Shown piece after piece: positions 1 to 64,000 of a stretch of DNA of 64,000 bases. How positions within the stretch are numbered: position 1 is the first letter of the stretch; the number at the start of each line of letters is the position of its first letter. Below the pieces are notes generated by a model. That model had not been told where the DNA came from, did no database searches, and saw only the letters and a list, made by a program, of their open reading frames with translations. The stretch is from Aigarchaeota archaeon (GTDB taxonomy: Archaea > Thermoproteota > Nitrososphaeria_A > Caldarchaeales > Wolframiiraptoraceae). Where the stretch lies: contig JANXDW010000006.1 of assembly GCA_025058515.1 (NCBI GenBank), positions 9,050 to 73,049 of the forward strand, given 5' to 3'. The position numbers and the translations under genes were made by a program.

Positions 1-200
1 CTGACAAGATTATAACCGCAATTGATCTACTCTCCCACCTCTCTCTAACATCATCGGACATCGAGATTCTACCATCACCGTAATGTAATGTTTTATATTC
101 TGTAAATAATTATATATAAGGATTTTTCCATTAAATATTAATTTCAACTATGATTCAATCAATTTATAGAAGATTATAAAAGATAAGACTCTGAAGATCG

Positions 201-2231
201 TTGATGATATCATTGAAGAAGATCCACTTATTACCGATAACAATATTAATAGTTCTCACGATAATCCAATCTTATCCACTGTTATATGGTAAGTATACGT
301 GGAATACAGGCTCGATAGAATCTGCATACATAGCTCAGTCTAGAATGCTTTCTGAGAATTTTCCCGTACCTGGATGGAATCCTCTCTGGTATGGTGGACA
401 CCCCTTCAAACTATCTTACTCACCAGGTTTTCTATATGTTGTACAATTAGCTTCAATACTTCTAGGAGTAGATATACCAGAAGCCTATAGAAGAGTCACA
501 GTTCTAACTTTGATTATACTTCCATTGACCATCTACTTCTTCATCTACTCACTATCTCGCTCAGTACTGGCTGGATCTTTATCCAGCATAATCTATCTCT
601 GTTTCCCATCGATTCATAGATTGATTTATGTTTATCCAGATATGCAGCCCTATCCCGACCATATAACACTTATCGGATTATATGGTGAGACACCCCACCT
701 CCTAGGATTATCATTAGCTTTAATCACGGTAACATTATTCTACCATCACGTAGAATCCAGAGAGAAGATCTATCTCATGATCATCGTCTTTATTATCGCA
801 TTCGTTAACATGGTCAATCTGATTGCGGCCGTATCCCTTCTGATATTCCTCTTATCTATAGCCGTTTTATCAGGATGGGGCGCCTTCAAAAAATTCCTAA
901 TTTTATACTTCTTCGGATGGGGACTCTGTTTATTCGTTTATGATTATGAGTATCTAAATGCTCTAACAATCTATCTACAGTTAACAATGAATAAGCAGAC
1001 TCTAACGACTCCATACATAGTTGTAATAATATTGGTTTTATCATCTACATTTGCTTTGGCCAGATTTCTGCAATCTAAAACAGGTATGAAAGCTTTAGCA
1101 GCAACACTGCCACTGGCAGTAGTGTTCTTGCTAGTAGTTGGCTTTAACAGATTTGCCGGTATAGAACTACTACCTCAAGCCATAAGATACAATCCAGAAT
1201 TCGATATCTCATTATATGGATTAGCAGTCTCTCTGTTATTCTTCTCACTTAATAGATTAAGGAGATACAGTGTTGTAGTCATAACAGTATTGCTGGCGGT
1301 CGCCATAATCTACTATGCTGAAGGATTACACTCTGCATGGAACATTTATAGAGTAGGTGACCATGAAATAGAAGATTCCTTAGAGAAGAAGATTGCAGAC
1401 TTTATCAACGAGCTGCCTGGAGATAGGTTCGGTCCACGAGTATATTCTACTGGCTCGATAGCATTCTGGCTAAACGTCTTCAATGGTAAACCACAGGTTA
1501 GAGGAGGATTCGACGAAGTCCCAGGAAGCATAAATCCTATGTGGGCTCATATCTCATATTTTGTTAATAATAGCCCCAACAGTACTCTTAGCATTAAATG
1601 GCTTAAAGCATTCAATGTAAGATACGTTATCGTAGATTTCCCATCAGCCCGCTTACCCTACAAAGACTATAGATATCCAGAAAAGTTTGAGAATAAACTC
1701 AATGTAATAAGAGATACTGATAATGTTAAAGTATATGAAGTTCCATTAGATGATTCTAGACCAATACAGCTTGTAAAGAAGACTGATCATATACCTATCC
1801 TTAGAGATATACAAGATATACAGAGTCTGGAAAGGTATCTTGAATTGATCGAAGATATGAAGTGTGGCCATAGCTTATATTATAATGTAGTTTCTAACAA
1901 CTTAATTGATGTAGAGATTAAGGAGCTTGGAGAAGACTGCTATCTTATCTTCAAAGTCAACTATGATAATGGGTGGAGAGCTTATCTAGATAAAGTAGAG
2001 TTGAAACCTAATCTAATCGGTCCAGGTTTCATCTACTATAACTTGAGTGGGGTTAGAGGAGATGTTAAGATCATGATAAGATATGTGGGTGAGAATGCTC
2101 TCAACTGGGTTTTTAACATGCTATCTATCATCTTTCTGGCGATGACTATATTATACTTCTTCGTGATGGAGAATAGGATCGTTTTAGGTAGAAGTCTTAT
2201 AAGATTCAAAAAATATATTCAGGCCAAGTAG
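201..2231 (+). CDS. Large polytopic membrane protein: about 11-13 predicted TM helices at the N-terminus plus a soluble C-terminal domain; possibly a GT-C-like glycosyltransferase. Paralog of 2875..5468.
   Basis: 676-aa ORF with long hydrophobic N-terminal half and a hydrophilic C-terminal half. The segment SENFPVPGWNPLWYGGHPFKLSYSPGF and PHLLGLSLALITVTLFYHHVESREKIYLMI are clearly paralogous to the downstream ORF pair 2875-5468. No AglB WWDYG motif, so function is left open. Confidence 0.5.
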   Translation: MMISLKKIHLLPITILIVLTIIQSYPLLYGKYTWNTGSIESAYIAQSRMLSENFPVPGWNPLWYGGHPFKLSYSPGFLYVVQLASILLGVDIPEAYRRVTVLTLIILPLTIYFFIYSLSRSVLAGSLSSIIYLCFPSIHRLIYVYPDMQPYPDHITLIGLYGETPHLLGLSLALITVTLFYHHVESREKIYLMIIVFIIAFVNMVNLIAAVSLLIFLLSIAVLSGWGAFKKFLILYFFGWGLCLFVYDYEYLNALTIYLQLTMNKQTLTTPYIVVIILVLSSTFALARFLQSKTGMKALAATLPLAVVFLLVVGFNRFAGIELLPQAIRYNPEFDISLYGLAVSLLFFSLNRLRRYSVVVITVLLAVAIIYYAEGLHSAWNIYRVGDHEIEDSLEKKIADFINELPGDRFGPRVYSTGSIAFWLNVFNGKPQVRGGFDEVPGSINPMWAHISYFVNNSPNSTLSIKWLKAFNVRYVIVDFPSARLPYKDYRYPEKFENKLNVIRDTDNVKVYEVPLDDSRPIQLVKKTDHIPILRDIQDIQSLERYLELIEDMKCGHSLYYNVVSNNLIDVEIKELGEDCYLIFKVNYDNGWRAYLDKVELKPNLIGPGFIYYNLSGVRGDVKIMIRYVGENALNWVFNMLSIIFLAMTILYFFVMENRIVLGRSLIRFKKYIQAK

Positions 2232-2807
2232 GAAGCACTTAACCTTAATCTTTGGAAAAATCTTTAACATCTCTCTTATCTGTCTGCTTGTATAGTTTCT
2301 ATGGAAAGGTTCAGAGACTGGACAAGTCGTAAGGAGATATCTTCTAAAACGCCATACTGGATGTATGCTGGGCACGGTCCCAATAAAAACACCCTCATCT
2401 TTTAAAACTCTGTAAAATTCTCTGATAGCCTTCTCAGGTGATGGTAGATGTTCTAAAACTTCAGTACAGCTTACAATGCTGACACAATTATCTCTAAATG
2501 GTAAATGTTCTAAGTCTGCTTGTATAAGCTCTTTATCTCTTAATCTAGACTGAAGTCTTCTCAGATTCCAAAGATTTAGATCTACTCCTACAACAGGTGG
2601 ATGCATATGGATGGTAATCAATCCAGTGCCGCAGCCTGCATCAAGTATCCAGCTAGACCGTTTAATCTTTTGAAGATTCTTTAAATAAACTATAGCTCTA
2701 AGACGGTGATATATCTTCTCAAGTCTTCTAGGGTCAGTAAGCCAATCATACCGTTCTTCATTTATGTAATAAGACTTGACCTTACGACTCTGTAAAAAAC
2801 GATCCAA
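2184..2807 (-). CDS. Class I SAM-dependent methyltransferase
   Basis: Motif I SWILDAGCGTGLITI (Rossmann GxGxG) followed by an acidic residue and motif-II-like segments. 207 aa. Convergently overlaps the 3' end of ORF 201-2231 by 48 nt. Confidence 0.7.
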   Translation of the reverse strand: MDRFLQSRKVKSYYINEERYDWLTDPRRLEKIYHRLRAIVYLKNLQKIKRSSWILDAGCGTGLITIHMHPPVVGVDLNLWNLRRLQSRLRDKELIQADLEHLPFRDNCVSIVSCTEVLEHLPSPEKAIREFYRVLKDEGVFIGTVPSIHPVWRFRRYLLTTCPVSEPFHRNYTSRQIREMLKIFPKIKVKCFLLGLNIFFESYKTST

Positions 2808-2874
2808 TTCGTGAAATTGTATTAAAGATTATATTTAAATTTTTCAAAATTAACAGTTCTTAATTACGAAGATT

Positions 2875-5468
2875 ATGGAGATAAGTATTAGAAATCAAAA
2901 TTTAAGATATTCAACAATTATTTTCATACTTATCATATTATCTTACAGTGTGGTGCTGTATTACATATTGCATAATTTTATGGGGTTCCCAGAGATGGCC
3001 TTGGGAGTTGATGCAGTACCTCATTCTGCAAAAATCCACATAATCAAGTCTCTAGGGTTTGAAGGATTCAGATGGTTTCCAACATATTATTTTGGGAATC
3101 CGCATTTTACTTTCTATACACCCTCCACATATATACTTCCTGCAATCGTGACCATTATTCTTGATTTAAACCATCTACAGATCATACAACTTTTAAACTG
3201 GATGTCTTTCTTCTCTGCAATCCTTATTCTAGCTGGGATAATATCATTTCTTTCATACGTAATAAAAGGTAGCAATAAGGTCATGCCAATAATCGGCGCC
3301 AGCCTCTTCCTGACATCTTCTCCAGGTCTAATGGAACCATGGTTATGGGGTGGAAATTTCCAGAATTTCTTACTTTACCAGCTATCCCTTGGAGTCTGCT
3401 ATTAATCGAGAAATGGTTACGAACGAGTAAAAGAATTTATCTGATAGGTTATCTGGTCATCGCCTCTTTCTCTATTATGGGGCATCAAGCAGTTGGTGGA
3501 TTTCTAGTATTTTCAACACTTCTATGGATACTTAGTGATGAGATAAAATGGAAGGTTAAAATGAAGAGAACAGTACTTTTACTGACCTCTTTAGTATGTC
3601 TGACCATTGTATACTTTGTACCATTACTTTACTTCGAGCTGACGACAAAGATACGTCCAGGGATAGTGGAAGATCTACCTTATCCATTTAATATAGGTGA
3701 TTATTTTCCAGTCTTCATGTTGATAGAGATACCTTCACTGCCCATGATCGGTAGTTCTCTACCAGGATCGCCCATACTTCTATTTTTTACATATTATATT
3801 TATTATCTTATAAAGAGAGATCATAAGATCTTTTTGAAGCGAGTAGTCGTTATCTCACTGATTCCAATCTTACTTATTGTACACTTTTTCTTAACTACTC
3901 AAAAAATCGTTCCCTGGATCGCTGGATTTCATCCTGCACGGTATATGGTATTCGTAACAATTTTTTCCTCTATAGTCTTAGGCATAATTTTATCGGATAT
4001 TAGGAGAAAACATCTATATACTTTCCTCATACTGACAATATTAATCATATCTCTTCACTATATTTTTCTTCCATCATATGAACTTCATAAAATGCACTCG
4101 GTAAATCTTTCATCTATAAATGAGTTTAAACTTATCGATGAATTACAGTTATCGATTTTCGGTAATCATTTCCGGATAGGAGGGGTAAAAGATGCCCTAT
4201 TCAATACTATCTCTTTGTTAAAACCGGATTATTACATATCGAGAGGTTATTACGCTCACGGCATATTATATCTTGATTGGCAGTATTGGTTCGAATATAC
4301 TCTATCAAGTCTTCCACATAACCCTAGTAACGAAAATACTTTAATGCATCTTCTCGATTGGGGTTCTATAAGATACTTAGGACTTACCGATTCTGAAGAA
4401 GGCTTTAAAATCGCTGAAGAAAAGTTTAGACCTATTGGTAAACTAGGCGACTTTACGATATTTGAGAACGACTTGGCACCACCTATCTCTGAATTTCTAT
4501 ATGATGGAGCGGTACTGGTTTTCGCCGATTATGAAGGTTACGATGTCTTGTTAAGATCTATTTCCATTAGTAACTATAGTAAACCTGCTCCAATCATCGT
4601 CTGGGCTGAGGGAAGATGTATTGATGATGTTCCAATCGATGTTTTGGAGAAGTTTTCTGTAACAGTTCTCTATAGGTATTGTTATCGAGATAGAGTGAAA
4701 GCTTTCCAGATTCTTGAACACTATGTTTCAGCCGGTGGCAGATTGTTTATAGAGACCATGTCATCTACTGATGAATCTTCTGAGATGCCTTCACCGATAC
4801 CAGTCTCGAAGACCCATAGGGCCATAATAGAAGATGACTGGAACTTTAAGATAGCTGAGCATAGCTTGACAGTCAGTATCTCAAATAATATCTTTTCTCC
4901 ACCAATGTATGATGGTGGACCCTGGGGTGTTAGTTCATCAAATCTAGAATATCTCAGAGATGGGGCTGAGCCTCTCCTGAAATCTAACGGTAGAGTCTTA
5001 GTTGCTTACATTAGATATGGGTATGGAGAGGTTGTCTGGTCTGGGATGAATCTACCATACCATGTTCTAGCATATCAGAATATTGCTGAAGCAGACTTCA
5101 TGAGAAGACTGATAATGTATAATGTGAGTGTTGAGATCGAGCCTGCTCAGATGTATAGAGATTCAGCTACATCTATATTGTTTAAAATACCGTCTAAGGT
5201 CAAAGGCATAATCTTTAGAGAAAGGTATATCTCGAACCTCGTATTTAGCTGGAAGGCTTCAGACTCTAAAGGAGAGCTAGATATTTTTATGATGGGTCCA
5301 GGGTTTAACTATATAGTCATCAAGGATACATATGGGAAAGTTGAAGATATTAGGCTTGTACTAGAGGATGGACCTCTTAGAACCAGCTCGATAATATTAT
5401 CACTCTCTACATTATTCTTACTTGTATACATGTCTCTAGACCATACTAAGAAGGAAAAAAGATCTTAA
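2875..5468 (+). CDS. Large polytopic membrane protein, paralog of 201..2231, encoded as two overlapping ORFs (2875..3405 and 3339..5468). A -1 frameshift at the heptamer A_AAT_TTC (3354..3360) is needed to fuse them into one protein of about 864 aa.
   Basis: Homology to ORF1 runs continuously across the frame change. ORF-A ...EPWLWGGNF followed by ORF-B PEFLTLPAIPWSLLLIEKWLRTSKRIYL matches ORF1 ...GLYGETPHLLGLSLALITVTLFYHHVESREKIYL. Frame B equals frame A minus 1. The slippery heptamer sits exactly at the junction. Confidence 0.5.
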
Positions 5469-5947
5469 CATTTTTACCTCTTTTTTATTTCTAAAAATGT
5501 ATTATCAAATACTGTTAAAGCTTTCACATGGAGGATTATTGACCCAGAATCTGAAGACTGGTCTACAGTAGACGTTGTTATTATAATAGTCTAAAGAATA
5601 GATTCTCTAAAGATGACTTATTGTTCTTCTCAATGAAGAAAGAAGTAGATTTATTTATAGGCTATTCAAATATCGCCTCGGTTGAGGATCTATTAGATAT
5701 AGAAGACTTGGATAAGAGAGAACTCTGTATAAAAATGGTTGGCGTAAGAAGATAGAATATAGTGAAGTCTATAGATTTAAGATAAATCTTCCATTACATC
5801 TAGCATTTCCAGGTCTTCATAGACTTGGTAGAGCACTAGATAGATTAGAACTCAGTCTAATCGAGGTTGAGAAAATATTCAATCTTGAAGATATTATTCT
5901 GAAACATCTAGAGATACAAAGAATACATGCTCGGAAAAGTAGACTAT

Positions 5948-6751
5948 TCAACGAACTCTAATCTTATCATGAACATGAGTGGTTTCTTTTGGAAGTGGTA
6001 GATCTGTAAAGATCTCTTTCAAATGATTTGTGTATCTGCTAGATGAACTGAAGATCCTTGAGATATCTATCCCTGATGATGTTTCAGGTATAGTAGGGAC
6101 CGTTACGTAGGCTCCACCAAAATATTCTTTAAACTCTTTCTCGAACTTCTTAACAGTCGAGCTGGTTTGATCGTAAAAGTTGATTACAGGTTTAATAGAA
6201 CATTTAAAATGTGAATAGATATTCTCCATTCTATCTTTGAAGATCTTAAATTCGTAAAGGCTCGGCCTCAGAACATATATCACAAAATCCGAGATATAGC
6301 TTACTACTGCTAAAGTATAGAACATCCACGGTGGAGTATCAATTACTACATAGTCTAGAGGTTCATCTCTGATAATCCATCTCTCACGTTCTAAAGCCTT
6401 AACAATTCTCTTATCTTTTTCTGCATCTAGAATTTCCATCCTTCTTCTAGCACCTTCAGAAGTGTTTGCATAGATTGCATAAAGGCTCTGAGATGGTAGA
6501 CCAGCGGTGTCGCTTACGTCTATCGAAGCTTCTTCTATCGAGGCTTCACCCGTTATCCAATCATTAGACCATTTTGCAACATGTCTCTCTATAGGGATAA
6601 GATGTTCAAGCACAGGATTTAAGAAGTCTGCCTCGACATAGAGTGTCCTACCTCTTCGAGCTAAATTGTATGCAAGTGTTAAAGCTACTGATGTAGCTCC
6701 AGAGCCACCTCTAGAATGTTGTACAGAGAAAACCACCGGCAAAATGATCAT
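5948..6751 (-). CDS. ParA/MinD-like P-loop protein (SIMIBI class) with degenerate Walker A, probably ATPase-dead
   Basis: N-terminal SRGGSGATSVALTLAYNLARRGRTLYVEADF aligns to the ParA/MinD KGGVGKTT...VLLVDAD pattern, but both the signature Lys and the P-loop Lys are replaced (R and A). A later VVIDTPPW motif is equivalent to the ParA Walker B region. Confidence 0.5.
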   Translation of the reverse strand: MIILPVVFSVQHSRGGSGATSVALTLAYNLARRGRTLYVEADFLNPVLEHLIPIERHVAKWSNDWITGEASIEEASIDVSDTAGLPSQSLYAIYANTSEGARRRMEILDAEKDKRIVKALERERWIIRDEPLDYVVIDTPPWMFYTLAVVSYISDFVIYVLRPSLYEFKIFKDRMENIYSHFKCSIKPVINFYDQTSSTVKKFEKEFKEYFGGAYVTVPTIPETSSGIDISRIFSSSSRYTNHLKEIFTDLPLPKETTHVHDKIRVR

Positions 6752-7359
6752 GTATATGAAGTAACTCTAGTTTAAAAATCTAAAAATGGTAGATTATCAT
6801 TTTTTACAAAATCTTAAATCATTTATGTAATAATGTTGATTAAACTAACGGTCTACGAAGGTGTGAGTATCTCTCTACTTGTTTCTTCACGATTCGACAG
6901 TTTAACGAGCGTTCTCCATCTTCTTATGATTTAAAAAGTCTATTGATGAAAGTAGGAATTTTGCTGATCAATTATCTAATGATTATGTTGAGTTCTAGGA
7001 ATGAATATGGAGAAAGCATAATCTTCTATCTTCAAGCTTCTCATTGATTTTTACTATTTCTAGTGACGTTAATCACTTTTAGATATTAAGATTAGCAGAA
7101 TCTCTATATCTTTCAAGATAATTTTTCTACAACTTTCATGATAATGAAAAAAGTTATTCTTAAGAGATATTATCTATGTTTTTGATTATAAGGTCTTCTA
7201 TAATAAATAGATCTCCTCTACACTTTTAATGAAATCGTATATTCTTTGCTATTATAGGTCTTCAGTGAAGATAACTTTTATAAATGAGGTTAACAAATTT
7301 ATAAAAAGTTCTTTTAATTTGGCAAAAATGTTATATAATACTAGAGGAGATTATGTTAT

Positions 7360-7503
7360 ATGCAATTAGAGGAGTTTGCATTAAAATTGGGCCTATCCAA
7401 AGAACTGCTAACAATACTATTGATACAAGCAGCGATAACAGCAGTAATGTTAGCTTTAGGAATTGAAGTCTTAGGTACAAAATCTGGTAAAGTACCATCT
7501 TAA
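7360..7503 (+). CDS. Small hypothetical protein (47 aa) with one predicted TM helix; speculative
   Basis: Read directly from sequence: ATG at 7360 preceded by GGAGA about 10 nt upstream. Translation is MQLEEFALKLGLSKELLTILLIQAAITAVMLALGIEVLGTKSGKVPS. Below the 60-aa cut-off of the ORF track. Lies in an otherwise 750-bp noncoding stretch. Confidence 0.2.
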   Translation: MQLEEFALKLGLSKELLTILLIQAAITAVMLALGIEVLGTKSGKVPS

Positions 7504-7505
7504 AA

Positions 7506-8549
7506 CTACTTAAACAATCTTACTTTCTCTAATATTTTTTCAGTTATTAGATCGAAGACATTTATCCAGCCTTTATTATCATTATACGGTAGTCCATCGC
7601 AGAGAAAGTTTGCAGTGTGCTTCATGCTTAGGAAGTCGAATAATTCAATATTCATTCTCTCATTCATATATCTAACAGTCTTGTAAAATCCTAATGATGG
7701 AATAAACAACATAACATAATATTTTCTATCATCGGTCTTCATCTCCAAGTGGCTAAATGGGATGTTAAGCATTGTCTTACGAGATATCTCATCAAAAGAT
7801 GATCCTACTATCAATGGTACTGAGACCAGTTCAGGATTTTCTTTAGGTATCCATAATAACCCATACATGTATATTGTTTTCTTTATTTTTTCATAATGTC
7901 TCTTGATCGTTTGTCTCGTTACATTCAAGTAATTCGCTAGTTCAGTATATTTTACAAAAGCATTCTCATTTAATTTTGCAAGTATCTTTAAGTCTAGAGA
8001 TGTTAGATTCTCGAATCCAGTTGGTATCTCATAAATCTCATGTATTTCTTCACTTTTATGTTCATCCCAATTAAGAGACCACACTCCTCGATTAAAATCA
8101 AAGCAATTAGTTCTAAATGGGATCAATCTTCTATATTCTAATTTATTAATGGTGTACCTTCTAAGTAATTTTAAATCGATTAATCTATCTAGAAAATTTA
8201 TGAATGAGTCTTGGAAAGATGGAGGTATCGAGAATATTGTTAAGAATTTTCTTTCTTTCATGAGGTATGTATAGTAATTTAGGTATGCTCTCTCCCCGAG
8301 TAAGTCTAATAGACTACACATATACTCGAGAGGTAATGATGTTTCTATTAGCACTAGGTATCTTTGTAACCCTAGTAGTCCATAGTTTATTGCTGCACGA
8401 ACTATGAATCCTAGTCTCGGCAATTTCTCCCGTAGAATGTATCTTACAGTCGTTACTGGCACTCCTGTTTCTTTAGAGATCTTTGAATATCTTGGACCAT
8501 AATTCATTAATGCTTTTACAACTTCTCTACTTGGGTCAGTATATTGCAT
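7506..8549 (-). CDS. Transcriptional regulator with two AsnC/Lrp-type HTH modules
   Basis: N-terminal VKALMNYGPRYSKISKETGVPVTTVRYILREKL and a second module DLKILAKLNENAFVKYTELANYLNVTRQTIKRHYEKI both match the AsnC-type HTH pattern (HTH_24-like). Each is followed by about 100 aa of unknown fold. Confidence 0.5.
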   Translation of the reverse strand: MQYTDPSREVVKALMNYGPRYSKISKETGVPVTTVRYILREKLPRLGFIVRAAINYGLLGLQRYLVLIETSLPLEYMCSLLDLLGERAYLNYYTYLMKERKFLTIFSIPPSFQDSFINFLDRLIDLKLLRRYTINKLEYRRLIPFRTNCFDFNRGVWSLNWDEHKSEEIHEIYEIPTGFENLTSLDLKILAKLNENAFVKYTELANYLNVTRQTIKRHYEKIKKTIYMYGLLWIPKENPELVSVPLIVGSSFDEISRKTMLNIPFSHLEMKTDDRKYYVMLFIPSLGFYKTVRYMNERMNIELFDFLSMKHTANFLCDGLPYNDNKGWINVFDLITEKILEKVRLFK

Positions 8550-8703
8550 ATTCTTTCCCTTTTTTTAACATATTTTATTTTATTTAAATTTTTGTTATAC
8601 TGATGCATTTTATTAGAGAATTCATGCTCAGATGAACATTTACGTACATTTCTAACTTATATTTTTAATTAATTTTTAATTAAATTTTTAGGTCGATGAT
8701 TTA

Positions 8704-11565
8704 TTATTGAAATCTTCTTTGTAATGCTTTCTTCTCTGCTTCTATTATCAATTCTATTAAATTTAAGTTCTCTCTACTCTCTTTATTTAGTATCTCTACT
8801 ACTTCTTTTAATGTCAATCCTCTTGCTGAGAGGACTAATACAGCTGTTCTACCATATTTCTTTATTAACACAGCATTTCTTCTAAGCTCTGCAAGAATCT
8901 TCTTCTCTTTCTTATTTACTGATTTACCTCTCCTAGCTATTAATCCTAGGATATCCTCTAGCTCATATCTTGCTACCCCTATCCTATCTGAACCGCAGAC
9001 TGGGCAGACTGGCTTCTCCTCCATATCTTTAACTAGAGTCTTCTTATAATATTCAAAGCAATCAGTGCATACTTCTATCCAAGATTCGTAGAGTAGTCTA
9101 GTTCTAACAGAGGTAAGCACTAGCTTCTTTATTCCTTCACTTGTCGTTACCTCTCCTTCATGCTCAAACTTTGATAATGTTATCTTCGCTAAAGGAGATG
9201 GCTCGGAGAATGTGTTTCTCCATCTTACTAGTTTAACCCTATCTTCAAGAATATCTTCTAAGATCTTCTTAGAGATCTTTAAGTCGAAATCGTGGAAAAG
9301 CGTATAGTTTAATGCTTCCCGATAAACTACTGTATCCTTTAGTGTTTCTGCAAATTGGTTTATATTTAAGTCAGCTATACTTGCATCACTCTTAATTACT
9401 CCCATCTTTCTAGCTACGTGGATAAGCCTACGCTTGAATAACGTAGATGATTCTACAGCCTTCTTAACCTTCTCTTCAAAATCATTCTCTAATATCTCTC
9501 TTATACTTTCTAAGATAGTATCATCTGTTATATGCTTGGACTTGAAGATTATCCTGTATGGATTTTGCTGTCCATGTACAGATGCACCGATCTTCTCAGA
9601 CATATTATAGGCCAAGGCTTTCTGTATAGTTCTATTAGCTTTCAATCCACCATGAATATGAAGGATGACATAAGGTTCAGTATACTCTAGTAAGACGATT
9701 TTATCTGAAGGTACGATTATCTTCTTTCTTATATGTTCTTCAACTTCTCTAAAAGCTCTAGAGACTACATCATATCCTACACCATATCTATCAGCAATAT
9801 CTCTAATTACCGATTCAGGTTCTTCCCCTGACAACCTCCTCTCAGCATATTCTCTTCTAAGCACTCCTACTTCTTGAGCTACTTCATAAGGTACAGGTAT
9901 CTCATCTCCAACCCAGCTAGGTACAGCTCCCTCATACTCATCTACAGATGAAACATATATCCTATCACTCTCTGTATGCAGTACCTCCCAAACTCTTCCA
10001 GTTAGTATAAATCTAGTTCCAGGTTCACCGTATTCTGCTACAAATTCTTCATCTAGTATTCCTACAGATTCACCGCTCTTCTCTTCTATAACTAGATACT
10101 GATGTTCTTCAGGAATCATAGAAAGATTGGAGAAGTAGTAATCGTATAGCTCTGCAGTGTTTCTAGGCTTATATACGGTTTCATCTCTTATCTCAGCTAT
10201 TCCAAGAGAAGACATGTGTTGTAGTACATCTCTCAGCTCATCTAGGTTTAAGTCTTTGAAGTTATAGGATCTCTTAAAGATGGTCATCATGTCTTCTATC
10301 TTCATCTTTCCATATTCTATTAAGAGCCCAGATACTTGATGCATCAAGACGTCTAGAGAGTTTTTGGGGATCTCGACTTCTTCTAACTGCTCATTTCTAG
10401 CCCTCTTAGTGATGACCATGGATTCTAGAGCATCATCTGAATCCATTACTATTACTACTCCTTTAGCGGTCTTCTCTAATGAGTGCCCACTTCTACCTAT
10501 CCTCTGAACAAGCCTAGTAACTTCTCTAGGAGAATTATACTGTATGCAGAGCTCTATTCTTCCAACATCTATCCCTAGCTCTAGAGATGATGTACATATT
10601 ATCCCGATGAGCTCACCGCTCTTCAAACCATGTTCTGCTGTAATTCTAGTAGACTTAGATAGAGAACCGTGATGTATGCCGACTGGCATATGCTGATCCC
10701 AAAGCCTAAACCTATTGGTAAGTATCTCTGCGAGAGGTCTAGTATTAGTAAAGATAAGCGTCGATTCATGTTCATCTATCAATCTTCTTATTGTTTTAAG
10801 TCTTGAAGCTACATCTGGAAAAACCCCCAGCTTCTCAGCTAATTCATAATCTTCACTATCTGGAGCAGGGTACAGTACATCTATCTCCATGCTTCTAGCT
10901 ACTGAAGCATCGATTATCTCACATCCTCTACCTACTCCTACTAGATATTCTGCAACTTTCTTAGGGCTTCCAATAGTTGCCGAGAGACCGATCCTCTGAA
11001 AATCTAGACCAGTGATCAATCTAAGTCTTTCTAGAGCTATAGATAGCTGTGCACCCCTCTTATCTGTAGCCAGCTCATGAACTTCGTCGATTACAACCCA
11101 TCTAACATCTCTTAGATAATTTCTAAAAACTTTAGCTGTGAGAATTATTTGTAATGTTTCAGGAGTTGTTATAAGTATGTCTGGAGGAGAGATGGTCTGT
11201 ATTCTTCTCTCACGAGATGCTGTATCACCATGTCTTACAGAGACCTTGAAATCAAGTTTATGAGCCCACCAATCAATTCTATCTAAAAGATCTCTATTAA
11301 GTGCTCTGAGAGGAGTTATATAGAGAAGTTTTATTCCATGCCCCACATCTTCGACCAGCATCTTGCTCAAGATAGGTAGCAGAGCGGCCTCTGTCTTCCC
11401 AGTACCCGTCGGGGCAATCAAGAGTATATTCCTATTCTCAAGTATCCTAGGTATAGCATATATCTGTGGAGCAGTAAGATGTTTAAATCTCTCTCTAAAG
11501 GCCTCAGACACAGGTTTAGCCAACATCTCTAGTACTTCTTCTTCATCGAGAGGTAACGTATTCAT
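8704..11565 (-). CDS. Lhr-like DExH-box superfamily-2 helicase (COG1201-type) with C-terminal zinc ribbon
   Basis: Walker A APTGTGKTEAA, motif II VVIDEVHEL, motif VI QRIGRSGH. The long C-terminal extension typical of Lhr contains CTDCFEYY...CPVCGSD (Zn ribbon). 953 aa. Confidence 0.7.
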   Translation of the reverse strand: MNTLPLDEEEVLEMLAKPVSEAFRERFKHLTAPQIYAIPRILENRNILLIAPTGTGKTEAALLPILSKMLVEDVGHGIKLLYITPLRALNRDLLDRIDWWAHKLDFKVSVRHGDTASRERRIQTISPPDILITTPETLQIILTAKVFRNYLRDVRWVVIDEVHELATDKRGAQLSIALERLRLITGLDFQRIGLSATIGSPKKVAEYLVGVGRGCEIIDASVARSMEIDVLYPAPDSEDYELAEKLGVFPDVASRLKTIRRLIDEHESTLIFTNTRPLAEILTNRFRLWDQHMPVGIHHGSLSKSTRITAEHGLKSGELIGIICTSSLELGIDVGRIELCIQYNSPREVTRLVQRIGRSGHSLEKTAKGVVIVMDSDDALESMVITKRARNEQLEEVEIPKNSLDVLMHQVSGLLIEYGKMKIEDMMTIFKRSYNFKDLNLDELRDVLQHMSSLGIAEIRDETVYKPRNTAELYDYYFSNLSMIPEEHQYLVIEEKSGESVGILDEEFVAEYGEPGTRFILTGRVWEVLHTESDRIYVSSVDEYEGAVPSWVGDEIPVPYEVAQEVGVLRREYAERRLSGEEPESVIRDIADRYGVGYDVVSRAFREVEEHIRKKIIVPSDKIVLLEYTEPYVILHIHGGLKANRTIQKALAYNMSEKIGASVHGQQNPYRIIFKSKHITDDTILESIREILENDFEEKVKKAVESSTLFKRRLIHVARKMGVIKSDASIADLNINQFAETLKDTVVYREALNYTLFHDFDLKISKKILEDILEDRVKLVRWRNTFSEPSPLAKITLSKFEHEGEVTTSEGIKKLVLTSVRTRLLYESWIEVCTDCFEYYKKTLVKDMEEKPVCPVCGSDRIGVARYELEDILGLIARRGKSVNKKEKKILAELRRNAVLIKKYGRTAVLVLSARGLTLKEVVEILNKESRENLNLIELIIEAEKKALQRRFQ

Positions 11566-11752
11566 CTACTATCTATGATCTCTTATATCCTGAACTTAAA
11601 GATGACTAATCAACTATTTGAGGTTACTACTTCTCAATTGATCTTTATCCTTATCGTAGTAACATGATGATAATGATTGAGATGGAGGGAGTTTGCACAG
11701 CTTAGAATGAGTGTAACATATTCTAAATATGCTGTTATATTTTCTCATTGGT

Positions 11753-12640
11753 TCATCGCTCATTCTTAACATTATGTGTTCTCCATAAGATATCTCTAAT
11801 AGATTCAAGAGGTTGTTCATCAACCCCCATATAGGAGGCCGCTGTACATATGTTTACCATATCTCTCACTTCTTCTAAGAAGTCTTTCAACTTACTTCTC
11901 CATTCTCTATCTCTAGTTAGATGATGGTCTAAGATTAGTGTATGCATGTTCGTTCTTTTGATCGCTCTCTTGAGATTCTTGATTGACTTGTCTAGATCTA
12001 TTTGCGAGAAGCTGTTTCCAAGCATATACGTCATTGGACCATCGCATATAACTATGTCGGGCATATTGGATAAGATGAACATTATCTGTTCTTCTACGAT
12101 GATCCCCTCCACATCTGATGTATGGATAATCTTCTCTCCATTTTCTTCAATTAGAACTTCAAGTACGTATCCAAGTTTAGAATCGTTCCCATGCTGTACT
12201 GGGTTAGAGAACTTCAATCTACAGCTTTCTATCTTGAATTCTCTACCATCCGCTACCTCAAACTTTGCATCTATCTTTTTAAGAGATTCTATGAAGGTGC
12301 TAGCTCTCATCCTCTGACTGTAATTAATCATATGATGTGGATCTTTTATCAATAGCTTCTTTCCAGCTAGCCAATCTATATCTTCACTTGGTCTAGGTAT
12401 GTGGTCGTAATGATAGTGGGTAACGATCACTAAATCAGACTCTTTTACTATCTCTGAAATAGCCTTCTTATGTTCTCTAAGTTTCTGATACTCTAGTGGG
12501 TGAGGTTGGAGTCCATATCTCTTAGGACCTAAAGCTGCGCTCGGGTCTATCATGATCCTCGCTGAATTAGTCTCAATAGATGTGGCCATACTTCTTGTTC
12601 CAAGACTATCGAATGCTATGAGATTGATCTCTAACCCCAA
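11753..12640 (-). CDS. Metallo-beta-lactamase-fold hydrolase
   Basis: HxHxDH motif in VIVTHYHYDHIPRP. 295 aa. Co-oriented immediately upstream of the Lhr helicase. Confidence 0.65.
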   Translation of the reverse strand: MGLEINLIAFDSLGTRSMATSIETNSARIMIDPSAALGPKRYGLQPHPLEYQKLREHKKAISEIVKESDLVIVTHYHYDHIPRPSEDIDWLAGKKLLIKDPHHMINYSQRMRASTFIESLKKIDAKFEVADGREFKIESCRLKFSNPVQHGNDSKLGYVLEVLIEENGEKIIHTSDVEGIIVEEQIMFILSNMPDIVICDGPMTYMLGNSFSQIDLDKSIKNLKRAIKRTNMHTLILDHHLTRDREWRSKLKDFLEEVRDMVNICTAASYMGVDEQPLESIRDILWRTHNVKNER

Positions 12641-12949
12641 CTAAACTTCAATAAGATCTCTCATCCACATTCATATATATTAGTTTAAGGTTGAGGTGTC
12701 GGTGAATAAAATATTGAACTCGTCATTAAATCTTTCTTTCTACTTAAGAAAATTATTAGATGTTTATCATTCTGAGATTATGAGAGTTGAAGATGGATTT
12801 TAGATCGTTCTTTTACGAGGAATATAGAGGTTACATAGTCTATCCAGTATCTTTGGAGAAGGAAATGGTCGTGAGAGAAGATGCACTTAAAGATATGGTT
12901 TCTCAAGAATCCTTACAATTTCTTATTCTAGAGCATGTTTATAAAAGTC

Positions 12950-13708
12950 TCATGTCTTCTTTTCTTCTTCACCTACGTATTTACCGCATAATGGACAGTA
13001 GACCGAGTCTGCAGGGATAGATTCACCACAGTATCTACACTTCTTCAATAAAACTTCTTCAACGACAGCCATCTCTTCAACTCTTACTTTTTCAGGCTTC
13101 TCTTCTTTAATCAATTCTTTCAAGAATTCAAGATCAGGCTCGACAGGTGGCTTCTCTTCTTCTAGACGTGCCTCCGACTCAACTTCTTTCTTGACGATCT
13201 CTGCGATCACTTCTTCCTCAAATGGTTTTTCAACTTCTTGTTTAACCTCTATTACTTCTTCTTTCTTTACCTCTTCAACTTCTTCTGCAACCTTTTCAGT
13301 TACTTCTCCTCTTTCAACAGTTACTGGTTTTACTTTTACTGAAAGCAAGTATACATAGGAGATGGATGCGGCCATTAGAGGAGATAATAGAGTGATTAAA
13401 TATAGGAGTGGTATATTGATGAGTGTTAATAAGAATCTTGGTAGGCTGATGCCAAGTATAGTGGAGAAGATGTATGGTGTTAGTAATCCTAATGCTCCTC
13501 CTGTTATGGATATTGTAATCGATGGAGTCTTTTCTTTAACTATTAAGGCTGTTATGATTCCGACTGTGACTCCGACTACGATTAACATAATGATGCCGAG
13601 TAGTATTTCAGAAGGTGTCAAGATGTTTAAGTATGGATACAGTATATTGGGGATCAAGAGAGATAAGGCGTAAGCTAATAGGATGGCCACCAGTATCCTT
13701 ATTCTCAA
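12950..13708 (-). CDS. Membrane-anchored protein with E/K/V-rich low-complexity linker and C-terminal zinc ribbon
   Basis: N-terminal about 120 aa is strongly hydrophobic (3-4 TM). The middle is an EVEEVKKEEVIEVKQEVEK-type charged repeat. The C-terminus has CRYCGESIPADSVYCPLCG (C-x2-C...C-x2-C). Confidence 0.4.
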   Translation of the reverse strand: MRIRILVAILLAYALSLLIPNILYPYLNILTPSEILLGIIMLIVVGVTVGIITALIVKEKTPSITISITGGALGLLTPYIFSTILGISLPRFLLTLINIPLLYLITLLSPLMAASISYVYLLSVKVKPVTVERGEVTEKVAEEVEEVKKEEVIEVKQEVEKPFEEEVIAEIVKKEVESEARLEEEKPPVEPDLEFLKELIKEEKPEKVRVEEMAVVEEVLLKKCRYCGESIPADSVYCPLCGKYVGEEEKKT

Positions 13709-13893
13709 GTCTTTCCAACATAACCTTGTAAAACCGTATCTTTAAAGTTTTTCATAAAATATCTTGAAGCATAATCTCATAGAAATTCTCTAAATAATCT
13801 TAACGTATTTATGAAGCATGTTCTATTCATTCTAAGTCATGGCTTCATATAGATCAATACTAAGCTCTCTAGGAAATTTTTCTAAAATAATTC

Positions 13894-15309
13894 TTACTCA
13901 TTTCTAACTATAGCTATTACAAGGTCTCCAACATTTGTGCCTGTAGGTCCTGTGATTACATGACCTCCCACATTCTGGAAGAATGTATATGAATCGTTAT
14001 CTGATAGATATTTTATAGGATTAATTCCTTTATTGATTGCTTCTAGATATGTTTCTCCATCTACGATTGCTCCAGCTACATCTGTTGGACCATCAACTCC
14101 ATCTGTCCCTATACTCGTTAAACAACATGATGTTAAATCTTTGATCCCTATCGAGGCTGAGAGTGCTAATTCTTGATTTCTACCTCCTATACCATGACCT
14201 CTTACTCTAACAGTTGTCTCACCACCACATATCAGAGAATATCTTCCCTTCCTGGTAGCTTGTTCTCTCAATAAAGATGTTAGAAATCTTCCTACTTCTG
14301 ATGCTTCACCCTCCATGTATCTTGTAAGTATCTTTGTAGAATACTTCTTCGATCTTAAGTATGCATAGGCTTTTTCACATGCATCCGATATGCTTGCAAT
14401 AATTACATTCTGAACTCTGTTGAACAGCGGGTCTCCCGGTTTAGGATTCTCTTCTATGGAACCATTTACACCATCTTCTATCCTCTTTCTAACCCTTTCA
14501 GGTAGATGTTCCCAGATGTGATACCTCTTAAGAACCTCTAGAGCATCTTTAAACGTAGTTGGATCTGGAGCGGTGGGTCCTGAGCCTATAGCTTCAAGTT
14601 TATCTCCTACAACATCTGAGATTATCAAAGATATGACTCTAGCGTTATTCAACTTCTTTAAGAGCCTTCCACCTTTAATCTCAGAGAGATGTCTTCTAAC
14701 AATATTTATCTCATCTATTGTTGCACCACTCTTTAATAGTAGTCTAGTCGTTTCAGCTTTATCTTCTAGAGTTAATGGGTGTGCTGGTAGCGGTAAGAGT
14801 GCAGAAGCTCCACCTGATAAAAGGAATATTACGAGAGTTTCAGGGTCTGAAGAATTAGCATACTCTAATATTTTCTCTGAGGCTCTTACTCCTAACATGC
14901 TTGGGATAGGATGGGTAGAAGGTAGAACTTCTATCTTTTTTAGCTTAGCTTCAGTAACCTTCTCTTTAGGTGCAACTACTGCTCCGAGACTAATCTTATC
15001 TAGTAGTATCTTCTCAATATAGCTGGCCATCCCGATAGATGCTTTCCCAGCTCCTAGTACAATTATCTTCTTGAATTCACTTAGTCTATACCTAACGCCC
15101 TTGATTATCAAACTTCCTCCAACCCTCTTTACATGCCTTCTTAAAGCATTCTCAGGTAAGACTTCTTCTAGAGCTTTCTCAACAGCTTCTAGCACATCTC
15201 TCCGACTCTCAGAGAGCAGTCCACTTCTCTCTTGGACTAATTGCTCGAAGTTCTTGATGATCTTACTCATCATAGATAGGCTTGCTTCTCCTAGAAATAA
15301 ATTTAACAC
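13894..15309 (-). CDS. Glycerate 2-kinase (MOFRL / GckA family)
   Basis: The VIIKGVRY...VLGAGKASIGMA nucleotide-binding region, DVVGDKLEAIGSGPTAPDPTTF and the C-terminal TGPTGTNVGDL are characteristic of MOFRL-family glycerate kinases. 471 aa. Confidence 0.65.
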   Translation of the reverse strand: MLNLFLGEASLSMMSKIIKNFEQLVQERSGLLSESRRDVLEAVEKALEEVLPENALRRHVKRVGGSLIIKGVRYRLSEFKKIIVLGAGKASIGMASYIEKILLDKISLGAVVAPKEKVTEAKLKKIEVLPSTHPIPSMLGVRASEKILEYANSSDPETLVIFLLSGGASALLPLPAHPLTLEDKAETTRLLLKSGATIDEINIVRRHLSEIKGGRLLKKLNNARVISLIISDVVGDKLEAIGSGPTAPDPTTFKDALEVLKRYHIWEHLPERVRKRIEDGVNGSIEENPKPGDPLFNRVQNVIIASISDACEKAYAYLRSKKYSTKILTRYMEGEASEVGRFLTSLLREQATRKGRYSLICGGETTVRVRGHGIGGRNQELALSASIGIKDLTSCCLTSIGTDGVDGPTDVAGAIVDGETYLEAINKGINPIKYLSDNDSYTFFQNVGGHVITGPTGTNVGDLVIAIVRNE

Positions 15310-15452
15310 GTCTCATATACTCACAATGTAAAGAAAGATTGTATGATTACTCATTATAGATAGGCTTGTTTCTAAATGTAACTATTTACAAATCTTTTAA
15401 TTATTTGTAGACTGAGTTTTGAGAAATCTTAATTACGTATTTTTAAAGATTA

Positions 15453-16157
15453 TTGAATGAGGTTCGATCGATGAGCAGTTCTTATATATCGAAGAGAGCG
15501 GTCATCATGGGAAAGATATTTGATGAAGTAGTAATATATGGTCCGTCTAAGATTGGGAGAGATACTTTTATCGATAGATGGGTTCAAGTCGGGTATCCAA
15601 CTAGGGAAAGATTACTGAAGACGATTAGATGTAATGTTTTAGACCTAGATAGTGTAAGTGAAGGCTCCATCATAGGTGAACGATGTATAATTAGAAGCTC
15701 ATCGATAATATATGATAGAGTTGAGATAGGTGATGATGTAGAGATCGGTCACGGAGTCTTGATCCGCTCTAACTCGATCGTAGGCTCAAGATGTAAGGTG
15801 GGAAGCTTTACACAACTTGATGGAGAAGTACATCTTGGAGAACAAGTAATAATCCAGTCAATGGTATACCTACCCCACCTAACAGAAGTAGGAGATGGAA
15901 CTTTCATCGGTCCAAACGTTGTCGTAACAAATGATAAGTATCCTATAGGAAGACTTGAAGGAGTTAAAATTGGTAAGAATGTAGTAATAGGAGCTAATTC
16001 CACTATCTTAGCAGGAGTAGAGATTGGGGATGAAGCTGTAATAGCTGCAGGCTCAGTAGTTACTCACAATATTCCATCTTCAATAGTAGTTAAAGGTGTT
16101 CCAGCTAAACCATACATAAGTAGAGAAGAATATGAATTGAAGAAGAATAGAGTTTAA
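15453..16157 (+). CDS. Left-handed beta-helix (hexapeptide-repeat) acyltransferase / gamma-carbonic-anhydrase-like protein
   Basis: Tandem hexapeptide repeats [LIV]GxxxxIG, e.g. IGDDVEIGHGVLIRSNSIVGSRCKVGSF and IGKNVVIGANSTILAGVEIGDEAVIAAGSVV. Confidence 0.7.
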   Translation: MNEVRSMSSSYISKRAVIMGKIFDEVVIYGPSKIGRDTFIDRWVQVGYPTRERLLKTIRCNVLDLDSVSEGSIIGERCIIRSSSIIYDRVEIGDDVEIGHGVLIRSNSIVGSRCKVGSFTQLDGEVHLGEQVIIQSMVYLPHLTEVGDGTFIGPNVVVTNDKYPIGRLEGVKIGKNVVIGANSTILAGVEIGDEAVIAAGSVVTHNIPSSIVVKGVPAKPYISREEYELKKNRV

Positions 16158-16244
16158 GAGAAGCAAGTTTACATTATTTTTCTACTATAGAATGCTTATA
16201 TAATTCTTAGAGTAAATAGATAGATGCTGTAAAGGAGGTAGGTA

Positions 16245-16553
16245 ATGGCAGAGATCTGCCCCGTCTGTGGGTTGCCTAAAACAATATGTGTATGTAAGAC
16301 GATAAGTCGAGAGCAGCAAAGAATAAAAGTTAAGCTGGAGATGAGGAAGTGGAGTAGACCTGTTACTATCATCGAGGGCTTAGATGATGATAAAGGAGAA
16401 CTTGAACAACTTGCTCGGAAGTTAAAATCGATATGTGCTTCAGGTGGAACTGTAAAGAATGGTGTAATACTTTTACAAGGAGACCATAGAGATAAGGTAA
16501 AAGAAGTACTATTAGAGATGGGACATACAGAAGAAAATATAGAAGTAGTCTAG
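16245..16553 (+). CDS. sui1: Translation initiation factor aSUI1 (eIF1 homolog)
   Basis: 102 aa. N-terminal Zn knuckle CPVCGLPKTICVC followed by the SUI1 fold segment RKWSRPVTIIEGL...LARKLKSICASGGTVKNGVILLQGDHRDKVKEVL. Confidence 0.8.
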   Translation: MAEICPVCGLPKTICVCKTISREQQRIKVKLEMRKWSRPVTIIEGLDDDKGELEQLARKLKSICASGGTVKNGVILLQGDHRDKVKEVLLEMGHTEENIEVV

Positions 16554-17476
16554 GCAGATACAGAAGATCCTTCGAGGATCTCTTTAAGCCCTTTAAACCT
16601 ATTCCTAACTGTAACCTCTGTTACTCCAGCAGCTCTAGCTATATCTTTCTGAGTTATATTTTGAGTAGTCTCTTGGCAAGCCATGTAGAGAGCGGCTGCA
16701 GCTATTCCAACAGGGTCTTTACCAACTGTTGCTCCAGCCTTTGTAGCTTCTTGAAGTATTCTTAAAGCTTCTTGAACAGTTCTTTGATCTAGTCCAACCT
16801 TTGAAGCTATCTTATTTAAGTAAACTGCTGGGTCTACTACAGGAACCTTGAATTTTAGATGCTTCAATAATAATCTATACCCTTGAGCGATGGTCTTCCT
16901 CTTAACTACTGGATATGCTTTCTCGAGTTCTCTCAGATCTCGGGGAGCGTTCATAGACCTACATGCTGCATAAACCGATGCAGCCATTATAGATCTAATG
17001 CTTCTACCTCTAACTAACCCTTCCTTTAAAGCTTTTCTATATATTAGCATGGCCTTCTCAGCTATTGCTTGACTTAGGTGAAGCTTATCAATGTATATCT
17101 GGAGGATGTTTACTGCTTGCTGTAGATTTCTAGCTTCAGAAGCATCTACTTGACTAGTTGCATCCAGCTTCTTCAATCTTAATAATTTCTCTCTAGCTTC
17201 TTTCGAAAGCTTTCTTCCAGCAGCATCTTCATCTATCTTATTAATTACTGTGGATAAGCCGTGGTCTCGATACATTATAGAGAGAGGTGCTCCTACTCTA
17301 CTCCTACTCTCTTCTTCATCTTCAATATTCCTCCACTCTGGACCTCTATCAATATCTCTCTCTAAGACTACGTATCCACAGCTTGGACATGTTACTTCAC
17401 CTGTTCTCGGGTCGTGGACTAAGACATCGTTCCCACATTCAGGGCAGATCATTCCCTCTTTCCATCCTTTTATCAT
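16550..17476 (-). CDS. tfb: Transcription initiation factor TFB (TFIIB homolog)
   Basis: N-terminal Zn ribbon CPECGNDVLVHDPRTGEVTCPSCG, B-finger/linker, then two cyclin-fold repeats with the C-terminal HTH TQKDIARAAGVTEVTVRNRFKGL. 308 aa. Confidence 0.9.
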   Translation of the reverse strand: MIKGWKEGMICPECGNDVLVHDPRTGEVTCPSCGYVVLERDIDRGPEWRNIEDEEESRSRVGAPLSIMYRDHGLSTVINKIDEDAAGRKLSKEAREKLLRLKKLDATSQVDASEARNLQQAVNILQIYIDKLHLSQAIAEKAMLIYRKALKEGLVRGRSIRSIMAASVYAACRSMNAPRDLRELEKAYPVVKRKTIAQGYRLLLKHLKFKVPVVDPAVYLNKIASKVGLDQRTVQEALRILQEATKAGATVGKDPVGIAAAALYMACQETTQNITQKDIARAAGVTEVTVRNRFKGLKEILEGSSVSA

Positions 17477-17483
17477 AATTCGA

Positions 17484-17516
17484 CTTCACCTCCAGAGCAT
17501 AATTTTTTTATACAAT
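17484..17516 (-). promoter_or_regulatory. Putative tfb promoter: A/T-rich TATA-like box plus Shine-Dalgarno
   Basis: On the minus strand: TTGTATAAAAAAATTATG (TATA-like, about 25-40 nt upstream of the start), and GGAGGTGAAGTCGAATT immediately before the ATG (SD GGAGGTGA). Confidence 0.4.
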
Positions 17517-17708
17517 TTTGTAAAATGAAATATTTGTATATTAGCCTTACCTCCTACTATTATCTTGTTGCAAGCTTGAATTTAAGGATTACTATCATAT
17601 ATACTTATCTTTAAGGCCTTTATAAATAATATAAAAATTTTTTGTTTTAAGATAGCTTAAAAAGCTTTTATAAAGTGGTCTCGTGAGATTGGAGAACTTA
17701 TAAAAAGC

Positions 17709-19529
17709 TTAAGAGGGAGATTCTCGAGATACATACCATCTTGTCTCTTTAGCGGTATCTTCTAAGATTATTCCAAGACTTCTAAGTCTTTCTCTAATCT
17801 CATCAGCCAAACTATATTCACCTCTCTTCCTCAACTTATCTCTTATATCTACTATTAAATCAACTAGGTCTCTCATCCTTTCATCACTTAACTTCATGAC
17901 CTCTTTCTGAAGAATATTCAAGATACTTCCAAGTTCTCGAAAGACTTTAACAATCTCTTCAGCTATCTTCTTATTCAGTTTTCCTCGATCCTTACAATAT
18001 TTAAAGAATATTGTTGCAAATTCATGTAAAGTAGCTATTGCTCTCGGTGTATCTAGATCATCGTCTAAAGCTTCCAAGAACTCTTTCTTCATATATTCTA
18101 AGCTTTCTCCAAGCTTCCTCGTCTCATCATCTTGTTCATCATCTTTAGGCATAAAAGATGCATAACGTATAACATTGTATATTCTCTCAAGTCCCTGCTC
18201 TGCTTGCTTAATAGGTGTCTCGAGCAGATGTTCAGGCTTGATAGGGTTTAAGAGATCAGGTTCGAATGGAAGCTTTAAGTCCATTCTATGCCTATACTTA
18301 GTTAAAAGCACCCAGTACCTTAATACCTCTGGATCAAATACCTTTAAAGCATCTCTAACACTGATATAGTTTCCAAGTGATTTAGACATCTTCTTACCAT
18401 TAACCGTTAATACATCTGTGTGAACCCAGAACTTAACCCAAGGCTTAATCTTCGTGTATGCTTCAGCTTGAGCTATCTCTGCTTCATGATGGGGGAACAT
18501 CAACTCTTTAGCTCCACCGTGAATATCTATCTGAGAACCTAGAAGCCTCAAGATGATCGTTGTATCCTCGATATGCCAACCTGGTCTCCCAACACCCCAT
18601 GGAGAATCCCAGCAAGGCTCTCTCGGATGACCCTTCTTAATCTTTCTCCATAAAGCCCAGTCAGCATCGTTCTTCTTATTAGGATCCAGTTCAATTCTAT
18701 GAACTCTGTACTCTCTATCTGGGTCTACTCCTGAAAGTTTACCATAGTCTTTGAACTTTGAAGAATTGAAGTATAAAGCATTAGGTGTATCATATGCATA
18801 GCCTTCTTCCTCCAACTTTTTCGCAACACTTATTATCTCTTCTATGAATTCGCTTGCTCTTGCATAGACATTTATAGTAGTTATTCCAAGCTTCTTCATA
18901 TCTTCTCTAAAATATTCTTCAAATTCTTTAGCTATACCAATAGGATCAAGTTTAGATCCTCTTGATATTATCTCATCGATAATCTTTTTACCATTCTCAG
19001 AGATACGTAATACTCTATTGGGAGTAATACTGTCTTTAAGAGCTTCATACTGCTCCTCAAGCTTCCTCTCTTCTATTTCATCATCTACTAGAGAAAGCTT
19101 CTTCTCCAATTCTATCAACTCTCTTCTCAAATCTTGAGTATCAGCTAATTCTACTAAACCAGATTTAATCAACTCGATAACCCTCTCTCTAGCATATTCT
19201 ACACCTAGACCTAATTTCTCTGCTAATTCCTCCAACCTCATATCTGTATCCTTGAGAAGATAGAGAGCCTTCCTATCGATAGATCTATTAATAATCTTAT
19301 CATCTACATCTGTAATATTCATTAAGAAGTAGACTGAGTATCCTTTGTAAGATAGATATCTAGCTAAGACATCGTAGAAGATATAGGTCTTCATGTGACC
19401 TATATGCATATAATCATAAACAGTTGGACCACAGACGTACATGAATACCTTATTACCGCTTACTGGAGTAAACTCTTCAATCTCATGATTGAGAGAATTA
19501 TATATCTTTAAACTTTTATCCGTGGTCAT
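17709..19529 (-). CDS. cysS: Cysteinyl-tRNA synthetase (class I) with an inserted winged-helix-like domain of about 95-110 aa
   Basis: CGPTVYDYMHIGHMKTY (HIGH), KKMSKSLGN (KMSKS), and the Zn-binding Cys in YVCGPT. 606 aa versus about 460-480 typical. Extra segment between NITDVDDKIINRS and KKIIDEIISRGSKLDPIGIAKEF. Confidence 0.85.
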   Translation of the reverse strand: MTTDKSLKIYNSLNHEIEEFTPVSGNKVFMYVCGPTVYDYMHIGHMKTYIFYDVLARYLSYKGYSVYFLMNITDVDDKIINRSIDRKALYLLKDTDMRLEELAEKLGLGVEYARERVIELIKSGLVELADTQDLRRELIELEKKLSLVDDEIEERKLEEQYEALKDSITPNRVLRISENGKKIIDEIISRGSKLDPIGIAKEFEEYFREDMKKLGITTINVYARASEFIEEIISVAKKLEEEGYAYDTPNALYFNSSKFKDYGKLSGVDPDREYRVHRIELDPNKKNDADWALWRKIKKGHPREPCWDSPWGVGRPGWHIEDTTIILRLLGSQIDIHGGAKELMFPHHEAEIAQAEAYTKIKPWVKFWVHTDVLTVNGKKMSKSLGNYISVRDALKVFDPEVLRYWVLLTKYRHRMDLKLPFEPDLLNPIKPEHLLETPIKQAEQGLERIYNVIRYASFMPKDDEQDDETRKLGESLEYMKKEFLEALDDDLDTPRAIATLHEFATIFFKYCKDRGKLNKKIAEEIVKVFRELGSILNILQKEVMKLSDERMRDLVDLIVDIRDKLRKRGEYSLADEIRERLRSLGIILEDTAKETRWYVSRESPS

Positions 19530-19701
19530 ACTCCTCTAGGTAGACTTAAAACATTCTTATTAAATCTTTAACTCTAAAACATATAAGGCTTCAGCATTAA
19601 AGTAAGAGAGGATAGACATACTGAGCCATTCTCTTAACTATCTGAATTAAATAAACTTAAAAATTAAATCTATGTTATTCTGATATAAAATCTGAGATAT
19701 A

Positions 19702-20412
19702 GTGTTGAAGGTTGTTATTCTTGCAGGTGGATATGGTAAGAGGTTGAGACCATTAACTGAAAGTCTTCCAAAATCTCTGCTCCCAGTAGCTGGAAGATCT
19801 ATACTAGCATGGCAGATCAAGTGGTTAAAACATTATGGTTTTACCGATATCGTATTGTGTGTTGGATATCTCTGGGAGAAGGTGAAGGCAGAGATCGGTG
19901 ATGGTAGTAAGTATGGAGTTGAAGTTACGTATGTAATTGAATCTGAACCTCTTGGGACTGGAGGAGCATTGATGAACGCTAGGAGAGAGCTTGAAGATGC
20001 TGAGATGTTTATAGTAATTAATGGAGATATTCTTACCAATCTAGATTTAAGGAGGCTTCCCACATCAATTGAAAAATTTGTTGGAGCTATTGCTTTAATC
20101 CCCCTCCCCTCCCCATTCGGAATAGTAGACTTTGAGGAAGATACCTTGACTATAAGATCATTTATAGAGAAACCTATGATAAAAGATTATTGGATAAATG
20201 CTGGAGCATACATCTTCACTAAAGAAGTATTCACGTATCTTCCATATAAAGGAGATATAGAGCGTACGTCTTTCCCAAAGATGGCTGAAGAAGGAAGGTT
20301 GAGAGCGATACTGTTTCCAGATGTTTTCTGGATGAGTATTGATAGTCACAAAGATCTAGAAGAAGCCTCTAAGATCATTAAAGATATCTATCCATTCAAT
20401 AAAGCTGAATAG
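19702..20412 (+). CDS. Sugar-phosphate nucleotidyltransferase (NDP-sugar pyrophosphorylase family)
   Basis: N-terminal VVILAGGYGKRLRPLTESLPKSLLPVAG (GxGxRL signature). 236 aa. GTG start. Confidence 0.8.
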   Translation: MLKVVILAGGYGKRLRPLTESLPKSLLPVAGRSILAWQIKWLKHYGFTDIVLCVGYLWEKVKAEIGDGSKYGVEVTYVIESEPLGTGGALMNARRELEDAEMFIVINGDILTNLDLRRLPTSIEKFVGAIALIPLPSPFGIVDFEEDTLTIRSFIEKPMIKDYWINAGAYIFTKEVFTYLPYKGDIERTSFPKMAEEGRLRAILFPDVFWMSIDSHKDLEEASKIIKDIYPFNKAE

Positions 20413-20454
20413 AAGAAAAGAAGATATACTTCTACTTCTAATTATTACTTTGAG

Positions 20455-20766
20455 ATGAGCACTCTTAGTGGTAATGTAAAGATAGAGGTTGAGAGTCTTG
20501 AGCAGTTAGTATTGTTAAGCTCAGTAATGCCCATATCGTTGATAAATGTAGATGTAGAGAAGAAGATGGCATTCGTTTTTCTCCAACCTCTTGCTTCAAC
20601 TCTTCCAATAATCTACTTCTGTAAACTAGATAGCATACCTAATACTAGATTCATCTATCTAAATAGAGTTACTGGAAAGATAAGATTTGGAGATGAGTTT
20701 TCTACAGAACCAAACGATATTACAATACCCTTAATCAAGATAAAGAGTAGTAACATTATGGTATAG
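20455..20766 (+). CDS. Hypothetical protein (103 aa)
   Basis: ORF only; no recognisable motif. Confidence 0.3.
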   Translation: MSTLSGNVKIEVESLEQLVLLSSVMPISLINVDVEKKMAFVFLQPLASTLPIIYFCKLDSIPNTRFIYLNRVTGKIRFGDEFSTEPNDITIPLIKIKSSNIMV

Positions 20767-20989
20767 TCAAGTAGACACTACTTCTAGAAACCCTCTATCT
20801 TCGTAAAGCTCTAGCATAGAATATTTGTTCTCAATCTCTACGACCATTCTGAAAATTTTTGAAAAGCTCAGATACAATTTATAAGATCTTGAAAATACCT
20901 ATGTCTTCCACATGTAATCTAGAATAATATACAGCACCCTATCTTTAATCCATATTTATTTACTCCTTTCAGATTATATTAGATAGAGG

Positions 20990-23263
20990 ATGAACGAGGT
21001 TCTTTGGCTTCTAGATATAGCCGTTGAAGTTGAAGATGGTAAGCCTACTGTCTGGTTATGGTGTAAGGATCAAGAGGGAAAAACATACATCGTTAAACAG
21101 AGATACTCTCCAAGTTTTTACATCATAGCAAGTAAGCACAGAGAAGTAGTAGAATATCTGGTGAAGCAAGGATTCAAGATAGAAGAAGTAGGTAGGAAGA
21201 TTAGAGGTAGAGATGTTAAAGCTATCAAGGTATACGTTGATGTAGAAGATGTTGAGAGCTTAGCGAAAAAGATTGCAAAAGAGCTTAAAGATATAGAACT
21301 ATATGAAGAAGATGTTAGACCATCTGTAAAATACTTGATCGAGAATAACTTGAGACCATCAGGTGGTATAAGAGTTAAAGGCAACATGATCAGAGACGAT
21401 CTTATCAGAATAGTAGAAGCAGACAAGGTAGAGTATGTTAAAGACGTGATCCCTCCCCCTCTCCACGTATTATCCTTCGATGTAATCTATTATTCTGAAA
21501 GTGGATCGCCTAAGCCTGAGAGAGACCCAGTAATATTGATATCTTTAGCTACGTTAAGAGGTAGGAGAACTCAATTATATGGAGATGAAGAAAAGATTCT
21601 CAGAGAATTCTTGAAGATTATTGAAGAAGAAGATCCAGATATAATAGTTGGATTCTCTTCCAACAGACTTCACTGGAGTTATCTTGTAGAGAGAGTTCAG
21701 AGATATGGATTAAGATTATTTATCGGTAGGCTGGGCTCAGAGCCTCATACGAGTATACATGGACACATATCGATTAGAGGTAGGTTGAACATAGATTTAG
21801 AAGACATGGCTAGAGATATCCCTGAACTAACAGTTGAGACTTTAGAAGAATTTACAGCATACTTAGGATTGGATCAAGAATTTGATAGAGTAGAAGAGTG
21901 GGAGATAGCTGAGATATGGAGAAGAGATTCTGAGAAAGTTAAGAGATACTCTTTACAGAGGGTAGAAGCGATGTTGAAATGTTATGAAGCTTTGAGAGAC
22001 TATATATTCAGCATCAGCGAATTAACTGGGATGCCTGTAGACTATGTCTTAACAGCTTCTACAGGTTTTAGAGTAGAGAACTATTTAATGTATCTAGCTG
22101 TAGAAAGGGGGGAGTTGATCCCGAAGAAGCCTGAAATAAGTCACGTCTCGTATGTAGGTGGATTGGTTAAAAGTCCTAAACCAGGTCTTCATGAAGATGT
22201 AGCTATCGTAGACTTTAGGTCTATGTACCCAAGCTTAATGATCAAGTATAACATATCATTCGATACTTTAAGTGAAGATGGTGAATACATTTCTCCAAAT
22301 AACTTTAGATTTAAGAAAGAGCCTGAAGGTTTTCTTCCACATGCATTAAAGACTCTGATAGCTGAGAGGAGACAGATACAAGAAAAGTTGAAGAAACTTG
22401 ATGAAGACTCGGTTGAGGCAAGAGTTTTAAATGCAAGACAAAAGGCTATCAAAGTTATCTCTAATGCAATCTACGGTTACACTGGATGGATTGGAGCTAG
22501 ATGGTATACTAGAGAAGTAGCTGAAGCGACTACTAGCTGGGGTAGACATGTCATAATGGAATCTATCAAGAAAGCAGAGGAACTAGGTATGAAGATAATT
22601 TACTCAGACACGGATTCTCTTTTCCTCCAAAATTACTATGGGAGATTAGAAGAATTTCTTAAATGGGTTGAGGAAGACTTAGGGTTAGAGGCTAAGGTGG
22701 AGAAGATCTATAAAAGAGTAATATTTACAGAAGCTAAGAAGAAGTATGCTGGAATAAAAGAAGACTTAAAGATTGACATAATCGGCTTAGAAGCTGTTAG
22801 AGGAGACTGGAGCCTTATAGCTAGAGAAGCTCAAGAAGAGACTGTGAAAATTCTGTTGATGACTGGAGATATTGGAGAAGCATTAAAGACTGTGAGGAAT
22901 TATATCAAAAAGATTATGGATAGAGAGGTGGAGATGAGAGAGCTGGTTATATGGAGGCAGATAACAAAGCCTCTAGATGAATATGAAGCTACTCAGCCAC
23001 ATATAGTAATAGCACGCCAATTGATAAAAGAGGGCTGGAGGATACAGCCTGGAGATAAAGTAGGGTATATAGTTATTCAAGGATCAGGCCCGCTCTACAA
23101 GAGAGTTAAACCATATTTTAAGGTAAGTAAAGATGAGGTCGATTGGGAGTACTATATAGATAAGCAGATACTATCAGCTTGTATCCGAGTACTCGAGCCA
23201 CTGGGGGTTAAGCTTGAAGACTTAAAGAAGACTGGTGGAGCAACTTTAACTGATTTCTTTTAA
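20990..23263 (+). CDS. polB: Family B DNA polymerase. Its compact 757 aa is consistent with a PolB3/Dpo3-type enzyme. Catalytic motifs are intact and there is no intein.
   Basis: Exo region LSFDVIYY; pol motif A VDFRSMYPSLMIKYNIS; motif B KVISNAIYGYTGW; motif C IIYSDTDSLFL; KKKYAG (KxY). Confidence 0.9.
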   Translation: MNEVLWLLDIAVEVEDGKPTVWLWCKDQEGKTYIVKQRYSPSFYIIASKHREVVEYLVKQGFKIEEVGRKIRGRDVKAIKVYVDVEDVESLAKKIAKELKDIELYEEDVRPSVKYLIENNLRPSGGIRVKGNMIRDDLIRIVEADKVEYVKDVIPPPLHVLSFDVIYYSESGSPKPERDPVILISLATLRGRRTQLYGDEEKILREFLKIIEEEDPDIIVGFSSNRLHWSYLVERVQRYGLRLFIGRLGSEPHTSIHGHISIRGRLNIDLEDMARDIPELTVETLEEFTAYLGLDQEFDRVEEWEIAEIWRRDSEKVKRYSLQRVEAMLKCYEALRDYIFSISELTGMPVDYVLTASTGFRVENYLMYLAVERGELIPKKPEISHVSYVGGLVKSPKPGLHEDVAIVDFRSMYPSLMIKYNISFDTLSEDGEYISPNNFRFKKEPEGFLPHALKTLIAERRQIQEKLKKLDEDSVEARVLNARQKAIKVISNAIYGYTGWIGARWYTREVAEATTSWGRHVIMESIKKAEELGMKIIYSDTDSLFLQNYYGRLEEFLKWVEEDLGLEAKVEKIYKRVIFTEAKKKYAGIKEDLKIDIIGLEAVRGDWSLIAREAQEETVKILLMTGDIGEALKTVRNYIKKIMDREVEMRELVIWRQITKPLDEYEATQPHIVIARQLIKEGWRIQPGDKVGYIVIQGSGPLYKRVKPYFKVSKDEVDWEYYIDKQILSACIRVLEPLGVKLEDLKKTGGATLTDFF

Positions 23264-23265
23264 TC

Positions 23266-24105
23266 CTACTTACTCTGAAGAGTCTTGGATAAGAACTGTT
23301 TTAAGTCTTCGTATGGTTTACCTTTCAAAAGAGAGAATCCGTGAATCTCATCATCATATAATCTGAGAATGTAGTTTGCTTTACCAATTTTGTTAAAAGC
23401 TTCCACTAGCATAATACTGTGTTTAGAGGGGATTGATGTATCTTTTAATCCATGCATTATCAAGACATCTTCCTCGATATGGATAGCATTGTGTATTGGT
23501 GATAGTTCGCTAAACACTTTAACCTTATCTAGGTTCTCAGATTCGATATACTTCATCAAGCTTATGTAGTACCACTCCCACTCCGTCCACAATGCAGGAT
23601 CTCCTCTAGCATGTTCAAACATATCTCTAAGATCAGTAGGACCATATGCATCTACTACACATTTAATATTAGTTCTTACCGCAGTCATTAAAGCTAAGTA
23701 TCCTCCCCTACTCACTCCAAGCACACATATCTTCTCCTTATCTATAAATGGTCTCGTCTCAGCATACTTGACAGATTTAACTACGTACTCTATCTCTTCG
23801 ATTATGGTTAAATTCTCTGGATAGTCGACTGATATAACCGTGACCTTTAAGTCGCCTAATCTATCATAGAAGCTTTTACAGAATTCTGCAGACACCTCAC
23901 TCGATGCCTTCCCTCCGTGAACTACTATTAAAGCACTAGAGATTGGAACATCTGGTTTGCAAACTATCAACCTAACACCTTCATACATTTCTTCAGAAAA
24001 ATTTAGATAAGTGAATGAACCTTGAGAGAGTATTAAGAATAACGTTACTGAGAATATGAGTACAGAGGTCAGTAGGATAGCAGTAACCGTTCTACGTAAA
24101 TTCAT
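23266..24105 (-). CDS. Alpha/beta-hydrolase (esterase/dienelactone-hydrolase-like) with N-terminal signal/anchor
   Basis: N-terminal TM (LLTSVLIFSVTLFLILS); nucleophile elbow GVSRGG (GxSxG); His near the C-terminus (DEIHGF). Confidence 0.7.
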   Translation of the reverse strand: MNLRRTVTAILLTSVLIFSVTLFLILSQGSFTYLNFSEEMYEGVRLIVCKPDVPISSALIVVHGGKASSEVSAEFCKSFYDRLGDLKVTVISVDYPENLTIIEEIEYVVKSVKYAETRPFIDKEKICVLGVSRGGYLALMTAVRTNIKCVVDAYGPTDLRDMFEHARGDPALWTEWEWYYISLMKYIESENLDKVKVFSELSPIHNAIHIEEDVLIMHGLKDTSIPSKHSIMLVEAFNKIGKANYILRLYDDEIHGFSLLKGKPYEDLKQFLSKTLQSK

Positions 24106-24218
24106 ACTCTATAAAATTGAGTCTACTCTAATATTTAAAAACACATCAACGTTTTCCCCATTATTTTTAAGTTTTTTGAGAGAGTTATTAACTTCTTTAT
24201 CATTATGATAATTGGGAG

Positions 24219-25412
24219 ATGAGAGGAGAAGATTACTTTAGATTGATTGAAGAAGTTGCAGATGAGCTGAGAAGATGGAGTGGTTTAATAGGTCTAGTCT
24301 TTCATGATGATGCTGATGGATTATGTTCTGCAAGCATATCGGCTTCAGCATTGAGAAAGATCAAGAAAGAGTATAGATTGATGTGTATCGAGAAGATTCA
24401 TCCAGCTATACTAAAGCTGGTTTACTCTACAGGTTGCAAACTCTTCATATTTCTAGATATCGGGTCTGGTAGAGCAGATCTAATCACTAAGATGTGCGAA
24501 GACAGTGGATCTAGAGCTATAATCCTCGACCATCATGATCCCATGATAGTAGACTCTCCACTCGTAGTAAACTTGAATCCAGAGATCTATGGTTTTAGTG
24601 GTGAGAGGGATGTCAGCGGCTCGACTGCAACATACTTGCTGATGCGTAAGTTGACCGATATAGAAGATTCTGCATGGATGGCCGTAGTAGGCTCTGCTGA
24701 GATCCCAGGTCCAATGACTGGATTGAATAAGATACCTTTAGAAGATTCTGTAAAGATAGGTGATGTAGAAGTTAAGAGAGATCATGAAGAATCCTACTAC
24801 ATAAGATTCTTGAATAAAACTTGGAGTAGGCTTTCTTCTTCTTTAACAGCTATTGGAAGTATTGGATATTATCGTGGAGGACCGTATAGAGTAGTTGATT
24901 ATCTACTATCTCGCAAGATAGATTTTAAAGAAGCAGAGGAGATGGAGGAAGAGAGAAAGAATAGGTTTGCTCAAGCATCTTCCATTATCTCTAAGTCTAA
25001 GCTTAAATTAGATGGAGTAGTTCAATGGTTTCATATACATAATCTCTTTAGTGGTATAGGTACGAAAGCACTTGGAACATTCTGCTCTATGTTAAGTTAT
25101 AAGAGAATAACTGCTCCAGATAAGTATCTTGTAGGCTTCATGGATTTTGAGCCGAATCTACCTAATCTAGGGAGAGTTGAAGGAGAATGGATTAAGGTCT
25201 CTGTTAGAACACCTAGAGACTTAAGTGAGGCGGTTAAGTCTGGAGAGATGCCTCCTGCATCCGAGTTAACCATGAAGTCTGCAGAAGCCGTTGGAGGTTC
25301 AGGAGATGGTCACAGCTTCGCTGCATCAGCACTAATACCTAGAGGTAGAGAGAAAGAATTCATAAAAATCTTTAATAGTCTTGCAGTTGGAAGACAAGCT
25401 GTTCTAGATTAA
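24219..25412 (+). CDS. DHH/DHHA1 phosphoesterase (RecJ-like / GAN-like nuclease) with all catalytic motifs intact
   Basis: Motif I FHDDADGLCSAS, motif II FLDIGSG, motif III ILDHHDP (DHH), and DHHA1 GGSGDGHSFAASA (GGGH...AAG). 397 aa. Confidence 0.65.
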   Translation: MRGEDYFRLIEEVADELRRWSGLIGLVFHDDADGLCSASISASALRKIKKEYRLMCIEKIHPAILKLVYSTGCKLFIFLDIGSGRADLITKMCEDSGSRAIILDHHDPMIVDSPLVVNLNPEIYGFSGERDVSGSTATYLLMRKLTDIEDSAWMAVVGSAEIPGPMTGLNKIPLEDSVKIGDVEVKRDHEESYYIRFLNKTWSRLSSSLTAIGSIGYYRGGPYRVVDYLLSRKIDFKEAEEMEEERKNRFAQASSIISKSKLKLDGVVQWFHIHNLFSGIGTKALGTFCSMLSYKRITAPDKYLVGFMDFEPNLPNLGRVEGEWIKVSVRTPRDLSEAVKSGEMPPASELTMKSAEAVGGSGDGHSFAASALIPRGREKEFIKIFNSLAVGRQAVLD

Positions 25413-25478
25413 TGGAGCAGTATAGTTTACTCGATGAGATATTTACATGGAATTTATAAGATTCATCTAGATGATTTT

Positions 25479-26462
25479 TCATGTTCTTGATTGTTTAAGT
25501 TCTATTACACTGAAACTCTTTGAAGATACACTATAGATTGAAGTTATATCTGATACGATCAACTTCTTTTCTGGGAAGGTCTCTCTCAACTCTTTTAAAA
25601 TACATTCTAGATCTTTATCATATGCTAGTCCATGCGCCGCCTCTCCCAACATATTCTGCGCATATCCTATTAATGGAAGCTTTTCAAATACTTCAAAGAA
25701 CTCTTCAACTCCATTTGATACGAATCCAGCTTCGTATGCAAACTCTCTAGCATACTTTAAGAAGTTCTCAACAGTAGGTCTCTTTAAGATCATAGATAGA
25801 TATTTATCGCCTATCTCTTCTATGTACTCTATCTTTGATAGTTCTGTTAATGATCTAGAGGTTTCAATAGGTCGGGATATGAGAGCGACTAATTTTACAT
25901 TTGGAGGTAGAGGTATATTGTCTACTATACTTCTCGGTGGTGCCCCTTCTCTTAAGACTAGTACTAATCCACCGGATACAAAACCAGCTTCACTATTCAG
26001 TCCAGTTCTACATCTTAATTCAACTTCATGAGTTATCCTAATCACCTCGTTTAAGGTTATCCCTCTACCGAGTAGTGTTGACAAGGCAAGTATTACCCCT
26101 GCCGCTGATGAGGCACTTGATCCAAATCCTGTGCTGATCGGTACGTGTATCTTATGCCTAACTTCTATCCTACCCCTAATACCATACCTCCTCCTCATCT
26201 CTTCTACAGCCTCTATTGATGGAGGGAATTCTCTAATACTTCCATTTACTAGTACATCAACTCCATCTTCATCGTCAGGGTATATCTTGACCCATGTCTC
26301 AGACCCATTTACTAAAGAGAAGCCTCCACCTCTAGCTCCAATTCTATCTAGCCTAACCTCACTATTATTCATAGTTGATTTAATCTTTGGAGAGAATATG
26401 CTTGAGAGAGCTGATGGAAAATATGCATAACCATATCTCTCCATCATTTCCCCTTCTTTCAA
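25479..26462 (-). CDS. GHMP-kinase-family protein. Candidates are pantoate kinase or beta-RFAP-synthase-type; not resolvable by eye.
   Basis: GHMP motif 2 PISTGFGSSASSAAGVILAL. Size 327 aa; true start probably at the internal MMERYG. Confidence 0.65.
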   Translation of the reverse strand: MKEGEMMERYGYAYFPSALSSIFSPKIKSTMNNSEVRLDRIGARGGGFSLVNGSETWVKIYPDDEDGVDVLVNGSIREFPPSIEAVEEMRRRYGIRGRIEVRHKIHVPISTGFGSSASSAAGVILALSTLLGRGITLNEVIRITHEVELRCRTGLNSEAGFVSGGLVLVLREGAPPRSIVDNIPLPPNVKLVALISRPIETSRSLTELSKIEYIEEIGDKYLSMILKRPTVENFLKYAREFAYEAGFVSNGVEEFFEVFEKLPLIGYAQNMLGEAAHGLAYDKDLECILKELRETFPEKKLIVSDITSIYSVSSKSFSVIELKQSRT

Positions 26463-27208
26463 CTTACTACTTTTTCTACCTCCACTCTCTCAGGCATAGC
26501 TCTACTAACAGCATATACTATCGGCGGTAGTAAGAATACTAGGAAAGGGACCTCTGTTAGATAAGTCCATAGGAACCATGTTAATGCAGCTACTATCGGA
26601 GCGTTGGAGACGCCTAGAGGCAGTACTGCGAACTGGCTGTAGAGCCAGAGACCTAAACCTATTATAGCGCTTCCAACCATTAAACCTATTGAGGATGCGT
26701 AAATTATCTTAGAATATTTTGGTTTGAACTGTGCAAACCCTATACCTATCAGCATTACTATAATTGCAACAATCAAGAAGATATATGATGTAATCTCATC
26801 TAATGCTCCTGAGAAAAACTGGACTAATGCAACTCCTAATGGTATTGCTTGTACACCTCCAGATAGGAACCTCTTCAGCATGTTTATTCTACCGCGAGCG
26901 AGGATACCTATCAAGTAGAATCCGATGAAATTTGATGTAACTCCTACTGTAATGCTTAGTATCGGGTTTCCATGTACTACCATATCGCTGATAAAGATTC
27001 CTATAGCAGCTCCGACAGCCCCTATCCATGGAGAGAATAGTATAGAGAATGCTGCTGGAATTACTACCGAAGGCCAGAATCTAACAGTACCGAAGACAGG
27101 TGTAAATATTCCAAGATATGTAGCTACTCCTACCGCTGCATATAGTGCTGCATTAGAAGAGATTAAAGCTACTTGTAGGCTCTTCTTCTTTTTCCAGTTA
27201 GCTTTCAT
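26459..27208 (-). CDS. Integral membrane protein (6-7 TM), possibly an ECF-type substrate-capture (S-component)-like transporter subunit
   Basis: 249 aa, almost entirely hydrophobic helices. Translationally coupled (4-nt overlap) to the GHMP kinase gene downstream. Confidence 0.35.
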   Translation of the reverse strand: MKANWKKKKSLQVALISSNAALYAAVGVATYLGIFTPVFGTVRFWPSVVIPAAFSILFSPWIGAVGAAIGIFISDMVVHGNPILSITVGVTSNFIGFYLIGILARGRINMLKRFLSGGVQAIPLGVALVQFFSGALDEITSYIFLIVAIIVMLIGIGFAQFKPKYSKIIYASSIGLMVGSAIIGLGLWLYSQFAVLPLGVSNAPIVAALTWFLWTYLTEVPFLVFLLPPIVYAVSRAMPERVEVEKVVS

Positions 27209-27257
27209 AACTCCTTTCTCTTGGAATAGTTAAGAATACATATATCAAGATTTCATC

Positions 27258-28265
27258 TTGAAAATCTATATTAATACATATGAATATATACTATATGTGA
27301 GCATGAAAGAGATTAGGAGTATAATGAAGAGTGGTGGATCGCTAGTTATTAGTCTCCCGAAAGAGTGGGTAGAGGTTAGAGGACTTAAACAGGGAGACAA
27401 CGTTGAGCTAGAGATTGCGAAAGAGGCCATTATCATAAGAGCTCTCAGCTTAGAGAAGACAAGAAGAATCATGTATCTAAAATATCATGGAGATATGACC
27501 TACTTGATAAATAGTATTGTCGCTGCGTACTTACTTGGATATAATACGATCATAATAGAGATGCCTAGAACAGTTCAAGACCTCTTTGAGTTAGAGTTCT
27601 TGAAGATCAAAAACAAGTTGATGGGTTTAGAGATATTAGAGTATATTGGTAATAAGCTTACTTTAAAAGTGTTGGTAGACCCATTAGAAGTTCAACCAAT
27701 AGATATAATAAAGAGGATGTGGCAGATCTCTAGAGAATCCATAGAAGACTCTATTACATCTATCTTAGAAGAAGATGTACAGCTTGCAGAAAGAGTAATC
27801 CAGAGAGATGAAGAAGTAGATAAACTATATTTCTATACTGTAAGAATTCTTAGAAGCTGCGCAGACGATCCAACTCTACAGAGCAGGCTGGGACTAACCA
27901 ACATAAACTTACTAGATTTTAGAGTTGCTGCACACCTCCTAGAAGATATCAATGATCGAGCATCAGAGATAGCTTCACTCACAGAAGAAGGTATATTGAA
28001 AGTGCTTGATAAACAGTTTTTAGAAAGACTAAGTATTTCTAAAACCCTCCTTAGGGATAATCACGATGATGTATACAGGATATTCTTTAATCATGAGAGA
28101 GAATTGCTATCAAGTGTTTTGGAGAGAATTGAGAAGATTAAAGTAGAGTTAACTCTAAGCCGATTAACATATAGAGAACTGAGAATATATGAAGGAGTGT
28201 CTATGATATCTCGAATGCAGTATGACTTAGCTGAATTATCCTGGATCCCTATAATAAAAAAGTAA
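27258..28265 (+). CDS. PhoU-domain protein with N-terminal AbrB/SpoVT-type swapped-hairpin DNA-binding domain
   Basis: N-terminal SGGSLVISLPKEWVEVRGLKQGDNVELE (AbrB/MazE-like), then two PhoU-like helical repeats (e.g. DDQLAERVIQRDEEVDKLYF, LEDINDRASEIASL). Confidence 0.6.
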   Translation: MKIYINTYEYILYVSMKEIRSIMKSGGSLVISLPKEWVEVRGLKQGDNVELEIAKEAIIIRALSLEKTRRIMYLKYHGDMTYLINSIVAAYLLGYNTIIIEMPRTVQDLFELEFLKIKNKLMGLEILEYIGNKLTLKVLVDPLEVQPIDIIKRMWQISRESIEDSITSILEEDVQLAERVIQRDEEVDKLYFYTVRILRSCADDPTLQSRLGLTNINLLDFRVAAHLLEDINDRASEIASLTEEGILKVLDKQFLERLSISKTLLRDNHDDVYRIFFNHERELLSSVLERIEKIKVELTLSRLTYRELRIYEGVSMISRMQYDLAELSWIPIIKK

Positions 28266-28713
28266 GATCGATCTGAGATTCATATTTTGCCAATCGTCTT
28301 AGACTCTTTGAACACCCTCTCTTCTCCATCTTAACTTCTCTCCAATAACTACCTCCACTTGCTCCCAGCAGAAAGTATTATTTCTATTCCTATCCATCTC
28401 TCTCATTCCTAGATCTTTCAATACGTTTCTCGGCTCACTGATAATGTTATTGAAGCGAGCAATATAGCAAGAATCACATAACTATACTATGACATTAGTG
28501 TTTATCTTAGGTTTTATCTTTCCTTCAGTTAAGAGTTGATTTATCAAGAGTGAGTGATGAATTACTTCGATATCCAGCCAAAATTCTTTATACTCATAAC
28601 TTCTAACATGCATCATAAAGAGAAATATGAAAGAAATTGTCTATCTTCTATCTAGATTGAGAAACGTGTTCTAATGATTATATCCATCTAGACGTGATAC
28701 TTAACTAGAGATC

Positions 28714-30399
28714 ATGTTGTTTGAAAGACCATGGTTTAAGAATTGGCCTGAAGGTGTTCCCAAGTCTATAGATTATCCTAGGGTTCCTCTTTCTTCTCTC
28801 CTAGAGGAGACTGCTCGAGAATTTCCAGATAGAGATGCTATAATCTTCCTAGGTAAAAAGATCAGTTACAGAGAGTTGAATAGGCTGGTGAATAAATTTG
28901 CAACAGCGCTCTACAACATGGGTATAAGGAAGGGGGATGTAGTAGCATTATACTTACCCAATATGCCTCAGTTTGTAATAGCGTACTATGGAGCTTTAAA
29001 GATAGGTGCAATAGTTACTGGTATAAGTCCTTTATTCGTTGAGAGAGAGCTTGAGTTCCAGCTGTCAGATTCAGAAGCCAAGGCGATAGTATTATTGGAT
29101 GCATTATTTCCAAGATTTGAAAAAGTCTGGAAGAAGACCAAGGTAGAGTTTGTAGTAGTGGCTAGGTTAGCAGAATATATGCCGAGCATAAAGGCTTTCC
29201 TAGGAATTCTCTTAAAGAAGATACCTACGGCCAAGATCTCTCATAGAGAAAACGTATACTTCTTTAAAGAAGTTGTAGAGAAGGCTTCTGAGCAGCCTCC
29301 TAAGATAGACATCAATCCAGAAGAAGATCTAGCAGCTCTACAGTATACTGGTGGAACTACAGGTCTTCCAAAAGGTGCTATGTTAACACATTTCAATCTT
29401 GTCTCAAATGCTATCAGCTGCTCAGCATGGTTAAGAGCGAAAAGAGGTGAAGATGTTAGTTTATCCGTTCTCCCGCTTTTCCACATATACGGCATGACTG
29501 TAGCCATGAACTTCACTATATACGCAGGTGGAACCATAGTACTGCTTCCAAGGTTTGACGTGCGAGAAGTTTTGAAGTCCATAGAAAAGTACAAGGTAAC
29601 ACTTTTCCCCGGAGTGCCAACAATATATGCATTGATAGTTAACCATCCTGAAGCAAAGAAGTACAATCTCAAATCTATAAAGTTCTGCATCTCTGGTGCA
29701 GCACCTCTTCCTCTAGAAGTCCAGAAGAAATTTATGGAGATGACTGGTGCAGTACTGGTCGAGGGATATGGTTTAACCGAGGCGTCTCCTGTAACCCACT
29801 GCAATCCCCTCGACCCAACTATGAAGACTGTAAAGATCGGCTCAATAGGCATTCCTTGGCCTGATACTGATGCAAAGATAGTTGATGTAGAGACTGGGAA
29901 GCGTGAGATGGTAGTAGGAGAGGTTGGAGAACTCATCATCAAGGGGCCACAGATCATGAAAGGCTACTGGAAGAGAATTGAAGAGACTAGGGAGGTTCTA
30001 AGAGATGGATGGTTATACACTGGAGACTTGGGTAAGATGGATGAAGATGGATACTTCTACATCGTAGATAGAAAGAAAGACTTGATAAAGTATAAGGGAT
30101 ACAGTGTCTATCCGAGAGAGCTAGAAGATATATTATATCAGCATCCAGCTGTAAAGCTTGCAGCCGTTATTGGAAAACCCGACCCAGTATCAGGAGAGAT
30201 ACCTAAAGCATTCATAGTACTGAAGGAGGGTGCTACAGCTACTGAAGAAGAGATAATGAAGTTTGTTAATGAGCGTGTCGCACAATACAAAGCAGTTAGA
30301 GAAGTTGAAATTAGAAAAGAATTACCTTTAACTATGGTTGGAAAAGTATTGAAAAAAGTACTTAGAGAGGAAGAGATGAGAAAAGCTCAGAGTAAATAA
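28714..30399 (+). CDS. AMP-forming acyl-CoA synthetase (fatty-acid--CoA ligase)
   Basis: AMP-binding signature LQYTGGTTGLPKGAMLTH; EGYGLTE; YTGDLG; the C-terminal lysine motif PLTMVGKVLKK. 561 aa. Confidence 0.85.
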   Translation: MLFERPWFKNWPEGVPKSIDYPRVPLSSLLEETAREFPDRDAIIFLGKKISYRELNRLVNKFATALYNMGIRKGDVVALYLPNMPQFVIAYYGALKIGAIVTGISPLFVERELEFQLSDSEAKAIVLLDALFPRFEKVWKKTKVEFVVVARLAEYMPSIKAFLGILLKKIPTAKISHRENVYFFKEVVEKASEQPPKIDINPEEDLAALQYTGGTTGLPKGAMLTHFNLVSNAISCSAWLRAKRGEDVSLSVLPLFHIYGMTVAMNFTIYAGGTIVLLPRFDVREVLKSIEKYKVTLFPGVPTIYALIVNHPEAKKYNLKSIKFCISGAAPLPLEVQKKFMEMTGAVLVEGYGLTEASPVTHCNPLDPTMKTVKIGSIGIPWPDTDAKIVDVETGKREMVVGEVGELIIKGPQIMKGYWKRIEETREVLRDGWLYTGDLGKMDEDGYFYIVDRKKDLIKYKGYSVYPRELEDILYQHPAVKLAAVIGKPDPVSGEIPKAFIVLKEGATATEEEIMKFVNERVAQYKAVREVEIRKELPLTMVGKVLKKVLREEEMRKAQSK

Positions 30400-30661
30400 T
30401 AATATTAGAAGGTTTCTCGGATCAGTTTTAACTCTGACGAGATATGAAACTCTATTCTATTTGAGAGAAGCTCTTACCATGAACTATAGGGCCAACCCTA
30501 ATAAACTTCTTCAGATGACCTTCCACCAATCCTCCAACCAGCTGATTACCAATATGACCACACAAAGAATATTCTCAACTTAATTGATTCATTCTAAAAT
30601 TTATGTAATTCATGTAAATTTTAATAAAGTCTATTGATTTGTATCTCTCAAAGACTAGACC

Positions 30662-31450
30662 ATGGATATAATTGTCTGTGTTAAGCATGTTCCTGAGGTA
30701 GCTGAAGTTGATCTAAGAATAGATGAGAGTGGTAGAGATATTGAGAAGACGGGTCTCGTCTTCGATATTAATGAGTGGGATGATTACGCTGTTGAAGAAG
30801 CTATAAGGATTAAAGAAGAGTATGGTGGATCTGTGACGGTGGTAACAGTTGGAAGCGAGGATTCTGATAGAACTTTAAGAAGATGTTTAGCAAAAGGTGC
30901 TGATAGAGCAATCAGAGTAACAGACAGGAGAATAGTAGCTTCCGATCCTTTCATAGTTGCTAAAGTACTCTCAAAGGTGATTAAGAAGATGACCTTCGAC
31001 CTCGTGCTAACTGGTGCTCAGTCAAGCGATTATGGATATGCTTTTGTCGGCCCGGCTCTCTCTAGCCTACTTGGGATACCGCATACAACATTAGTTAAGA
31101 AGATCGTGATAAAAGATGGTCGTGTAGTTGTTAATAGAGAGCTTGAGGGAGGATTAGAAGAAGTAGTTGAGATAAAGCTTCCAGCGGTCTTAACGATCCA
31201 GACTGGGATAAATGAGCCGAGATACGTCTCTATCATGGGGATAAAGAAAGCTATGAAGAAAGAGTTAAGGGTTTTGACTTTAGATGATCTAGGGTTAAGC
31301 GTAGATGAAGTCGGTGTTGAAAGTTCGTGGATACAGATAGAGGAGATGTATATTCCATCTATCGAGAGGAGGGTTGAACTCATAAGAGGTAGCCCAGAAG
31401 AAGTAGCTTCCAAGATCGTAGAGATAATCAAGGGTAGGGGGCTGCTCTAG
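30662..31450 (+). CDS. etfB: Electron transfer flavoprotein beta subunit
   Basis: MDIIVCVKHVPEVAEVDL... and DLVLTGAQSSDYGYAFVGPALSSLLGIP are typical EtfB. Confidence 0.85.
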   Translation: MDIIVCVKHVPEVAEVDLRIDESGRDIEKTGLVFDINEWDDYAVEEAIRIKEEYGGSVTVVTVGSEDSDRTLRRCLAKGADRAIRVTDRRIVASDPFIVAKVLSKVIKKMTFDLVLTGAQSSDYGYAFVGPALSSLLGIPHTTLVKKIVIKDGRVVVNRELEGGLEEVVEIKLPAVLTIQTGINEPRYVSIMGIKKAMKKELRVLTLDDLGLSVDEVGVESSWIQIEEMYIPSIERRVELIRGSPEEVASKIVEIIKGRGLL

Positions 31451-32431
31451 TTGAGAGAGATTCTAGTTCTCGCAGAGCATAGGAGAGGAGAGATCAGAGA
31501 GATAACCTTCGAGATGCTTACGAAGGGTAGAGATATTGCTGAGAAGACAAAATCTGAGCTAGCTTCTATAATCTTGGGAAAGAATATTAAAGATAAAGCA
31601 GAGGTTCTTTCAAGATACTCAGATAAAGTATTAGTGGTCGAGGATGATAGGTTAGAGCTATTCAATTCTGATATCTATCAAGAAGCTCTCTCACACATTA
31701 TAATAGAGAGGAAGCCTTTGATTATCATGATCGGTCATACATCTTACGGGGTTGAGCTAGCTCCAAGCTTAGCGGTCTCTTTAAGCACCCCCCTCGTAAC
31801 AGATTGTTTAGACTTGTTTTTTGAAAACGGTCATCTAACTGCAATACGTCAAATGTATGGAGGAAAGACTTACGCTAAGATAAAAGTTAAGAAGGCTGAT
31901 AGCTACATGGTGACGTTTCGTCAAGGTGTAACCCAGCCGGTTGAAAGAAATTTTAAAGGTGAAATAGTTGAGATACCTTCACCAATATTGAAAGAACCGA
32001 TAAAGAAGAAAGTTTTAGATTATGTTCTACCATCTGTAGGAGAAGTAGATATCTCTTCTGCCGATATATTGGTCTCACTGGGTAGAGGTATCAAAGATCG
32101 GTCAAATATATCTCTAGGTGAAGAATTGGCAAAGGTTCTCGGAGGAGTTCTAGCATGTTCAAGACCTATAGTTGATAAAGGTTGGCTTCCCCGAGATAGG
32201 CAGGTAGGTGCTTCAGGGAAGACCGTTAAGCCTAAACTTTATCTCGCCCTCGGTATAAGTGGTGCATTTCAACACATTGTAGGTATGAAGGATTCTCAAT
32301 TGATAATATCGGTCAACAAAGACCCTAATGCACCTATATTCAACATATCCCACTACGGAGTAGTAGACGACCTATTCAAGATAGTTCCAGCATTAATCAA
32401 TAAGATAAAAGAAGTAAAAAAGATAAAATAA
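31451..32431 (+). CDS. etfA: Electron transfer flavoprotein alpha subunit
   Basis: TTG start abutting the etfB stop. C-terminal FAD-binding region DRQVGASGKTVKPKLYLALGISGAFQHIVGMKDSQLIISVNKDPNAPIF. Confidence 0.85.
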   Translation: MREILVLAEHRRGEIREITFEMLTKGRDIAEKTKSELASIILGKNIKDKAEVLSRYSDKVLVVEDDRLELFNSDIYQEALSHIIIERKPLIIMIGHTSYGVELAPSLAVSLSTPLVTDCLDLFFENGHLTAIRQMYGGKTYAKIKVKKADSYMVTFRQGVTQPVERNFKGEIVEIPSPILKEPIKKKVLDYVLPSVGEVDISSADILVSLGRGIKDRSNISLGEELAKVLGGVLACSRPIVDKGWLPRDRQVGASGKTVKPKLYLALGISGAFQHIVGMKDSQLIISVNKDPNAPIFNISHYGVVDDLFKIVPALINKIKEVKKIK

Positions 32432-32773
32432 ACATACGTTGGAGAAGTTCTTTTAAGAATTTTTAATCTTTAATGTTCTAGATGAAGGTTTATCTTGAAA
32501 CCTATCTAGAGGACGCTTTTAAAGCTTATCTAGATCCATAAGTAGCGAGATAATATCGTCATCCATTATTCATTATTTTTCAGATAAACGAAATTCTTAA
32601 ATGCGATCTTTATTTCTCTATCACCGTGGATGAGATTAACTTTTACTATGGTCTTGAAAAGTATCTTAGAATTCATATTAAAGATAAATATCTTGGAGAA
32701 AAGCTTCATGAAAATACTAGTTGAAGTTGGAGGGTATCTGTAGAGTGGTAATTTAGAGGTTAGGTATAGCAAC

Positions 32774-33727
32774 ATGAGGCTTGTAACTTATGATGAATAT
32801 TTGGAGTTCATAAGGTCACATAAGTACGTCATCATAGAAGGTGAGTACATCCCGATCGGTCAACCTCAGAGGATAAGTGAATACCAGCCAAGAAATTTTG
32901 TTTTAGAGTTTGGTTCTGTCTGGTCTTTTCCAGAGAGAGGAGACTGGGCAACACATAGAGGAGATTACCGAGGAAACTGGGCACCCCAAATTCCTAGAAA
33001 TCTAATAATCCGCTATACTCGACCAGGAGAAACTGTTCTAGATCAAATGTGTGGAAGTGGAACAACTCTCGTTGAAGCGAAGTTGCTTGGACGGAATGCG
33101 ATCGGTGTTGACATCAACTATGAGGCAGTAATCCTTACCCTAGATAGACTTAACTTCAAGTACAATCCACTTAATAATGAGTACAGAGAACCGAACATAC
33201 TAGTTTATCATGGTGATGCGAGAAGACTAGAATTAATCAAAGATGAAACTATAGATCTTATCGCAACCCATCCGCCATATGCGAACATAATCCCCTACTC
33301 TAAGAAGAAGACTGAAGGAGATCTTTCTCGTGTCTACAATCTTGAAGAATACTTAGAAGGGATGAGAGAAGTCGCTAAAGAAAGCTATAGAGTTCTTAAG
33401 CCTGGGAAGTACTGCGCTATACTAATAGGAGATACTCGGAAGCATAGGCATTATGTTCCGATAGCTTTTAGAGTTATGCAAGTGTTCTTAGATGCGGGGT
33501 TCGTCTTAAAAGAAGATGTGATAAAAGTACAATGGAATGTGAAGTCTACTCGTCGAAAGTGGGAGGGGTTAGCGAGAACTGCTGAGCAATACTGGGGAGA
33601 GAAACCAGAAGGAAAACGATACTGGACAAACTTTCTCTTAATCTTACATGAACATCTATTCATATTTCGTAAACCACGAACCGATGAAGACCTAAAGAAA
33701 ATAAGATACAGTTCAAAGTGGTATTAA
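32774..33727 (+). CDS. Solitary N6-adenine/N4-cytosine-type DNA methyltransferase, with the SAM motif before the catalytic HPPY motif
   Basis: WATHRGDY...PQIPRNLIIRYTRPGETVLDQMCGSGTTLVEAKLLGRNAIGVDIN is equivalent to the H..KP..L..VLDPF.GSGTT...GR..IGiE block of N4/N6 methylases. It is followed by DLIATHPPYANI ([DNSH]PPY catalytic motif). No adjacent nuclease ORF. Confidence 0.65.
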   Translation: MRLVTYDEYLEFIRSHKYVIIEGEYIPIGQPQRISEYQPRNFVLEFGSVWSFPERGDWATHRGDYRGNWAPQIPRNLIIRYTRPGETVLDQMCGSGTTLVEAKLLGRNAIGVDINYEAVILTLDRLNFKYNPLNNEYREPNILVYHGDARRLELIKDETIDLIATHPPYANIIPYSKKKTEGDLSRVYNLEEYLEGMREVAKESYRVLKPGKYCAILIGDTRKHRHYVPIAFRVMQVFLDAGFVLKEDVIKVQWNVKSTRRKWEGLARTAEQYWGEKPEGKRYWTNFLLILHEHLFIFRKPRTDEDLKKIRYSSKWY

Positions 33728-33888
33728 CACATTACCTCATACTAAGAAGAAATTATCCAAGGATATCTGTCCAATTAAAATAATCAAGGTTAAAACATTT
33801 AGCTTATCCTCTCCCTTGCCTCTCTTAAGAGTACACAGAATAATTGGATTATCGACTATAAGACAGGATACATAAAAAAGATGATCGG

Positions 33889-35079
33889 CTAGTAATTGTA
33901 GAATCCTCTCCCCACTATTCTTCCAATCCACTTTCTATCTACATACTCTTTCAGCAAGGGGCAGGGATTATACATCTCCATTCTATGCTTCTCGTATAGT
34001 TTGATGAGATTGTTTAAGATGATGTCTAATCCTTTTCTATCTGCGTATTCACATGGTCCTTGAGGCCATCCAGCCCCCAGCTTCATTCCAGTATCTATAT
34101 CATGTGGCTCTGCTACGTTCTCATATACTAGCCATGCCGCCTCGTTTACAGCAACCATCCAAGACCTCTCAACATCGTATTCATCTGATAATTCAAATGG
34201 TATTCTAGGTCTACCCTTCATCCAATCATAGAATCCTAAACCAGTCTTTTGACCAAGCTTCTTCTGGTTTACAAGCGGCTCTATCACTTCTAGACAAGGC
34301 TTGAACCTCTCTCCATAAGCTTCGTAGAGAACTCTTCCTACCTCATAAACTATGTCTAATCCTACGTAGTCAGATAGCTCAAACCATCCCATAGGGAACC
34401 CTCCAGCATACTTTACAGATGAATCTATTCCTTCTTTACTTGCTTCTCCTCTATAGTATGTCCAGTAGGCTTCATTGAATACTGCACCTAAGATCCTATT
34501 GACTATGAATCCTCTTACATCTTTCTTGCAGACGATAGGGGTCTTACCGAGGAACCTGCTCAACTCAACGATCTTACTTAGTGTTTCATCACTTGTATCC
34601 TCGCCTTTAACTACTTCTATCAACTGCATTATCTGAGGTGGATTAAACCAGTGCATTCCAATAACCTTATCAGGTCTACTTGTAGCTCTACCCATCTCAG
34701 TAATGCTTAGAGTAGATGTATTGGAGGCTAGTATCGTATGCGGTTTAGATAATCTATCAACAGTTGAGAAGATCTTCTTCTTAAGCTCTAGATTCTCTGG
34801 AGCAGCTTCTATAACTAGATCTACATCTCTAACAGCCTCCTCATAAGAGGTCGTAGCTTTTATTCTCGCTAAAGCTGCTTCCGCATCTTCTCTTCCAATC
34901 CTCTTCTTCTCTACAAACTTACTCAAACTCCACTCAATATTCTGTAAAGCTTTTTTCAATATCTCATCACTTACGTCTACGATGTTCACTCTATATCCTT
35001 TCATAGAGAAGACTTGAGCTATTCCATGACCCATGGCCCCCGCTCCTATGACTGCGATACTCCTTATCTCTACATTCAA
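33889..35079 (-). CDS. 3-Hydroxyacyl-CoA dehydrogenase
   Basis: Rossmann IAVIGAGAMGHGIAQV; a C-terminal 6PGD-like dimerisation domain. 396 aa. Confidence 0.85.
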   Translation of the reverse strand: MNVEIRSIAVIGAGAMGHGIAQVFSMKGYRVNIVDVSDEILKKALQNIEWSLSKFVEKKRIGREDAEAALARIKATTSYEEAVRDVDLVIEAAPENLELKKKIFSTVDRLSKPHTILASNTSTLSITEMGRATSRPDKVIGMHWFNPPQIMQLIEVVKGEDTSDETLSKIVELSRFLGKTPIVCKKDVRGFIVNRILGAVFNEAYWTYYRGEASKEGIDSSVKYAGGFPMGWFELSDYVGLDIVYEVGRVLYEAYGERFKPCLEVIEPLVNQKKLGQKTGLGFYDWMKGRPRIPFELSDEYDVERSWMVAVNEAAWLVYENVAEPHDIDTGMKLGAGWPQGPCEYADRKGLDIILNNLIKLYEKHRMEMYNPCPLLKEYVDRKWIGRIVGRGFYNY

Positions 35080-35097
35080 GAATAGTGCTCACCTCAA

Positions 35098-35526
35098 CTA
35101 AAGAGGCTTAAACTCATATGTAACTCTTCCATCTCCAGTTATCTTGGGAGCCAGCTTTACCTTCATCCCGATCTTTATATCTTTTCTCTTAACGCCCGTC
35201 AACCATGCTAGAGCTTTTACACCTTCTCTTAGCTCTGCTATTGCGATAGTGTAAGGTTGCTCATTCAAGAAGCTCGTAGGTCTAACGACTATATGTGTAA
35301 ATGTTATCAATTCTCCTTCACCGCTCAGCTCAACCCAATCCATCTCAGAAGAATAACATTCTCCACAATCTGCAACTGGTGGAAAGTAAAGTTTACTACA
35401 CTTCTTACATCTGGTCCCATAGATCTTTCCTTCTCTTAACCCATCCCAGAACTTCTTCGTCTTGCTAATCGGAATATTGTATTCTATCTCTAGCTTTCTT
35501 GAACGGATAGTTGGGAGCTGGCTCAT
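35098..35526 (-). CDS. DUF35-type OB-fold/Zn-ribbon protein (thiolase partner subunit)
   Basis: CKKCSKLYFPPVADCGEC rubredoxin-like ribbon followed by an OB fold. 142 aa. Immediately downstream of the thiolase, as in archaeal SCP-x-type thiolase/DUF35 pairs. Confidence 0.75.
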   Translation of the reverse strand: MSQLPTIRSRKLEIEYNIPISKTKKFWDGLREGKIYGTRCKKCSKLYFPPVADCGECYSSEMDWVELSGEGELITFTHIVVRPTSFLNEQPYTIAIAELREGVKALAWLTGVKRKDIKIGMKVKLAPKITGDGRVTYEFKPL

Positions 35527-35532
35527 AGAAGA

Positions 35533-36699
35533 TCACCTTTTAAGGATTGTAATAAATGCGTAGTGACCTGTACCCCCTATGTTGTGAGCTAGACCTACAT
35601 AATTCTTCATCGGGGCTTGGCGAGATCTCGGCTTGACTTCTTCACGTAGTTGCTTAGTCAACTCTACGATCATCGAGACCCCTGTAGCTCCTATAGGGTG
35701 ACCTTTGGCCTTCAGCCCCCCATCTATGTTTACCGGCTTCTCTCCACCTATCTCGGTCTGACCTTCTCTAACCATCTTGTATCCTTCACCTCTACTGCAG
35801 AATCCTAAGTCTTCATAAGCTAGTAGCTCAGCGATAGTGAAGCAGTCATGAACTTCTGCAACATCAACGTCTTTCACCTCGACCCCCGCCATCTTGTAAG
35901 CTATTCTAGAAGCTTTAACAGCTGCATCTAATCCTATAAAATCGTTTCTATAAGATAGTGTGCCAGTTCCAGAAGATGATGCTATTCCGCCTATCCAGAC
36001 AGGTGTATCTATCTTCAATTCTTTAACTTTGTCTTCTGAAGCCAATACTACAGCAGCGCTTCCATCTGTGATAGGAGAGCAATCGTATAATTTCAGAGGC
36101 CATGCGATGACATGTGAAGATAAAACATCTTCAACAGTTATCTCTTTCTGGAATTGAGCAAGAGGGTTCATGGCCCCATATCTATGATTCTTTACAGCTA
36201 CTAGTGCTAGATCTTCTTCAGTCGCTCCATATCTATTCATGTATGCTGTAGCGTAGAGTGCATAGTATCCTGGAAATGTTAACCCGAAGTTCTCGAACTC
36301 CCATAGATATGATCCAGCTCTACCCATAAGCTCTATAGCAGTAGAGGTATCGACCTCTCTCATCTTCTCTACGCCTATAGCTAGAGCTAGATCTACGTAT
36401 CCACTCGAGACCGCAGTATATGCTGAAAAAATAGCTGCACTACCTGTTGCACATGCAGCTTCAACTCTCATCAACCCCTTCCCAGTCAATCCACAGTATT
36501 CAGCTACTGCAACTGCTGGAAGAGGTTCTTCATACCATATCCCGATAGATCCTAGAGATACGTAAGAGATATCTCTCGATGTTATTCCAGCTTCTTCTAG
36601 AGCTGGTTTAATAGATTCGAATGCAAGCTCTCTTACATTAACATCTTGTCTATCTCCAAACTTGCTGTGACCTACTCCTATTACCGCAACCTTCCTCGT
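35533..36699 (-). CDS. Thiolase (acetyl-CoA C-acyltransferase, SCP2-type). The conserved N-terminus extends 70 codons upstream of the TTG start in the ORF track, with an apparent ACG initiation codon.
   Basis: In-frame translation upstream of the called TTG gives ...TRKVAVIGVGHSKFGDRQDVNVRELAFESIKPALEEAGI... (thiolase N-terminal motif). Active-site CATGSAAI and the C-terminal GHPIGATG are present. The frame is closed by a TGA overlapping the hydratase stop. Confidence 0.75.
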   Translation of the reverse strand, partial: TRKVAVIGVGHSKFGDRQDVNVRELAFESIKPALEEAGITSRDISYVSLGSIGIWYEEPLPAVAVAEYCGLTGKGLMRVEAACATGSAAIFSAYTAVSSGYVDLALAIGVEKMREVDTSTAIELMGRAGSYLWEFENFGLTFPGYYALYATAYMNRYGATEEDLALVAVKNHRYGAMNPLAQFQKEITVEDVLSSHVIAWPLKLYDCSPITDGSAAVVLASEDKVKELKIDTPVWIGGIASSSGTGTLSYRNDFIGLDAAVKASRIAYKMAGVEVKDVDVAEVHDCFTIAELLAYEDLGFCSRGEGYKMVREGQTEIGGEKPVNIDGGLKAKGHPIGATGVSMIVELTKQLREEVKPRSRQAPMKNYVGLAHNIGGTGHYAFITILKR

Positions 36700-36701
36700 C
36701 T

Positions 36702-37490
36702 CTAATCACCTTTAAACTGAGGCTTAGATTTTGACATGAACGCCTCTATACCTCTCTTAACATCATTTGTAGAGAATAGTAGGGCCATGAGTGCTGATTC
36801 AAGTCTTAGACCTACTTCAAGCGGTACTTGGCTGCCGAAGTTCAACGCATACTTTGCATACTTTAAAGCTATTGGAGGTCCTTCTGAGAGCTTTTGAGCA
36901 AGAGCTTTTACTTCATCTCTAAGCCTTTCGAATGGTACGACTTTATCTACTAACCCAAGTTGGAGAGCTTCATCTGCTTTCAATCTCTCACCTAGCATGA
37001 TAAGCCTCTTAGCATTTCTCAAACCGATGATTCTTACAAGCTTCTGGGTTCCACCCCATCCAGGTATTATTCCAAGATTTATCTCAGGGTTTCCGAGCTC
37101 AGCATGCTCTGAAGCAATCCTAAAATCGCATGCTAGAGCTAGCTCTAACCCTCCTCCTAGAGTATAACCATTCAAGGCCGCTATCACGGGCTTAGACATC
37201 TCTTCTATCATGGAGAAGACCTTCTGACCTTTTCTCGATAATTCTTCAGCCCTAGTTGGAGTAATTTTTGGAAATGCAGTTATATCTGCACCTGCGCTAA
37301 ACGCTCTGTCTCCTTCACCTATAATTACCACGCATCTTACACCTGGATCGTTCTCAACTGTAGTCAAAGCATCGAGCAGCTCCTCCATCATAACATCGTT
37401 TAAAGCATTCAACCTATGAGGTCTATTCAAAGTTATCCAAGCTATACGTTCCTCTCTCTCAACCTTAATCGTCTCATAAGATTTAGACAT
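36702..37490 (-). CDS. Enoyl-CoA hydratase (crotonase family)
   Basis: ITLNRPHRLNAL, AFSAGADI, and the oxyanion region ALNGYTLGGGLELALACD. 262 aa. Confidence 0.85.
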   Translation of the reverse strand: MSKSYETIKVEREERIAWITLNRPHRLNALNDVMMEELLDALTTVENDPGVRCVVIIGEGDRAFSAGADITAFPKITPTRAEELSRKGQKVFSMIEEMSKPVIAALNGYTLGGGLELALACDFRIASEHAELGNPEINLGIIPGWGGTQKLVRIIGLRNAKRLIMLGERLKADEALQLGLVDKVVPFERLRDEVKALAQKLSEGPPIALKYAKYALNFGSQVPLEVGLRLESALMALLFSTNDVKRGIEAFMSKSKPQFKGD

Positions 37491-37515
37491 ATTAAGAACG
37501 CCTCGATAAATGATC

Positions 37516-38667
37516 TTAGAACTGTCTTAATAAGTATTTTAGAATTGTGAGTCTTTGGATCTCTGATGTCCCTTCGTATATCTCGGTTATCTTAGCATCT
37601 CTAAAATATTTCTCAACTCTGTAGTCCGCTATGTACCCGTATCCACCCAACGTCTGGACAGCTAGATCTGCAGCCTCTACAGCTACTCTACTAGCATAGA
37701 GTTTAGCCATCGACGTCATCATTGGATCAAGCTTTCCTTGATCTATCAACCATGCAGATTTATACGTTAAGAGTCTAGCAGCCTCGATCTTAGTTGCTAT
37801 CTCTGCCAACCTACTACCTATATCTTCAAACTGTATGATCGGTTGACCGAATGCTTCTCTAGTCTTAGCATATTTGAAGGCTATCTCGAATGCTCCTTGA
37901 GCTGTTCCAACTGCTTGAGCTGCAACAAATACCCTACTACGGTCGAGGAACTCCATAGTATAGTAAAACCCCTTATTCAATTCTCCTATGATATTCCAAT
38001 CTACAACCTTAACATCTCTCAGAGAGACTTCTCCAATAGTCGTACACCTAATCCCAAGCTTATTCTTCTGTTTTGTAATATCTAGCCCTGGAGTTCCTTT
38101 CTCGATAACGAACAGTGTCTGACCACGGTATGTTGGTCTAACCTTAGTATCTGTCTGGCAGAGAACTATCAGTATATCTGCTATTGGAGCATTCGTTATT
38201 AAGGTCTTGGTCCCATTAATCCACCATTCATTACCATATCTCACAGCAGTGGTATCCATCTTGGTTATATCGCTACCTCTAGCCGGCTCTGTAAATGCTG
38301 CTGCAGAAATATATTCTCCACGGACAACTTTGGGGATGTACTTTTCTTTCTGCTCTTCTGACCCATGTAGTAGTATAAGCTCGGTACCAAATGATCCTAT
38401 CATACAAGCAACTCCAAGAGAAGAATCAGCTCTGCACAGTTCTTCAATAACTATACATGCCTCTAAGTAGCCATATCCTTGACCTCCATATTCTTCTGGA
38501 TACGGTAAGCCGACAAATCCAAGAGATGCGGCCTTCTTGTAAAGCTCCATAGGAAACTCTTCTTTAATATCAAGCTCTAAAGCTAGATCACGAGTAAACT
38601 CTTTTTCACAAAACTCTCTTACAGCTCTTTTAATCTCTAACTGTTCTTCAGATAAGCTAAAATCCAA
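37516..38667 (-). CDS. Acyl-CoA dehydrogenase
   Basis: EEYGGQGYGYL, TEPARGSD, and C-terminal QTLGGYGYIADYRVEKYFRDAKITEIYEGTSEIQR. 383 aa. Confidence 0.85.
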   Translation of the reverse strand: MDFSLSEEQLEIKRAVREFCEKEFTRDLALELDIKEEFPMELYKKAASLGFVGLPYPEEYGGQGYGYLEACIVIEELCRADSSLGVACMIGSFGTELILLHGSEEQKEKYIPKVVRGEYISAAAFTEPARGSDITKMDTTAVRYGNEWWINGTKTLITNAPIADILIVLCQTDTKVRPTYRGQTLFVIEKGTPGLDITKQKNKLGIRCTTIGEVSLRDVKVVDWNIIGELNKGFYYTMEFLDRSRVFVAAQAVGTAQGAFEIAFKYAKTREAFGQPIIQFEDIGSRLAEIATKIEAARLLTYKSAWLIDQGKLDPMMTSMAKLYASRVAVEAADLAVQTLGGYGYIADYRVEKYFRDAKITEIYEGTSEIQRLTILKYLLRQF

Positions 38668-38849
38668 TTTAGACCACTGATAGAAGTGTTAAAACAACTA
38701 TTGATATAAGTATTTGCCATAATCGTCCCAAGGTTTTATTTTAAAATTTGTAAACAAAAGTTTAGAAGAGTGTTCTTCAGGCATCAAGAATATATTTTAT
38801 AATGTATTATAGGATGGATGATTACACGTAGAATGTAAAACTCTAAATA

Positions 38850-40325
38850 ATGATTTTCAAGGATTTTATAAGGTTAAGATTGGCTGGAAAGAGCGTATTT
38901 GATAAGATCTGGGAATCTCATATTATCTATGAGAAAGAAGATGGTGAAGCATTGATTTATGTAGATAGACATCTAACACATGAGGTAACTTCCCCTATGG
39001 CTTTTGAAGGTCTTAGAGAGAAGAATAGAAAAGTTAGGAGACCTGATTTAACTTTTGCAGTAATGGATCATAATGTTCCAACAAGCGATAGACTTAAACC
39101 CATCATAGATGAGACTTCAGCTAAGCAGATTGCAGCATTAGAAAAGAATTCTAAAGAATTCAGTATAACCTTATTTGACCTATATAGTCCATATCAAGGT
39201 ATTGTGCACGTAATAGGTCCTGAGCTAGGTTTAACCATTCCAGGCATAACTTTAGTATGTGGAGATAGTCATACATCTACGCATGGTGCATTGGGAGCTT
39301 TAGCATTCGGTATAGGGACTAGTGAAGTAGAACATGTCTTCGCAACTCAAACATTATGGTTGAAGAAACCTAAGAAGATGTTGATAAAACTTGAAGGTAA
39401 ACTAGATGAGGTTGTAACTGCTAAAGATGCTGTATTATGGATTATTAGGAATATCGGGGTAGGTGGTGGAATAGGATACATACTAGAATATGATGGGAGA
39501 GTTGTTAGAGAGATGGATGTAGAGGCACGTATGACCTTGTGCAATATGGCTATAGAAGCTGGAGCGAGAACAGCGATAATCTCTCCAGATGAAAAAGTAT
39601 TCAACTATGTTAAAGGTAGACCGTATGCTCCAGCTGAAGAAGAATGGGATGAAGCTTTAAGATCATGGAAGGAGCTTGTAAGCGATCCAGATGCACAGTA
39701 CCATAAAACGATTACATTTAGTTTAGATAAACTTGAACCTCAAGTATCTTGGGGTACGAATCCATCTATGACCGTTGGAATAAGTGAAGAAGTCCCAGAC
39801 CCCGATGACTACGACGACCCAAAAGAGAGAGAAGTTGTTGAAAGAGCTTTGAGATATATGGGGTTAAAGCCTAGAATGAAGATGACAGACGTGAAGATAG
39901 ATGTAGTCTTCATAGGTTCATGTACAAATGGAAGATTATCAGATATTATAGATGCTGCTAGAGTTTTAAAAGGTAGAAAAATCTCACACAACGTAAGAGC
40001 ATTAATCGTTCCAGGTTCTCAGCTTGTTAAGAGGATGGCGGAGAGGATGGGTCTCCACAGAATATTTATAGATGCTGGATTTGAATGGAAGAATTCTGGA
40101 TGTAGTATGTGCATCGCAATGAATGAAGATAAACTTAGACCTGGTGAGAGATGTGCAAGTACATCTAATAGGAATTTTGAGAATAGGCAAGGTCCTGGTG
40201 GTAGAACTCACCTAGTTAGCCCGATTATGGCTGCTGCAGCAGCTGTATATGGAAGATTCGTAGATATTAGAGAACTTGACCTACCTACTAGAGAAGAGGT
40301 GGTGGAATATGCTAGAACCCATTAA
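38850..40325 (+). CDS. leuC: Aconitase-family dehydratase large subunit (3-isopropylmalate dehydratase LeuC or homoaconitase type)
   Basis: VCGDSHTSTHGALGALAFGIGTSE; FIGSCTNGRLSD; GCSMCIAMN (the three cluster Cys). 491 aa. Confidence 0.8.
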   Translation: MIFKDFIRLRLAGKSVFDKIWESHIIYEKEDGEALIYVDRHLTHEVTSPMAFEGLREKNRKVRRPDLTFAVMDHNVPTSDRLKPIIDETSAKQIAALEKNSKEFSITLFDLYSPYQGIVHVIGPELGLTIPGITLVCGDSHTSTHGALGALAFGIGTSEVEHVFATQTLWLKKPKKMLIKLEGKLDEVVTAKDAVLWIIRNIGVGGGIGYILEYDGRVVREMDVEARMTLCNMAIEAGARTAIISPDEKVFNYVKGRPYAPAEEEWDEALRSWKELVSDPDAQYHKTITFSLDKLEPQVSWGTNPSMTVGISEEVPDPDDYDDPKEREVVERALRYMGLKPRMKMTDVKIDVVFIGSCTNGRLSDIIDAARVLKGRKISHNVRALIVPGSQLVKRMAERMGLHRIFIDAGFEWKNSGCSMCIAMNEDKLRPGERCASTSNRNFENRQGPGGRTHLVSPIMAAAAAVYGRFVDIRELDLPTREEVVEYARTH

Positions 40326-40932
40326 AGTTATTGAAGGCAAAGCTGCACCATTTAGAGTTGAGAATGTAGATACAGACCAGATAATCCCTGCAGAGTTCTT
40401 GAAGATAATTGATAAGAAGGGCTTAGGTAGGTACTGCTTCTACCGTTGGAGATATAGTGAAGACGGTAGACTAAGAGAAGATTTTATACTAAATAATCCA
40501 AAGTATAGAGATGCTACTATACTGGTTGCAAGTAGAAACTTCGGTATAGGTTCATCTAGAGAAAATGCGGTCTGGGCTCTTCAAGACCTTGGGATAAGAT
40601 GTATCATCGCCCCCTCTTTTGGAGACATCTTTTACGTAAACTCTATCAAGAATATGCTCTTATGTATAAAGCTACCAGAAGAAAAAGTTAGGATGCTTCA
40701 AGAAGAAGCTGAGAAAGATATACTGATATTGAGAATAGATTTAGAAGAGAATTCTATAAGATTTAGAGATAGAGTAATCTACTTTGAACTAGATGAAGCT
40801 ATTAGAGAGAGGTTCCTTAAAGGATTGGATGAAGTGGAGCTATCATTAGCTTATGAAGAAAAAATAAGGAGATATGAAGAAGGTATGAAGAGTTTTCTTC
40901 TTCCTAAGCCTAGAAGATTTATACACGATTAG
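40309..40932 (+). CDS. leuD: Aconitase-family dehydratase small subunit (LeuD-type)
   Basis: MLEPIKVIEGKAAPF..NVDTDQIIPAEFLK...NFGIGSSRENAVWAL. The internal ATG at 40309 (17-nt overlap with the leuC end) is preferred over the ORF-track start at 40276. Confidence 0.7.
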   Translation: MLEPIKVIEGKAAPFRVENVDTDQIIPAEFLKIIDKKGLGRYCFYRWRYSEDGRLREDFILNNPKYRDATILVASRNFGIGSSRENAVWALQDLGIRCIIAPSFGDIFYVNSIKNMLLCIKLPEEKVRMLQEEAEKDILILRIDLEENSIRFRDRVIYFELDEAIRERFLKGLDEVELSLAYEEKIRRYEEGMKSFLLPKPRRFIHD

Positions 40933-41843
40933 AACTTTAACTGAGCTATTGCATTCTTTACTGTTTCATAGCTCTTCAATAATGCACTTCTCTCTTCATC
41001 GTTTAACGGTAGCTCGATTATCTTCTCTATCCCATCTTTCCCGATCACGGCAGGTGTAACTAAGCAGACATCTGAAAGCCCATACTCTCCTTGGAGATAT
41101 ATAGATGTTGGTATAACTCTCTTCTTATCTTTCACTATAGACTCAACCATTATAGCTATTCCTGCACCTGTTGAATGGGATGCAGACCATCCTTTCAACT
41201 TAATTATCTGAGCACCCATCTTCCTAGTCTCTTCAACCAATTGATTTATCTTCTCTCTAGGTAATAGCTCTATTAACGGTTTTCCACAGATATATGTTAA
41301 CCTAGGAAGGAGCACCATGGTCTCTCCATGTTCTCCAGTTATTGGAGCATCTATCGATTTATAAGATACTTTGAGCTCTCTCCTGATCAGAGATTTGAAT
41401 CTACCAGTGTCAAGCGGTCCGCTGAAGCCCATCACTCTATTCCTCTCAAACCCTGTTACTTTGTAAACTGTGTAGGTCATAGGGTCTAGAGGGTTCGTTA
41501 CAACTACTACTTTAGATTTTGGTGCATACTCTTTAATCTTTTCTGAAACTTGCTTTACTACATCAAAGTTCTTGAATAGTAGATCCATTCTAGTCATATC
41601 TGCTTTCCGAATAAAACCTGCGGGAACAATGACTATGTCTGAGCCTTCCATATCTTTATAATCATTTGAACCACGGATATCTATATCTATGTCAAGTATA
41701 CCGCACATATGCTGTAAGTCTAGAGCCTCACCTTGAGGCAAACCCTCAACAATATCAATCAAGGTTAAATCATCTAGTTCTTTTAAGGCTATATGGATAG
41801 CGGCTGCGATACCTACCCGCCCGCTCCCCACTATAGTTATCAT
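40929..41843 (-). CDS. mdh: Malate dehydrogenase (LDH-like MDH family)
   Basis: ITIVGSGRVGIAAAIHI (NAD-binding), the catalytic-region GEHGETMV, GWSASHSTGAGIA. 304 aa. Confidence 0.8.
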   Translation of the reverse strand: MITIVGSGRVGIAAAIHIALKELDDLTLIDIVEGLPQGEALDLQHMCGILDIDIDIRGSNDYKDMEGSDIVIVPAGFIRKADMTRMDLLFKNFDVVKQVSEKIKEYAPKSKVVVVTNPLDPMTYTVYKVTGFERNRVMGFSGPLDTGRFKSLIRRELKVSYKSIDAPITGEHGETMVLLPRLTYICGKPLIELLPREKINQLVEETRKMGAQIIKLKGWSASHSTGAGIAIMVESIVKDKKRVIPTSIYLQGEYGLSDVCLVTPAVIGKDGIEKIIELPLNDEERSALLKSYETVKNAIAQLKF

Positions 41844-41874
41844 ACAATATACAGAATAGAGCTATGTGAAAAGT

Positions 41875-42774
41875 TTATCGTTCTTCTTCTAGATATTTCA
41901 TCATGCCTAATACCGATAACCTCACCGTTGTGTGGAGAGATGGAAGAGTTCTAAGCAACCCTCTATATCTCTGATCATATTCCTCTAATAGACTCTCAAT
42001 GATCTCATCTAGAGTTAAACCTTGCTCGATAAATGCTCTTATCCTATCTCTCCAATTTTGTAAAATCTCAACTTCTTCTTTAAAGTAGTTTAGAGTATAC
42101 GGAGTCTCTCCAAAATGGGGTCTGAGAATAATCTTAGAAGAAATCTTCGATAGTTTTTCTAGTGTCTCTAGTGTCTCGGCATGATTATAGCTTGGAGGAG
42201 GGGTTGTAGGGATCTTTACTGGCGAAGATGGATACTGTATAGATACAGCATCTCCAGTAATTAAAGCTTGATCTTCTTCTACGTAGACTACGATCTGGTG
42301 TGGTGCATGTCCTGGAGCATGTATAAATCTAAGGGTTACATCTCCTAACTCAAGCTTCTCATATTCATGAACACCTCTAATATTTTCTAATGGTACAGGG
42401 ATTACTTCTCCGAAGAGTGCTGCAGATTCACCATAGATCTCTCTAACACTCGCTATCAGCCTACTCGGATCTATAAAGTGTTTAACTGCTCTCGGATGGC
42501 AGAGTATCAAACTCTTACTAGAATTTTTGATAATATGTGATGCAGCCCCTGAATGATCTAAATGTAGATGCGTTGGGATAATATACTTGATCTCATGAAG
42601 TCTCAATCCAACTTGTCTTAATTCTTCCACGATATTAGATAGAGATGAAGCATACCCAGTATCGACTAAAGCATTCTCACTACTTCCTGTAATCAAGTAT
42701 GCGGCTACAAACTCTTCTAAACCTAAGGCAACAGTATCTATGAGATAAATATGATCGGAGACTTTTCTAACCAT
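41875..42774 (-). CDS. MBL-fold metallo-hydrolase
   Basis: YIIPTHLHLDHSGAASH (HxHxDH); downstream His/Asp ligands (HAPGHAPH, ITGDA). Confidence 0.7.
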   Translation of the reverse strand: MVRKVSDHIYLIDTVALGLEEFVAAYLITGSSENALVDTGYASSLSNIVEELRQVGLRLHEIKYIIPTHLHLDHSGAASHIIKNSSKSLILCHPRAVKHFIDPSRLIASVREIYGESAALFGEVIPVPLENIRGVHEYEKLELGDVTLRFIHAPGHAPHQIVVYVEEDQALITGDAVSIQYPSSPVKIPTTPPPSYNHAETLETLEKLSKISSKIILRPHFGETPYTLNYFKEEVEILQNWRDRIRAFIEQGLTLDEIIESLLEEYDQRYRGLLRTLPSLHTTVRLSVLGMMKYLEEER

Positions 42775-42895
42775 TACATCTTCATCTAAATCATGGATTA
42801 CTATGAGAATAATTTAATTTTATACATCGTTTCTAGCTTATGGATTTTAGAGACAATTTATTAGGAGGGAAGACCTTTGATAAATGTGTTAAGAT

Positions 42896-43378
42896 ATGGC
42901 AGAGGTAATATTTAGAGAGGCAACAGAGAAAGATATAGATCAAGTAGCGGCATTAGTTGCAAGGCTTAAGAGATTGAATGAAGAATTCGATCCTTTATTG
43001 AAAGTTTCTGAAAAACTTGAAGAATCATGTAAAGAGTATGTGAAGAAGTCTATAGGTTCTAAAGATTCATTATTACTAGTTGCTGAACATGAAGGGAGAG
43101 TAGTAGGTGTCTTGAAGGCGGGTTTTATCGATAGAGTCTTCTATGACCCACCTCTAGAAGGTCAGATACAAGAATTCTACATACTTCCTAAGTATAGAAG
43201 GATGGGTATCGGTAAGAAGATGCTTGAATACGCTATAGATAAGCTTAAAGGTAAAGTAAGCTTTATAACAGCTAGTTTTCCATCACTTAATACTATAGCT
43301 ATCTCATTCTACGAGAGATTCGGTTTTAGACCTATATTCAATGTCTACGCAAAAGAGACTTATGAAAAATCTACTTAA
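42896..43378 (+). CDS. GNAT-family N-acetyltransferase
   Basis: GNAT motif A region YILPKYRRMGIGKKMLEYAI (Q/RxxGxG/A). 160 aa. Confidence 0.75.
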   Translation: MAEVIFREATEKDIDQVAALVARLKRLNEEFDPLLKVSEKLEESCKEYVKKSIGSKDSLLLVAEHEGRVVGVLKAGFIDRVFYDPPLEGQIQEFYILPKYRRMGIGKKMLEYAIDKLKGKVSFITASFPSLNTIAISFYERFGFRPIFNVYAKETYEKST

Positions 43379-44643
43379 TGACCTTTCAACAATCCGACTA
43401 CTCCACCGAAAGCTTTCTTCAACATCTCCCCCTCTTCATGACTAGAAGATATCAGCTCTACTCTAGCTTGAGCCTTCTCCCCTTCTTCTATCCAGAAATC
43501 CACTATAGACTTCTGCTCAATTAACTGCAATGATTGAGAACCACATCTCTGGCAAGAGCTTGAGAGTATCTTCGGAACCTTTGTGGTCAACTCATGTTCA
43601 TCAATCATGTAAACGTATTCCTCACCACAGTTCCCACACTTAATTAGAATCTTCACTCTCTCAAGGTCTTCAGAAACCAATAATATATCAACAGTCTTAG
43701 ATTCTAAAGCTTTCAATACTTCTTTCTCTCCATAAACTACTGAAGGATTCTCTGAAGATAACTCACTCATAAACCTCCTTACAAGCTCTTGTTCTTCAAC
43801 CATCCTCAACTCTTTTAGATAATCTCTAGATTTCTGCAATGCTTCTCTTATACCTTCTTCACCAGAATAGGAAGTATCTACCAAATGGATCTTATCTCTA
43901 AAAGTATAGTGTAGATAATCTCCTTCGTAAAATAATTCTTTAGTAGGTCCAGGTCCTGCTAGTATTATCCCCCTAATCTCAGGGTACTGGAGAAAGATCT
44001 GATTAGCATGTTCTCCAACTCTCTTATAATATTCATTCAAACTCATCTCTCTTAATCTCTCAAATCTACGTGCTGACTGTCCTCCAGCTCTATGTTTTCC
44101 AGGAACTCCTGACGTAAACTTTTTCTGCTCGATTATCCTCCTACCTTTCACGACGGCTACAGCCGCCTCCTCATTATCTATAACAAGTATACCGTAGACA
44201 TCTTTCTCTTTTAAGAGATCTTTAAGAGGCTCAAGATAGAATCTACTATCACATCTATACAAGAAGATCTCTATAGGCTCAGGTGGAACAACATGATATA
44301 CTTCTATCTTCTCTTTTCCTGGACCATTCTGAGGTACAGCGCCACTAAAGATTATCAATCCTGTTGGTCCAGCTTTGTTAAATAGCTTCAACCTCTGTAT
44401 AGCGCTCTCGATAGCATCTTGAACATTCTTTCTAGTAGTCTTAGATTTTATATTTGATGCTGTTGAATATTCTTGTCTAAGATATCCGATGATGTCTGAG
44501 ATGGGTTTTCCAGGTGGGATATATATTGAGATGAGCTCTGTCCCTCGCCCCTCCTTAGATTCAAGTTCTTTAATCAGTTTCTTAAACCTGTATAGAGTTA
44601 CAGAATCTTTCCTATCAAGTTTAATCTCCATAGATAGATACAC
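43375..44643 (-). CDS. prf1: Peptide chain release factor aRF1
   Basis: GGQ motif in KHRAGGQSARRFERLRE; NIKS-like region SNIKSKTTRKNV; C-terminal Zn-ribbon-like CGNCGEEY...CQRCGS. 422 aa. Confidence 0.9.
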   Translation of the reverse strand: MYLSMEIKLDRKDSVTLYRFKKLIKELESKEGRGTELISIYIPPGKPISDIIGYLRQEYSTASNIKSKTTRKNVQDAIESAIQRLKLFNKAGPTGLIIFSGAVPQNGPGKEKIEVYHVVPPEPIEIFLYRCDSRFYLEPLKDLLKEKDVYGILVIDNEEAAVAVVKGRRIIEQKKFTSGVPGKHRAGGQSARRFERLREMSLNEYYKRVGEHANQIFLQYPEIRGIILAGPGPTKELFYEGDYLHYTFRDKIHLVDTSYSGEEGIREALQKSRDYLKELRMVEEQELVRRFMSELSSENPSVVYGEKEVLKALESKTVDILLVSEDLERVKILIKCGNCGEEYVYMIDEHELTTKVPKILSSSCQRCGSQSLQLIEQKSIVDFWIEEGEKAQARVELISSSHEEGEMLKKAFGGVVGLLKGH

Positions 44644-44863
44644 CTCTACATATGTCTAGTAGTCAAAACCATAAATCTGAAAGAAGATATATACACATCT
44701 TCTAGGAGATAAGGTTGTTTACTAGTTAAAATGTTTTTCCAAGTTTTATGCTAAGCTCAAAATATTAGAGTTTACCGATGAAGGGTGCTAGGCCAAACCT
44801 CTCCTAGATATGTCGAAAAATGTAGAGGTTTATTAATAAGCTGAGTAGCTTCTTTTCATAGAG

Positions 44864-45175
44864 ATGTCTACGAACGTTAGAGTAAAGTTGACTAGCATCA
44901 ACTTAGAGAAGATTGAGAGAGTATGCGCTGAGATTAAAGACATAGCTTTAAAGACTGGTACAAAGATCTCTGGTCCTATCCCTCTCCCTAGGAAGAAGCT
45001 GGTAGTACCAGTTAGGAAGTCTCCATGTGGTGAGGGGACGAAGACTTGGAGAAAGCATGAACTCCGAATCTATAGAAGGCTTATAGATCTGCAGATTACA
45101 GACCCCCGTGTTATGAGAGCGATAATGAGGATCCAGATACCTGAAGACGTATCAGTTGAGATGACTGTGAAATAG
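44864..45175 (+). CDS. rps10: 30S ribosomal protein S10 (uS10)
   Basis: 103 aa. RVKLTSINLEKIERVCAEIKDIALKTGTKISGPIPLPRKKLVVPVRKSPCGEGTKTWRKHELRIYRRLIDL is the conserved uS10 core. Confidence 0.85.
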   Translation: MSTNVRVKLTSINLEKIERVCAEIKDIALKTGTKISGPIPLPRKKLVVPVRKSPCGEGTKTWRKHELRIYRRLIDLQITDPRVMRAIMRIQIPEDVSVEMTVK

Positions 45176-45540
45176 CTATTTCTAGAAGGAAGGGTTATAC
45201 TTTAAGACTAGTCATCAGCACGTCTTCTCAAGATCTTCTCATAAGCTATAACTTCTAACCGTAAATAGTTATCTTCTCTGTAACGATCTGGAAAAGCTCA
45301 TCATGCTCTCATATATTTTAGCTTCAAAGAGATCATCATAGAGAACTAAAAAGATCTACAGGTAACGTTTGTGGAAATATCTACTGTCACATCATCCTTG
45401 AACTTCTCTAATGAAGCTCTTAATATATGGCATACTTCTCATACTCTATATATATCTATATGTCAAATTAACGGTCAAAGAATTATTTCCCAGTATGTTT
45501 TAGGCAAAAATACGTTCAACATGGGAAAAGTTAATTAGCG

Positions 45541-46743
45541 ATGAATGGACGATATAGGGCAATAGAGATGGAGTCTATAGTTGACCAGATCTCTTTTGGA
45601 GGAATAGTTGCAATAAGAGATTCTCTATTAAAAAGGCAGAGTGAAGGTGGTAAAGTTTATAGGTTAGAGTCAGGCGACCCCTCCTTCGATATACCTCCAC
45701 ATGTTAGAGATGCGATGATAGATGCATTAATGAAAGGATATACGCATTATACAGAATCTACTGGAATAAGACCTCTAAGAGAAGCAGCATATCAGAAAGT
45801 TGTAGAAGAGAATAAGATACCGTTGAAGGATCCAAACCATGTTCTTATAACGAATGGGGCCATGCATGCACTATACGTAACCTTTAGAGCTCTCCTCATC
45901 CCAGGAGATGAAGTGATAATCCCAGACCCAATGTGGACTGAGATCGCTGATAACGTGAGATTAGCTGGAGGGATCCCTGTGAGATGTAGGTTGAAGCCTG
46001 AGAACAATTTCGTCTACGATCCTTCTGATGTAGAATCTTTGATAACATCTAAGACTAAGGCGATCTTCATAAACACGCCTCACAATCCGACGGGAGCAGT
46101 ATTCCCTAAGAACATCCTTGAAGAGATAGGAGAGATAGCTATCAAGAAAAATCTATACATTGTCAGCGACGAAGCATATGAGCACATAATCTATGATGGT
46201 CTTAAACATGTCAGCATAGGCTCGCTCCCAGGAGTTGAAGATAGGACGATATCGATCTTCTCAGCTTCTAAAAGCTTTGCAATGAGCGGGCTTAGAATAG
46301 GATACATTGCAACAAATATTGATAAGATTATTGAGAGAGGTAAAAAGCTGTTGAGATGTACGATAAATGGAGTAAATTCTATTGCACAGTATGGAGCGTT
46401 GGCCGCATTACGTGGTCCCAAAGACTACATAGAAGAGATGAGGAGAGAGTACCAGCTTAGAAGAGATATGATCTACGATACTACAAGTAAGCTTAAATCT
46501 CTTAAACCTTTCAAACCTAGAGGTGCATTCTATATCTGGTGTAAAATAAGTGAGGATTGGAGGGATAGTGAAGGAAAGAGAAGCGATTGGGCTATGACAA
46601 ATTATCTATTAAAGTTCGGGCTTGGAAGCACACCGGGATCAGAATTCGGTCCAGCTAGTTCAGAATACATTAGATTCTCATTCTCATGTGCTACAAGTCA
46701 CCTAGCAGAAAGCTTAGAAATGTTGAAGAAAGTACTAGAATAG
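45541..46743 (+). CDS. PLP-dependent aminotransferase, class I (aspartate/aromatic type)
   Basis: PLP-lysine region SASKSFAMSGLRIGY; NTPHNPTG; 400 aa. Confidence 0.85.
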   Translation: MNGRYRAIEMESIVDQISFGGIVAIRDSLLKRQSEGGKVYRLESGDPSFDIPPHVRDAMIDALMKGYTHYTESTGIRPLREAAYQKVVEENKIPLKDPNHVLITNGAMHALYVTFRALLIPGDEVIIPDPMWTEIADNVRLAGGIPVRCRLKPENNFVYDPSDVESLITSKTKAIFINTPHNPTGAVFPKNILEEIGEIAIKKNLYIVSDEAYEHIIYDGLKHVSIGSLPGVEDRTISIFSASKSFAMSGLRIGYIATNIDKIIERGKKLLRCTINGVNSIAQYGALAALRGPKDYIEEMRREYQLRRDMIYDTTSKLKSLKPFKPRGAFYIWCKISEDWRDSEGKRSDWAMTNYLLKFGLGSTPGSEFGPASSEYIRFSFSCATSHLAESLEMLKKVLE

Positions 46744-47853
46744 CTTAAAGAATCTCGAGAGCCTATAATCTTCCACACTATCTATAGATTTTTTTCCAGA
46801 AGCTATATCTGCGAGAAGATATCCTAAAGCTAGACCTCTCATCAACCCGTAACCTCTCAATCCATCGATAAAGTATATGTTCTCATATCTTGGAAGACTA
46901 TCTATTATAGGTTCAAGATCTGGGGTGACACTGCATGGACCAGACCACCCCTCCACAAACTCTACTCTACCTTTTATTCTAAGTCTTAAAAGTTTCTCAG
47001 CTCCACTTCTAAATCTTTTTAATGGTTCTCCAAAGAACATTCTAGAATCGTTAACTATCTCTGCATGATAACCTCCTCCTACAACCGTCTTATTAATCCC
47101 CGGTCTCCAGTAACTCTCATATACCTCATCGGCGAATGGAGGTATGCTATCTTCAACCTTGAATCTAAAAGCTGGACAACGTAATATGGTCGTTGGAATC
47201 ATTATATCAATCTTTGATAAGAAGTCTTTAGTCCACGCTCCCATACAGAGTATAACAATATCTGATGAAATCTTCTCAGAGCTCCCGAGCACCAATCTAC
47301 ATCCTCTATCGAACTCTATTCTCTCAACCTTATCCACTCTAATCTCTACACCTCTCTCCTCAGCATGTCTTATCAAAAAATTGATGAATGAATTAGGCTC
47401 AACCAAAACATCATCTTCGGTAAACGTTATTACTTCACCCTCATTGAAATTAAGTTGAGACCATATCTCAGAAGCTTCCCTAACATCAAATTGCTTAAAC
47501 TTTACATCAGCTTTTCTTAATAGTTCTGCACTCTCCACAGCTTCCCTACTATCTTCGATGGAGATGAAGCCTCTACTAACTATTCCAGCCTCCTCTAACT
47601 CCGCATCCTCAATAATTTCTTTGAGAATCTTGATACTTTCTTTAACTAACAATATATCTCTTAAGCTTTCTAGCTGGAGAGTCATAATACCTGCTGAATA
47701 GATGGATGCGCTCTCCTTAACCCCAACCAGCAGTACATTGTAGTTATATGATCTAAGTTTAATGGAAGTTGAGAGACCGGTTATTCCAGACCCGATAACT
47801 ACAAACTCATACAAAGATTTCTCCCCATAATCTAGATTACATGATAATATCAT
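46735..47853 (-). CDS. FAD-dependent oxidoreductase (DAO family; glycine/sarcosine-oxidase-like)
   Basis: N-terminal FVVIGSGITGLSTSIKL dinucleotide-binding motif. 372 aa. Confidence 0.65.
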   Translation of the reverse strand: MILSCNLDYGEKSLYEFVVIGSGITGLSTSIKLRSYNYNVLLVGVKESASIYSAGIMTLQLESLRDILLVKESIKILKEIIEDAELEEAGIVSRGFISIEDSREAVESAELLRKADVKFKQFDVREASEIWSQLNFNEGEVITFTEDDVLVEPNSFINFLIRHAEERGVEIRVDKVERIEFDRGCRLVLGSSEKISSDIVILCMGAWTKDFLSKIDIMIPTTILRCPAFRFKVEDSIPPFADEVYESYWRPGINKTVVGGGYHAEIVNDSRMFFGEPLKRFRSGAEKLLRLRIKGRVEFVEGWSGPCSVTPDLEPIIDSLPRYENIYFIDGLRGYGLMRGLALGYLLADIASGKKSIDSVEDYRLSRFFKLF

Positions 47854-47886
47854 GTTTATTTAGCTGTATCTTAGTACTCTTTCTAG

Positions 47887-48594
47887 ATGTTGATAGATTC
47901 TCACTGCCACGTATATGGTTTCAAGATAGATGAGTTGAAGAATTTTAAGGAAGTCAAAATAATAGGGGTAGCTGAAGATTATGAGAGCAGTATTAAGAAT
48001 CTAGAATTATCTGAGAACTTCTCGAATATAGTACCTTTTGTAGGATTTCATCCATGGAACATACCTGATATGAGAAATAAAGAAATCGAGATGATAATAC
48101 AATTAGTAAAAAAATCTAGAGGACTAGGAGAGATAGGGTTGGATAAAAAATTTAGAGAGAAGTATCTTGATTCTCAAGTCAAGGTATTTGAGTTATTCTG
48201 CGATATAGCTTCTCAGAATAATCTACCGATGAATATTCACGCTCTCAACTCTTGGGAAGAATGTTTTAAAACTATAACAAAGTATAATGTGAAACGAGTA
48301 TTATTCCATTGGTATAGTGGTCCGACCCACCTCTTAAAAGAACTATACTATCAAGGGTATTTCATCTCTATAAATCCAGCTGTTGTTATCCAGCCTAAGC
48401 ATAGAAAGATCCTTGAAGAAGCTGAGCTTGAAATGATCTTAACTGAGAGCGATGGCCCATATATGTATAGAGGCATGTATCTAAATCCATCTATGATAAG
48501 AGATTTGCTAAACTTTATTGCAAAAGTAAAAGGAGCTAAATTAGAAGATGTGGAGAAAACTATAGAGGAAAATTTCTCTAAATTTCTCGGATAA
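47887..48594 (+). CDS. TatD-family metal-dependent hydrolase
   Basis: MLIDSHCHV (HxH), EIGLD, and later His/Glu/Asp ligands (NIHALN, FHWYSG, TESDGPY). 235 aa. Confidence 0.8.
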   Translation: MLIDSHCHVYGFKIDELKNFKEVKIIGVAEDYESSIKNLELSENFSNIVPFVGFHPWNIPDMRNKEIEMIIQLVKKSRGLGEIGLDKKFREKYLDSQVKVFELFCDIASQNNLPMNIHALNSWEECFKTITKYNVKRVLFHWYSGPTHLLKELYYQGYFISINPAVVIQPKHRKILEEAELEMILTESDGPYMYRGMYLNPSMIRDLLNFIAKVKGAKLEDVEKTIEENFSKFLG

Positions 48595-48596
48595 GC

Positions 48597-48983
48597 TTAT
48601 CTATAATTGTCTTGCTTCAATATCTTGAATAGTATCTTCACCTCTCTATCGATTCTTCCTCTCTTATGGGATAGGAGGCTACCGCTAAATGTTTTTGGAA
48701 TATGGAGTAGCTCGTGGATTATTATCTTATCCTTCTCATCTTCTGGAAGATTATCGAATCTCTCTGATATGAACTCTATAACATAGTGAGGCTTCATCTT
48801 TAATCCGGTTAAGAATGCTTTAGATATACCATGTATTCTCGCAAACGTGTTCACCGATCTTGACCCATGACTTCTAACACACTTAATTCTCTCACCATCT
48901 ATATACGTTAGCTTAAGGATAGAGATGATCTTTCTTACACGTTCTTCAAGATCTGGAGCGTGGATATACCTAACCAATATCAA
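48597..48983 (-). CDS. Small putative zinc metallopeptidase (HExxH)
   Basis: IIIHELLHIPKTFSGSL carries an HExxH motif. 128 aa. Weak call. Confidence 0.35.
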   Translation of the reverse strand: MILVRYIHAPDLEERVRKIISILKLTYIDGERIKCVRSHGSRSVNTFARIHGISKAFLTGLKMKPHYVIEFISERFDNLPEDEKDKIIIHELLHIPKTFSGSLLSHKRGRIDREVKILFKILKQDNYR

Positions 48984-49035
48984 TCAAGTAGATTAGCTAG
49001 AGATGAATAATAAAGATTATCCTTCTCCCTGATCA

Positions 49036-49599
49036 CTAAATTTCTAGAAGTTCTAACTGTTCTTTACAATACTTTTCTGATCTCTTCTCATTCTCTTCAA
49101 TCGATTTAAGAAGTTCTTCTGTTCTAAGCAGTATCTTGTATTCTTTCTCAGATATGATAGATGCTAACTTGACTCCTTTAGATGTCTCTATGAAAATGGT
49201 GATAACCTTTGCTGGAAGCTCTTTGGGAATCTTCTTGATCAACTCTTCATCTAAGATAGGTGAACTGAAGAATCTTCCACTCTTCCATCCCGTGACTACA
49301 GGGATCCCCTCTCTAGATACTTCTTCTATCAAGCTCTCTTCTATCTTAAGATGATGTACATCTTCTAGAATCTCTACTTCATCTGCTACAAGCTTTTCTT
49401 CCTCTCGCTGTCTACTCGAGATCAATTTTACCTTAACAAATGATCCAAGTCTAAAATCTTTCGAGATCTCTCTTAGATAAACATTCCACACTTCTTCTCC
49501 AAGAGAAATAATTCTCACTCTATAGCTGAGTAAACCTCTCTTTACCACTGGCTCAACCGATGTAACGTATCCACGTATATCATAGACTTCTCTACTCAT
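49036..49599 (-). CDS. Hypothetical protein, possible N-terminal OB-fold
   Basis: N-terminal YDIRGYVTSVEPVVKRG...YRVRIISLGEEVWNVYLREISKDFRLGSFVKVKL resembles an OB-fold barrel; remainder charged/helical. 187 aa. Confidence 0.3.
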   Translation of the reverse strand: MSREVYDIRGYVTSVEPVVKRGLLSYRVRIISLGEEVWNVYLREISKDFRLGSFVKVKLISSRQREEEKLVADEVEILEDVHHLKIEESLIEEVSREGIPVVTGWKSGRFFSSPILDEELIKKIPKELPAKVITIFIETSKGVKLASIISEKEYKILLRTEELLKSIEENEKRSEKYCKEQLELLEI

Positions 49600-49682
49600 T
49601 CACTCTTACCACCGATATATTTTCCACACTATAGTTCGTTAGAAAACTCATATATTTAACCACTAATTATAGCTTTAGGTAG

Positions 49683-49937
49683 ATGTACGAGGTTAAGATC
49701 TTAAGCTGGGATCAAGCAAAGAGTTTAGCAGAGAAAGAAATAGAGGAGAGGCTGGGAGGAAAGATTAAGAGCTCATGGGTTGAAAGTATCTGGTTAACAC
49801 CACACTCTGAAGGGAGTAGATGGATAGTAAAATTGAAAGTAGTAATGAGTAAAGGGTTTATGAGGGGAGAAAGCTATACAGTATCTGTAGTGTTAAACTC
49901 GTTAACAGGAGAAGTAGAAGAATTCGAGGCAAGATGA
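49683..49937 (+). CDS. Hypothetical small protein (84 aa)
   Basis: ORF only. Confidence 0.25.
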   Translation: MYEVKILSWDQAKSLAEKEIEERLGGKIKSSWVESIWLTPHSEGSRWIVKLKVVMSKGFMRGESYTVSVVLNSLTGEVEEFEAR

Positions 49938-50166
49938 TATATTAGACAATGATAGGATATCATTAGGCTGGCTCAGTAAATATTTATCTTCACAATTCTG
50001 AACTCGGCAAATACTTCATCGCCAGCCAATAACATAATACTCATTGAGTTATTTTAATTTTAGGGTATCTTTTCCATGAAATCCTAGAATAGTGTTAGCA
50101 TACTCTGTAGATGAGAGATTATATCCTAAATTGAGAAGAAGGCTTACATCTTTAACAGTAGAGAGG

Positions 50167-51171
50167 TCATCCTTCGTAAATCTTCATCGATAGAAAATTC
50201 TTTAATAACCGAACTCCATGAATGATCCTACTTGAACTCTTCATTTGAATCTCTCGGAGTTTTTCTTCAATAATCTTTAACTCTTCTTCATCTAATCTAA
50301 AGTCTAATGAACCTGCGATATCTAGTACATGTTCTATTTTTTTAACTCCTGGTATCGGGATAGCGTTCGGCCATCTAATTATCCAGTTTAAGACTATCTG
50401 CGTAATGGTCTTCCCCCTTCTACTTGCAATCTCTCTAAGAACCTCAATTAATGGTTGAATATTTTTCAACTTCCATGATGTAAAGTATGGATTAACTTTC
50501 CTAACTAAATCTCTAGGCTTATTTAATTGAGAATACTTTCCAGTTAAAGCTCCTTGAGCTAGTGGGCTATAAGCTATGAGAGTTATCTTCTCTCTTAAGC
50601 AGTATTCGAGCATATCTTTCTCAACATCTCTCTTCAACATGTTGTATTCAACTTGATTAGATACTATGTCAATTCTTGAAAGAGATTCTCTAGCTTTTTC
50701 AAGTTGTTTAAGATTGAAGTTGCTTACGCCTATTGTTAAGACTTTTCCTTCACTCCAAAGCTTCTCCAAGATCTTCATAGTCATAGGTATAAACGTTGAG
50801 CTAGTAGGCCAGTGAACTTGATATAGATCTACGTAGGATGTTCCTAGACGTTTTAAACTACCTTCTAATGCACTCCTAATACCTCTCTCCGTCATCCTAG
50901 TTGGAGAAAACTTTGTAGCAATCACTACTTCATCTCTTTTAATACTCTTTAAACATCTCCCAAGTATCTCTTCAGATCTTCCATTACCGTATATCTCTGC
51001 AGTATCAAAGAAGTTTATACCTAGTTCTAGTGCTTTATTAAAAGCTTCTAGTAAGTCTTGGTCACTATATGTTTTTGAGTATCCCCAGATCTTCGAACCC
51101 CACTGCCAGGTACCGATACCAACAGCAGAGACCTTGATACCACTGCTGCCCAGCTCTCTATACTCACCCAT
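50167..51171 (-). CDS. Aldo/keto reductase
   Basis: GIGTWQWG, FFDTAEIYGNGRSEE, LYQVHWP (AKR catalytic tetrad context). 334 aa. Confidence 0.85.
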   Translation of the reverse strand: MGEYRELGSSGIKVSAVGIGTWQWGSKIWGYSKTYSDQDLLEAFNKALELGINFFDTAEIYGNGRSEEILGRCLKSIKRDEVVIATKFSPTRMTERGIRSALEGSLKRLGTSYVDLYQVHWPTSSTFIPMTMKILEKLWSEGKVLTIGVSNFNLKQLEKARESLSRIDIVSNQVEYNMLKRDVEKDMLEYCLREKITLIAYSPLAQGALTGKYSQLNKPRDLVRKVNPYFTSWKLKNIQPLIEVLREIASRRGKTITQIVLNWIIRWPNAIPIPGVKKIEHVLDIAGSLDFRLDEEELKIIEEKLREIQMKSSSRIIHGVRLLKNFLSMKIYEG

Positions 51172-51455
51172 CCTAGGAGAAAGATTCAGAATGCTCTTTT
51201 TAAGTCTTCAATAATAACATGATCTATCTGACTGATTTGCCAATTGATAAGATGCGTAAATTTTCGATTGAATAAAGGTACTTCATATGTTAAGAGTATG
51301 AAGAAGTATAGCTAGCTTTGTAGATCTAGCTTAATCTATTAGCATTATCTAGATGACGTCTATATCATAAAAATAGCTTCAACTCATCGTCTAGAGATTG
51401 TCGAAAACACTCGATACTTTTAAATTATAGTCTTGCAATTTATTTTCTGGTATTC

Positions 51456-51869
51456 ATGTCGGAAGAATACGGTAAAGAAGTTTGTAAGATTCTAGATAAT
51501 ATTTGGTCTCAGTTATCTGAAATGTTGGTAGAATTGATTAATAGGAAGATAGAGATCCCGCATGCTATTAAGGTTGCTCTAGATGGAGCGAAAGTCTTAA
51601 TAATCTTATGTAAATATCATCCTAAACTTGCATTCGATGTTTCTCCATCAATGCTAGATAGTGTACAAGGATTTTGTGTAGGATGCTGTGGAGCTGATCT
51701 AGTCTCAAGAGTAATCTGTGAATTGAGGACAGCTCAAGATCTATTAACTCTTAAAGCCGTATCTGTTTTTGGTGAAGAGTATGTAAAGATGTGGCAGAGG
51801 AAGCTAGATGAACTATGGCGTCAAGTTGGGTACGAGTACACTCAATTAATGAAAGTAGATAGAGTGTGA
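51456..51869 (+). CDS. Hypothetical protein (137 aa) with CVGCCG cysteine cluster
   Basis: ORF only; the FCVGCCGADLVSRVICE cysteine cluster is noted. Confidence 0.3.
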   Translation: MSEEYGKEVCKILDNIWSQLSEMLVELINRKIEIPHAIKVALDGAKVLIILCKYHPKLAFDVSPSMLDSVQGFCVGCCGADLVSRVICELRTAQDLLTLKAVSVFGEEYVKMWQRKLDELWRQVGYEYTQLMKVDRV

Positions 51870-51979
51870 GTATAGCCTTCGTAAAAATAGAGTATATTTA
51901 GAGAAACCGAGTAGTGTAAGTAACAATAGTAGTTAAGGAAAAGAATTTAATTATCATATAGTTTAATAATATCTGGGAG

Positions 51980-52489
51980 TTGTATAAACTATTTTACGAT
52001 GTTCCTGCTGAAGGTTATAGAGAACTCTATGGAGAGGAACAGTTAGAGAAGTATAAGACTGCTTTAAAAAATATTGAATTAAATTTTGATAGAATCTTAG
52101 ATGTTGGATGTGGGATCGGGCTTCTAGCTGAAAATCTAAGGTCACTCGGGTTCAGTGGAGAGTACATCGGAGTAGATATTGATCTTGAAAGAGTTAAGTC
52201 TGCTGAGAAAGTTCATGGAGAGTACATTATCGCAGATGCCCACCACCTACCTTTCAGGGATAAATGCTTCTATATCTCTACAAGTTTTACAGTAATCCAT
52301 CTACTTGATTTAAAGAAAACATTAAAAGAGATGCAGAGAGTATCGGAGAAGCTACTCATACTCACATTGTTAAAGAAGAGAGATGATCTAAAGAATCTAC
52401 TTATTGAAGAGATGAAGAATATTGGAAAAATAGTTGAGATAGATGTTCCCTCAGTTAAAGACTACATCTTCATAATCTATCTAGATTAA
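51980..52489 (+). CDS. Class I SAM-dependent methyltransferase (small, 169 aa)
   Basis: Motif I ILDVGCGIGLLAENL, acidic motif II GVDIDLE, motif III-like IIADAHHLPF. Confidence 0.7.
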   Translation: MYKLFYDVPAEGYRELYGEEQLEKYKTALKNIELNFDRILDVGCGIGLLAENLRSLGFSGEYIGVDIDLERVKSAEKVHGEYIIADAHHLPFRDKCFYISTSFTVIHLLDLKKTLKEMQRVSEKLLILTLLKKRDDLKNLLIEEMKNIGKIVEIDVPSVKDYIFIIYLD

Positions 52490-52535
52490 AAGAATTAAGC
52501 TTAAATTTTGCAGAACTTCAAATACATTCTGTAAA

Positions 52536-54491
52536 ATGGTCTCGGCCAGAACTATTAACAGGATCTTTTCACCTATACTATCAGGGTTAAATCATATATT
52601 CTTCAGACCTGTAACTATTAAGTATCCATTCGAGAAGAGTTACAATATTCCAGATTCTAACTATAGATTTGATCCAAAAGAAGGTATAGCTTATCCAGGG
52701 TATAGGGGGAGGCACATCCTATACCTTGACAAGTGTACGGGATGTGGTGCATGTGACCGTGCATGTGAAAATATATCTGAAGCAATAAGTATGGTACATG
52801 GATATGATTTATCTTTAAAGCTTAGTGAAGATGCATACAACAACCTAAAACATGAAGGAGAGGTTGCTAAAGCGTTTAAACTATTATTAGAACCATTCTC
52901 GGGAGAGTCAAAATCAATTGAGAAGAGAGAAGATATCTACACTATAAGATTGAACACAGACCCACTCTTCGAGTATAGATATGAAGTACTTTATGAGAAT
53001 CTTCTAGAGAACCCCTTCCACAGATTAATTAAGAATGGGTGGAGTATAGACCTAGTTGAACATAAGCCAGTGGAAAGTGCGAGATTTAAGATAAGTAAAG
53101 AAGCCTATGTAATAGAGTTAAGTATAGAGAAAAGAGACTTCGGTATAAAGCAGAATAAGAGGAGTATTTTCCCTGCAATAGATTATGGGAGATGCCTTCC
53201 ACCTTGGACGCCGGTCTTCACGTTGGATGGGATAAAACCTATCCAAGAGGTTAAGGTAGGTGATTTAGTATTAACGCATACAGGTCGGTTCAAGAAGGTT
53301 ACACATGTATTTGAAAGAAGTTATACTGGTCTCCTATACACTTTCAAGACGCTTGGTAATGTTGAACCGCTGACGGTCACGGAGGAACATCCAATCTTAA
53401 CCTACATAATGGGCACTATGAGGTGGGTACTCCCAAGGCAGATCAGTTATAGGACATACCTTGTAAGGTCAATACCATTAGAAACCCTCCAACTTGAGAG
53501 GCTAATGTTTTACCATGAACAATATCATCTGACTGGGCGAGGCGGCTGCACGACGTTACTCTACAATGAGCTAACGCCATCACCTGACTTAATGAGGTTA
53601 ATCGGTTACTATATCGTAGAAGGTACAGCTGACAGTTATGGAGTATCGTTTGACATTGGTGAAGAGAAGCGAGATCTAGTTGAGGAAATAATAGTAGCTA
53701 GCAAGAATATCTTTCGAGAAAAGATCTCAATAAAGCTAAATCATTCCTCGGAGGGGTTGAAGTTGGTAATAGACTCGGTTGAGGTCATGGACTTCTTCAA
53801 GCAATTCGGTACGAGAAGCGACCAGAAACATCTCCCTAACTGGGCTCTCCTCATGCCAGTAGATCTTCAGAGAGAATTGATTAGAGCAATATATTTAGGA
53901 GATGGATATTACAGTAATAATCATCGTTCATACATGTATTCAGATTACTTCGTCATCCGAACAACCTCTCGGATATTGGCTAACCAGCTTCCTTACATCT
54001 TGGCTAGATTAGGGGTTGTTGCCTCTATCTCTCTTCAGAAACATAGTAGTGGGGAAAACTGCTACACAATAAAAATCCATAAGCCATTTATCGAGAAGAT
54101 GGCTTCAATTGTTGGAGTAAAAGTTAAGAACGGTGGCTCAAACTCTCAATACAACATAAAAATGGTTGATGATAGAATCATCATATCACCGGTCATCGAC
54201 ATTAATGTTAATTACGTTCATAATTTTAAGGTATACAACTTAGAGGTTGAGGAAGATCAAAGCTTTATAGCGTCAAACCAGATAGTCCATAACTGTGTTT
54301 TCTGCGGATTCTGCGTTGATGCCTGCCCCTTTTACGCACTCGAGATGGGACCATCCTATGAATTATCATCACTTGAACGAGAAGAACTATTCTATACTCC
54401 TCTTATGCTCGCAAACAAGTTCTTCGAGACCTATCCACCAGAAACAACATGGTCTGAGAAAACAGTTATGCTCATTAGGAGGTTCAAGTAG
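52536..54491 (+). CDS. nuoI: NuoI-type two-[4Fe-4S] ferredoxin subunit of complex I. It carries a 367-aa LAGLIDADG intein and an extra insertion of about 100 aa between the two cluster motifs.
   Basis: N-extein FRPVTIKYPFEKSYNIPDSNYRFDPKEGIAYPGYRGRHILYLDKCTGCGACDRAC matches the NuoI YPxE..P.RYRGR..L...CxxCxxCxxxC pattern. C-extein CVFCGFCVDACPFYALE is the second CxxCxxCxxxCP. The mature extein would be 284 aa. Confidence 0.75.
   Translation: MVSARTINRIFSPILSGLNHIFFRPVTIKYPFEKSYNIPDSNYRFDPKEGIAYPGYRGRHILYLDKCTGCGACDRACENISEAISMVHGYDLSLKLSEDAYNNLKHEGEVAKAFKLLLEPFSGESKSIEKREDIYTIRLNTDPLFEYRYEVLYENLLENPFHRLIKNGWSIDLVEHKPVESARFKISKEAYVIELSIEKRDFGIKQNKRSIFPAIDYGRCLPPWTPVFTLDGIKPIQEVKVGDLVLTHTGRFKKVTHVFERSYTGLLYTFKTLGNVEPLTVTEEHPILTYIMGTMRWVLPRQISYRTYLVRSIPLETLQLERLMFYHEQYHLTGRGGCTTLLYNELTPSPDLMRLIGYYIVEGTADSYGVSFDIGEEKRDLVEEIIVASKNIFREKISIKLNHSSEGLKLVIDSVEVMDFFKQFGTRSDQKHLPNWALLMPVDLQRELIRAIYLGDGYYSNNHRSYMYSDYFVIRTTSRILANQLPYILARLGVVASISLQKHSSGENCYTIKIHKPFIEKMASIVGVKVKNGGSNSQYNIKMVDDRIIISPVIDINVNYVHNFKVYNLEVEEDQSFIASNQIVHNCVFCGFCVDACPFYALEMGPSYELSSLEREELFYTPLMLANKFFETYPPETTWSEKTVMLIRRFK
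53193..54293 (+). mobile_element. Intein (367 aa) with LAGLIDADG homing-endonuclease domain, inserted in nuoI
   Basis: Begins with Cys1 (CLPPWTPVFTLDG = block A), LTHTG/KVTHVF (block B). LAGLIDADG motifs LIGYYIVEGTADSYG and LIRAIYLGDGYYSNN. C-terminal blocks F/G VYNLEVEEDQSFIASNQIVHN, followed by the +1 Cys (CVFCGFC). Confidence 0.75.
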
Positions 54492-54642
54492 AGGTTGAAT
54501 TCTTCTCCTCTAACTGAGATAATCGAGGTCAACACTTTATTCTTCAAAACATCATCTTAGAAACTTTGAACATGTATTCACAAAGACATGAAGAGAAACA
54601 TTGCTCAAAGTCTATATAGTGGGAGAATAAATATGCTTTGAG

Positions 54643-55005
54643 ATGTCTTCAGAACACTTATCACAAACCATCAAAGACCGTAGAATACTTAGAGAAGCTT
54701 ATACATTATGCAGGATGATAATCTTTAATCTAAGATCTTTCCTAGATGTTGAAGATTACGGATATCTGAAAAAAGCTTGTGAACTAGCTGAGTACGCTTC
54801 ATCTAAGATAGATTATCTTGAGAATATGCATGGATTCAGAGACCTTTACAATAATTTGAAAGACCTCCGTAATCAACTTGAGTCTAAATCTTGGAAGCTT
54901 ACAGAAGAAGAATATGGAAGGATATCCGAGCAAGTTACATACACAATCGTAAGAGCTAACATTATCGCGATGGGATTAAACTTTAAGCTTAAAAGAATGA
55001 AATAA
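54643..55005 (+). CDS. Hypothetical helical protein (120 aa)
   Basis: ORF only. Confidence 0.3.
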   Translation: MSSEHLSQTIKDRRILREAYTLCRMIIFNLRSFLDVEDYGYLKKACELAEYASSKIDYLENMHGFRDLYNNLKDLRNQLESKSWKLTEEEYGRISEQVTYTIVRANIIAMGLNFKLKRMK

Positions 55006-55047
55006 TAACTCAAGACTCTCTATAGATTATGATCTGAGGTGTGATCT

Positions 55048-56010
55048 TTGAAGAAGATTGGAATTGTTACTAGTGGCGGGGATGCTCCAGGGATGAATGC
55101 AGCTATAAGAGCTCTGGTAAGATTGTCTGCTTGGAATAATATCCAGGTCATCGGATTTATCAGAGGATGGGAGGGGGTAATCAATAATCGATTCACCGTA
55201 CTTAACCCTAGGTCTGTAAGCGGGATCCTACATCTAGGTGGAACGATACTCAAGACCTCGAGATCTCTAGAGTTCAAGACTAGAGAAGGCTTAGAGAAAG
55301 CTGCGGTCAACCTTGAAAAAGACGGGGTCGATGGATTGGTAGTTATAGGGGGTGAGGGATCTGTAAGAGGTGCATACGAACTCAGTAAGTTTACAGATGT
55401 TAAGATAGTGGTCTTACCAGCCTCTATAGACAACGATGTATATGGAACCGATGAGACCATAGGGTTTGATACAGCAGTTAACACAGCCCTCGATGAGATA
55501 AATAAGATTAGAGATACTGCAATATCTCATGAAAGAACGTTCATAGTCGAGGTAATGGGTAGAAAGAGAGGGTTCCTAGCTGTTGAAGTCGGCTTGACCG
55601 CTGGAGCTGAAGTAATACTCGTACCCGAGGTCCCGTATAATGAAGAAAATGTACTAGATATTCTGAAGAAGAATGTAGATAAAGGGAAGAGTTCAAGTAT
55701 TATTGTTATCGCTGAAGGTGTTGGGAAAACAAGTAGCTTAGCAGAAGCTATAGAGAAGAAAGTTGGAGTAGAAGTTAGAGTAAGCATATTGGGATATGTT
55801 CAGAGAGGTGGGAACCCAACGGCTAGAAGTAGACATCTAGCATCTATATTCTCAGAGAAAGCGATCGAGCTAATGTTAGACGGCGTCGGTGGACGGCTCG
55901 TCGGGTTGATGAATGGGAGAGTATCCTCGATCAGCTTAGAAGAATCAATCAGTAATGAGAAACCTCTCAATCTAGAACTTCTAAAATTAGCTGAGAAACT
56001 CGCTATCTAG
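55048..56010 (+). CDS. pfk: 6-Phosphofructokinase (PFK-A family; ATP- or PPi-dependent)
   Basis: MKKIGIVTSGGDAPGMNAAIRALV; GGEGS; the substrate-binding VGYVQRGG; 320 aa; TTG start. Confidence 0.85.
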   Translation: MKKIGIVTSGGDAPGMNAAIRALVRLSAWNNIQVIGFIRGWEGVINNRFTVLNPRSVSGILHLGGTILKTSRSLEFKTREGLEKAAVNLEKDGVDGLVVIGGEGSVRGAYELSKFTDVKIVVLPASIDNDVYGTDETIGFDTAVNTALDEINKIRDTAISHERTFIVEVMGRKRGFLAVEVGLTAGAEVILVPEVPYNEENVLDILKKNVDKGKSSSIIVIAEGVGKTSSLAEAIEKKVGVEVRVSILGYVQRGGNPTARSRHLASIFSEKAIELMLDGVGGRLVGLMNGRVSSISLEESISNEKPLNLELLKLAEKLAI

Positions 56011-56026
56011 AAAGTTTCCTAACTAC

Positions 56027-56278
56027 CTACTCTTTCAACTGAAGTTTCTCCGCCATCGTGTACTCTCTTATCTTCTCCAATCTCTCTAGAAACCTAGTCT
56101 TCAAAATATCCACATCCTCTCTACTATAATCTATCCTATTCTCTACCATTACTCCTACGGCACACTCAACCCATTCATCTGCAATTCTCTGCAATTCTTG
56201 ATCAGAGAGATCAGAATCTAGAATCTCTTTAACGATCTCCTCAATCTTCTCTCTACATCTCTCAGATACTTTCACCAT
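56027..56278 (-). CDS. Hypothetical acidic protein (83 aa)
   Basis: ORF only. Confidence 0.25.
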   Translation of the reverse strand: MVKVSERCREKIEEIVKEILDSDLSDQELQRIADEWVECAVGVMVENRIDYSREDVDILKTRFLERLEKIREYTMAEKLQLKE

Positions 56279-56373
56279 CTCAGTGACCTATAATCTTTTT
56301 CAGAGAACCTAGGTTAAAGATATTTCTAAGAGTATGATTAGATAGTGGATAATCTTAAAATATGGTCTTATAG

Positions 56374-56781
56374 TTGTTGATCATGCTGTTTAGTTGGGTG
56401 ATGAGGTTGTCCCCTCTCTTTGCTCTCACTCTATACATCGTGTTCGCAGTAGCTACAGTAGTAATCATGGCTTTAGTACCTTTAATACTTGCACCTTGGA
56501 AGCCTATGATTAAAAAGAAGATCTCATTTGAGTGTGGTCAGACACCTTTTCCATGGAGAGAAGAAGCATTCCCATACGAGTATTTCCCATATCTTATCAT
56601 ATACGTGGCCTACGCAGTAATAGGAGTAGTAGTCTTCCTATCTAGCATAGTCTTGGTAGAAGCCCCCCACCTAGCCGATAGAATACTCATCCTCTTTGGA
56701 TCACTTACAGTCGGAGCATTCTTCATAGGTATCCAATTAAGAGAGCTTAAACAAAAACTTGTAGCAGGAAGAGGTGAGTAA
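56374..56781 (+). CDS. Small membrane subunit, NuoA-like (tentative)
   Basis: Three predicted TM helices. SFECGQTPFPW resembles the NuoA PYECG/PFESG motif. Stop lies 3 nt before the nuoH start (operonic). Confidence 0.4.
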   Translation: MLIMLFSWVMRLSPLFALTLYIVFAVATVVIMALVPLILAPWKPMIKKKISFECGQTPFPWREEAFPYEYFPYLIIYVAYAVIGVVVFLSSIVLVEAPHLADRILILFGSLTVGAFFIGIQLRELKQKLVAGRGE

Positions 56782-56784
56782 ACT

Positions 56785-57786
56785 ATGTTCTCAACTATAA
56801 TTGATATTTTAACTAGTGAAGAGTTTATTAAAGCCGCTTTCTTCCCAGGAATAACCTTAGTTATGCTCTATGCTCTATTTACGGTATGGTATGAGAGGAA
56901 GCTACTTGCGAGAGTTGCTTTGAGGATTGGTCCACTGCATGTCGGTAAGATTGCAGGGGTATTCCAATTGGTTGCGGACGCTGTAAAACTATTAACTAAA
57001 GAAGTAATCGTACCCTCCAAGGCTTACAAAATATTATTCGTGATCTCTCCGATAATAGGAGGATTCCTACCTCTTCTAATATTTCCATTTATACCATTTG
57101 GAAGTAGCTGGATAATATATCCATCTAATGTTAGCTTGCTTATAGTATTCGCGATAATAGCGGTCTCACCTATACCTTTCCTAGTAGCTGCATGGGCTTC
57201 TAGAAGCAAATACCCCTTTATAGGCATGCTGAGATTCGGATTCCAGCTATTTGCTTACGAAGTCCCACTATTCCTAGCTCTAATACCCGTAGTCATACTC
57301 ACAGGTAGCCTAGACCTTCAAGAGATAGTTACTGCACAGAAGAATTTCCCATTTATACTTATTCTACCCTTATCATTCATAGTCTTCTTGATCAGTAGTA
57401 TAGCTGAGGTTGAGAGAATACCTTTCGATATACCAACAGCTGAGCAAGAGCTGGTAGCAGGCTGGACCACAGAGTACTCTGGAGTATTATTAGAGTTTAT
57501 ACAACTTGGAGCATATCTTAAAGCTGATGCTCTTGCAGTTATCACATCCATCTTGTTCCTAGGAGGATGGCTTGGACCAGATATACCGTTCATTCCATTA
57601 GAGATAGAAGAACCATTCTGGCTTATGTTGAAATCTCTGATAGTGTTATCTTTCATATTGTTCTTGAGAGGTGTCTATCCTAGGATAACCATCGATAGAC
57701 TACTAGATCTAGGTTGGAGAACGCTTATACCATTAGCTCTACTAAACATATTCATCGCAGCTATAATCGTAGTTTACATCTTCTAG
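56785..57786 (+). CDS. nuoH: NADH-quinone oxidoreductase subunit H (ND1 homolog)
   Basis: ERKLLARVALRIGPLHVGKIAGVFQLVADAVKLLTKE; FDIPTAEQELVAGWTTEYSG (E. coli [20 protein letters not shown]); eight or so TM helices. 333 aa. Confidence 0.9.
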   Translation: MFSTIIDILTSEEFIKAAFFPGITLVMLYALFTVWYERKLLARVALRIGPLHVGKIAGVFQLVADAVKLLTKEVIVPSKAYKILFVISPIIGGFLPLLIFPFIPFGSSWIIYPSNVSLLIVFAIIAVSPIPFLVAAWASRSKYPFIGMLRFGFQLFAYEVPLFLALIPVVILTGSLDLQEIVTAQKNFPFILILPLSFIVFLISSIAEVERIPFDIPTAEQELVAGWTTEYSGVLLEFIQLGAYLKADALAVITSILFLGGWLGPDIPFIPLEIEEPFWLMLKSLIVLSFILFLRGVYPRITIDRLLDLGWRTLIPLALLNIFIAAIIVVYIF

Positions 57787-57787
57787 C

Positions 57788-59098
57788 TTATGGAACTAGT
57801 CTAAACTTATCTCTTGGAAAGAGTATTACCTCCCTGATATTTTCTCTATTTGTTAATATCATTAAAAGTCTATCGAGTCCAAGTCCCCATCCTGCATGTA
57901 TAGGCATACCGTAATCATAGACTTTTAAATGATGTTCAAAAGCTTTAACATTTAACCCTTGTTCCATCAACCTCTTCTCAAGGAGACTGCGGTTAGAGAT
58001 CCTTGTACCACCTGAAGCTAGCTCTAGCCAGCTATACATTAAGTCGAATGACTCAGATAATTCTGGATTGTCTTCACATGGCTGAATATAAAATGGTTTA
58101 GACTTTGTTGGGAAATGCGTTATAAAATAGTATCCTCTATGCTTCTCTCCAAGAATTCTTAAATGTTCTGTTCCAAAGTCTTCACCCCATTCAAGCTCTA
58201 ACCCCAGGGTCTTCAATTCTTCAACCATCTCATTATAAGTATATCTTGGAAATGGGGTTTCTGGAATATCTAGCTTTACGTTTAATAATTCAAGTTCTTT
58301 CTCTCTCTCTTCAACTACCTTCTTATAGATGTGTACTATCAAGTTCTCCAAGATCTCCATGACTCCATAGAGATCTAGAAAAGCGGCCTCAATATCTACA
58401 GAAGTAAATTCGCTTACATGTCTCCTAGTATGAGATTCTTCTGCTCTAAAGAATGGACCAATCTCGAAGACTCTCTCAAAGACTGTAACCAATTCTTCTT
58501 TGTAAAGTTGTGGGCTCTGAGCCAAGTATGCCTTACTATCAAAGTACTTTACCTCGAATAGAGCTGCACCACCTTCAGTCGCAGTAGCAATGATCCTCGG
58601 AGTCCTAACCTCTATGAAATTATTCATTCTGAAGAACTCTCTAGCCGCCGTCAGCACTGTATCAGCTATCTTGAAGATAGCATTATTTTCAGGTTTCCTT
58701 AAATCTAGTATTCTATGATCTAGTCTAGTATCTATTCCCGCAGATACTTTTCCTGTAACATCGTAAGGAATCGGCCGCAAAGCTCTCGACAATATCTCTA
58801 TGTTCTCTAAAACTACCTCGACTCCTAGTCTAGCCTTAGGTTGACTCTTTACAAATCCTTCAACATATACTACATCTTCATATCCAATATCTTCTACTTT
58901 CTCCAAGACTTCTCGTGGAAGGTCTTCTTTCTTAATCGTTACTTGACACGTACCGGAGACATCTCGCAGTAGAATAAATTTTATTCCTCCGAGATCTCTT
59001 ACTTCATGCGCCCATCCTAGGAGAGCGACCTTACAACCATCTAGGTTTGGTTTTATCTCTGAAGCATAATGACTTCTACGTGGAAGCTTTCTTCTCAC
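57788..59098 (-). CDS. aspS: Aspartyl-tRNA synthetase, archaeal type (class IIb; AsnRS not strictly excluded)
   Basis: N-terminal OB anticodon-binding domain; QSPQLYKE; motif 2 GPFFRAEES; motif 3 GWGLGLDRLLM. 436 aa. Confidence 0.7.
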   Translation of the reverse strand: MRRKLPRRSHYASEIKPNLDGCKVALLGWAHEVRDLGGIKFILLRDVSGTCQVTIKKEDLPREVLEKVEDIGYEDVVYVEGFVKSQPKARLGVEVVLENIEILSRALRPIPYDVTGKVSAGIDTRLDHRILDLRKPENNAIFKIADTVLTAAREFFRMNNFIEVRTPRIIATATEGGAALFEVKYFDSKAYLAQSPQLYKEELVTVFERVFEIGPFFRAEESHTRRHVSEFTSVDIEAAFLDLYGVMEILENLIVHIYKKVVEEREKELELLNVKLDIPETPFPRYTYNEMVEELKTLGLELEWGEDFGTEHLRILGEKHRGYYFITHFPTKSKPFYIQPCEDNPELSESFDLMYSWLELASGGTRISNRSLLEKRLMEQGLNVKAFEHHLKVYDYGMPIHAGWGLGLDRLLMILTNRENIREVILFPRDKFRLVP

Positions 59099-59633
59099 TC
59101 AACTCCATCCTCCTCTCCATCCACCTACTTTTCTCAAAATCTATCCTCAAGATAGCTCCCTTCACTTTCTTAACTACTTCTATGATAGAGGGTACAGACG
59201 TTTTTAAACTTCTCTCTCTATCAAGTATTACCCTCATCTCTTCACTTCCATCCGGTAACCATATCTTATTTATCGTAACAACTCTAGCTGGAGCAACAAG
59301 CTTCTCTATAAATCTAGGGATACTTCTATCATCTTCAACAATCTTAACATTCTTCTCCAATTTTTCTCTTAATTTCTTCCTAATCATATGCAAGGTATCT
59401 TGATCGATATTCTTCAAGCTGTCTTCTTTCATAATTATGAATACTATGTCGCCGCCGTCTACAGCTTTCACAAAACCTGTCTTACTAAGTTTCGGCAACT
59501 CTTTCTCTAACTCTAATAACAACCTCATAATTCTAATATCCAACTCATCGTAAAGACCTTTACGTACCTTTTCTTCACATCGGGGGCATAATATGCCCGA
59601 CTTTAGATCGAAGATACATAGTGGAAATTCCAC
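59076..59633 (-). CDS. Hypothetical protein with N-terminal CxxC...CxxC zinc ribbon (185 aa)
   Basis: CIFDLKSGILCPRCEEK then a charged helical region. Overlaps the aspS start by 23 nt (operonic). Confidence 0.35.
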   Translation of the reverse strand: MEFPLCIFDLKSGILCPRCEEKVRKGLYDELDIRIMRLLLELEKELPKLSKTGFVKAVDGGDIVFIIMKEDSLKNIDQDTLHMIRKKLREKLEKNVKIVEDDRSIPRFIEKLVAPARVVTINKIWLPDGSEEMRVILDRERSLKTSVPSIIEVVKKVKGAILRIDFEKSRWMERRMELSEKKAST

Positions 59634-59709
59634 CTAATCACCTCTAGCATTATGCCCACACTCTCGTCGAAGTCTTTAGCGATCAGCTGGCTTGTAGAGA
59701 CTTTTGCCT

Positions 59710-59988
59710 CTATCTCTTCAAGAGTATCTCGATCGTGCTAACGCTTATCGGTTGATTATTTGGACCAGTCACTTCTTCTGTTCCAAGCTTTATATCTGTA
59801 ACTTTAAGATCTTTGTAGAATCGACGTTGTAGTACTTGGACTACATCTACTGCTCTACTGATAGCTCTACCTCTAGCTTTTAACAGTATCTGGCTAGAGC
59901 CACTCTGTAATGTTGTTAGACATGCAAAGACGTAATTCATTAAGGGTTTCTTTCCTATCAATACTGTTGGAACTTCTTTCTCGGCCAT
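59710..59988 (-). CDS. albA: Alba (Sso10b-type) chromatin protein
   Basis: MAEKEVPTVLIGKKPLMNYVFACLTTLQSGSSQILLKARGRAISRAVDVVQVLQ...ISVSTIEILLKR is closely similar to the Sulfolobus Alba pattern (VLIGKKPVMNYV...KARGRAIS.AVD). Start set at the internal Met; the ORF track adds 11 spurious codons. Confidence 0.85.
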   Translation of the reverse strand: MAEKEVPTVLIGKKPLMNYVFACLTTLQSGSSQILLKARGRAISRAVDVVQVLQRRFYKDLKVTDIKLGTEEVTGPNNQPISVSTIEILLKR

Positions 59989-60108
59989 AGCTCTACTACA
60001 CCTTAGTGGGCTGAAATCCATTATTTATCCCAACATAAAAACCTATTGTAGGAAATATTAGTCCACCTAGGATAGAGTATATATCTAACTTGATCTAGAT
60101 TATAAGAG

Positions 60109-60270
60109 ATGCCTCTTAGAGATGTAACTCTAATACAGTTGGCTCAGAGACGAAAACTATACTATAAGATATGTCGAGAATGTGGTGCTAGAAATGCACC
60201 CACAGCTGAGAAATGTAGAAGATGTAGAAGCTATAATCTAAGATGGAAGAAGAGAGAGATCAAGAGATAG
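60109..60270 (+). CDS. rpl40e: 50S ribosomal protein L40e (53 aa)
   Basis: Read from sequence: MPLRDVTLIQLAQRRKLYYKICRECGARNAPTAEKCRRCRSYNLRWKKREIKR. The C4 zinc ribbon KICxxCxARN...CRxCxxxNLR is the L40e signature. Missed by the ORF track (under 60 aa). Confidence 0.75.
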   Translation: MPLRDVTLIQLAQRRKLYYKICRECGARNAPTAEKCRRCRSYNLRWKKREIKR

Positions 60271-60372
60271 AAATAGAAAAAGTAAAAATAATCTCCAACT
60301 ATTATTCTAACTCGACAAGCACGAACTATCTCAGATAAACATATATGTTCAGGGAAAATGAGTATGATATAT

Positions 60373-60462
60373 GGGCCGGTAGTCTAGAGGTTATGACGCC
60401 GCCCTCACAGAATTTCTTCGAGGAGACGGCGGAGGACGTGGGTTCGAATCCCACCCGGCCCA
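60373..60462 (+). tRNA. tRNA-Val (anticodon CAC) with a 17-nt intron at the canonical 37/38 position; CCA not encoded
   Basis: Acceptor GGGCCGG/CCGGCCC, D-arm GTCT..TGAC, anticodon stem CCGCC/GGCGG with loop CTCACA-[intron GAATTTCTTCGAGGAGA]-C, T-arm GTGGG TTCGAAT CCCAC, discriminator A. An A/T-rich box ACATATAT lies about 25-30 nt upstream. Confidence 0.8.
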
Positions 60463-60642
60463 TCTCAGACATGTAGTAAACCATCTAGTCTCATTTAATT
60501 TCTTATCCTTGAAGATCAATATCGTAGTAATCTCTATCTCTGGATCCTCTAATGAATTTCTGAGATAGTAGCTTTATCTCCTTAAGCTATAGTTAGATCT
60601 AGTTATTCTAGATTAGGATGACGTTTAGCTATTTATTTCGAG

Positions 60643-61773
60643 TTATACTATTCCTCGTAGTATTAGACTCCAGTAAAATCTATTTACCATCTGTTTACCT
60701 AGATACCATAGGTAGCTGAATCTAGGTTTCTTAGGTGGATTCTCATAGTTGAAGCTCATGTATATTGCTTTCTTGAAGCCTGCATCACAGAAACATGTTA
60801 CTCTTCCATCGTATACCGCTTCAGGTTTATGACCTATAGTATCCGAGTAGATCCTTTCAGCTACTACTTTTGCTTCAAAATGCGCTACTGAGCCTGCTTT
60901 TGATATGGGGAGATTAGTTGCATCACCTATAGCGTAGACTTCACTGTAATCTCTATACTGTAGAGTGTGTTTATCGACCGGTATCCATCCTCCATCGACT
61001 CCGAGCTCAGACCTCTCGACTACCTCCGCACCTCTATGAGGTGGAACCATTACCAGCAGATCATATTTTAACGATTCTCCTTCTAGAGAATTTACAACTC
61101 TTCTCTCAGAATCTATAGATTCTATATTGAACATCGGATGCCAATGTATCTCCTTCTCCTCCATCATCTCTCTTATAGATTCTGCAACTGCTTCGTGGGG
61201 AAATGTTCTAGGTAGGGGGGATAGGTAATGTATCTCTACCTTATCTCTAATCTTTCTCTTAGTGAAGTAGTAGTCTAGTAGGCAGCAGAATTCTGCTGGA
61301 GCAGGTGGACACTTGTATGGTATACCTCCTATACCTACTGCAACTACTCCTCCATTAAATCTCTCTAAAGTTTCATGGAGTATTCTAGCACCTTCAAGAG
61401 TATAGAAATGGTGAGCTGCTCTGTACCCTGGGACTTCTTCAGGGACTATCCGTGAGCCTGTTGAGATAATTAGGTAGTCATATTCTAGCTGTTTTCCACT
61501 TTCCAACCATACTTGTCTATTTTGTACGTCTATCTTCAATGCTCTATCAATGAGAAGCTCAACCTTCTTATCAAGTAGCTTCCTCTCTTCTCTCATGATC
61601 TTTGATTCATCTATAATCTCTCCTAAGGCTCTGTAGATGAAGGCAGGCTGATACACGTGATTAGAAGAATCATTGACGACTATTATCGCAGTATCGCTTA
61701 TCCGCTTTCTCGCTAATACATTTGCTACTACTGTTCCACCTGTTCCTCCACCAACTATGACAATCTTCTTCAT
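60643..61773 (-). CDS. FAD-dependent pyridine-nucleotide-disulfide-oxidoreductase-family flavoprotein (SQR / NDH-2-like)
   Basis: MKKIVIVGGGTGGTVVANVLA dinucleotide-binding motif, a second GIGGIPYKCPPAPAEF region with a conserved Cys, and C-terminal AIGDATNLP. 376 aa. Confidence 0.6.
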   Translation of the reverse strand: MKKIVIVGGGTGGTVVANVLARKRISDTAIIVVNDSSNHVYQPAFIYRALGEIIDESKIMREERKLLDKKVELLIDRALKIDVQNRQVWLESGKQLEYDYLIISTGSRIVPEEVPGYRAAHHFYTLEGARILHETLERFNGGVVAVGIGGIPYKCPPAPAEFCCLLDYYFTKRKIRDKVEIHYLSPLPRTFPHEAVAESIREMMEEKEIHWHPMFNIESIDSERRVVNSLEGESLKYDLLVMVPPHRGAEVVERSELGVDGGWIPVDKHTLQYRDYSEVYAIGDATNLPISKAGSVAHFEAKVVAERIYSDTIGHKPEAVYDGRVTCFCDAGFKKAIYMSFNYENPPKKPRFSYLWYLGKQMVNRFYWSLILRGIV

Positions 61774-61778
61774 ACCAG

Positions 61779-62024
61779 TTATCGAGCTTTCTTTACGATA
61801 AACTCTGTATATCCATCTCTCTCATATACTCCTATAAGTTCATGTCCAGCCTTATTTACCCATAAGGGTATATCGGTCTTCGACCCACTGTCTGTTGAGT
61901 ATACTGAGATTACTTCTCCTACTTGAGCATTCTTTATAGCTTTTATAAGCTCCATCAATGGACCTGGACAGTGGCTTCCTCTCGCATCTACTATTTTACT
62001 AACTTTATGCTCTCCTGAGCTCAA
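61779..62024 (-). CDS. tusA: TusA-like sulfur carrier protein
   Basis: 81 aa; [19 protein letters not shown] contains the TusA CPxP active-site motif. Confidence 0.8.
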
Positions 62025-62041
62025 GCTAGAACCTCCTTAGA

Positions 62042-62467
62042 CTATATGAATAACGTTATACTGCTCTCTTTAGCTTTTTCTAAGAAATCTCCTACTCCTA
62101 CTACACCATCTATTATCTCTGATAGGTCTTCTCTCTTCATGTTGAATAGATCGTACGTCATAGCACATGCATACACCTTCACATTCCCCAATTCTTTAGC
62201 TTGCTTAAGCATATCATACCAATGGGGAACATTCTTCTCTCTAAATATCTTTGACACCATTGGAGCTGCTTCTTCAAAATCTTTAGATATCTTCATACCT
62301 GTCTTCAATGTATCTTTCCTAAAAGCGTTTAACCCCCAGAAGGTTAAGAATATCTCTACATCTATTCCAAGTGCAGCTGCACCGCTAGCTAGTATAGCGA
62401 CAGGATATAGTTTATCATCTGTTCCAGAGAATGCGATTATCGATAACCTCTCTCTTTTAACACTCAT
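62042..62467 (-). CDS. DsrE/DsrF-like sulfur-relay protein
   Basis: 141 aa; DsrE-fold pattern with N-terminal LSIIAFSGTDDKLYPVAILASGAAALG and a conserved Cys in VKVYACAMT. Confidence 0.65.
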   Translation of the reverse strand: MSVKRERLSIIAFSGTDDKLYPVAILASGAAALGIDVEIFLTFWGLNAFRKDTLKTGMKISKDFEEAAPMVSKIFREKNVPHWYDMLKQAKELGNVKVYACAMTYDLFNMKREDLSEIIDGVVGVGDFLEKAKESSITLFI

Positions 62468-62593
62468 GTCAAAGTCTTCTTCGATATAGGATATAAGGAT
62501 TGTGTATCAACAAGATCCTGGTAAAGCATTATTCTAAACATCTTCCCCTACTTCTCTGAGTTCTGAAATATCCTTCTTCTCTTATGATTAATT

Positions 62594-64000
62594 TTATTCT
62601 CTTCTATATGGTTGGAGTAGAGCTTTAGGTGGTCGTACTCGTTTACCGAGCATAGCTGCGGCCGTTATCGTTACTACATATGGTATTGATTGAAAGAATT
62701 GGTAAGGTATCTGTAAAACTGTAGCTACAAGCCATGCTTGGACAGCGTTAAGCATTCCGAAGAAGAGGCATGCCATCCAGACCCATAGAGGGTTCCAGTT
62801 CCCCAATATGACTAATGCAAGAGCTATCCAGCTCCACTCTCCTCCAACGTTCAGGTTAAAGCTTCTTAGGTCAACTAATGAATAGTATGCTCCACCTATA
62901 GACATTAGCGATGCACCAGTGATAACTGAAAGATATCTAGTTAGATGGACTCTAACTCTAGCTGAGTCAACAGTTTTCGGATTCTCTCCTACCGCTCTCA
63001 AGATCAACCCCCACCTTGTCTTAAAGAATATGAAGGCAATCAGGGGAGGTAGTAGAAATGCTCCTACATATGTATATAGATTGTGTTTAAACAAGCTACC
63101 TATTATCGGTAGAGATTCTAGGAAGGGTATCCGGATAGAGGGTATAGGAGGAACTGTTGGTTCAACTAGTGGAGAGCCTATTAGAAGTCTATGGAAGAAG
63201 TAGGCTACATTCATAGAGTAGAAAGTTACAGCTATTCCTGCAATATGCTGCTGGACACCTAGAGTTACTACTAGAAATGCTAAAAGCATGCCTAGGATTA
63301 TGCCGGATAAAGCTGCGACCAGTACTCCTATCAAGAGGCTTCCAGTAAAGTATGCTCCCATGAATCCCCAAGCCGCTCCAGAGATCATTATTCCAAGTAT
63401 TCCGAGATTTATTATACCAGACCTCTCTGTAAACGTCTCACCTAATCCTGCAAAGATTATTGGAGTTGAGATCACTAAAGTTAAGACAATAATACTTGAA
63501 GCAACTATCTCTACAAAGCTCATCTTAAACTCTGGGTAGAATACACCTAGAGATGAGAAGAATAAGAAGACGGAGATAGATATCAATAAGATCTTTAAAT
63601 TACTCTTACTAATGCTGATTCTAGTTTGCCGACTGGTTGGATTAATACTTCTAGGTACCCTCAGGATAGTTGGAGGAGGTCTAGCTTCAACCTTCTCAAC
63701 TCTCTTAATTACCAATCTATAATTATTGAAGATACTGAAGATTAAGAGGAAGATTAATGTCTGAGCTTGGATTATATCTGATAAGAAGCTTGGAACTCCA
63801 GTATTCCAGCTCATTGCATTAGCTCCATTAATTAGAATGCTGAAGAAGAATGCTGCAACTACTATTCCTATTGGGTTTAGATTTCCAAGCATGGTTATCG
63901 CTAGAGCTACTAGACCATAGTTCGGACCAACGAAGGGCGTCATATAATACAGTATACCCATAAGTTCTATCGATCCAGCTAAACCTGCGATGCCACCACT
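62594..64000 (-). CDS. ABC-transporter permease (BMP/branched-chain-type transmembrane domains), 5'-truncated by the window edge; appears to be a fusion of two permease domains
   Basis: The reading frame stays open from the listed Met (63961) to the window end (upstream in-frame ...SGGIAGLAGSIEL). Two blocks of 4-5 TM helices are separated by a hydrophilic linker RVEKVEARPPPTILRVPRSINPTSRQ. Confidence 0.45.
   Translation of the reverse strand, partial: SGGIAGLAGSIELMGILYYMTPFVGPNYGLVALAITMLGNLNPIGIVVAAFFFSILINGANAMSWNTGVPSFLSDIIQAQTLIFLLIFSIFNNYRLVIKRVEKVEARPPPTILRVPRSINPTSRQTRISISKSNLKILLISISVFLFFSSLGVFYPEFKMSFVEIVASSIIVLTLVISTPIIFAGLGETFTERSGIINLGILGIMISGAAWGFMGAYFTGSLLIGVLVAALSGIILGMLLAFLVVTLGVQQHIAGIAVTFYSMNVAYFFHRLLIGSPLVEPTVPPIPSIRIPFLESLPIIGSLFKHNLYTYVGAFLLPPLIAFIFFKTRWGLILRAVGENPKTVDSARVRVHLTRYLSVITGASLMSIGGAYYSLVDLRSFNLNVGGEWSWIALALVILGNWNPLWVWMACLFFGMLNAVQAWLVATVLQIPYQFFQSIPYVVTITAAAMLGKRVRPPKALLQPYRRE

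Follow-up and report, generated by a model that had tools for sequence, protein, structure and literature searches.

A split PF10131 gene in Caldarchaeales with a slippery heptamer at its frame break, probably a young frameshift allele

The window, a stretch of 64,000 nucleotides, stems from a hot-spring Caldarchaeales population (Nitrososphaerota, formerly 'Aigarchaeota') known from metagenome-assembled genomes (MAGs). Within a gene neighbourhood of envelope glycosylation, it contains two ORFs on the same strand, ORF A and ORF B (Table 1), which overlap by 67 nt, with ORF B in the -1 frame relative to ORF A. ORF A consists of 162 native codons, ending with F162 (3358..3360), and then runs on out of frame for 14 codons to a stop at 3403..3405; its 0-frame tail past the junction reads QNFLLYQLSLGVCY. 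The native part of ORF B begins at P163 (3360..3362), and its codons 1-7 (MVMGWKF) come from the stretch that frame A reads as PWLWGGNF, here read in frame B. Public annotations start ORF B at a methionine at 3477, giving a protein of 663 aa. At the junction lies the sequence AAATTTC, whose first base (3354) is the third base of a frame-A codon, and GGA AAT TTC reads G-N-F; the break thus maps, as the earlier reading of the sequence alone (the sequence-only reading) had placed it, to an A_AAT_TTC heptamer in the frame of ORF A. A frame change joining the two ORFs must fall in the stretch in which both frames are open, and homology narrows the point to 3355..3362. Reading frame A up to 3360 and restarting at 3360 yields an 864-aa product containing WLWGGNFPEFLTLPAIPW, with a predicted junction peptide GGNFPEFLTLPAIPW, also given as ...EPWLWGGNFPEFLTLPAIPWSLLLIEK.

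Table 1. Features of the split-gene locus, in window coordinates.
Feature	Coordinates	Strand	Remarks
ORF A	2875..3405	+	176 aa; N-terminal fragment of the split gene
ORF B	3339..5468	+	709 aa; C-terminal fragment of the split gene
A_AAT_TTC heptamer and one-base deletion site	3354..3360	+	from comparison with the sister locus L001
Both-frames-open stretch	3279..3405	+	an ORF-joining frame change must fall here
Region 3' of the heptamer	3361..3480	+	tested for stimulatory RNA structure; no structure found
676-aa membrane protein	201..2231	+	'paralog' of the sequence-only reading; at most a distant relative

Because a Pfam PF10131 match and the ortholog alignments both cross the junction, ORF A and ORF B are, on sequence comparison, two pieces of one gene, which agrees with the earlier proposal that both stem from a single ancestral gene for a membrane protein. 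The PF10131 match covers residues 78-393 of the fused protein, spanning the junction at residue 162 (32.1 bits against a cut-off of 26.4), and the orthologs P0005-P0009 carry precomputed PF10131 assignments. Five full-length orthologs (849-875 aa) and one partial sequence align over the junction without a gap, with the invariant residues P155, W156, G159, G160, N161, E164, P169, I171 and P172 flanking it on both sides; the N-termini of the full-length orthologs align with ORF A, including the invariant D46, P49, H50 and K53 and the motif YYFGNPHF. The 864-aa product of a -1 shift at the heptamer is gap-free against the full-length orthologs within the invariant motif PW..GGN..E....P.IP, and here, too, the sequence-only reading holds—the shift restores both the orthologous sequence and its spacing.

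The homology argument it had used was not confirmed. The two ORFs had been described as collinear with the protein encoded further upstream, taken as a paralog (Table 1); BLASTP returned only weak, C-terminal fragments (best E 0.008), and alignment of this protein to the ortholog profile with hhalign covered 42 C-terminal columns only (E 0.0065, probability 5.8%). At the junction itself, YGETPHLLGL (residue 161 of the upstream protein) compared with WGGNFPEFLTL (residue 158) scores 39, against shuffles with a mean of 33.3 and a standard deviation of 5.3, 50 of 300 of which reach 39. This similarity not being significant, paralog-based support was set aside and the true orthologs were used instead.

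Judged from its sequence, the gene product is a multi-pass membrane protein of ~864 aa belonging to Pfam PF10131 ('PTPS_related'), with many N-terminal transmembrane helices and a large C-terminal soluble domain, and structure modelling suggests that it probably adopts a GT-C-type glycosyltransferase fold. GT-C enzymes make up all of the top 22 PDB Foldseek matches of the predicted structure and 27 of the top 33; these matches are weak (E 1.5e-3 to 0.3, TM 0.24-0.30) and derive from a low-confidence model (mean pLDDT 52.7) built on an alignment of just 7 sequences, making them a weak pointer to GT-C only. A distant sequence match, P0010, carries PF09586, which we take to be the YfhO family. 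The protein thus resembles GT-C membrane glycosyltransferases (STT3/PglB/AglB, AftD, EmbA-C, ALG9/12 and YfhO) in its PF10131 match, fold matches and architecture, and differs from them in the weakness of those fold matches and in that a PDB sequence search found no sequence match to a solved structure.

At the break, the gene is read in one frame in all six orthologous proteins and in the DNA of two orthologous loci. The proteins (P0002, P0004, P0005, P0006, P0008 and the partial P0009) read WL.GGN[Y/T/S][P/A]E. The nearest relative, L001, with 84% nucleotide identity, carries GGA AAC TAT CCA GAA TTT, and its pairwise alignment with the window (GGA AAT T-T CCA) contains exactly one 1-nt gap at the site, at window position 3359. 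L005, the one locus with orthologous DNA in the metagenome scan, reads GGA GGA AAT TCT GCA GAG; the genome scan gave two loci, only L001 covering the site, and neither scan found relatives at 84%-99.7% identity. The heptamer is absent from L001, L005 and the six orthologous proteins. Frame break and heptamer are not conserved in diverged orthologs and are common only to assemblies at least 99.7% identical; the orthologs are uninterrupted ORFs (N-Y/T/S-P/A-E at the site, AAC TAT CCA in the nearest relative), the very outcome that the sequence-only reading had named as refuting the programmed -1 frameshifting it proposed. Relative to L001, one base is lost (GGA AAC TAT CCA to GGA AAT T-T CCA), and this loss created the heptamer; the slippery motif found there probably arose as a side effect of the deletion rather than evolving as a recoding signal. 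L001 has itself suffered an independent break in the same gene, a 14-nt insertion composed of a 13-nt tandem duplication (TTTATATATTATA) and 1 nt, which suggests that this clade can do without the gene or has inactivated it repeatedly.

Besides the window, the junction-spanning sequence GGTGGAAATTTCCAGAA is carried by L003 (GCA_033582315.1), L004 (Logan SRR15826900) and L006 (GCA_026413845.1); the C-terminus of the window's ORF B equals P0012/MCS7125451.1, a protein for which no contig was found. The four carrier assemblies are 99.7-99.9% identical, with 6-15 SNPs between pairs over 6-9 kb, and the junction is identical in the three separately deposited MAGs and the independent Logan assembly. 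Read as found, with the deletion, the junction is GGAAATTTCCAG; versions with one extra base would be GGAAATTATCC or GGAAATTTTCC. The lesion recurs in four assemblies that differ in their SNPs, which makes the sequencing indel offered earlier as an alternative unlikely; by comparison of the assemblies, the one-base deletion is real and not an assembly error. The other alternative offered, a recent frameshift, is favoured by the data.

Eight SNPs fall within the gene among the four carriers, five synonymous and three non-synonymous in the fused frames (four and two, respectively, in ORF B), where a neutral expectation would be ~72-78% non-synonymous (P for at most 3 of 8, 0.017-0.041, from this tiny sample). 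The pattern argues weakly against full relaxation of selection. A second disabling lesion was not seen in the 2.6 kb in any carrier, a search of low power at a divergence of at most 0.3%. The split gene has 3.1 SNPs per kb, compared with 13 per kb in 5500..5960, a stretch under no apparent constraint (nominal p 0.012); four of the six SNPs of that stretch cluster in L004, and counting them as one event gives a p of 0.22, so that the contrast was set aside as evidence. The stretch 5500..5960 also differs by two 1-nt gaps from an intact 153-aa ORF in L001 that has no Pfam hit, and the differences between window and L001 by codon position (21/29/34) lack a third-position bias; its reading as local gene decay was set aside, as it may be no gene. 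Elsewhere in the window, a further candidate split (38850..40325 / 40276..40932) proved not to be a frameshift: its two ORFs are the large and the small subunit of an aconitase-family dehydratase, a normal pair.

How much weight the heptamer can bear depends on its expected frequency. In-frame X_XXY_YYZ heptamers occupy 0.37% of codons (65 in 53 kb of window ORFs, or 1.2 per kb); ORF A by itself contains four. In a simulation of all single-base deletions in 39 window genes, a heptamer arose across the deletion in 0.95% of cases, no more than one codon away in 1.5% and anywhere in the open overlap in 5.7%. Since ~1% of random one-base deletions make a heptamer at the deletion, the coincidence is about 1 in 100 per lesion—mildly suggestive, and short of decisive. 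The downstream stem-loop check revealed no stimulatory structure: the RNA fold of 3361..3440 has a minimum free energy of -10.3 kcal/mol (z +0.31), and a fold this good also occurs in 121 of 200 shuffles; that of 3354..3480 is no better than shuffled (z +1.88), pseudoknots being outside the model of the folding tool. No rare or hungry codon was found at the site; CAG, the next 0-frame codon, occurs at 9.0 per 1000 and CAA at 9.2, and both AAT and TTC are frequently used. Stimulation of -1 frameshifting in bacteria needs a Shine-Dalgarno (SD)-like element ~10-14 nt upstream, and none lies at that distance; the sole G-rich element, GGGGTG (3347..3352), lies just 1 nt before the heptamer; it codes for the conserved W-G-G and occurs in L001 as well, where the frame is not shifted at this site. 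Transcriptional slippage was rejected by reasoning, since known slippage tracts are much longer than runs such as A3 and T3. With single-frame orthologs, no stimulatory structure and common flanking codons, programmed -1 frameshifting is left unsupported.

We consider it fairly likely that the locus represents a frameshift allele of recent origin, either inactive or with residual expression only, in which the heptamer is incidental. On this reading, one base was lost from the codon after the invariant Asn161 (ancestral AAY TAT CCA to AAT TTC CA), which split the gene into the 176-aa N-terminal ORF and a C-terminal ORF of 709 aa in the -1 frame. The A_AAT_TTC pattern arose from this deletion; it is no evolved, conserved recoding signal and lacks a stimulatory element. 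The allele would most likely be loss-of-function or strongly hypomorphic, the bare heptamer at most letting a small fraction of ribosomes slip to give full-length protein. It is presumably young, because dN/dS against the sister is still 0.22-0.28 in all three segments (0.17 in the neighbouring methyltransferase), a ratio that mostly reflects pre-lesion history and cannot date the lesion. Young archaeal pseudogenes with frameshifts in A/T-rich tracts resembling slippery sequences have been reported (van Passel et al. 2007, as cited in PMC8211752), and the locus is like them in its single-base indel, its A/T-rich context and its intact orthologs, as well as in the two overlapping ORFs annotated as hypothetical proteins and the second, independent lesion in the sister lineage. 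Unlike ordinary young pseudogenes, it has no sign of further decay, and the few SNPs it carries tend to be synonymous, so the split gene would be either very young or still partly functional.

Compensatory ('corrective') -1 frameshifting, in which slips on A_AAU_UUC (tRNA-Asn from AAU to AAA, tRNA-Phe from UUC to UUU) supply a useful 864-aa enzyme and the allele persists under selection at low expression, is in our view unlikely. The model for such an event is the fucA1 alpha-L-fucosidase gene of Sulfolobus (Saccharolobus) solfataricus (Cobucci-Ponzano et al. 2006, PMC1616953; reviewed in PMC8211752): both are archaeal cellular genes with 0/-1 ORFs in short overlap, an X_XXY_YYZ heptamer at the junction, a strain- or lineage-specific lesion with full-length orthologs elsewhere, and a -1 product that reproduces the ortholog sequence. 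The precedent, invoked by the sequence-only reading, is the one proven cellular case in Archaea (~10% in vitro; PMC8211752) and is itself strain-specific. Corrective slippage would also account for a heptamer in the correct phase exactly at the lesion (~1% by chance), for the exact restoration of the ortholog spacing N-x-P-E, for the synonymous bias of the carrier SNPs (p 0.02-0.04) and for the lack of further lesions, and a class of indel-correcting frameshifts is already recognised (PMC5009743). Against it, the SNPs are very few, the RNA downstream has no predicted structure and weak hairpins would be expected to melt at hot-spring temperatures, no rare or hungry codon is at hand, and GGGGTG sits just 1 nt upstream, simply codes for W-G-G and recurs in the unshifted L001. 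In fucA1, A_AAA_AAT is flanked by rare CAC codons in tandem and by a putative stem-loop, and the whole context is kept in full-length relatives, the A-run differing by one base (PMC8211752); here, by contrast, no relative has the heptamer, the nearest one carries the non-slippery AAC TAT CCA, and the case is known from sequence alone. Bare heptamers in E. coli, moreover, reach 2-10 times a background of 0.055%, well under 1% (PMC4066793).

That the deletion persists because it created the slippery heptamer, with unstimulated slippage in this thermophilic archaeon giving a low, selected level of a full-length envelope glycosyltransferase, strikes us as doubtful; given the independent break in the sister lineage, the gene may have been tuned down and not lost, possibly owing to viral pressure on surface glycans. 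With canonical -1 cassettes (dnaX, IS3/IS911 transposases, phage tail-assembly chaperones and retroviral gag-pol), the locus shares the X_XXY_YYZ form of the heptamer, and none of their conserved sites, downstream hairpin or pseudoknot, spaced upstream SD-like element or two functional products was seen here. The Rous sarcoma virus site A_AAU_UUA involves the same P-site slip, from AAU to AAA.

Separate translation of ORF A and ORF B, the latter from ATG 3339 or 3345 or a downstream Met, with the halves assembling or ORF B functional alone, appears improbable. Coupled re-initiation is conceivable where these in-frame ATGs overlap the end of ORF A, the synonymous SNP bias resides mainly in ORF B, and the two already figure as separate proteins in public annotations. 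The break, however, falls inside the family's most conserved loop motif and cuts D46/P49/H50/K53 and YYFGNPHF off from the rest, and GT-C enzymes have catalytic residues in an N-terminal loop; none of the orthologs examined is naturally split at this point, and no clear ribosome-binding motif precedes 3339. Least probable by far is a sequencing or assembly artefact, with a true genome one base longer and an intact gene: all sequences are metagenome assemblies, judged as assembled, and the site is a short A3T3 run, but three-base runs are not known as an error hotspot in short-read data, and the carriers sharing the junction differ by SNPs.

Counting against a young, inactive allele are the ~1% heptamer coincidence, the synonymous lean of the SNPs, the SNP-density contrast, the lack of a second lesion and the fucA1 precedent. 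Low-level compensatory slippage or separate use of ORF B is possible because the carrier SNPs lean synonymous, and slippage also because fucA1 is strain-specific with full-length orthologs elsewhere.

If the locus is just a young frameshift allele, the finding is mainly an annotation matter: at least three public MAGs list as two 'hypothetical proteins' what should be annotated as a single frameshifted PF10131 gene. Finding a canonical heptamer where a frame breaks says little by itself, since ~1% of random deletions in this AT-rich genome make one. If corrective slippage were true, this would be only the second documented cellular archaeal -1 frameshift after fucA1, caught soon after its origin—a recoding site born from an indel.

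The putative slippery site AAATTTC (3354..3360) falls where two same-strand ORFs, A and B, overlap by 67 nt, and the sequence-only reading had recorded it accurately: it conforms to the X_XXY_YYZ pattern and has the phase that ORF A requires, frame A at 3352..3362 running GGA AAT TTC CA. Translation in frame A as far as 3360, resumed at that same base, yields an 864-aa protein containing ...EPWLWGGNFPEFLTLPAIPW..., and 3279..3405 is the only stretch in which both frames are open. Homology across the junction shows that ORF A and ORF B are one gene. A Pfam PF10131 (PTPS_related membrane protein) match covers fused residues 78-393, spanning the junction at residue 162 (32.1 bits against a curated cut-off of 26.4), and a search through 5.8 billion proteins retrieved five orthologs of full length (P0002, P0004, P0005, P0006 and P0008; 849-875 aa, 43-50% identity, 95-98% coverage) together with partial orthologs; every one comes from a metagenome bin of Nitrososphaerota/Caldarchaeales ('Aigarchaeota'). 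In the ortholog alignment, the fused product is gap-free and the junction lies inside the family's most conserved loop motif, with P155, W156, G159, G160, N161, E164, P169, I171 and P172 invariant. The earlier one-gene conclusion was right on these grounds, but its own basis, collinearity with a 'paralog' at 201..2231, is weak and statistically unsupported at the junction: BLASTP against that protein returned fragments only, hhalign aligned only 42 C-terminal columns (E 0.0065), and the junction match YGETPHLLGL / WGGNFPEFLTL was equalled by 50 of 300 shuffles.

All orthologs pass the site in a single frame, as GGN-[Y/T/S]-[P/A]-E. The gene-wide alignment with L001, the closest relative, contains exactly one 1-nt gap at the junction, so the frame break is the loss of one base from the codon that follows Asn161. 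The relatives lack the heptamer at this site; it arose through the deletion. The programmed -1 site proposed from the sequence is thus contradicted by single-ORF orthologs lacking the heptamer, the very observation that the proposal had named as refuting it. We consider it probable that the loss of a single base from a PF10131/GT-C-like membrane protein gene is real and recent and became fixed in one Caldarchaeales population, with the heptamer as a signal-less, unconserved by-product.

Features of the split gene, its relatives and the surrounding window
Feature	Position	Strand	Details
ORF A	2875..3405	+	176 aa
ORF B	3339..5468	+	709 aa; -1 frame relative to ORF A
Class I methyltransferase	2184..2807		neighbour
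Exosortase/archaeosortase-family (PF09721) gene	1-61 and upstream; L003:1-585; L004:1-588	- (window)	window starts inside
Junction, window			TGG GGT GGA AAT TT- CCA GAA TTT; two frames
Junction, L001 (Caldarchaeales DT_Bin_20)			TGG GGT GGA AAC TAT CCA GAA TTT; one frame; 84-85% nt identity to window
Junction, L005 (orthologous locus)			GGA GGA AAT TCT GCA GAG; one frame; 48% aa identity to window
L001 14-nt insertion	L001:3895-3908 (JBCNVN010000009.1)		corresponds to window ~3786
L001 broken ortholog ORFs	2992..3960 and 3957..5594
Aconitase-family dehydratase, large subunit	38850-40325	+	Pfam Aconitase
Aconitase-family dehydratase, small subunit	40276-40932	+	Pfam Aconitase_C
tRNA	60373-60462	+	90 nt; Rfam, 61.7 bits; missed by ARAGORN

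In the sister lineage L001, the same gene is broken independently, about 430 nt downstream of the break in the window, by an insertion in an AT-rich tract, made up of a tandemly duplicated TTTATATATTATA (13 nt) and one further base. Between the window and L001, dN/dS is 0.275, 0.236 and 0.217 for three segments of the gene (0.167 for the neighbouring methyltransferase) and substitutions in the gene show a strong third-codon-position bias (108/69/193), from which both lesions appear to be recent on the scale of the 15% divergence.

The signals that a programmed site should carry were also sought. At 37 C, the 80 nt downstream of the heptamer have a folding energy of -10.3 kcal/mol (z +0.31), and the 127-nt stretch is less structured than shuffled sequence (z +1.88). 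No rare codons occur at the heptamer (AAT 21.8, TTC 20.5 per 1000), nor is the next 0-frame codon, CAG, rare (9.0 per 1000 versus 9.2 for CAA). A G-rich GGGGTG, 1 nt upstream, codes for the conserved W-G-G and is also present in the unshifted L001. In E. coli, bare heptamers exceed a background of about 0.055% by a factor of only 2-10 (PMC4066793). In the window, which has 37.8% G+C, in-frame heptamers occur at 0.37% of codons (65 in 53 kb). Four of them are AAATTTC, and ORF A by itself has four heptamers. When every single-base deletion was simulated in 39 genes of the window, 0.95% placed an in-frame heptamer across the deleted position, 1.5% placed one no more than a codon away, and 5.7% produced one at some point in the open overlap. 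This 1-in-100 coincidence is only mildly suggestive, because the site was picked by a reader seeking exactly such a site.

Four near-identical assemblies carry the lesion: the window (the C-terminus of its ORF B matches P0012, MCS7125451.1, exactly), L003 (GCA_033582315.1), L004 (Logan assembly of SRR15826900) and L006 (GCA_026413845.1). Over 6-9 kb, any two of them are separated by 6-15 SNPs and a small number of indels, and every public annotation shows the gene as two hypothetical proteins. Five of the eight SNPs in the split gene are synonymous and three non-synonymous in the fused frames, against a neutral expectation of about 72-78% non-synonymous (P(<=3 of 8) = 0.017-0.041), which hints weakly that at least ORF B is still under constraint. 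SNP density is 3.1 per kb in the split gene versus 13 per kb in the adjacent 5500..5960, a contrast that is not robust because it depends on four clustered SNPs from a single assembly. Low-level compensatory frameshifting, an ORF B translated separately, or chance would each fit the SNP pattern.

'Corrective' frameshifting of indels is a recognised class (PMC5009743), and compensatory slippage producing a useful full-length protein, with which the synonymous lean agrees, is conceivable but unlikely. Its precedent, fucA1 of S. solfataricus, likewise is broken in a strain-specific way, has orthologs of full length and is expressed through -1 frameshifting; however, the slippery run, rare codons and stem-loop of fucA1 are conserved in its relatives (PMC8211752), and the comparison cuts both ways. 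Less likely again is a functional split gene, for which the SNPs would reflect ORF B being translated separately. An artefact is highly improbable, since four assemblies with differing SNPs share the same junction, GGTGGAAATTTCCAGAA; as far as the assemblies show, the lesion is real.

Other variation was seen among the carriers. An intergenic A-run at 7302 (AAATTTAT-AAAAAG) differs by a single A between L003 and L006 on one side and the window and L004 on the other, so one-base indels segregate in this population. Within ORF 201..2231, an in-frame 3-nt (GAA) indel at 1515-1517 sets L004 and L006 apart from the window and L003 and, with nearby SNPs at 1496 and 1521, indicates that the population contains two haplotype groups. 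The region 5500-5960 (+) is homologous to an intact 153-aa ORF of L001 (5698..6159), which has no Pfam match; it contains two 1-nt gaps (near 5555 and 5730), no long ORF and the highest SNP density among the four assemblies (6 in 460 nt), and its differences from L001 show no preference for third positions (21/29/34). The region must be a gene that has decayed or else an unconstrained spacer. Farther along the window, the tRNA is probably an intron-containing archaeal one, and a frameshift between the aconitase-family ORFs, which overlap by 50 nt in different frames, was rejected: Pfam assigns them to separate subunits, a normal two-gene arrangement.

The split gene neighbours the methyltransferase and another large membrane protein; with the PF09721 gene and a GT2 glycosyltransferase further upstream of it in L004, the group looks like a cell-envelope glycosylation cluster. 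An AlphaFold model of the fused protein, built on a shallow alignment, was poor (pLDDT 52.7) and its PDB fold matches were weak; the top 22, and 27 of the top 33, were GT-C glycosyltransferases, including STT3/PglB, AftD, Emb, ALG9/12 and AftA. On this model, the gene may be read as a GT-C-like envelope glycosylation enzyme. The split gene as such is a feature of an ordinary kind.

Follow-up and report, generated by a model that had tools for sequence, protein, structure and literature searches.

Locus organization

The locus described here raises the question of how a gene for a DNA methyltransferase came to stand alone among genes of fatty-acid degradation in a hot-spring archaeon, and whether it still encodes a working enzyme. 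The gene lies in a 1457-bp segment of the window (the whole stretch of DNA that was analysed, 64 kb in length). The features of the segment and its boundaries are as follows.

31451..32431, + strand: etfA (PF01012 and PF00766), left boundary of the insertion site
32432..32773, no strand: AT-rich upstream spacer, based on composition, the ORF list and similarity searches
32566-32775, - strand: small flanking ORF without a Pfam match
32774..33727, + strand: methyltransferase CDS, 317 aa, based on the ORF listing, Pfam PF01555 and PADLOC MTase_II
32921..33001, + strand: block W50-N76 ahead of motif I, dense in family-invariant residues
33041..33067, + strand: motif I, SAM-binding loop D90-Q-M-C-G-S-G-T-T98, based on alignments and invariance
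33266..33280, + strand: motif IV, predicted catalytic loop T165-H-P-P-Y169, aligned to SPPY of PDB 2zie
33728..33888, no strand: downstream spacer of 161 bp, up to the stop codon of the convergent hadh, based on the ORF listing
33737-33931, - strand: small flanking ORF without a Pfam match
33889..35079, - strand: 3-hydroxyacyl-CoA dehydrogenase gene, hadh (PF02737 and PF00725), right boundary

The sequence-only reading had placed a 317-aa ORF between etfA and hadh and had doubted the two small ORFs beside it. The former is real (32774-33727, + strand), and its product is 100% identical to an NCBI entry named 'DNA methyltransferase' from a Nitrososphaeria MAG; the small ORFs lack Pfam matches and are uncalled in the public record. 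The upstream spacer, with a GC content of 0.29 over the 400 nt from 32400 to 32799, holds no + strand ORF of at least 40 aa, no gene and no recognisable remnant, and its 69-aa ORF on the - strand has no Pfam match. The methyltransferase presumably has its own promoter there. Neither spacer is similar to related loci, the upstream one having been checked at the nucleotide and the protein level. The downstream spacer lies where the closest relatives of the gene carry that of a partner protein of about 200 aa. The neighbouring thiolase gene, whose start codon reads ACG, is possibly defective.

The absence of a restriction endonuclease (REase) partner, claimed earlier from the ORFs, was upheld. 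All called genes within ±10 kb belong to metabolic or housekeeping Pfam families, and none of them is a REase by Pfam. Over the 64-kb window, tblastn and six-frame HMM searches detected no DpnII-family gene, no homologue of the ~200-aa partner and no member of c4, a group of remote relatives of that partner from three loci (L002, L012, L014). The tblastn queries without a significant match in the window were DpnII-family REases, Dam methylases, the 208-aa partner and the recurring neighbour-protein clusters of related loci (c4, c21, c29, c43, c44); the cassette of a Dam-type PF02086 methylase and a PF04556 REase is likewise absent from it. A degraded REase in the flanks was rejected on the negative tblastn and six-frame HMM results.

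Family assignment and topology

The PADLOC MTase_II model PDLC03376 covers the protein over its full length, with a colinear match of 253 bits to residues 33-300. Pfam PF01555 (N6_N4_Mtase) matches in two swapped stretches at 96.4 bits, its cut-off being 26.7. Among solved structures the best sequence match is TTHA0409 (PDB 2zie, E = 3.6e-12), a putative beta-class modification methylase of Thermus thermophilus, which aligns as a permutant: query residues 145-225 correspond to chain residues 25-104, and query residues 41-115 to chain residues 196-266. Both halves of the catalytic domain align, in reversed order and at low identity. Both motifs quoted in the sequence-only reading are present. 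VLDQMCGSGTT (residues 88-98) is motif I and aligns with motif I of TTHA0409, MboIIA, CcrM and Trm11; D90, M92, G94, G96, T97 and T98 are invariant in 42 sequences. THPPY is motif IV, and T165, H166, P167, P168 and Y169 are invariant in the same 42 sequences, REase-linked and solitary members alike. Histidine stands where Asp, Asn or Ser is usual (SPPY in TTHA0409), and the PPY core is kept in 42 of 42 aligned members. A full-text literature search for 'HPPY' with 'methyltransferase' returned no relevant paper on HPPY methyltransferases, and no characterised member of the clade was found in the literature.

Also invariant in the 42 sequences are W50, S51, F52, R55, G56, W58, T60, H61, R66, G67, N68, W69, P71, R75 and N76. 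The block they define matches the stretch that precedes motif I in beta-class enzymes (within the aligned region 196-266 of 2zie) and may contact DNA or the flipped base; most of it (residues 50-67) is covered by the low-pLDDT segment 36-67 of the model of the free protein. The N-terminal 45 residues are predicted to form a short helix and a hairpin. All family-invariant residues (65 of 65) are kept in the window copy.

Motif IV follows motif I by 73 residues, which is not the beta-class order IV-TRD-I of Malone and Bujnicki. The sequence-only reading was therefore right that the SAM block precedes the PPY block, opposite to the beta class, as the PF01555 halves are swapped and the same holds relative to 2zie. 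The topology is an already described one and not new. Samokhina and Alexeevski (bioRxiv 10.1101/2023.12.13.571470) defined class E by a SAM motif less than 100 aa ahead of the catalytic motif, detection by B- and D-type profiles and the lack of a TRD between the motifs, with M1.BcnI and M4.BstF5I as examples. To judge from motif order, the 73-aa spacing and the swapped pieces of the beta-type profile, the window protein fits that class.

Base composition

The sequence-only reading judged the coding sequence to be richer in G+C than its neighbours and proposed windowed GC and codon usage as a check. This impression was not borne out. The gene has a GC content of 0.404, compared with 0.387±0.024 across 46 window genes (z = 0.73) and 0.389-0.442 in the adjacent beta-oxidation genes; neither GC3 (0.358, z = 0.70) nor the codon-usage likelihood (z = -0.49) stands out. 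In tetranucleotide distance, 35% of equal-sized windows deviate more than the whole 1457-bp segment and 14% more than the CDS alone. Foreign composition was accordingly rejected, all four measures lying within the spread of the window genes. The uniformity speaks against recent acquisition from a donor of different composition; any transfer was therefore either old or from a similar donor, and the gene should not be taken as the sign of a recent, compositionally foreign island.

The etfA-hadh junction in related genomes

Syntenic relatives were located through HADH homologues of 78-81% identity, which mark the nearest genomes available. In all five syntenic or near-syntenic loci the methylase is absent from the junction. 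Two of them (L047, L048) show exactly the same gene order, and no more than 168 bp separate the etfA stop from the hadh stop; two others (L045, L046) carry a different pair of genes for 62-aa and 205-aa proteins in the hadh-etfA gap; the fifth (L044) is without etfBA as well, and its MAG carries a 60%-identical methylase elsewhere (L022). Since the same gene order exists with a gap of only 168 bp, the methylase is, from these comparisons, most readily read as a lineage-specific insertion, not demonstrably a recent one. Uniform composition and conserved presence at the junction had been named in the sequence-only reading as arguments against a recent insertion: the first was found, the second was not, and the comparison of synteny favours insertion as such.

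The search for insertion scars revealed no integrase or transposase, no clear target-site duplication, no inverted terminal repeats and no terminator-like sites. The sole flanking repeat is an A-rich imperfect direct 25-mer (32400-32424 and 33858-33882, 76% identity), which is not convincing as a scar. Nucleotide similarity to 50 related loci ends at the ends of the CDS, and the intergenic DNA of the syntenic relatives is too diverged to align. Nucleotide homology accordingly gave no cassette boundaries.

Relatives and linkage to restriction-modification genes

Relatives with 54-78% identity are scattered over many thermophilic archaea and some bacteria; those in Aquificaceae, Armatimonadota and Caldimicrobium share 54-62%. 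The neighbour-joining tree is incongruent with taxonomy: Nitrososphaeria members occupy four separate clades, and REase-linked members are scattered across the tree. The closest methylases (76-78% identity) lie in unrelated genomic contexts.

A DpnII-family REase adjoins a family member in 11 loci, sometimes together with a Dam-type methylase. An adjacent PF04556 REase was found in L019, L020, L021, L024, L025, L026, L028 (match of 256 bits), L030, L036 and L037, and a Dam-type PF02086 methylase occurs also in L016, L025, L028 and L036. Fusobacterium vincentii (L049) combines Dam, a DpnII REase, an Mrr-like gene and the family methylase. Two Caldimicrobium loci share the same synteny, one with methyltransferase and REase (L030), the other with the methyltransferase alone (L029). 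In about ten loci, including most of the closest relatives, the methylase is followed by the ~200-aa protein, which is of no known family; within the closest clade it lies immediately downstream in L001, L052/L053, L117/L118, L119/L120, L121 and L027.

Solitary copies elsewhere show dN/dS values of 0.04-0.10. Where they retain a conserved position, in lineages other than that of the window (L050/L051, L007/L011/L043, L008/L015/L017), dN/dS is 0.065 for L050/L051, 0.099 for L007/L011 and 0.088-0.094 for L008/L017/L015.

A viral or plasmid vector was rejected, as phage sequences, PLSDB and IMG/VR hold only distant relatives with partial alignments at about 27-51% identity. The single exception in that search was a mislabelled Fusobacterium chromosome.

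Comparison with known enzymes

In four loci (L025, L028, L036, L049) family members fill the slot of DpnA (M2.DpnII) beside Dam and the DpnII REase. DpnA (PDB 5hek) shares the family PF01555 with the window protein (E = 4e-4), but is of canonical beta class, with motif IV before motif I, whereas the window protein is permuted. The three-gene GATC systems of DpnII/MboI type, in which DpnA is the second methylase, also comprise a Dam methylase and a REase, and the window copy stands without both. The class E enzymes M1.BcnI and M4.BstF5I, likened here by description, resemble it in having the SAM motif first, a gap of less than 100 aa, no TRD in between, and detection by beta-type profiles in two swapped pieces; they recognise CCSGG and GGATG, and the window protein differs from them in its HPPY motif IV. 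Persistent orphan methyltransferases of archaea have been described in the Dam-like, GATC-specific group HG3 of Nitrososphaerota (PMC10609329). Family members that are likewise solitary, of type II and kept within lineages are those of L050/L051, L007/L011 and L008/L015/L017 (dN/dS below 0.1); in contrast to HG3, the window methylase is not a PF02086 protein, and its family is patchy and laterally transferred.

Alternative explanations

It is very unlikely that the gene encodes a mis-annotated RNA methyltransferase, either Trm11/UPF0020-like (tRNA m2G) or an rRNA amino-methyltransferase, whose high conservation across thermophiles would then reflect housekeeping RNA modification. Archaeal Trm11 (PDB 6zxw, 5e71) does share a colinear Rossmann fold in which a (D)PPY-type motif IV comes after motif I (6zxw, E = 1e-8, residues 71-189), it heads the Foldseek matches, TIGR01177 is the best NCBIfam row, and PF01170 (UPF0020) reaches 33.2 bits, over its cut-off of 22.3. 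The majority of family copies are solitary, and the 60-78% identity seen between archaeal phyla exceeds what is usual for a restriction-modification (R-M) methylase. TIGR01177 (tRNA guanine-N2), however, scores 55.4 bits against a cut-off of 316.55 and covers residues 82-203 only, the Trm14 model reaches 31 of the required 280 bits, the Pfam hits at E <= 1 include neither THUMP nor any other RNA-binding domain, and DNA-methylase models score 3-8 times above RNA-methyltransferase ones. Foldseek returned from the PDB only generic Rossmann-fold methyltransferases, with a TM of only 0.43 for Trm11; as it aligns sequentially, it cannot reward permuted beta-class enzymes, and its ranking is not decisive. 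The context of the family is R-M-like and not tRNA-related, with DpnII REases and Dam methylases as repeated neighbours, and its patchy distribution, its tree at odds with taxonomy and the absence of the gene here in syntenic relatives speak against this reading. The UPF0020/Trm-like alternative raised in the sequence-only reading thus falls far below the DNA-methyltransferase models and under the Trm11 family cut-off, and the annotation should be that of a solitary DNA methyltransferase, not of an RNA methylase. Extremely unlikely is a decaying, catalytically dead R-M remnant, kept only because the nuclease disappeared too short a time ago. The window copy lacks the partner gene that most of the closest relatives have, histidine replaces D/N/S in motif IV, and the ACG start of the possibly defective thiolase gene hints at a degree of gene decay, or at an assembly error, in the MAG. 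Against decay, the ORF is full length with all family-invariant residues intact, and strong purifying selection acts on the solitary copies of other lineages. HPPY is invariant throughout the family, whether or not a REase is linked, and is therefore the regular motif rather than a sign of damage. The window copy is intact and probably active.

Vertical inheritance of an ancestral gene at the junction, with loss in the relatives and no insertion, is quite unlikely. It would agree with the host-like GC, GC3, codon usage and tetranucleotides, with the lack of mobility genes and of clear target-site duplications, and with a Bathyarchaeia genome (L024) in which a family member and its REase lie within a homologous beta-oxidation cluster. 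The L024 methylase, however, is only 59% identical and of another clade, although the flanking beta-oxidation genes are 61-74% identical. The junction is empty of the methylase in L044-L048, cleanly so in the two loci with the 168-bp gap; the closest methylases stand in unrelated contexts, and the Nitrososphaeria members are split over four clades of the tree.

Proposed function and target site

The gene is thus likely to code for a working type II DNA amino-methyltransferase that is solitary (an orphan) and stems from a mobile R-M module; we infer activity, target base, site and role from sequence comparison. The suggestion of the sequence-only reading, an orphan methylase or the remnant of an R-M or mobile insertion in a fatty-acid locus, gains support from the R-M-linked family, the absent partners and the 168-bp gap in L047/L048. 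The enzyme would bind SAM through the DxMCGSGTT loop and flip the target base into the THPPY pocket. Methylation would then take place in a short palindrome, most likely at N6 of adenine, otherwise at N4 of cytosine. Its ancestor was probably an R-M module moving between thermophilic archaea and bacteria, from which the methylase gene alone would have reached, or outlasted its partners in, the convergent gap that separates etfBA from the operon hadh-thiolase-ECH-ACAD. The insertion breaks no transcription unit and leaves the beta-oxidation operons intact. Having no nuclease partner, the enzyme could only mark the host chromosome, and its selective value might lie in protection against GATC-type restriction enzymes or in an epigenetic role. 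Genes of this kind are very common, and this one is an unexceptional example: a survey counts about 2.7 type II methylase genes per archaeal genome, with far fewer recognised REases (PMC10609329). Orphan type II methyltransferases being common in archaea, it has little significance for this genome.

GATC is the best guess for the target site, but as the closest clade is tied to the ~200-aa partner and not to DpnII-type enzymes, it is extrapolated from relatives that are only 56-61% identical. In the window GATC is under-represented, with an O/E of 0.71-0.77, and GANTC (O/E 0.58), GTAC, CCGG and CGCG are low as well. Under-representation was uninformative as a clue to specificity, since other motifs are low and GATC is also low in the loci of relatives with and without the methylase.

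The ~200-aa partner has no Pfam, PADLOC or PDB-fold relative and contains a D...(D/E)xK-like pattern; a small winged-helix (wHTH) controller sometimes accompanies it and the methylase. These observations raise the possibility, put forward tentatively and judged less probable than not, of an uncharacterised R-M family in thermophiles of both domains, in which a permuted methylase with histidine in motif IV is normally co-transcribed with the ~200-aa protein as candidate REase, and from which solitary copies are retained. Such copies would then be epigenetic or anti-restriction methylases under purifying selection, and the partner, unstudied so far, could be a new restriction enzyme. Modest wider interest attaches to the family for its cross-domain spread among thermophiles, the repeated loss of the nuclease partner and the invariant HPPY. 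A gene of family PF09520 near P0041 (printed as 'HinfI', also 'RE_TdeIII') adjoins a fragmented second methylase; this HinfI-type REase was dropped as a clue to specificity, as it is probably part of the system of that other methylase.

Locus and gene neighbourhood

The methylase gene lies at the convergent junction of two genes of fatty-acid degradation:

31451-32431, +, etfA, left neighbour; a 342-bp AT-rich spacer follows
32774-33727, +, methylase, a single ORF of 317 aa; a 161-bp spacer follows
33889-35079, -, hadh (3-hydroxyacyl-CoA dehydrogenase), convergent right neighbour

Beyond etfA are etfB and an acyl-CoA synthetase gene, and beyond hadh the genes of a ChsH2-like protein, thiolase, enoyl-CoA hydratase (ECH) and acyl-CoA dehydrogenase (ACAD); the sequence-only reading was therefore correct in placing the methylase inside a beta-oxidation cluster. 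The two small minus-strand ORFs beside it (69 and 64 aa), which that reading had doubted, match no family and are absent from the gene calls of the public record. The higher G+C content claimed for the gene was not borne out. Its GC content is 0.404 (immediate neighbours 0.389-0.442; z = 0.73 against 46 long window ORFs, mean 0.387±0.024), within the spread of the window genes. GC3 (0.358, z = 0.70) and the codon-usage log-likelihood (z = -0.49) are typical, and the tetranucleotide distance is unremarkable for the whole 1457-bp segment and the coding sequence alike. Because the composition is host-like, the insertion is not demonstrably recent.

Protein family and topology

The Pfam N6_N4_Mtase profile matches with 96.4 bits (cut-off 26.7 bits) in two stretches, residues 30-119 corresponding to the C-terminal part of the profile and the PPY-motif region to the N-terminal part. 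The same swap is seen against the solved beta-class protein TTHA0409, in which query residues 145-225 align with chain residues 25-104, and residues 41-115 with 196-266. Motif I (D90-QMCGSGTT-98) is therefore N-terminal to motif IV (T165-HPPY-169), with 73 residues between them, as had been noticed by eye. In motif order the protein departs from the beta class, of which it is a circular permutant. It fits the topology of class E of a recent classification, with M1.BcnI and M4.BstF5I as experimentally confirmed examples (bioRxiv 10.1101/2023.12.13.571470). A PADLOC type II methyltransferase model is colinear with residues 33-300 (253 bits), so REBASE-derived models already include this family; the protein probably works like a type II amino-methyltransferase. 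An alignment of 42 sequences has 65 invariant columns, including THPPY, with the motif IV histidine, and a dense block from W50 to N76.

A better match to an RNA methyltransferase (UPF0020/Trm-like) would have changed the assignment. Trm11 is indeed the top match (TM 0.43) in a structure search with the AlphaFold model (pLDDT 75.6, pTM 0.79). That search returned generic Rossmann-fold methyltransferases only, as expected because a sequential aligner was faced with a permutant. UPF0020 scores 33 bits and TIGR01177 (Trm11) 55 bits, far under its cut-off of 316, and Pfam found no THUMP domain; the protein thus lacks what defines Trm11. The RNA-methylase models are much weaker than the DNA-methylase models.

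Solitary state and insertion

The absence of a restriction endonuclease (REase) partner was confirmed. Searches of the 64 kb with tblastn and six-frame HMMs found no DpnII-family gene, Dam-type gene, winged-helix gene or relative of the ~200-aa partner described below, and all genes called within 10 kb on either side belong to metabolic or housekeeping families. Since no cognate REase is adjacent, as it is in a type II restriction-modification (R-M) system, the methylase counts as an orphan rather than as an R-M system.

Syntenic relatives were located via the hadh product (78-81% identity). Two loci (L047, L048) share the gene order at the junction: lactamase-fold gene, malate/lactate dehydrogenase, aconitase, ACAD, ECH, thiolase, ChsH2 and hadh on one side, and etfA, etfB and, further on, acyl-CoA synthetase on the other. 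There the stop codons of hadh and etfA are just 168 bp apart, with no methylase between. Two loci of another Nitrososphaerota lineage carry a different insert in the gap equivalent to window positions 32432-33888:

L045, 8372-9170, gene pair of 62 and 205 aa
L046, 8372-9170, gene pair of 62 and 205 aa

This pair has no match in Pfam or PADLOC. A further locus (L044) is rearranged, the synthetase gene abutting hadh with neither etfBA nor methylase between; its MAG has a 60%-identical methylase elsewhere (L022). The closest methylases (L050, L051; 76% identity) lie between sulfatase and diphthamide-synthase genes. Parsimony favours a single gain in the window lineage. The convergent hadh/etfA gap apparently tolerates insertions and, given the different insert in L045 and L046, seems to be a recurrent landing site for small accessory cassettes. 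Of the proposed insertion into a fatty-acid locus, the splitting is upheld by the absence of the gene from this junction in L044-L048, and the foreign composition is not. No integrase or convincing target duplication was found around the insertion, nor nucleotide homology to related loci past the methylase coding sequence.

The thiolase gene (35536-36699, -) has an intact frame, in which 386 aa align with the L047 thiolase at 84% identity, and no gene call in the public record. The codon aligned with the homologue's ATG start is ACG (36697-36699), and the first canonical start is ~70 codons downstream; the start codon may have mutated, initiation may be non-canonical, or the assembly may be wrong here.

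Relatives and their partners

Many homologues exist, and they are conserved to an unusual degree, with 60-78% identity across Sulfolobales, Desulfurococcaceae, Acidilobaceae, Thermofilaceae, Bathyarchaeia, Methanomethylicia, Nezhaarchaeales, Jordarchaeales, Marsarchaeota and Hadarchaeales, and 54-62% in MAGs classified as Aquificaceae, Armatimonadota and Caldimicrobium. ORFs were called in 43 related loci and the neighbouring proteins clustered, which gave two recurrent partners, a PF04556 REase and a ~200-aa protein.

The DpnII-family REase (PF04556, up to 256 bits) adjoins the methylase in ten loci (L019, L020, L021, L024, L025, L026, L028, L030, L036, L037), and a Dam-type methylase (PF02086) is also present in L016, L025, L028 and L036. 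A Fusobacterium vincentii chromosome has Dam, the REase, an Mrr-like gene and a short methylase (55% identity) in a row. This cassette, with its short HPPY-methylase (L049; NZ_CP084075.1, 656137-664784), is on a hardly annotated 2.1-Mb F. vincentii record, filed in a plasmid collection as 'plasmid pSB055A' and evidently a chromosome. In Caldimicrobium, the flanks are identical in two genomes and the sole difference is the REase, present in L030 and missing in L029. The REase-linked members are spread over the neighbour-joining tree, whose branching departs from taxonomy; this fits a mobile module repeatedly losing its nuclease.

On a 2-Mb Bathyarchaeota contig (L024, 2931-12730) the REase and a 59%-identical methylase lie inside a homologous beta-oxidation cluster (acyl-CoA synthetase, ChsH2, thiolase, ECH, ACAD, hadh; 61-74% identity to the window's). 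Since the two methylases fall into separate clades, the insertion there seems to be independent, and possibly a coincidence.

The ~200-aa partner is directly downstream in most of the closest relatives of the window methylase, starting 0-50 bp after the methylase or overlapping it:

L052 (likewise L053), 6960-7586
L121, 4964-5590
L119 (likewise L120), 4993-5646
L117 (likewise L118), 5010-5585
L001, 2194-2735, in two pieces
L027, ~6890-7528, Armatimonadota; the methylase-partner pair lies between pyrB and pyrC

Remote relatives of it adjoin the methylase in L002, L012 and L014. The family comprises 75 clusters, all annotated 'hypothetical', and matches nothing in Pfam or PADLOC. AlphaFold models the protein with very high confidence (pLDDT 93.9), yet no PDB fold matches it (best E = 0.14). 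E66, K81, D85 and H106 are invariant, and the pattern D85...(E/D)99-x-K101 recalls, and may suggest, a PD-(D/E)XK-like nuclease; the protein is a candidate restriction endonuclease of a new family. In L001, L021 and L119/L120 a small gene for a winged-helix protein lies ahead of the methylase.

Close upstream of the pair in L052 (2934-5277; L053, same coordinates) a second methylase, broken up into three ORFs, and after it a PF09520 REase, named 'HinfI' or 'RE_TdeIII' in different outputs, form a small defence islet. The outer ORFs match weakly (152 aa, UPF0020, E = 8.5e-4; 142 aa, PF01555, E = 6.4e-3), and the middle one (273 aa) has no Pfam match.

Function and specificity

The window ORF is not truncated, and none of the invariant residues has been lost. 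Solitary copies syntenic between related genomes are under strong purifying selection (dN/dS 0.065 for L050/L051, 0.099 for L007/L011, 0.088 for L008/L017, 0.094 for L008/L015, 0.041 for the Caldimicrobium pair); the test is not directly applicable to the window gene, because substitutions at synonymous sites have reached saturation between it and its closest relatives.

To our knowledge, every characterised DpnII-family REase cuts GATC. This REase is the sole neighbouring R-M gene in L019, L021, L024, L026 and L030, so that there the methylase must presumably protect against it. GATC is thus the best guess for the window methylase, with roughly even chances, and the modification would most likely be m6A. 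Its own clade is tied to the ~200-aa partner, not to the DpnII-type REase. Oligonucleotide statistics (O/E 0.71-0.77 for GATC, 0.58 for GANTC) do not discriminate among candidate sites, as several other palindromes are also depleted. The finding is an ordinary one; the invariant motif IV histidine and the ~200-aa partner are mildly interesting by-products.

ARAGORN reported zero tRNAs across the whole window; the Rfam tRNA model matches 90 nt at 60373-60462 (+) with 61.7 bits, probably an intron-containing archaeal tRNA.

Follow-up and report, generated by a model that had tools for sequence, protein, structure and literature searches.

The nuoI gene of a low-GC archaeon (38% GC) from the Caldarchaeales/Aigarchaeota lineage within Nitrososphaerota very probably carries a canonical full-length class-1 intein, which would splice itself out of its host protein and which contains a homing endonuclease domain. 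The gene lies on a 64-kb stretch of DNA that was analysed as a whole (the window) and to which all coordinates refer. Translation confirmed a 651-aa ORF with a 367-residue insert at 53193-54293 that had been proposed in a first-pass annotation. The insert is read without a stop from CLPPWTPVFTLDG to FIASNQIVHN and continues directly into CVFCGFCVDACP. Both LAGLIDADG motifs, LMRLIGYYIVEG and LIRAIYLGDGYY, were found at the positions given previously. The same holds for the assigned splice-site residues Cys1, the C-terminal His-Asn and Cys+1: the downstream junction (arrow) reads ...IVHN↓C, and H366 and N367 are conserved. The ligated extein and the intein have computed masses of 33.1 and 42.2 kDa, in agreement with the predicted product sizes of about 33 and 42 kDa. 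The features of the locus are collected in Table 1.

Table 1. Features of the intein-containing nuoI locus and its neighbourhood, in window coordinates.
Feature	Position	Strand	Remarks
nuoI precursor ORF	52536..54491	+	651 aa plus stop, 75.3 kDa
N-extein, 219 aa	52536..53192	+	NuoI N-terminal region, C67-C77 motif, inserted domain, ...FPAIDYGR
Intein, 367 aa, 42.2 kDa, class 1	53193..54293	+	Cys1 ... His366-Asn367
Block A, CLPPWTPVFTLDG	53193..53231	+	Cys1 = N-terminal splicing nucleophile; C1 invariant (alignments A3, A4)
Block B, EPLTVTEEHPILT	53364..53402	+	T63-x-x-H66; T63, H66 invariant (A4)
LAGLIDADG homing-endonuclease domain	53574..54152	+	Approximately intein residues 128-320; PF14528, AlphaFold secondary structure, Foldseek
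LAGLIDADG motif 1, LMRLIGYYIVEG	53589..53624	+	Intein residues 133-144; catalytic E143
LAGLIDADG motif 2, LIRAIYLGDGYY	53877..53912	+	Intein residues 229-240; catalytic D237
Blocks F and G, FKVYNLEVEEDQSFIASNQIVHN	54225..54293	+	End = penultimate His366, terminal Asn367; TIGR01443
C-extein, 65 aa plus stop	54294..54491	+	Cys+1 codon 54294-54296; motif CVFCGFCVDAC
120-aa conserved ORF, function unknown	54643..55005	+	After long-form nuoI in all examined relatives; outside the intein
nuoA	56374..56781	+	Neighbouring complex I gene
nuoH	56785..57786	+	Neighbouring complex I gene

The insert is a genuine class-1 intein, in which the HINT domain is split by a two-motif LAGLIDADG endonuclease. In an alignment of 60 inteins from four insertion sites, C1, T63 and H66 are invariant. 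Block B is LTVTEEHPIL with T63-E-E-H66; its earlier assignment to 'LTHTG...THVF' was mistaken. Conservation of the splicing residues (C1, T63, H66, H366 and N367) ranges from 90% upwards to invariance, and the window intein has the complete set. For block F the textbook consensus has, in many inteins, Asp at the position of Asn349 and His at the position of Gln356. Asn349 is conserved across the whole intein family despite differing from this consensus, and at position 356 at least 95% of the relatives have Asn, with the Gln of the window intein counting among its 16 deviations described below. The N-terminal splicing model of NCBIfam, TIGR01445, was matched over its whole length by intein residues 1-70, at 17.8 bits compared to a cut-off of 24.5 (E 5e-3), and PF14890 was matched with 31.6 bits compared to 35.8 (E 1.8e-7). 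Scores above the respective thresholds were obtained for TIGR01443 (17.3 bits, cut-off 15.6) and for PF14528 (33.8 bits, gathering score 22.5, E 4e-8). Homologous inteins matched the window intein at E values of 1e-101 to 1e-128. The PF14528 and homologue scores, like the Foldseek match given below, are well outside what chance would produce.

An AlphaFold model of the intein had a pLDDT of 93.9 and a pTM of 0.91. When it was compared with the PDB using Foldseek, the top 16 matches were all solved inteins. The best of them was the TliVMA intein (7qsu/7qss, E 2e-22, TM 0.73-0.77), followed by PI-SceI, PI-PkoII and PI-PfuI, and the endonuclease region was also matched to I-DmoI, PI-SceI and PI-PfuI. 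By sequence, too, 7qsu was the best PDB match (E 2e-7). Splicing and LAGLIDADG profiles thus match, two of the splicing models below their curated cut-offs, and the HINT fold is supported by structure prediction and structural search, as expected from the original call of an intein. We consider it very likely that the window intein is splicing-competent.

The host is classed here as a NuoI orthologue of a divergent long form, of the Caldarchaeales/Aigarchaeota type, and not a model-conforming NuoI. The spliced product comprises 284 aa, the same length as found for intein-free orthologues at 60-79% identity. It contains two CxxCxxCxxxCP motifs, namely C67-C77 and, after splicing, C220-C230 followed by Pro. 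The extein alignment bore out the claim that the +1 nucleophile is the first cysteine ligand of the second motif: Cys+1 is the first Cys of this second CxxCxxCxxxCP. The two cluster motifs are separated by a lineage-specific additional domain (about 115-130 aa, approximately residues 88-205). At its N-terminus the protein has the NuoI-specific segment (..T..YP.E....RGRH.L), which aligns with Nitrososphaerota NuoI, among them P0092 (48% identity; source name NADH-quinone oxidoreductase subunit I).

Removal of the insert restores a NuoI-like protein, as had been anticipated, for which the best NCBIfam and PDB sequence matches are NuoI/NdhI/NDUFS8. The NuoI model TIGR01971 was the top family, with a score of 83 bits that stayed below the cut-off of 113.05 because the 115-130-aa insert divides the match into two parts. 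Since the profile cut-off is missed, the identity of the host as NuoI rests on the operon context in relatives. At one related locus (L087) the gene order is nuoB-nuoC-nuoD-long nuoI-116 aa-nuoA-nuoH. In the window and at the related loci L002-L005, nuoI is located 2-3 kb upstream of nuoA-nuoH. No second nuoI was seen within the 64-kb window.

Loci L002-L005 are syntenic with the window over the series methyltransferase, nuoI, small ORF, PFK, small ORF, nuoA, nuoH, aspS, Alba, SQR, TusA and DsrE. The nuoI orthologues in this neighbourhood are intein-free, exactly 284 aa long and up to 79% identical. Alignment with L002 and L004 revealed an in-frame insertion of 1101 bp that is exact at the DNA level. 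The window reads ...GATTATGGGAGA, followed by the 1101 bp and then by TGTGTTTTCTGC..., whereas both relatives have the uninterrupted sequence ...GATTATGGTAGA↓TGTGTTTTCTG... at this place. The intein-free 45-bp site of the two loci is CCAGCCATAGATTATGGTAGA↓TGTGTTTTCTGTGGATTCTGTGTA. A word-indexed search returned 67 clusters of long-form orthologues, all 67 of them intein-free with lengths of 282-330 aa. About 10 clusters have identities of 60-79%, the closest being a protein of 284 aa at 79% identity. In the orthologue alignment that the first-pass annotation had suggested, syntenic nuoI alleles are intein-free and lack precisely the insertion. Over the first 20 codons of the C-extein the GC3 is 0.55, compared to 0.25 and 0.35 in empty alleles; for a stretch of only 20 codons this is a hint of co-conversion of flanking extein DNA.

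It is barely conceivable that the insertion inactivates nuoI, as a non-splicing element or in a pseudogene, or that the gene is an assembly chimera of two nuoI genes. The organism is uncultured and the region around CVFCGFCVDACP is sufficiently similar across taxa that a chimera could in principle arise there, but the ORF is intact over 1953 bp and every splicing residue is conserved. Both flanks belong to the same long-form host, syntenic with L002-L005. The GC content of the intein (41%) fits that of the host (38%), unlike the GC-rich junctions of Nitrososphaerales loci. No database sequence is more than 55% identical, such that a second parent for a chimera is missing. The identical 651-aa protein is also encoded on a 13.6-kb Logan contig from SRR15826899, which is possibly not independent of the source of the window.

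The window intein belongs to a family of homologous inteins in NuoI proteins of Nitrososphaerota. About 80 protein clusters, with NuoI of approximately 540 aa, have an intein at the same DYGR↓C junction that is 43-55% identical to the one in the window. In a scan of GTDB species representatives, to which the window genome does not belong, homologues of the intein were found in at least 16 species (Nitrososphaerales, Conexivisphaerales and others), where they interrupt an operon-encoded nuoI at the identical codon. On the complete chromosome OY970160.1, the nuoI with the intein is flanked by nuoH and nuoJ-K-M-L. The inteins at this site (NuoI-a inteins, e.g. P0122, P0136 = MBI3858626.1, and P0198 on OY970160.1) share with the window the insertion codon (DYGR↓C...HN↓CVFCG) as well as the conserved splicing and endonuclease residues, and have lengths of 366-370 aa and identities of 45-55% to it. 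The window intein is the most divergent member of this group. The hosts differ: NuoI-a inteins reside in canonical short NuoI (about 165-175 aa) whose genes lie between nuoH and nuoJ, whereas the window host has 284 aa and is encoded apart from nuoH. A scan of IMG/VR with the intein alignment returned no viral relatives. Within the window, no signatures of further inteins were seen in PolB, the Lhr helicase and the oversized CysRS (606 aa).

A second NuoI insertion site (b) is located six residues downstream of the first one (a). Site a precedes Cys I and site b precedes Cys III of motif 2. NuoI alleles carry no intein, an intein at site a only, at site b only or at both sites, and mini-inteins occur as well. 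The window allele has site a alone occupied, with the neighbouring site in use in relatives. A related intein (28% identical) is found before a ligand Cys of an IscU/NifU-like protein (P0222, GNPS↓C...VHN↓CGD). The idea that the window holds the only long-form NuoI with an intein was rejected, since an exhaustive phmmer search found two more. P0248 has full inteins at both sites, the one at site a being 51% identical to that of the window, and P0251 has an intein at site b only. The exteins of these two proteins are 93% identical, while the site-a intein is present in one and absent from the other, which points to a rapid turnover of the inteins.

From the sequence we infer that the intein splices, that its endonuclease is active and that the clusters are assembled only after splicing. 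A 75-kDa precursor would be translated, from which the intein would remove itself in four steps. An N-S acyl shift at the Arg219-Cys1 bond would be followed by the transfer of the N-extein to the thiol of Cys+1. Cyclisation of Asn367 would then free the intein, and a final S-N shift would yield a normal NuoI of 284 aa (33 kDa). Formation of both [4Fe-4S] clusters, and hence entry into complex I, would be possible only after splicing, because the intein parts the second motif, including Cys+1 as its first ligand, from the ferredoxin fold. Once freed, the 42-kDa intein would serve as a homing endonuclease directed at nuoI alleles that lack an intein, with the highly conserved DNA encoding (I/V)DYGR↓CVFCG(F/L)C as its target. 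Homing to such a conserved target would account for the patchy spread across very different NuoI hosts. Homing is supported indirectly by the varying presence of the intein in hosts with 93% identical exteins (P0248, P0251) and by its distribution over several taxonomic orders.

The identity of the window intein to its relatives (46-55%) is about equal to the identity of its extein to their hosts (42-56%). Intein and extein identities are also positively correlated, with r = 0.47 over all pairs in the family and r = 0.59 when only pairs that include the window are taken. These values, together with a second long-form lineage that bears a site-a intein (P0248), would suit an intein that has resided in Nitrososphaerota nuoI since ancient times, passed on by vertical inheritance, precisely lost many times and kept in the window lineage. 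We nevertheless consider such a history unlikely. All long-form clusters returned by the word-indexed search are empty, including those at 60-79% identity. Across the family the inteins evolve faster than the exteins (mean identities of 63% and 74%, respectively), such that equal identities in case of the window suggest a transfer that is younger than the split of the hosts. The GC3 of the intein is 0.44 compared to 0.34 ± 0.03 for the window genes, i.e. about 3 SD above. This is consistent with a foreign origin and argues, as does the rapid turnover seen between P0248 and P0251, against an ancient residence. A close donor was not found in the databases, where the best identity was 55%.

Both LAGLIDADG helices end in a catalytic acidic residue, E143 in LIGYYIVEG and D237 in AIYLGDG. 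Each of the endonuclease residues G138, Y140, E143, G144, K212, D237 and G238 is either invariant or conserved to at least 90%, and the window intein has retained all of them. A set of 90 relatives gave 111 positions with at least 95% conservation, and the window intein departs from its relatives at 16 of these. At the same 111 positions the other inteins deviate 1.7 times on average and 8 times at most. Twelve of the 16 deviations fall in the endonuclease domain, among them R150G, R287G and K288E, and the endonuclease may thus be retargeted or decaying. One possible, if tentative, reading is that the intein splices and NuoI is normal but that the endonuclease is inactive or decaying, which would make the intein a fixed and no longer mobile passenger. 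The loss of three conserved basic residues next to intact splicing residues would fit this, as would the long branch of the window intein in the intein tree. Mini-inteins of 170-182 aa without endonuclease occur at the same site in relatives (P0201, P0253, L022-L031), such that endonuclease decay is a documented fate here. However, the catalytic residues E143, D237 and K212 as well as both LAGLIDADG helices are intact in the window intein, and the endonuclease domain has its full length with a pLDDT above 90. The window host is an outgroup, and between its AT-rich target and those of the other hosts 10-15 of 45 bp are different, so the substitutions may reflect retargeting. The absence of the intein from every close orthologue speaks for an invasion that was fairly recent and therefore active.

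The position of the intein could also be taken as a sign of regulation. Both nucleophiles are cysteines: Cys1 and Cys+1 lie on the two sides of the junction, with CxxCxxxC following Cys+1. In NuoI, two independent insertion sites each lie immediately before a cluster-ligand Cys, and so does the related intein in P0222. The intein could then be a conditional switch, in which redox- or metal/Fe-S-dependent splicing gates the maturation of complex I after translation; redox-sensitive splicing has been documented for the mycobacterial SufB and DnaB inteins (PMC8891592, PMC6195587). For the window intein we regard such a role as very unlikely. Inteins are usually found at conserved catalytic or cofactor motifs, since homing sites must be conserved, and this preference accounts for the position without a regulatory role. 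Moreover, an element that is absent from nearly all close relatives cannot be required. The broader idea that NuoI inteins make use of redox- or iron-dependent conditional splicing, or were co-opted for it, and thereby gate the maturation of the N6a/N6b subunit and complex I assembly in Nitrososphaerota, appears highly improbable.

Among known intein hosts, proteins of replication, repair and nucleotide metabolism are strongly over-represented. Our literature searches found no paper that describes an intein at this NuoI site, and the main text of a 2015 intein census (PMC4760082) makes no mention of NADH or ferredoxin. The view that the site is unusual and possibly undescribed stands as far as a describing paper is concerned, but the site is common, though unlabelled, in public Nitrososphaerota genomes. 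The intein-bearing proteins are named there '4Fe-4S binding protein' or 'formate hydrogenlyase subunit 6/NADH:ubiquinone oxidoreductase subunit I'.

The VMA inteins (TliVMA, 7qsu/7qss; Pyrococcus PhoVMA, 7qst; yeast PI-SceI, 1vde) share with the window intein the HINT and two-motif LAGLIDADG architecture, Cys1, the terminal His-Asn and Cys+1, at a sequence identity of 13-20%. Their host, the catalytic subunit of the A/V-ATPase, is like NuoI a subunit of a bioenergetic membrane complex and not a DNA enzyme. The VMA site lies in the P-loop region of the ATPase, whereas the window site lies in an Fe-S ferredoxin subunit in which the +1 residue is a metal-cluster ligand. The mycobacterial SufB intein, for which stress-sensitive splicing was reported (PMC8891592), likewise resides in a protein of Fe-S metabolism, the host being an assembly scaffold and not an electron-transfer subunit. 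The tetraether lipid synthase Tes, a radical-SAM protein (NF045703), is another intein-containing Fe-S enzyme, with a host and a site that differ from those in the window. NF045703 is the best NCBIfam match of the window intein (E 1.4e-13, intein residues 103-365), a match that lies mainly in the endonuclease part and does not come near the model cut-off. Several neighbouring intein sites, as seen for NuoI, are found in haloarchaeal MCM (PMC10643990) and mycobacterial DnaB (PMC6195587).

Our understanding of how inteins or complex I work is unchanged by this finding. An intein family in a core Fe-S subunit of the respiratory chain does widen the known host range of inteins. It provides a natural system where the +1 splicing nucleophile is a [4Fe-4S] ligand, and in which one can test whether cluster insertion and splicing compete and whether they are ordered. 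The empty, single, double and mini-intein alleles of NuoI are material for studies of homing interference and of the intein life cycle. Intein-bearing NuoI proteins are mis-sized and poorly named, and an intein-aware NuoI model would help in the annotation of soil and hot-spring Nitrososphaerota genomes.

The nuoI gene of the window is interrupted by a stop-free stretch whose translation is immediately followed by CVFCGFCVDACP; within this stretch the opposite strand contains no ORF of at least 80 aa. Taking out the 367 residues leaves a spliced product of 284 aa with two CxxCxxCxxxC motifs (C67-C77 and C220-C230, spliced numbering). Querying with the spliced extein gave 67 clusters of long-form homologues (282-330 aa), i.e. 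NuoI proteins with an extra domain between the cluster motifs, all 67 of them intein-free. The nearest orthologues, with Nitrososphaerota, Caldarchaeales, Aigarchaeota or Caldarchaeum as source names, are exactly 284 aa long and 79, 74, 74, 74, 72 and 70% identical to the spliced extein. Two intein-free orthologues were placed on contigs (loci L002-L005), where the gene order equals that of the window: aldo-keto reductase, methyltransferase, nuoI, 116-120-aa ORF, phosphofructokinase, 83-84-aa ORF, nuoA, nuoH, aspS, Alba, sulfide:quinone reductase-like, TusA and DsrE. In the DNA, the window reads ...GATTATGGGAGA, 1101 bp of insert and TGTGTTTTCTGCGGATTC..., and the empty alleles read ...GATTATGGTAGA joined directly to TGTGTTTTCTGTGGATTC..., with 39 of the 45 flanking bases agreeing with the window. 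The orthologues lack exactly this insertion, which answers the question of intein-free alleles that the first-pass annotation had raised.

Table. Positions of the nuoI intein and of other features of the window.
Feature	Position	Strand	Size	Basis or remark
nuoI precursor ORF	52536..54491	+	651 aa	ORF call
Intein, CLPPWTPVFTLDG to FIASNQIVHN	53193..54293	+	367 aa	translation, stop-free
Main region of endonuclease departures	53574..54152
Start of C-extein	54294..54353		20 codons
Complex I genes	52536..57786
ORF directly 3' of nuoI	54643..55005	+	120 aa	no Pfam match
tRNA	60373..60462	+	90 nt	Rfam, 61.7 bits
Cysteinyl-tRNA synthetase ORF	17709..19529	-	606 aa
Large ORF	201..2231	+	676 aa	no significant Pfam family
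Large ORF	3339..5468	+	709 aa	no significant Pfam family

Pfam LAGLIDADG_3 matches the intein with 33.8 bits (gathering score 22.5), and the NCBIfam model intein_Cterm also exceeds its cut-off. The Intein_splicing profile is significant (E 1.8e-7) with 31.6 bits, slightly under its cut-off of 35.8, while NCBIfam intein_Nterm covers intein residues 1-70 end to end with a score under the cut-off. We aligned 60 inteins from the first and second NuoI sites (see below), IscU-like proteins and a DNA methyltransferase. Invariant among them are C1, H29, G31, G55, T63, H66, G138, Y140, G144, F205, K212, G238, S259, P333 and N367; E143, D237 and H366 are conserved in at least 90%. Since T63 and H66 never vary, block B is LTVTEEHPIL (T63xxH66); the LTHTG first named for it was wrong. 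An AlphaFold2 model built on this alignment (pLDDT 93.9, pTM 0.91) has an alpha/beta core between beta-rich N- and C-terminal parts. When compared with the PDB using Foldseek, the first 16 ranks were all solved endonuclease-bearing inteins, which the model resembles: TliVMA (7qsu/7qss, E 2e-22, TM 0.73-0.77), then PI-SceI, PhoVMA, PI-PkoII and PI-PfuI. Free LAGLIDADG enzymes, e.g. I-DmoI, rank below them. The element is an intein with a putative homing endonuclease, as initially proposed.

For the spliced extein, the NCBIfam ranking placed TIGR01971 (NuoI) first, followed by the NuoI, NdhI and FpoI equivalogs. The best PDB sequence matches were NdhI, NDUFS8/TYKY and NuoI/Nqo9, besides related MBS and MBH subunits. 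The NuoI/NdhI/NDUFS8 group, in line with the identity given at first pass, comes out best in both searches, but the curated cut-off of TIGR01971 is missed (83 versus 113 bits) because the match breaks into two stretches. This break is due to a lineage-specific insert of ~115-130 aa between the cluster motifs, common to all long-form homologues. In a relative (L087, GCA_033581195.1) a long-form nuoI lies in the order nuoB-nuoC-nuoD-nuoI-116 aa-nuoA-nuoH, and in Ca. Caldarchaeum subterraneum the long form adjoins coxII-coxI and nuoA-nuoH. From this context and the family ranking we treat the host as a NuoI orthologue of divergent long form. In the window nuoA and nuoH are the only nuo genes near nuoI; further ones (nuoB/C/D/J-N) were not found within the 64 kb. 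In contrast to L087 with its nuoBCD-I-x-A-H order, this lineage has its complex I genes dispersed; between nuoI and nuoA-nuoH lie the small ORF, a gene for phosphofructokinase and an ORF of 83 aa. The 120-aa ORF follows long-form nuoI in all relatives examined (L002, L004, L086 of Ca. C. subterraneum, and L087), in L087 inside the nuo cluster between nuoI and nuoA. Its family has 24 invariant residues, including the C-terminal segment Y..IVRAN....G..F..KR, and the product may be an accessory subunit.

Class-1 inteins splice by an acyl shift, trans-thioesterification, Asn cyclisation and an S-N shift. Here, an N-S acyl shift would occur at Cys1, trans-thioesterification would hand the N-extein to Cys+1, Asn367 would cyclise and an S-N shift would finish the ligation, giving products with calculated masses of 33.1 kDa (NuoI) and 42.2 kDa (intein). 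Alignment to the NdhI/NDUFS8/NuoI-type PDB matches bears out that Cys+1 is the first Cys of the second cluster motif. Ferredoxin folds of the 2x[4Fe-4S] type coordinate one cluster through the first three Cys of a motif and the second cluster through its fourth. In the precursor 367 residues lie between motif 2 and the remainder of the fold, and splicing needs one of the motif's ligands as its nucleophile; the Fe-S clusters would most likely be loaded after splicing.

A search using just the intein returned 80 clusters (P0121-P0200) of proteins of about 490-553 aa. They consist of an ordinary short NuoI and a 366-370-aa intein, 45-55% identical to the window's and always at one junction, DYGR/C...HN/CVFC followed by G or A. 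In a GTDB scan with one genome per species, 16 species carry an intein at this first site (43-51% identity), with the labels Conexivisphaerales, Nitrososphaerales, 'Thaumarchaeota' and 'Nitrososphaerota'. On the complete chromosome OY970160.1 the intein-bearing nuoI lies between nuoH and nuoJ-nuoK-nuoM-nuoL. Source names of these proteins are '4Fe-4S binding protein', 'formate hydrogenlyase subunit 6/NADH:ubiquinone oxidoreductase subunit I' and 'ferredoxin', with few 'intein/homing endonuclease'. In two IscU/NifU-like scaffold proteins (P0222, P0223) an intein with 28% identity to that of the window is inserted at GNPS/C...VHN/CGD. The type of position is like that in NuoI, directly before what we take to be the scaffold's cluster-ligand cysteine.

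Twelve more clusters (P0207-P0218) have their intein at a second site six residues downstream, CVFCGF/C...N/CVDACP, where it precedes the third Cys of motif 2; identity to the window intein is 29-34%. Double alleles that pair a first-site mini-intein of 170-182 aa with a full intein at the second site occur in P0201, P0202, P0250 and eight GTDB loci (L022-L028, L031); in L022 the gene (about 5680..7824) is flanked by nuoH and nuoJ. P0248 and P0249 have two full inteins each, and P0253 has a lone 172-aa mini-intein at the first site. The MAG YP3.bin16 contains a single-intein (L011) and a double-intein nuoI (L022). Among long-form hosts, P0248 has inteins at both sites and P0251 at the second only; their exteins are 93% identical yet their second-site inteins only 61%, from which the NuoI intein family is judged to turn over quickly. 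By exhaustive search, these two proteins rule out the window as sole long-form host.

In the intein tree the window copy sits on a long branch, loosely grouped with P0121, P0124, P0127 and the P0122 cluster. Database searches gave no sequence more than 55% identical to it, and a scan of IMG/VR gave no viral relatives. An ancient intein, vertically inherited in this lineage, is the less favoured origin: all close orthologues are empty, and the intein GC3 of 0.44 lies above that of 17 window genes (0.34 ± 0.03). Inteins also diverge faster than exteins across the family (mean pairwise identity 63% and 74%), yet the window's intein and extein are about equally close to their relatives (46-55% and 42-56%). 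Together, GC3, the identity comparison and the empty orthologues make horizontal arrival, by homing from a donor outside the sampled sequences, the likelier origin. GC3 at the C-extein start is 0.55, while the empty alleles L002 and L004 have 0.25 and 0.35, with 8 synonymous and 0 non-synonymous differences; over 20 codons only, this hints weakly at a tract co-converted by homing.

All splicing residues are intact, and the catalytic and structural hallmarks of the endonuclease are all kept. Of 111 positions with at least 95% conservation among 90 relatives, the window intein departs at 16; such departures in other relatives average 1.7, with a maximum of 8. The endonuclease domain holds twelve of the 16, R150G, R287G and K288E among them. 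The substitutions may reflect retargeting, since the reconstituted target of the window's clade differs from that of other hosts at 10-15 of 45 bp, or early decay.

Elsewhere in the window, a tRNA absent from the ARAGORN output probably holds an archaeal intron, as its 90 nt exceed the 71 positions of the Rfam model. The catalytic-domain profile of the cysteinyl-tRNA synthetase spreads 291 positions over 400 residues, indicating an insertion of ~110 aa; the ORF shows no intein or Hint signature. Two large ORFs are listed in the table.

The insertion site had been called possibly undescribed. An intein in NuoI or any complex I subunit is not described in the full-text literature searched, which includes few subscription journals, nor in the main text of a 2015 intein census (PMC4760082). 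The NCBIfam matches include intein-aware models for Tes, GyrA and RecA and none for a NuoI intein. That part of the claim stands, but elements of this kind are already frequent in public databases. This textbook intein has a new host protein and is of relevance to intein biologists and to annotators of Nitrososphaerota respiratory chains.
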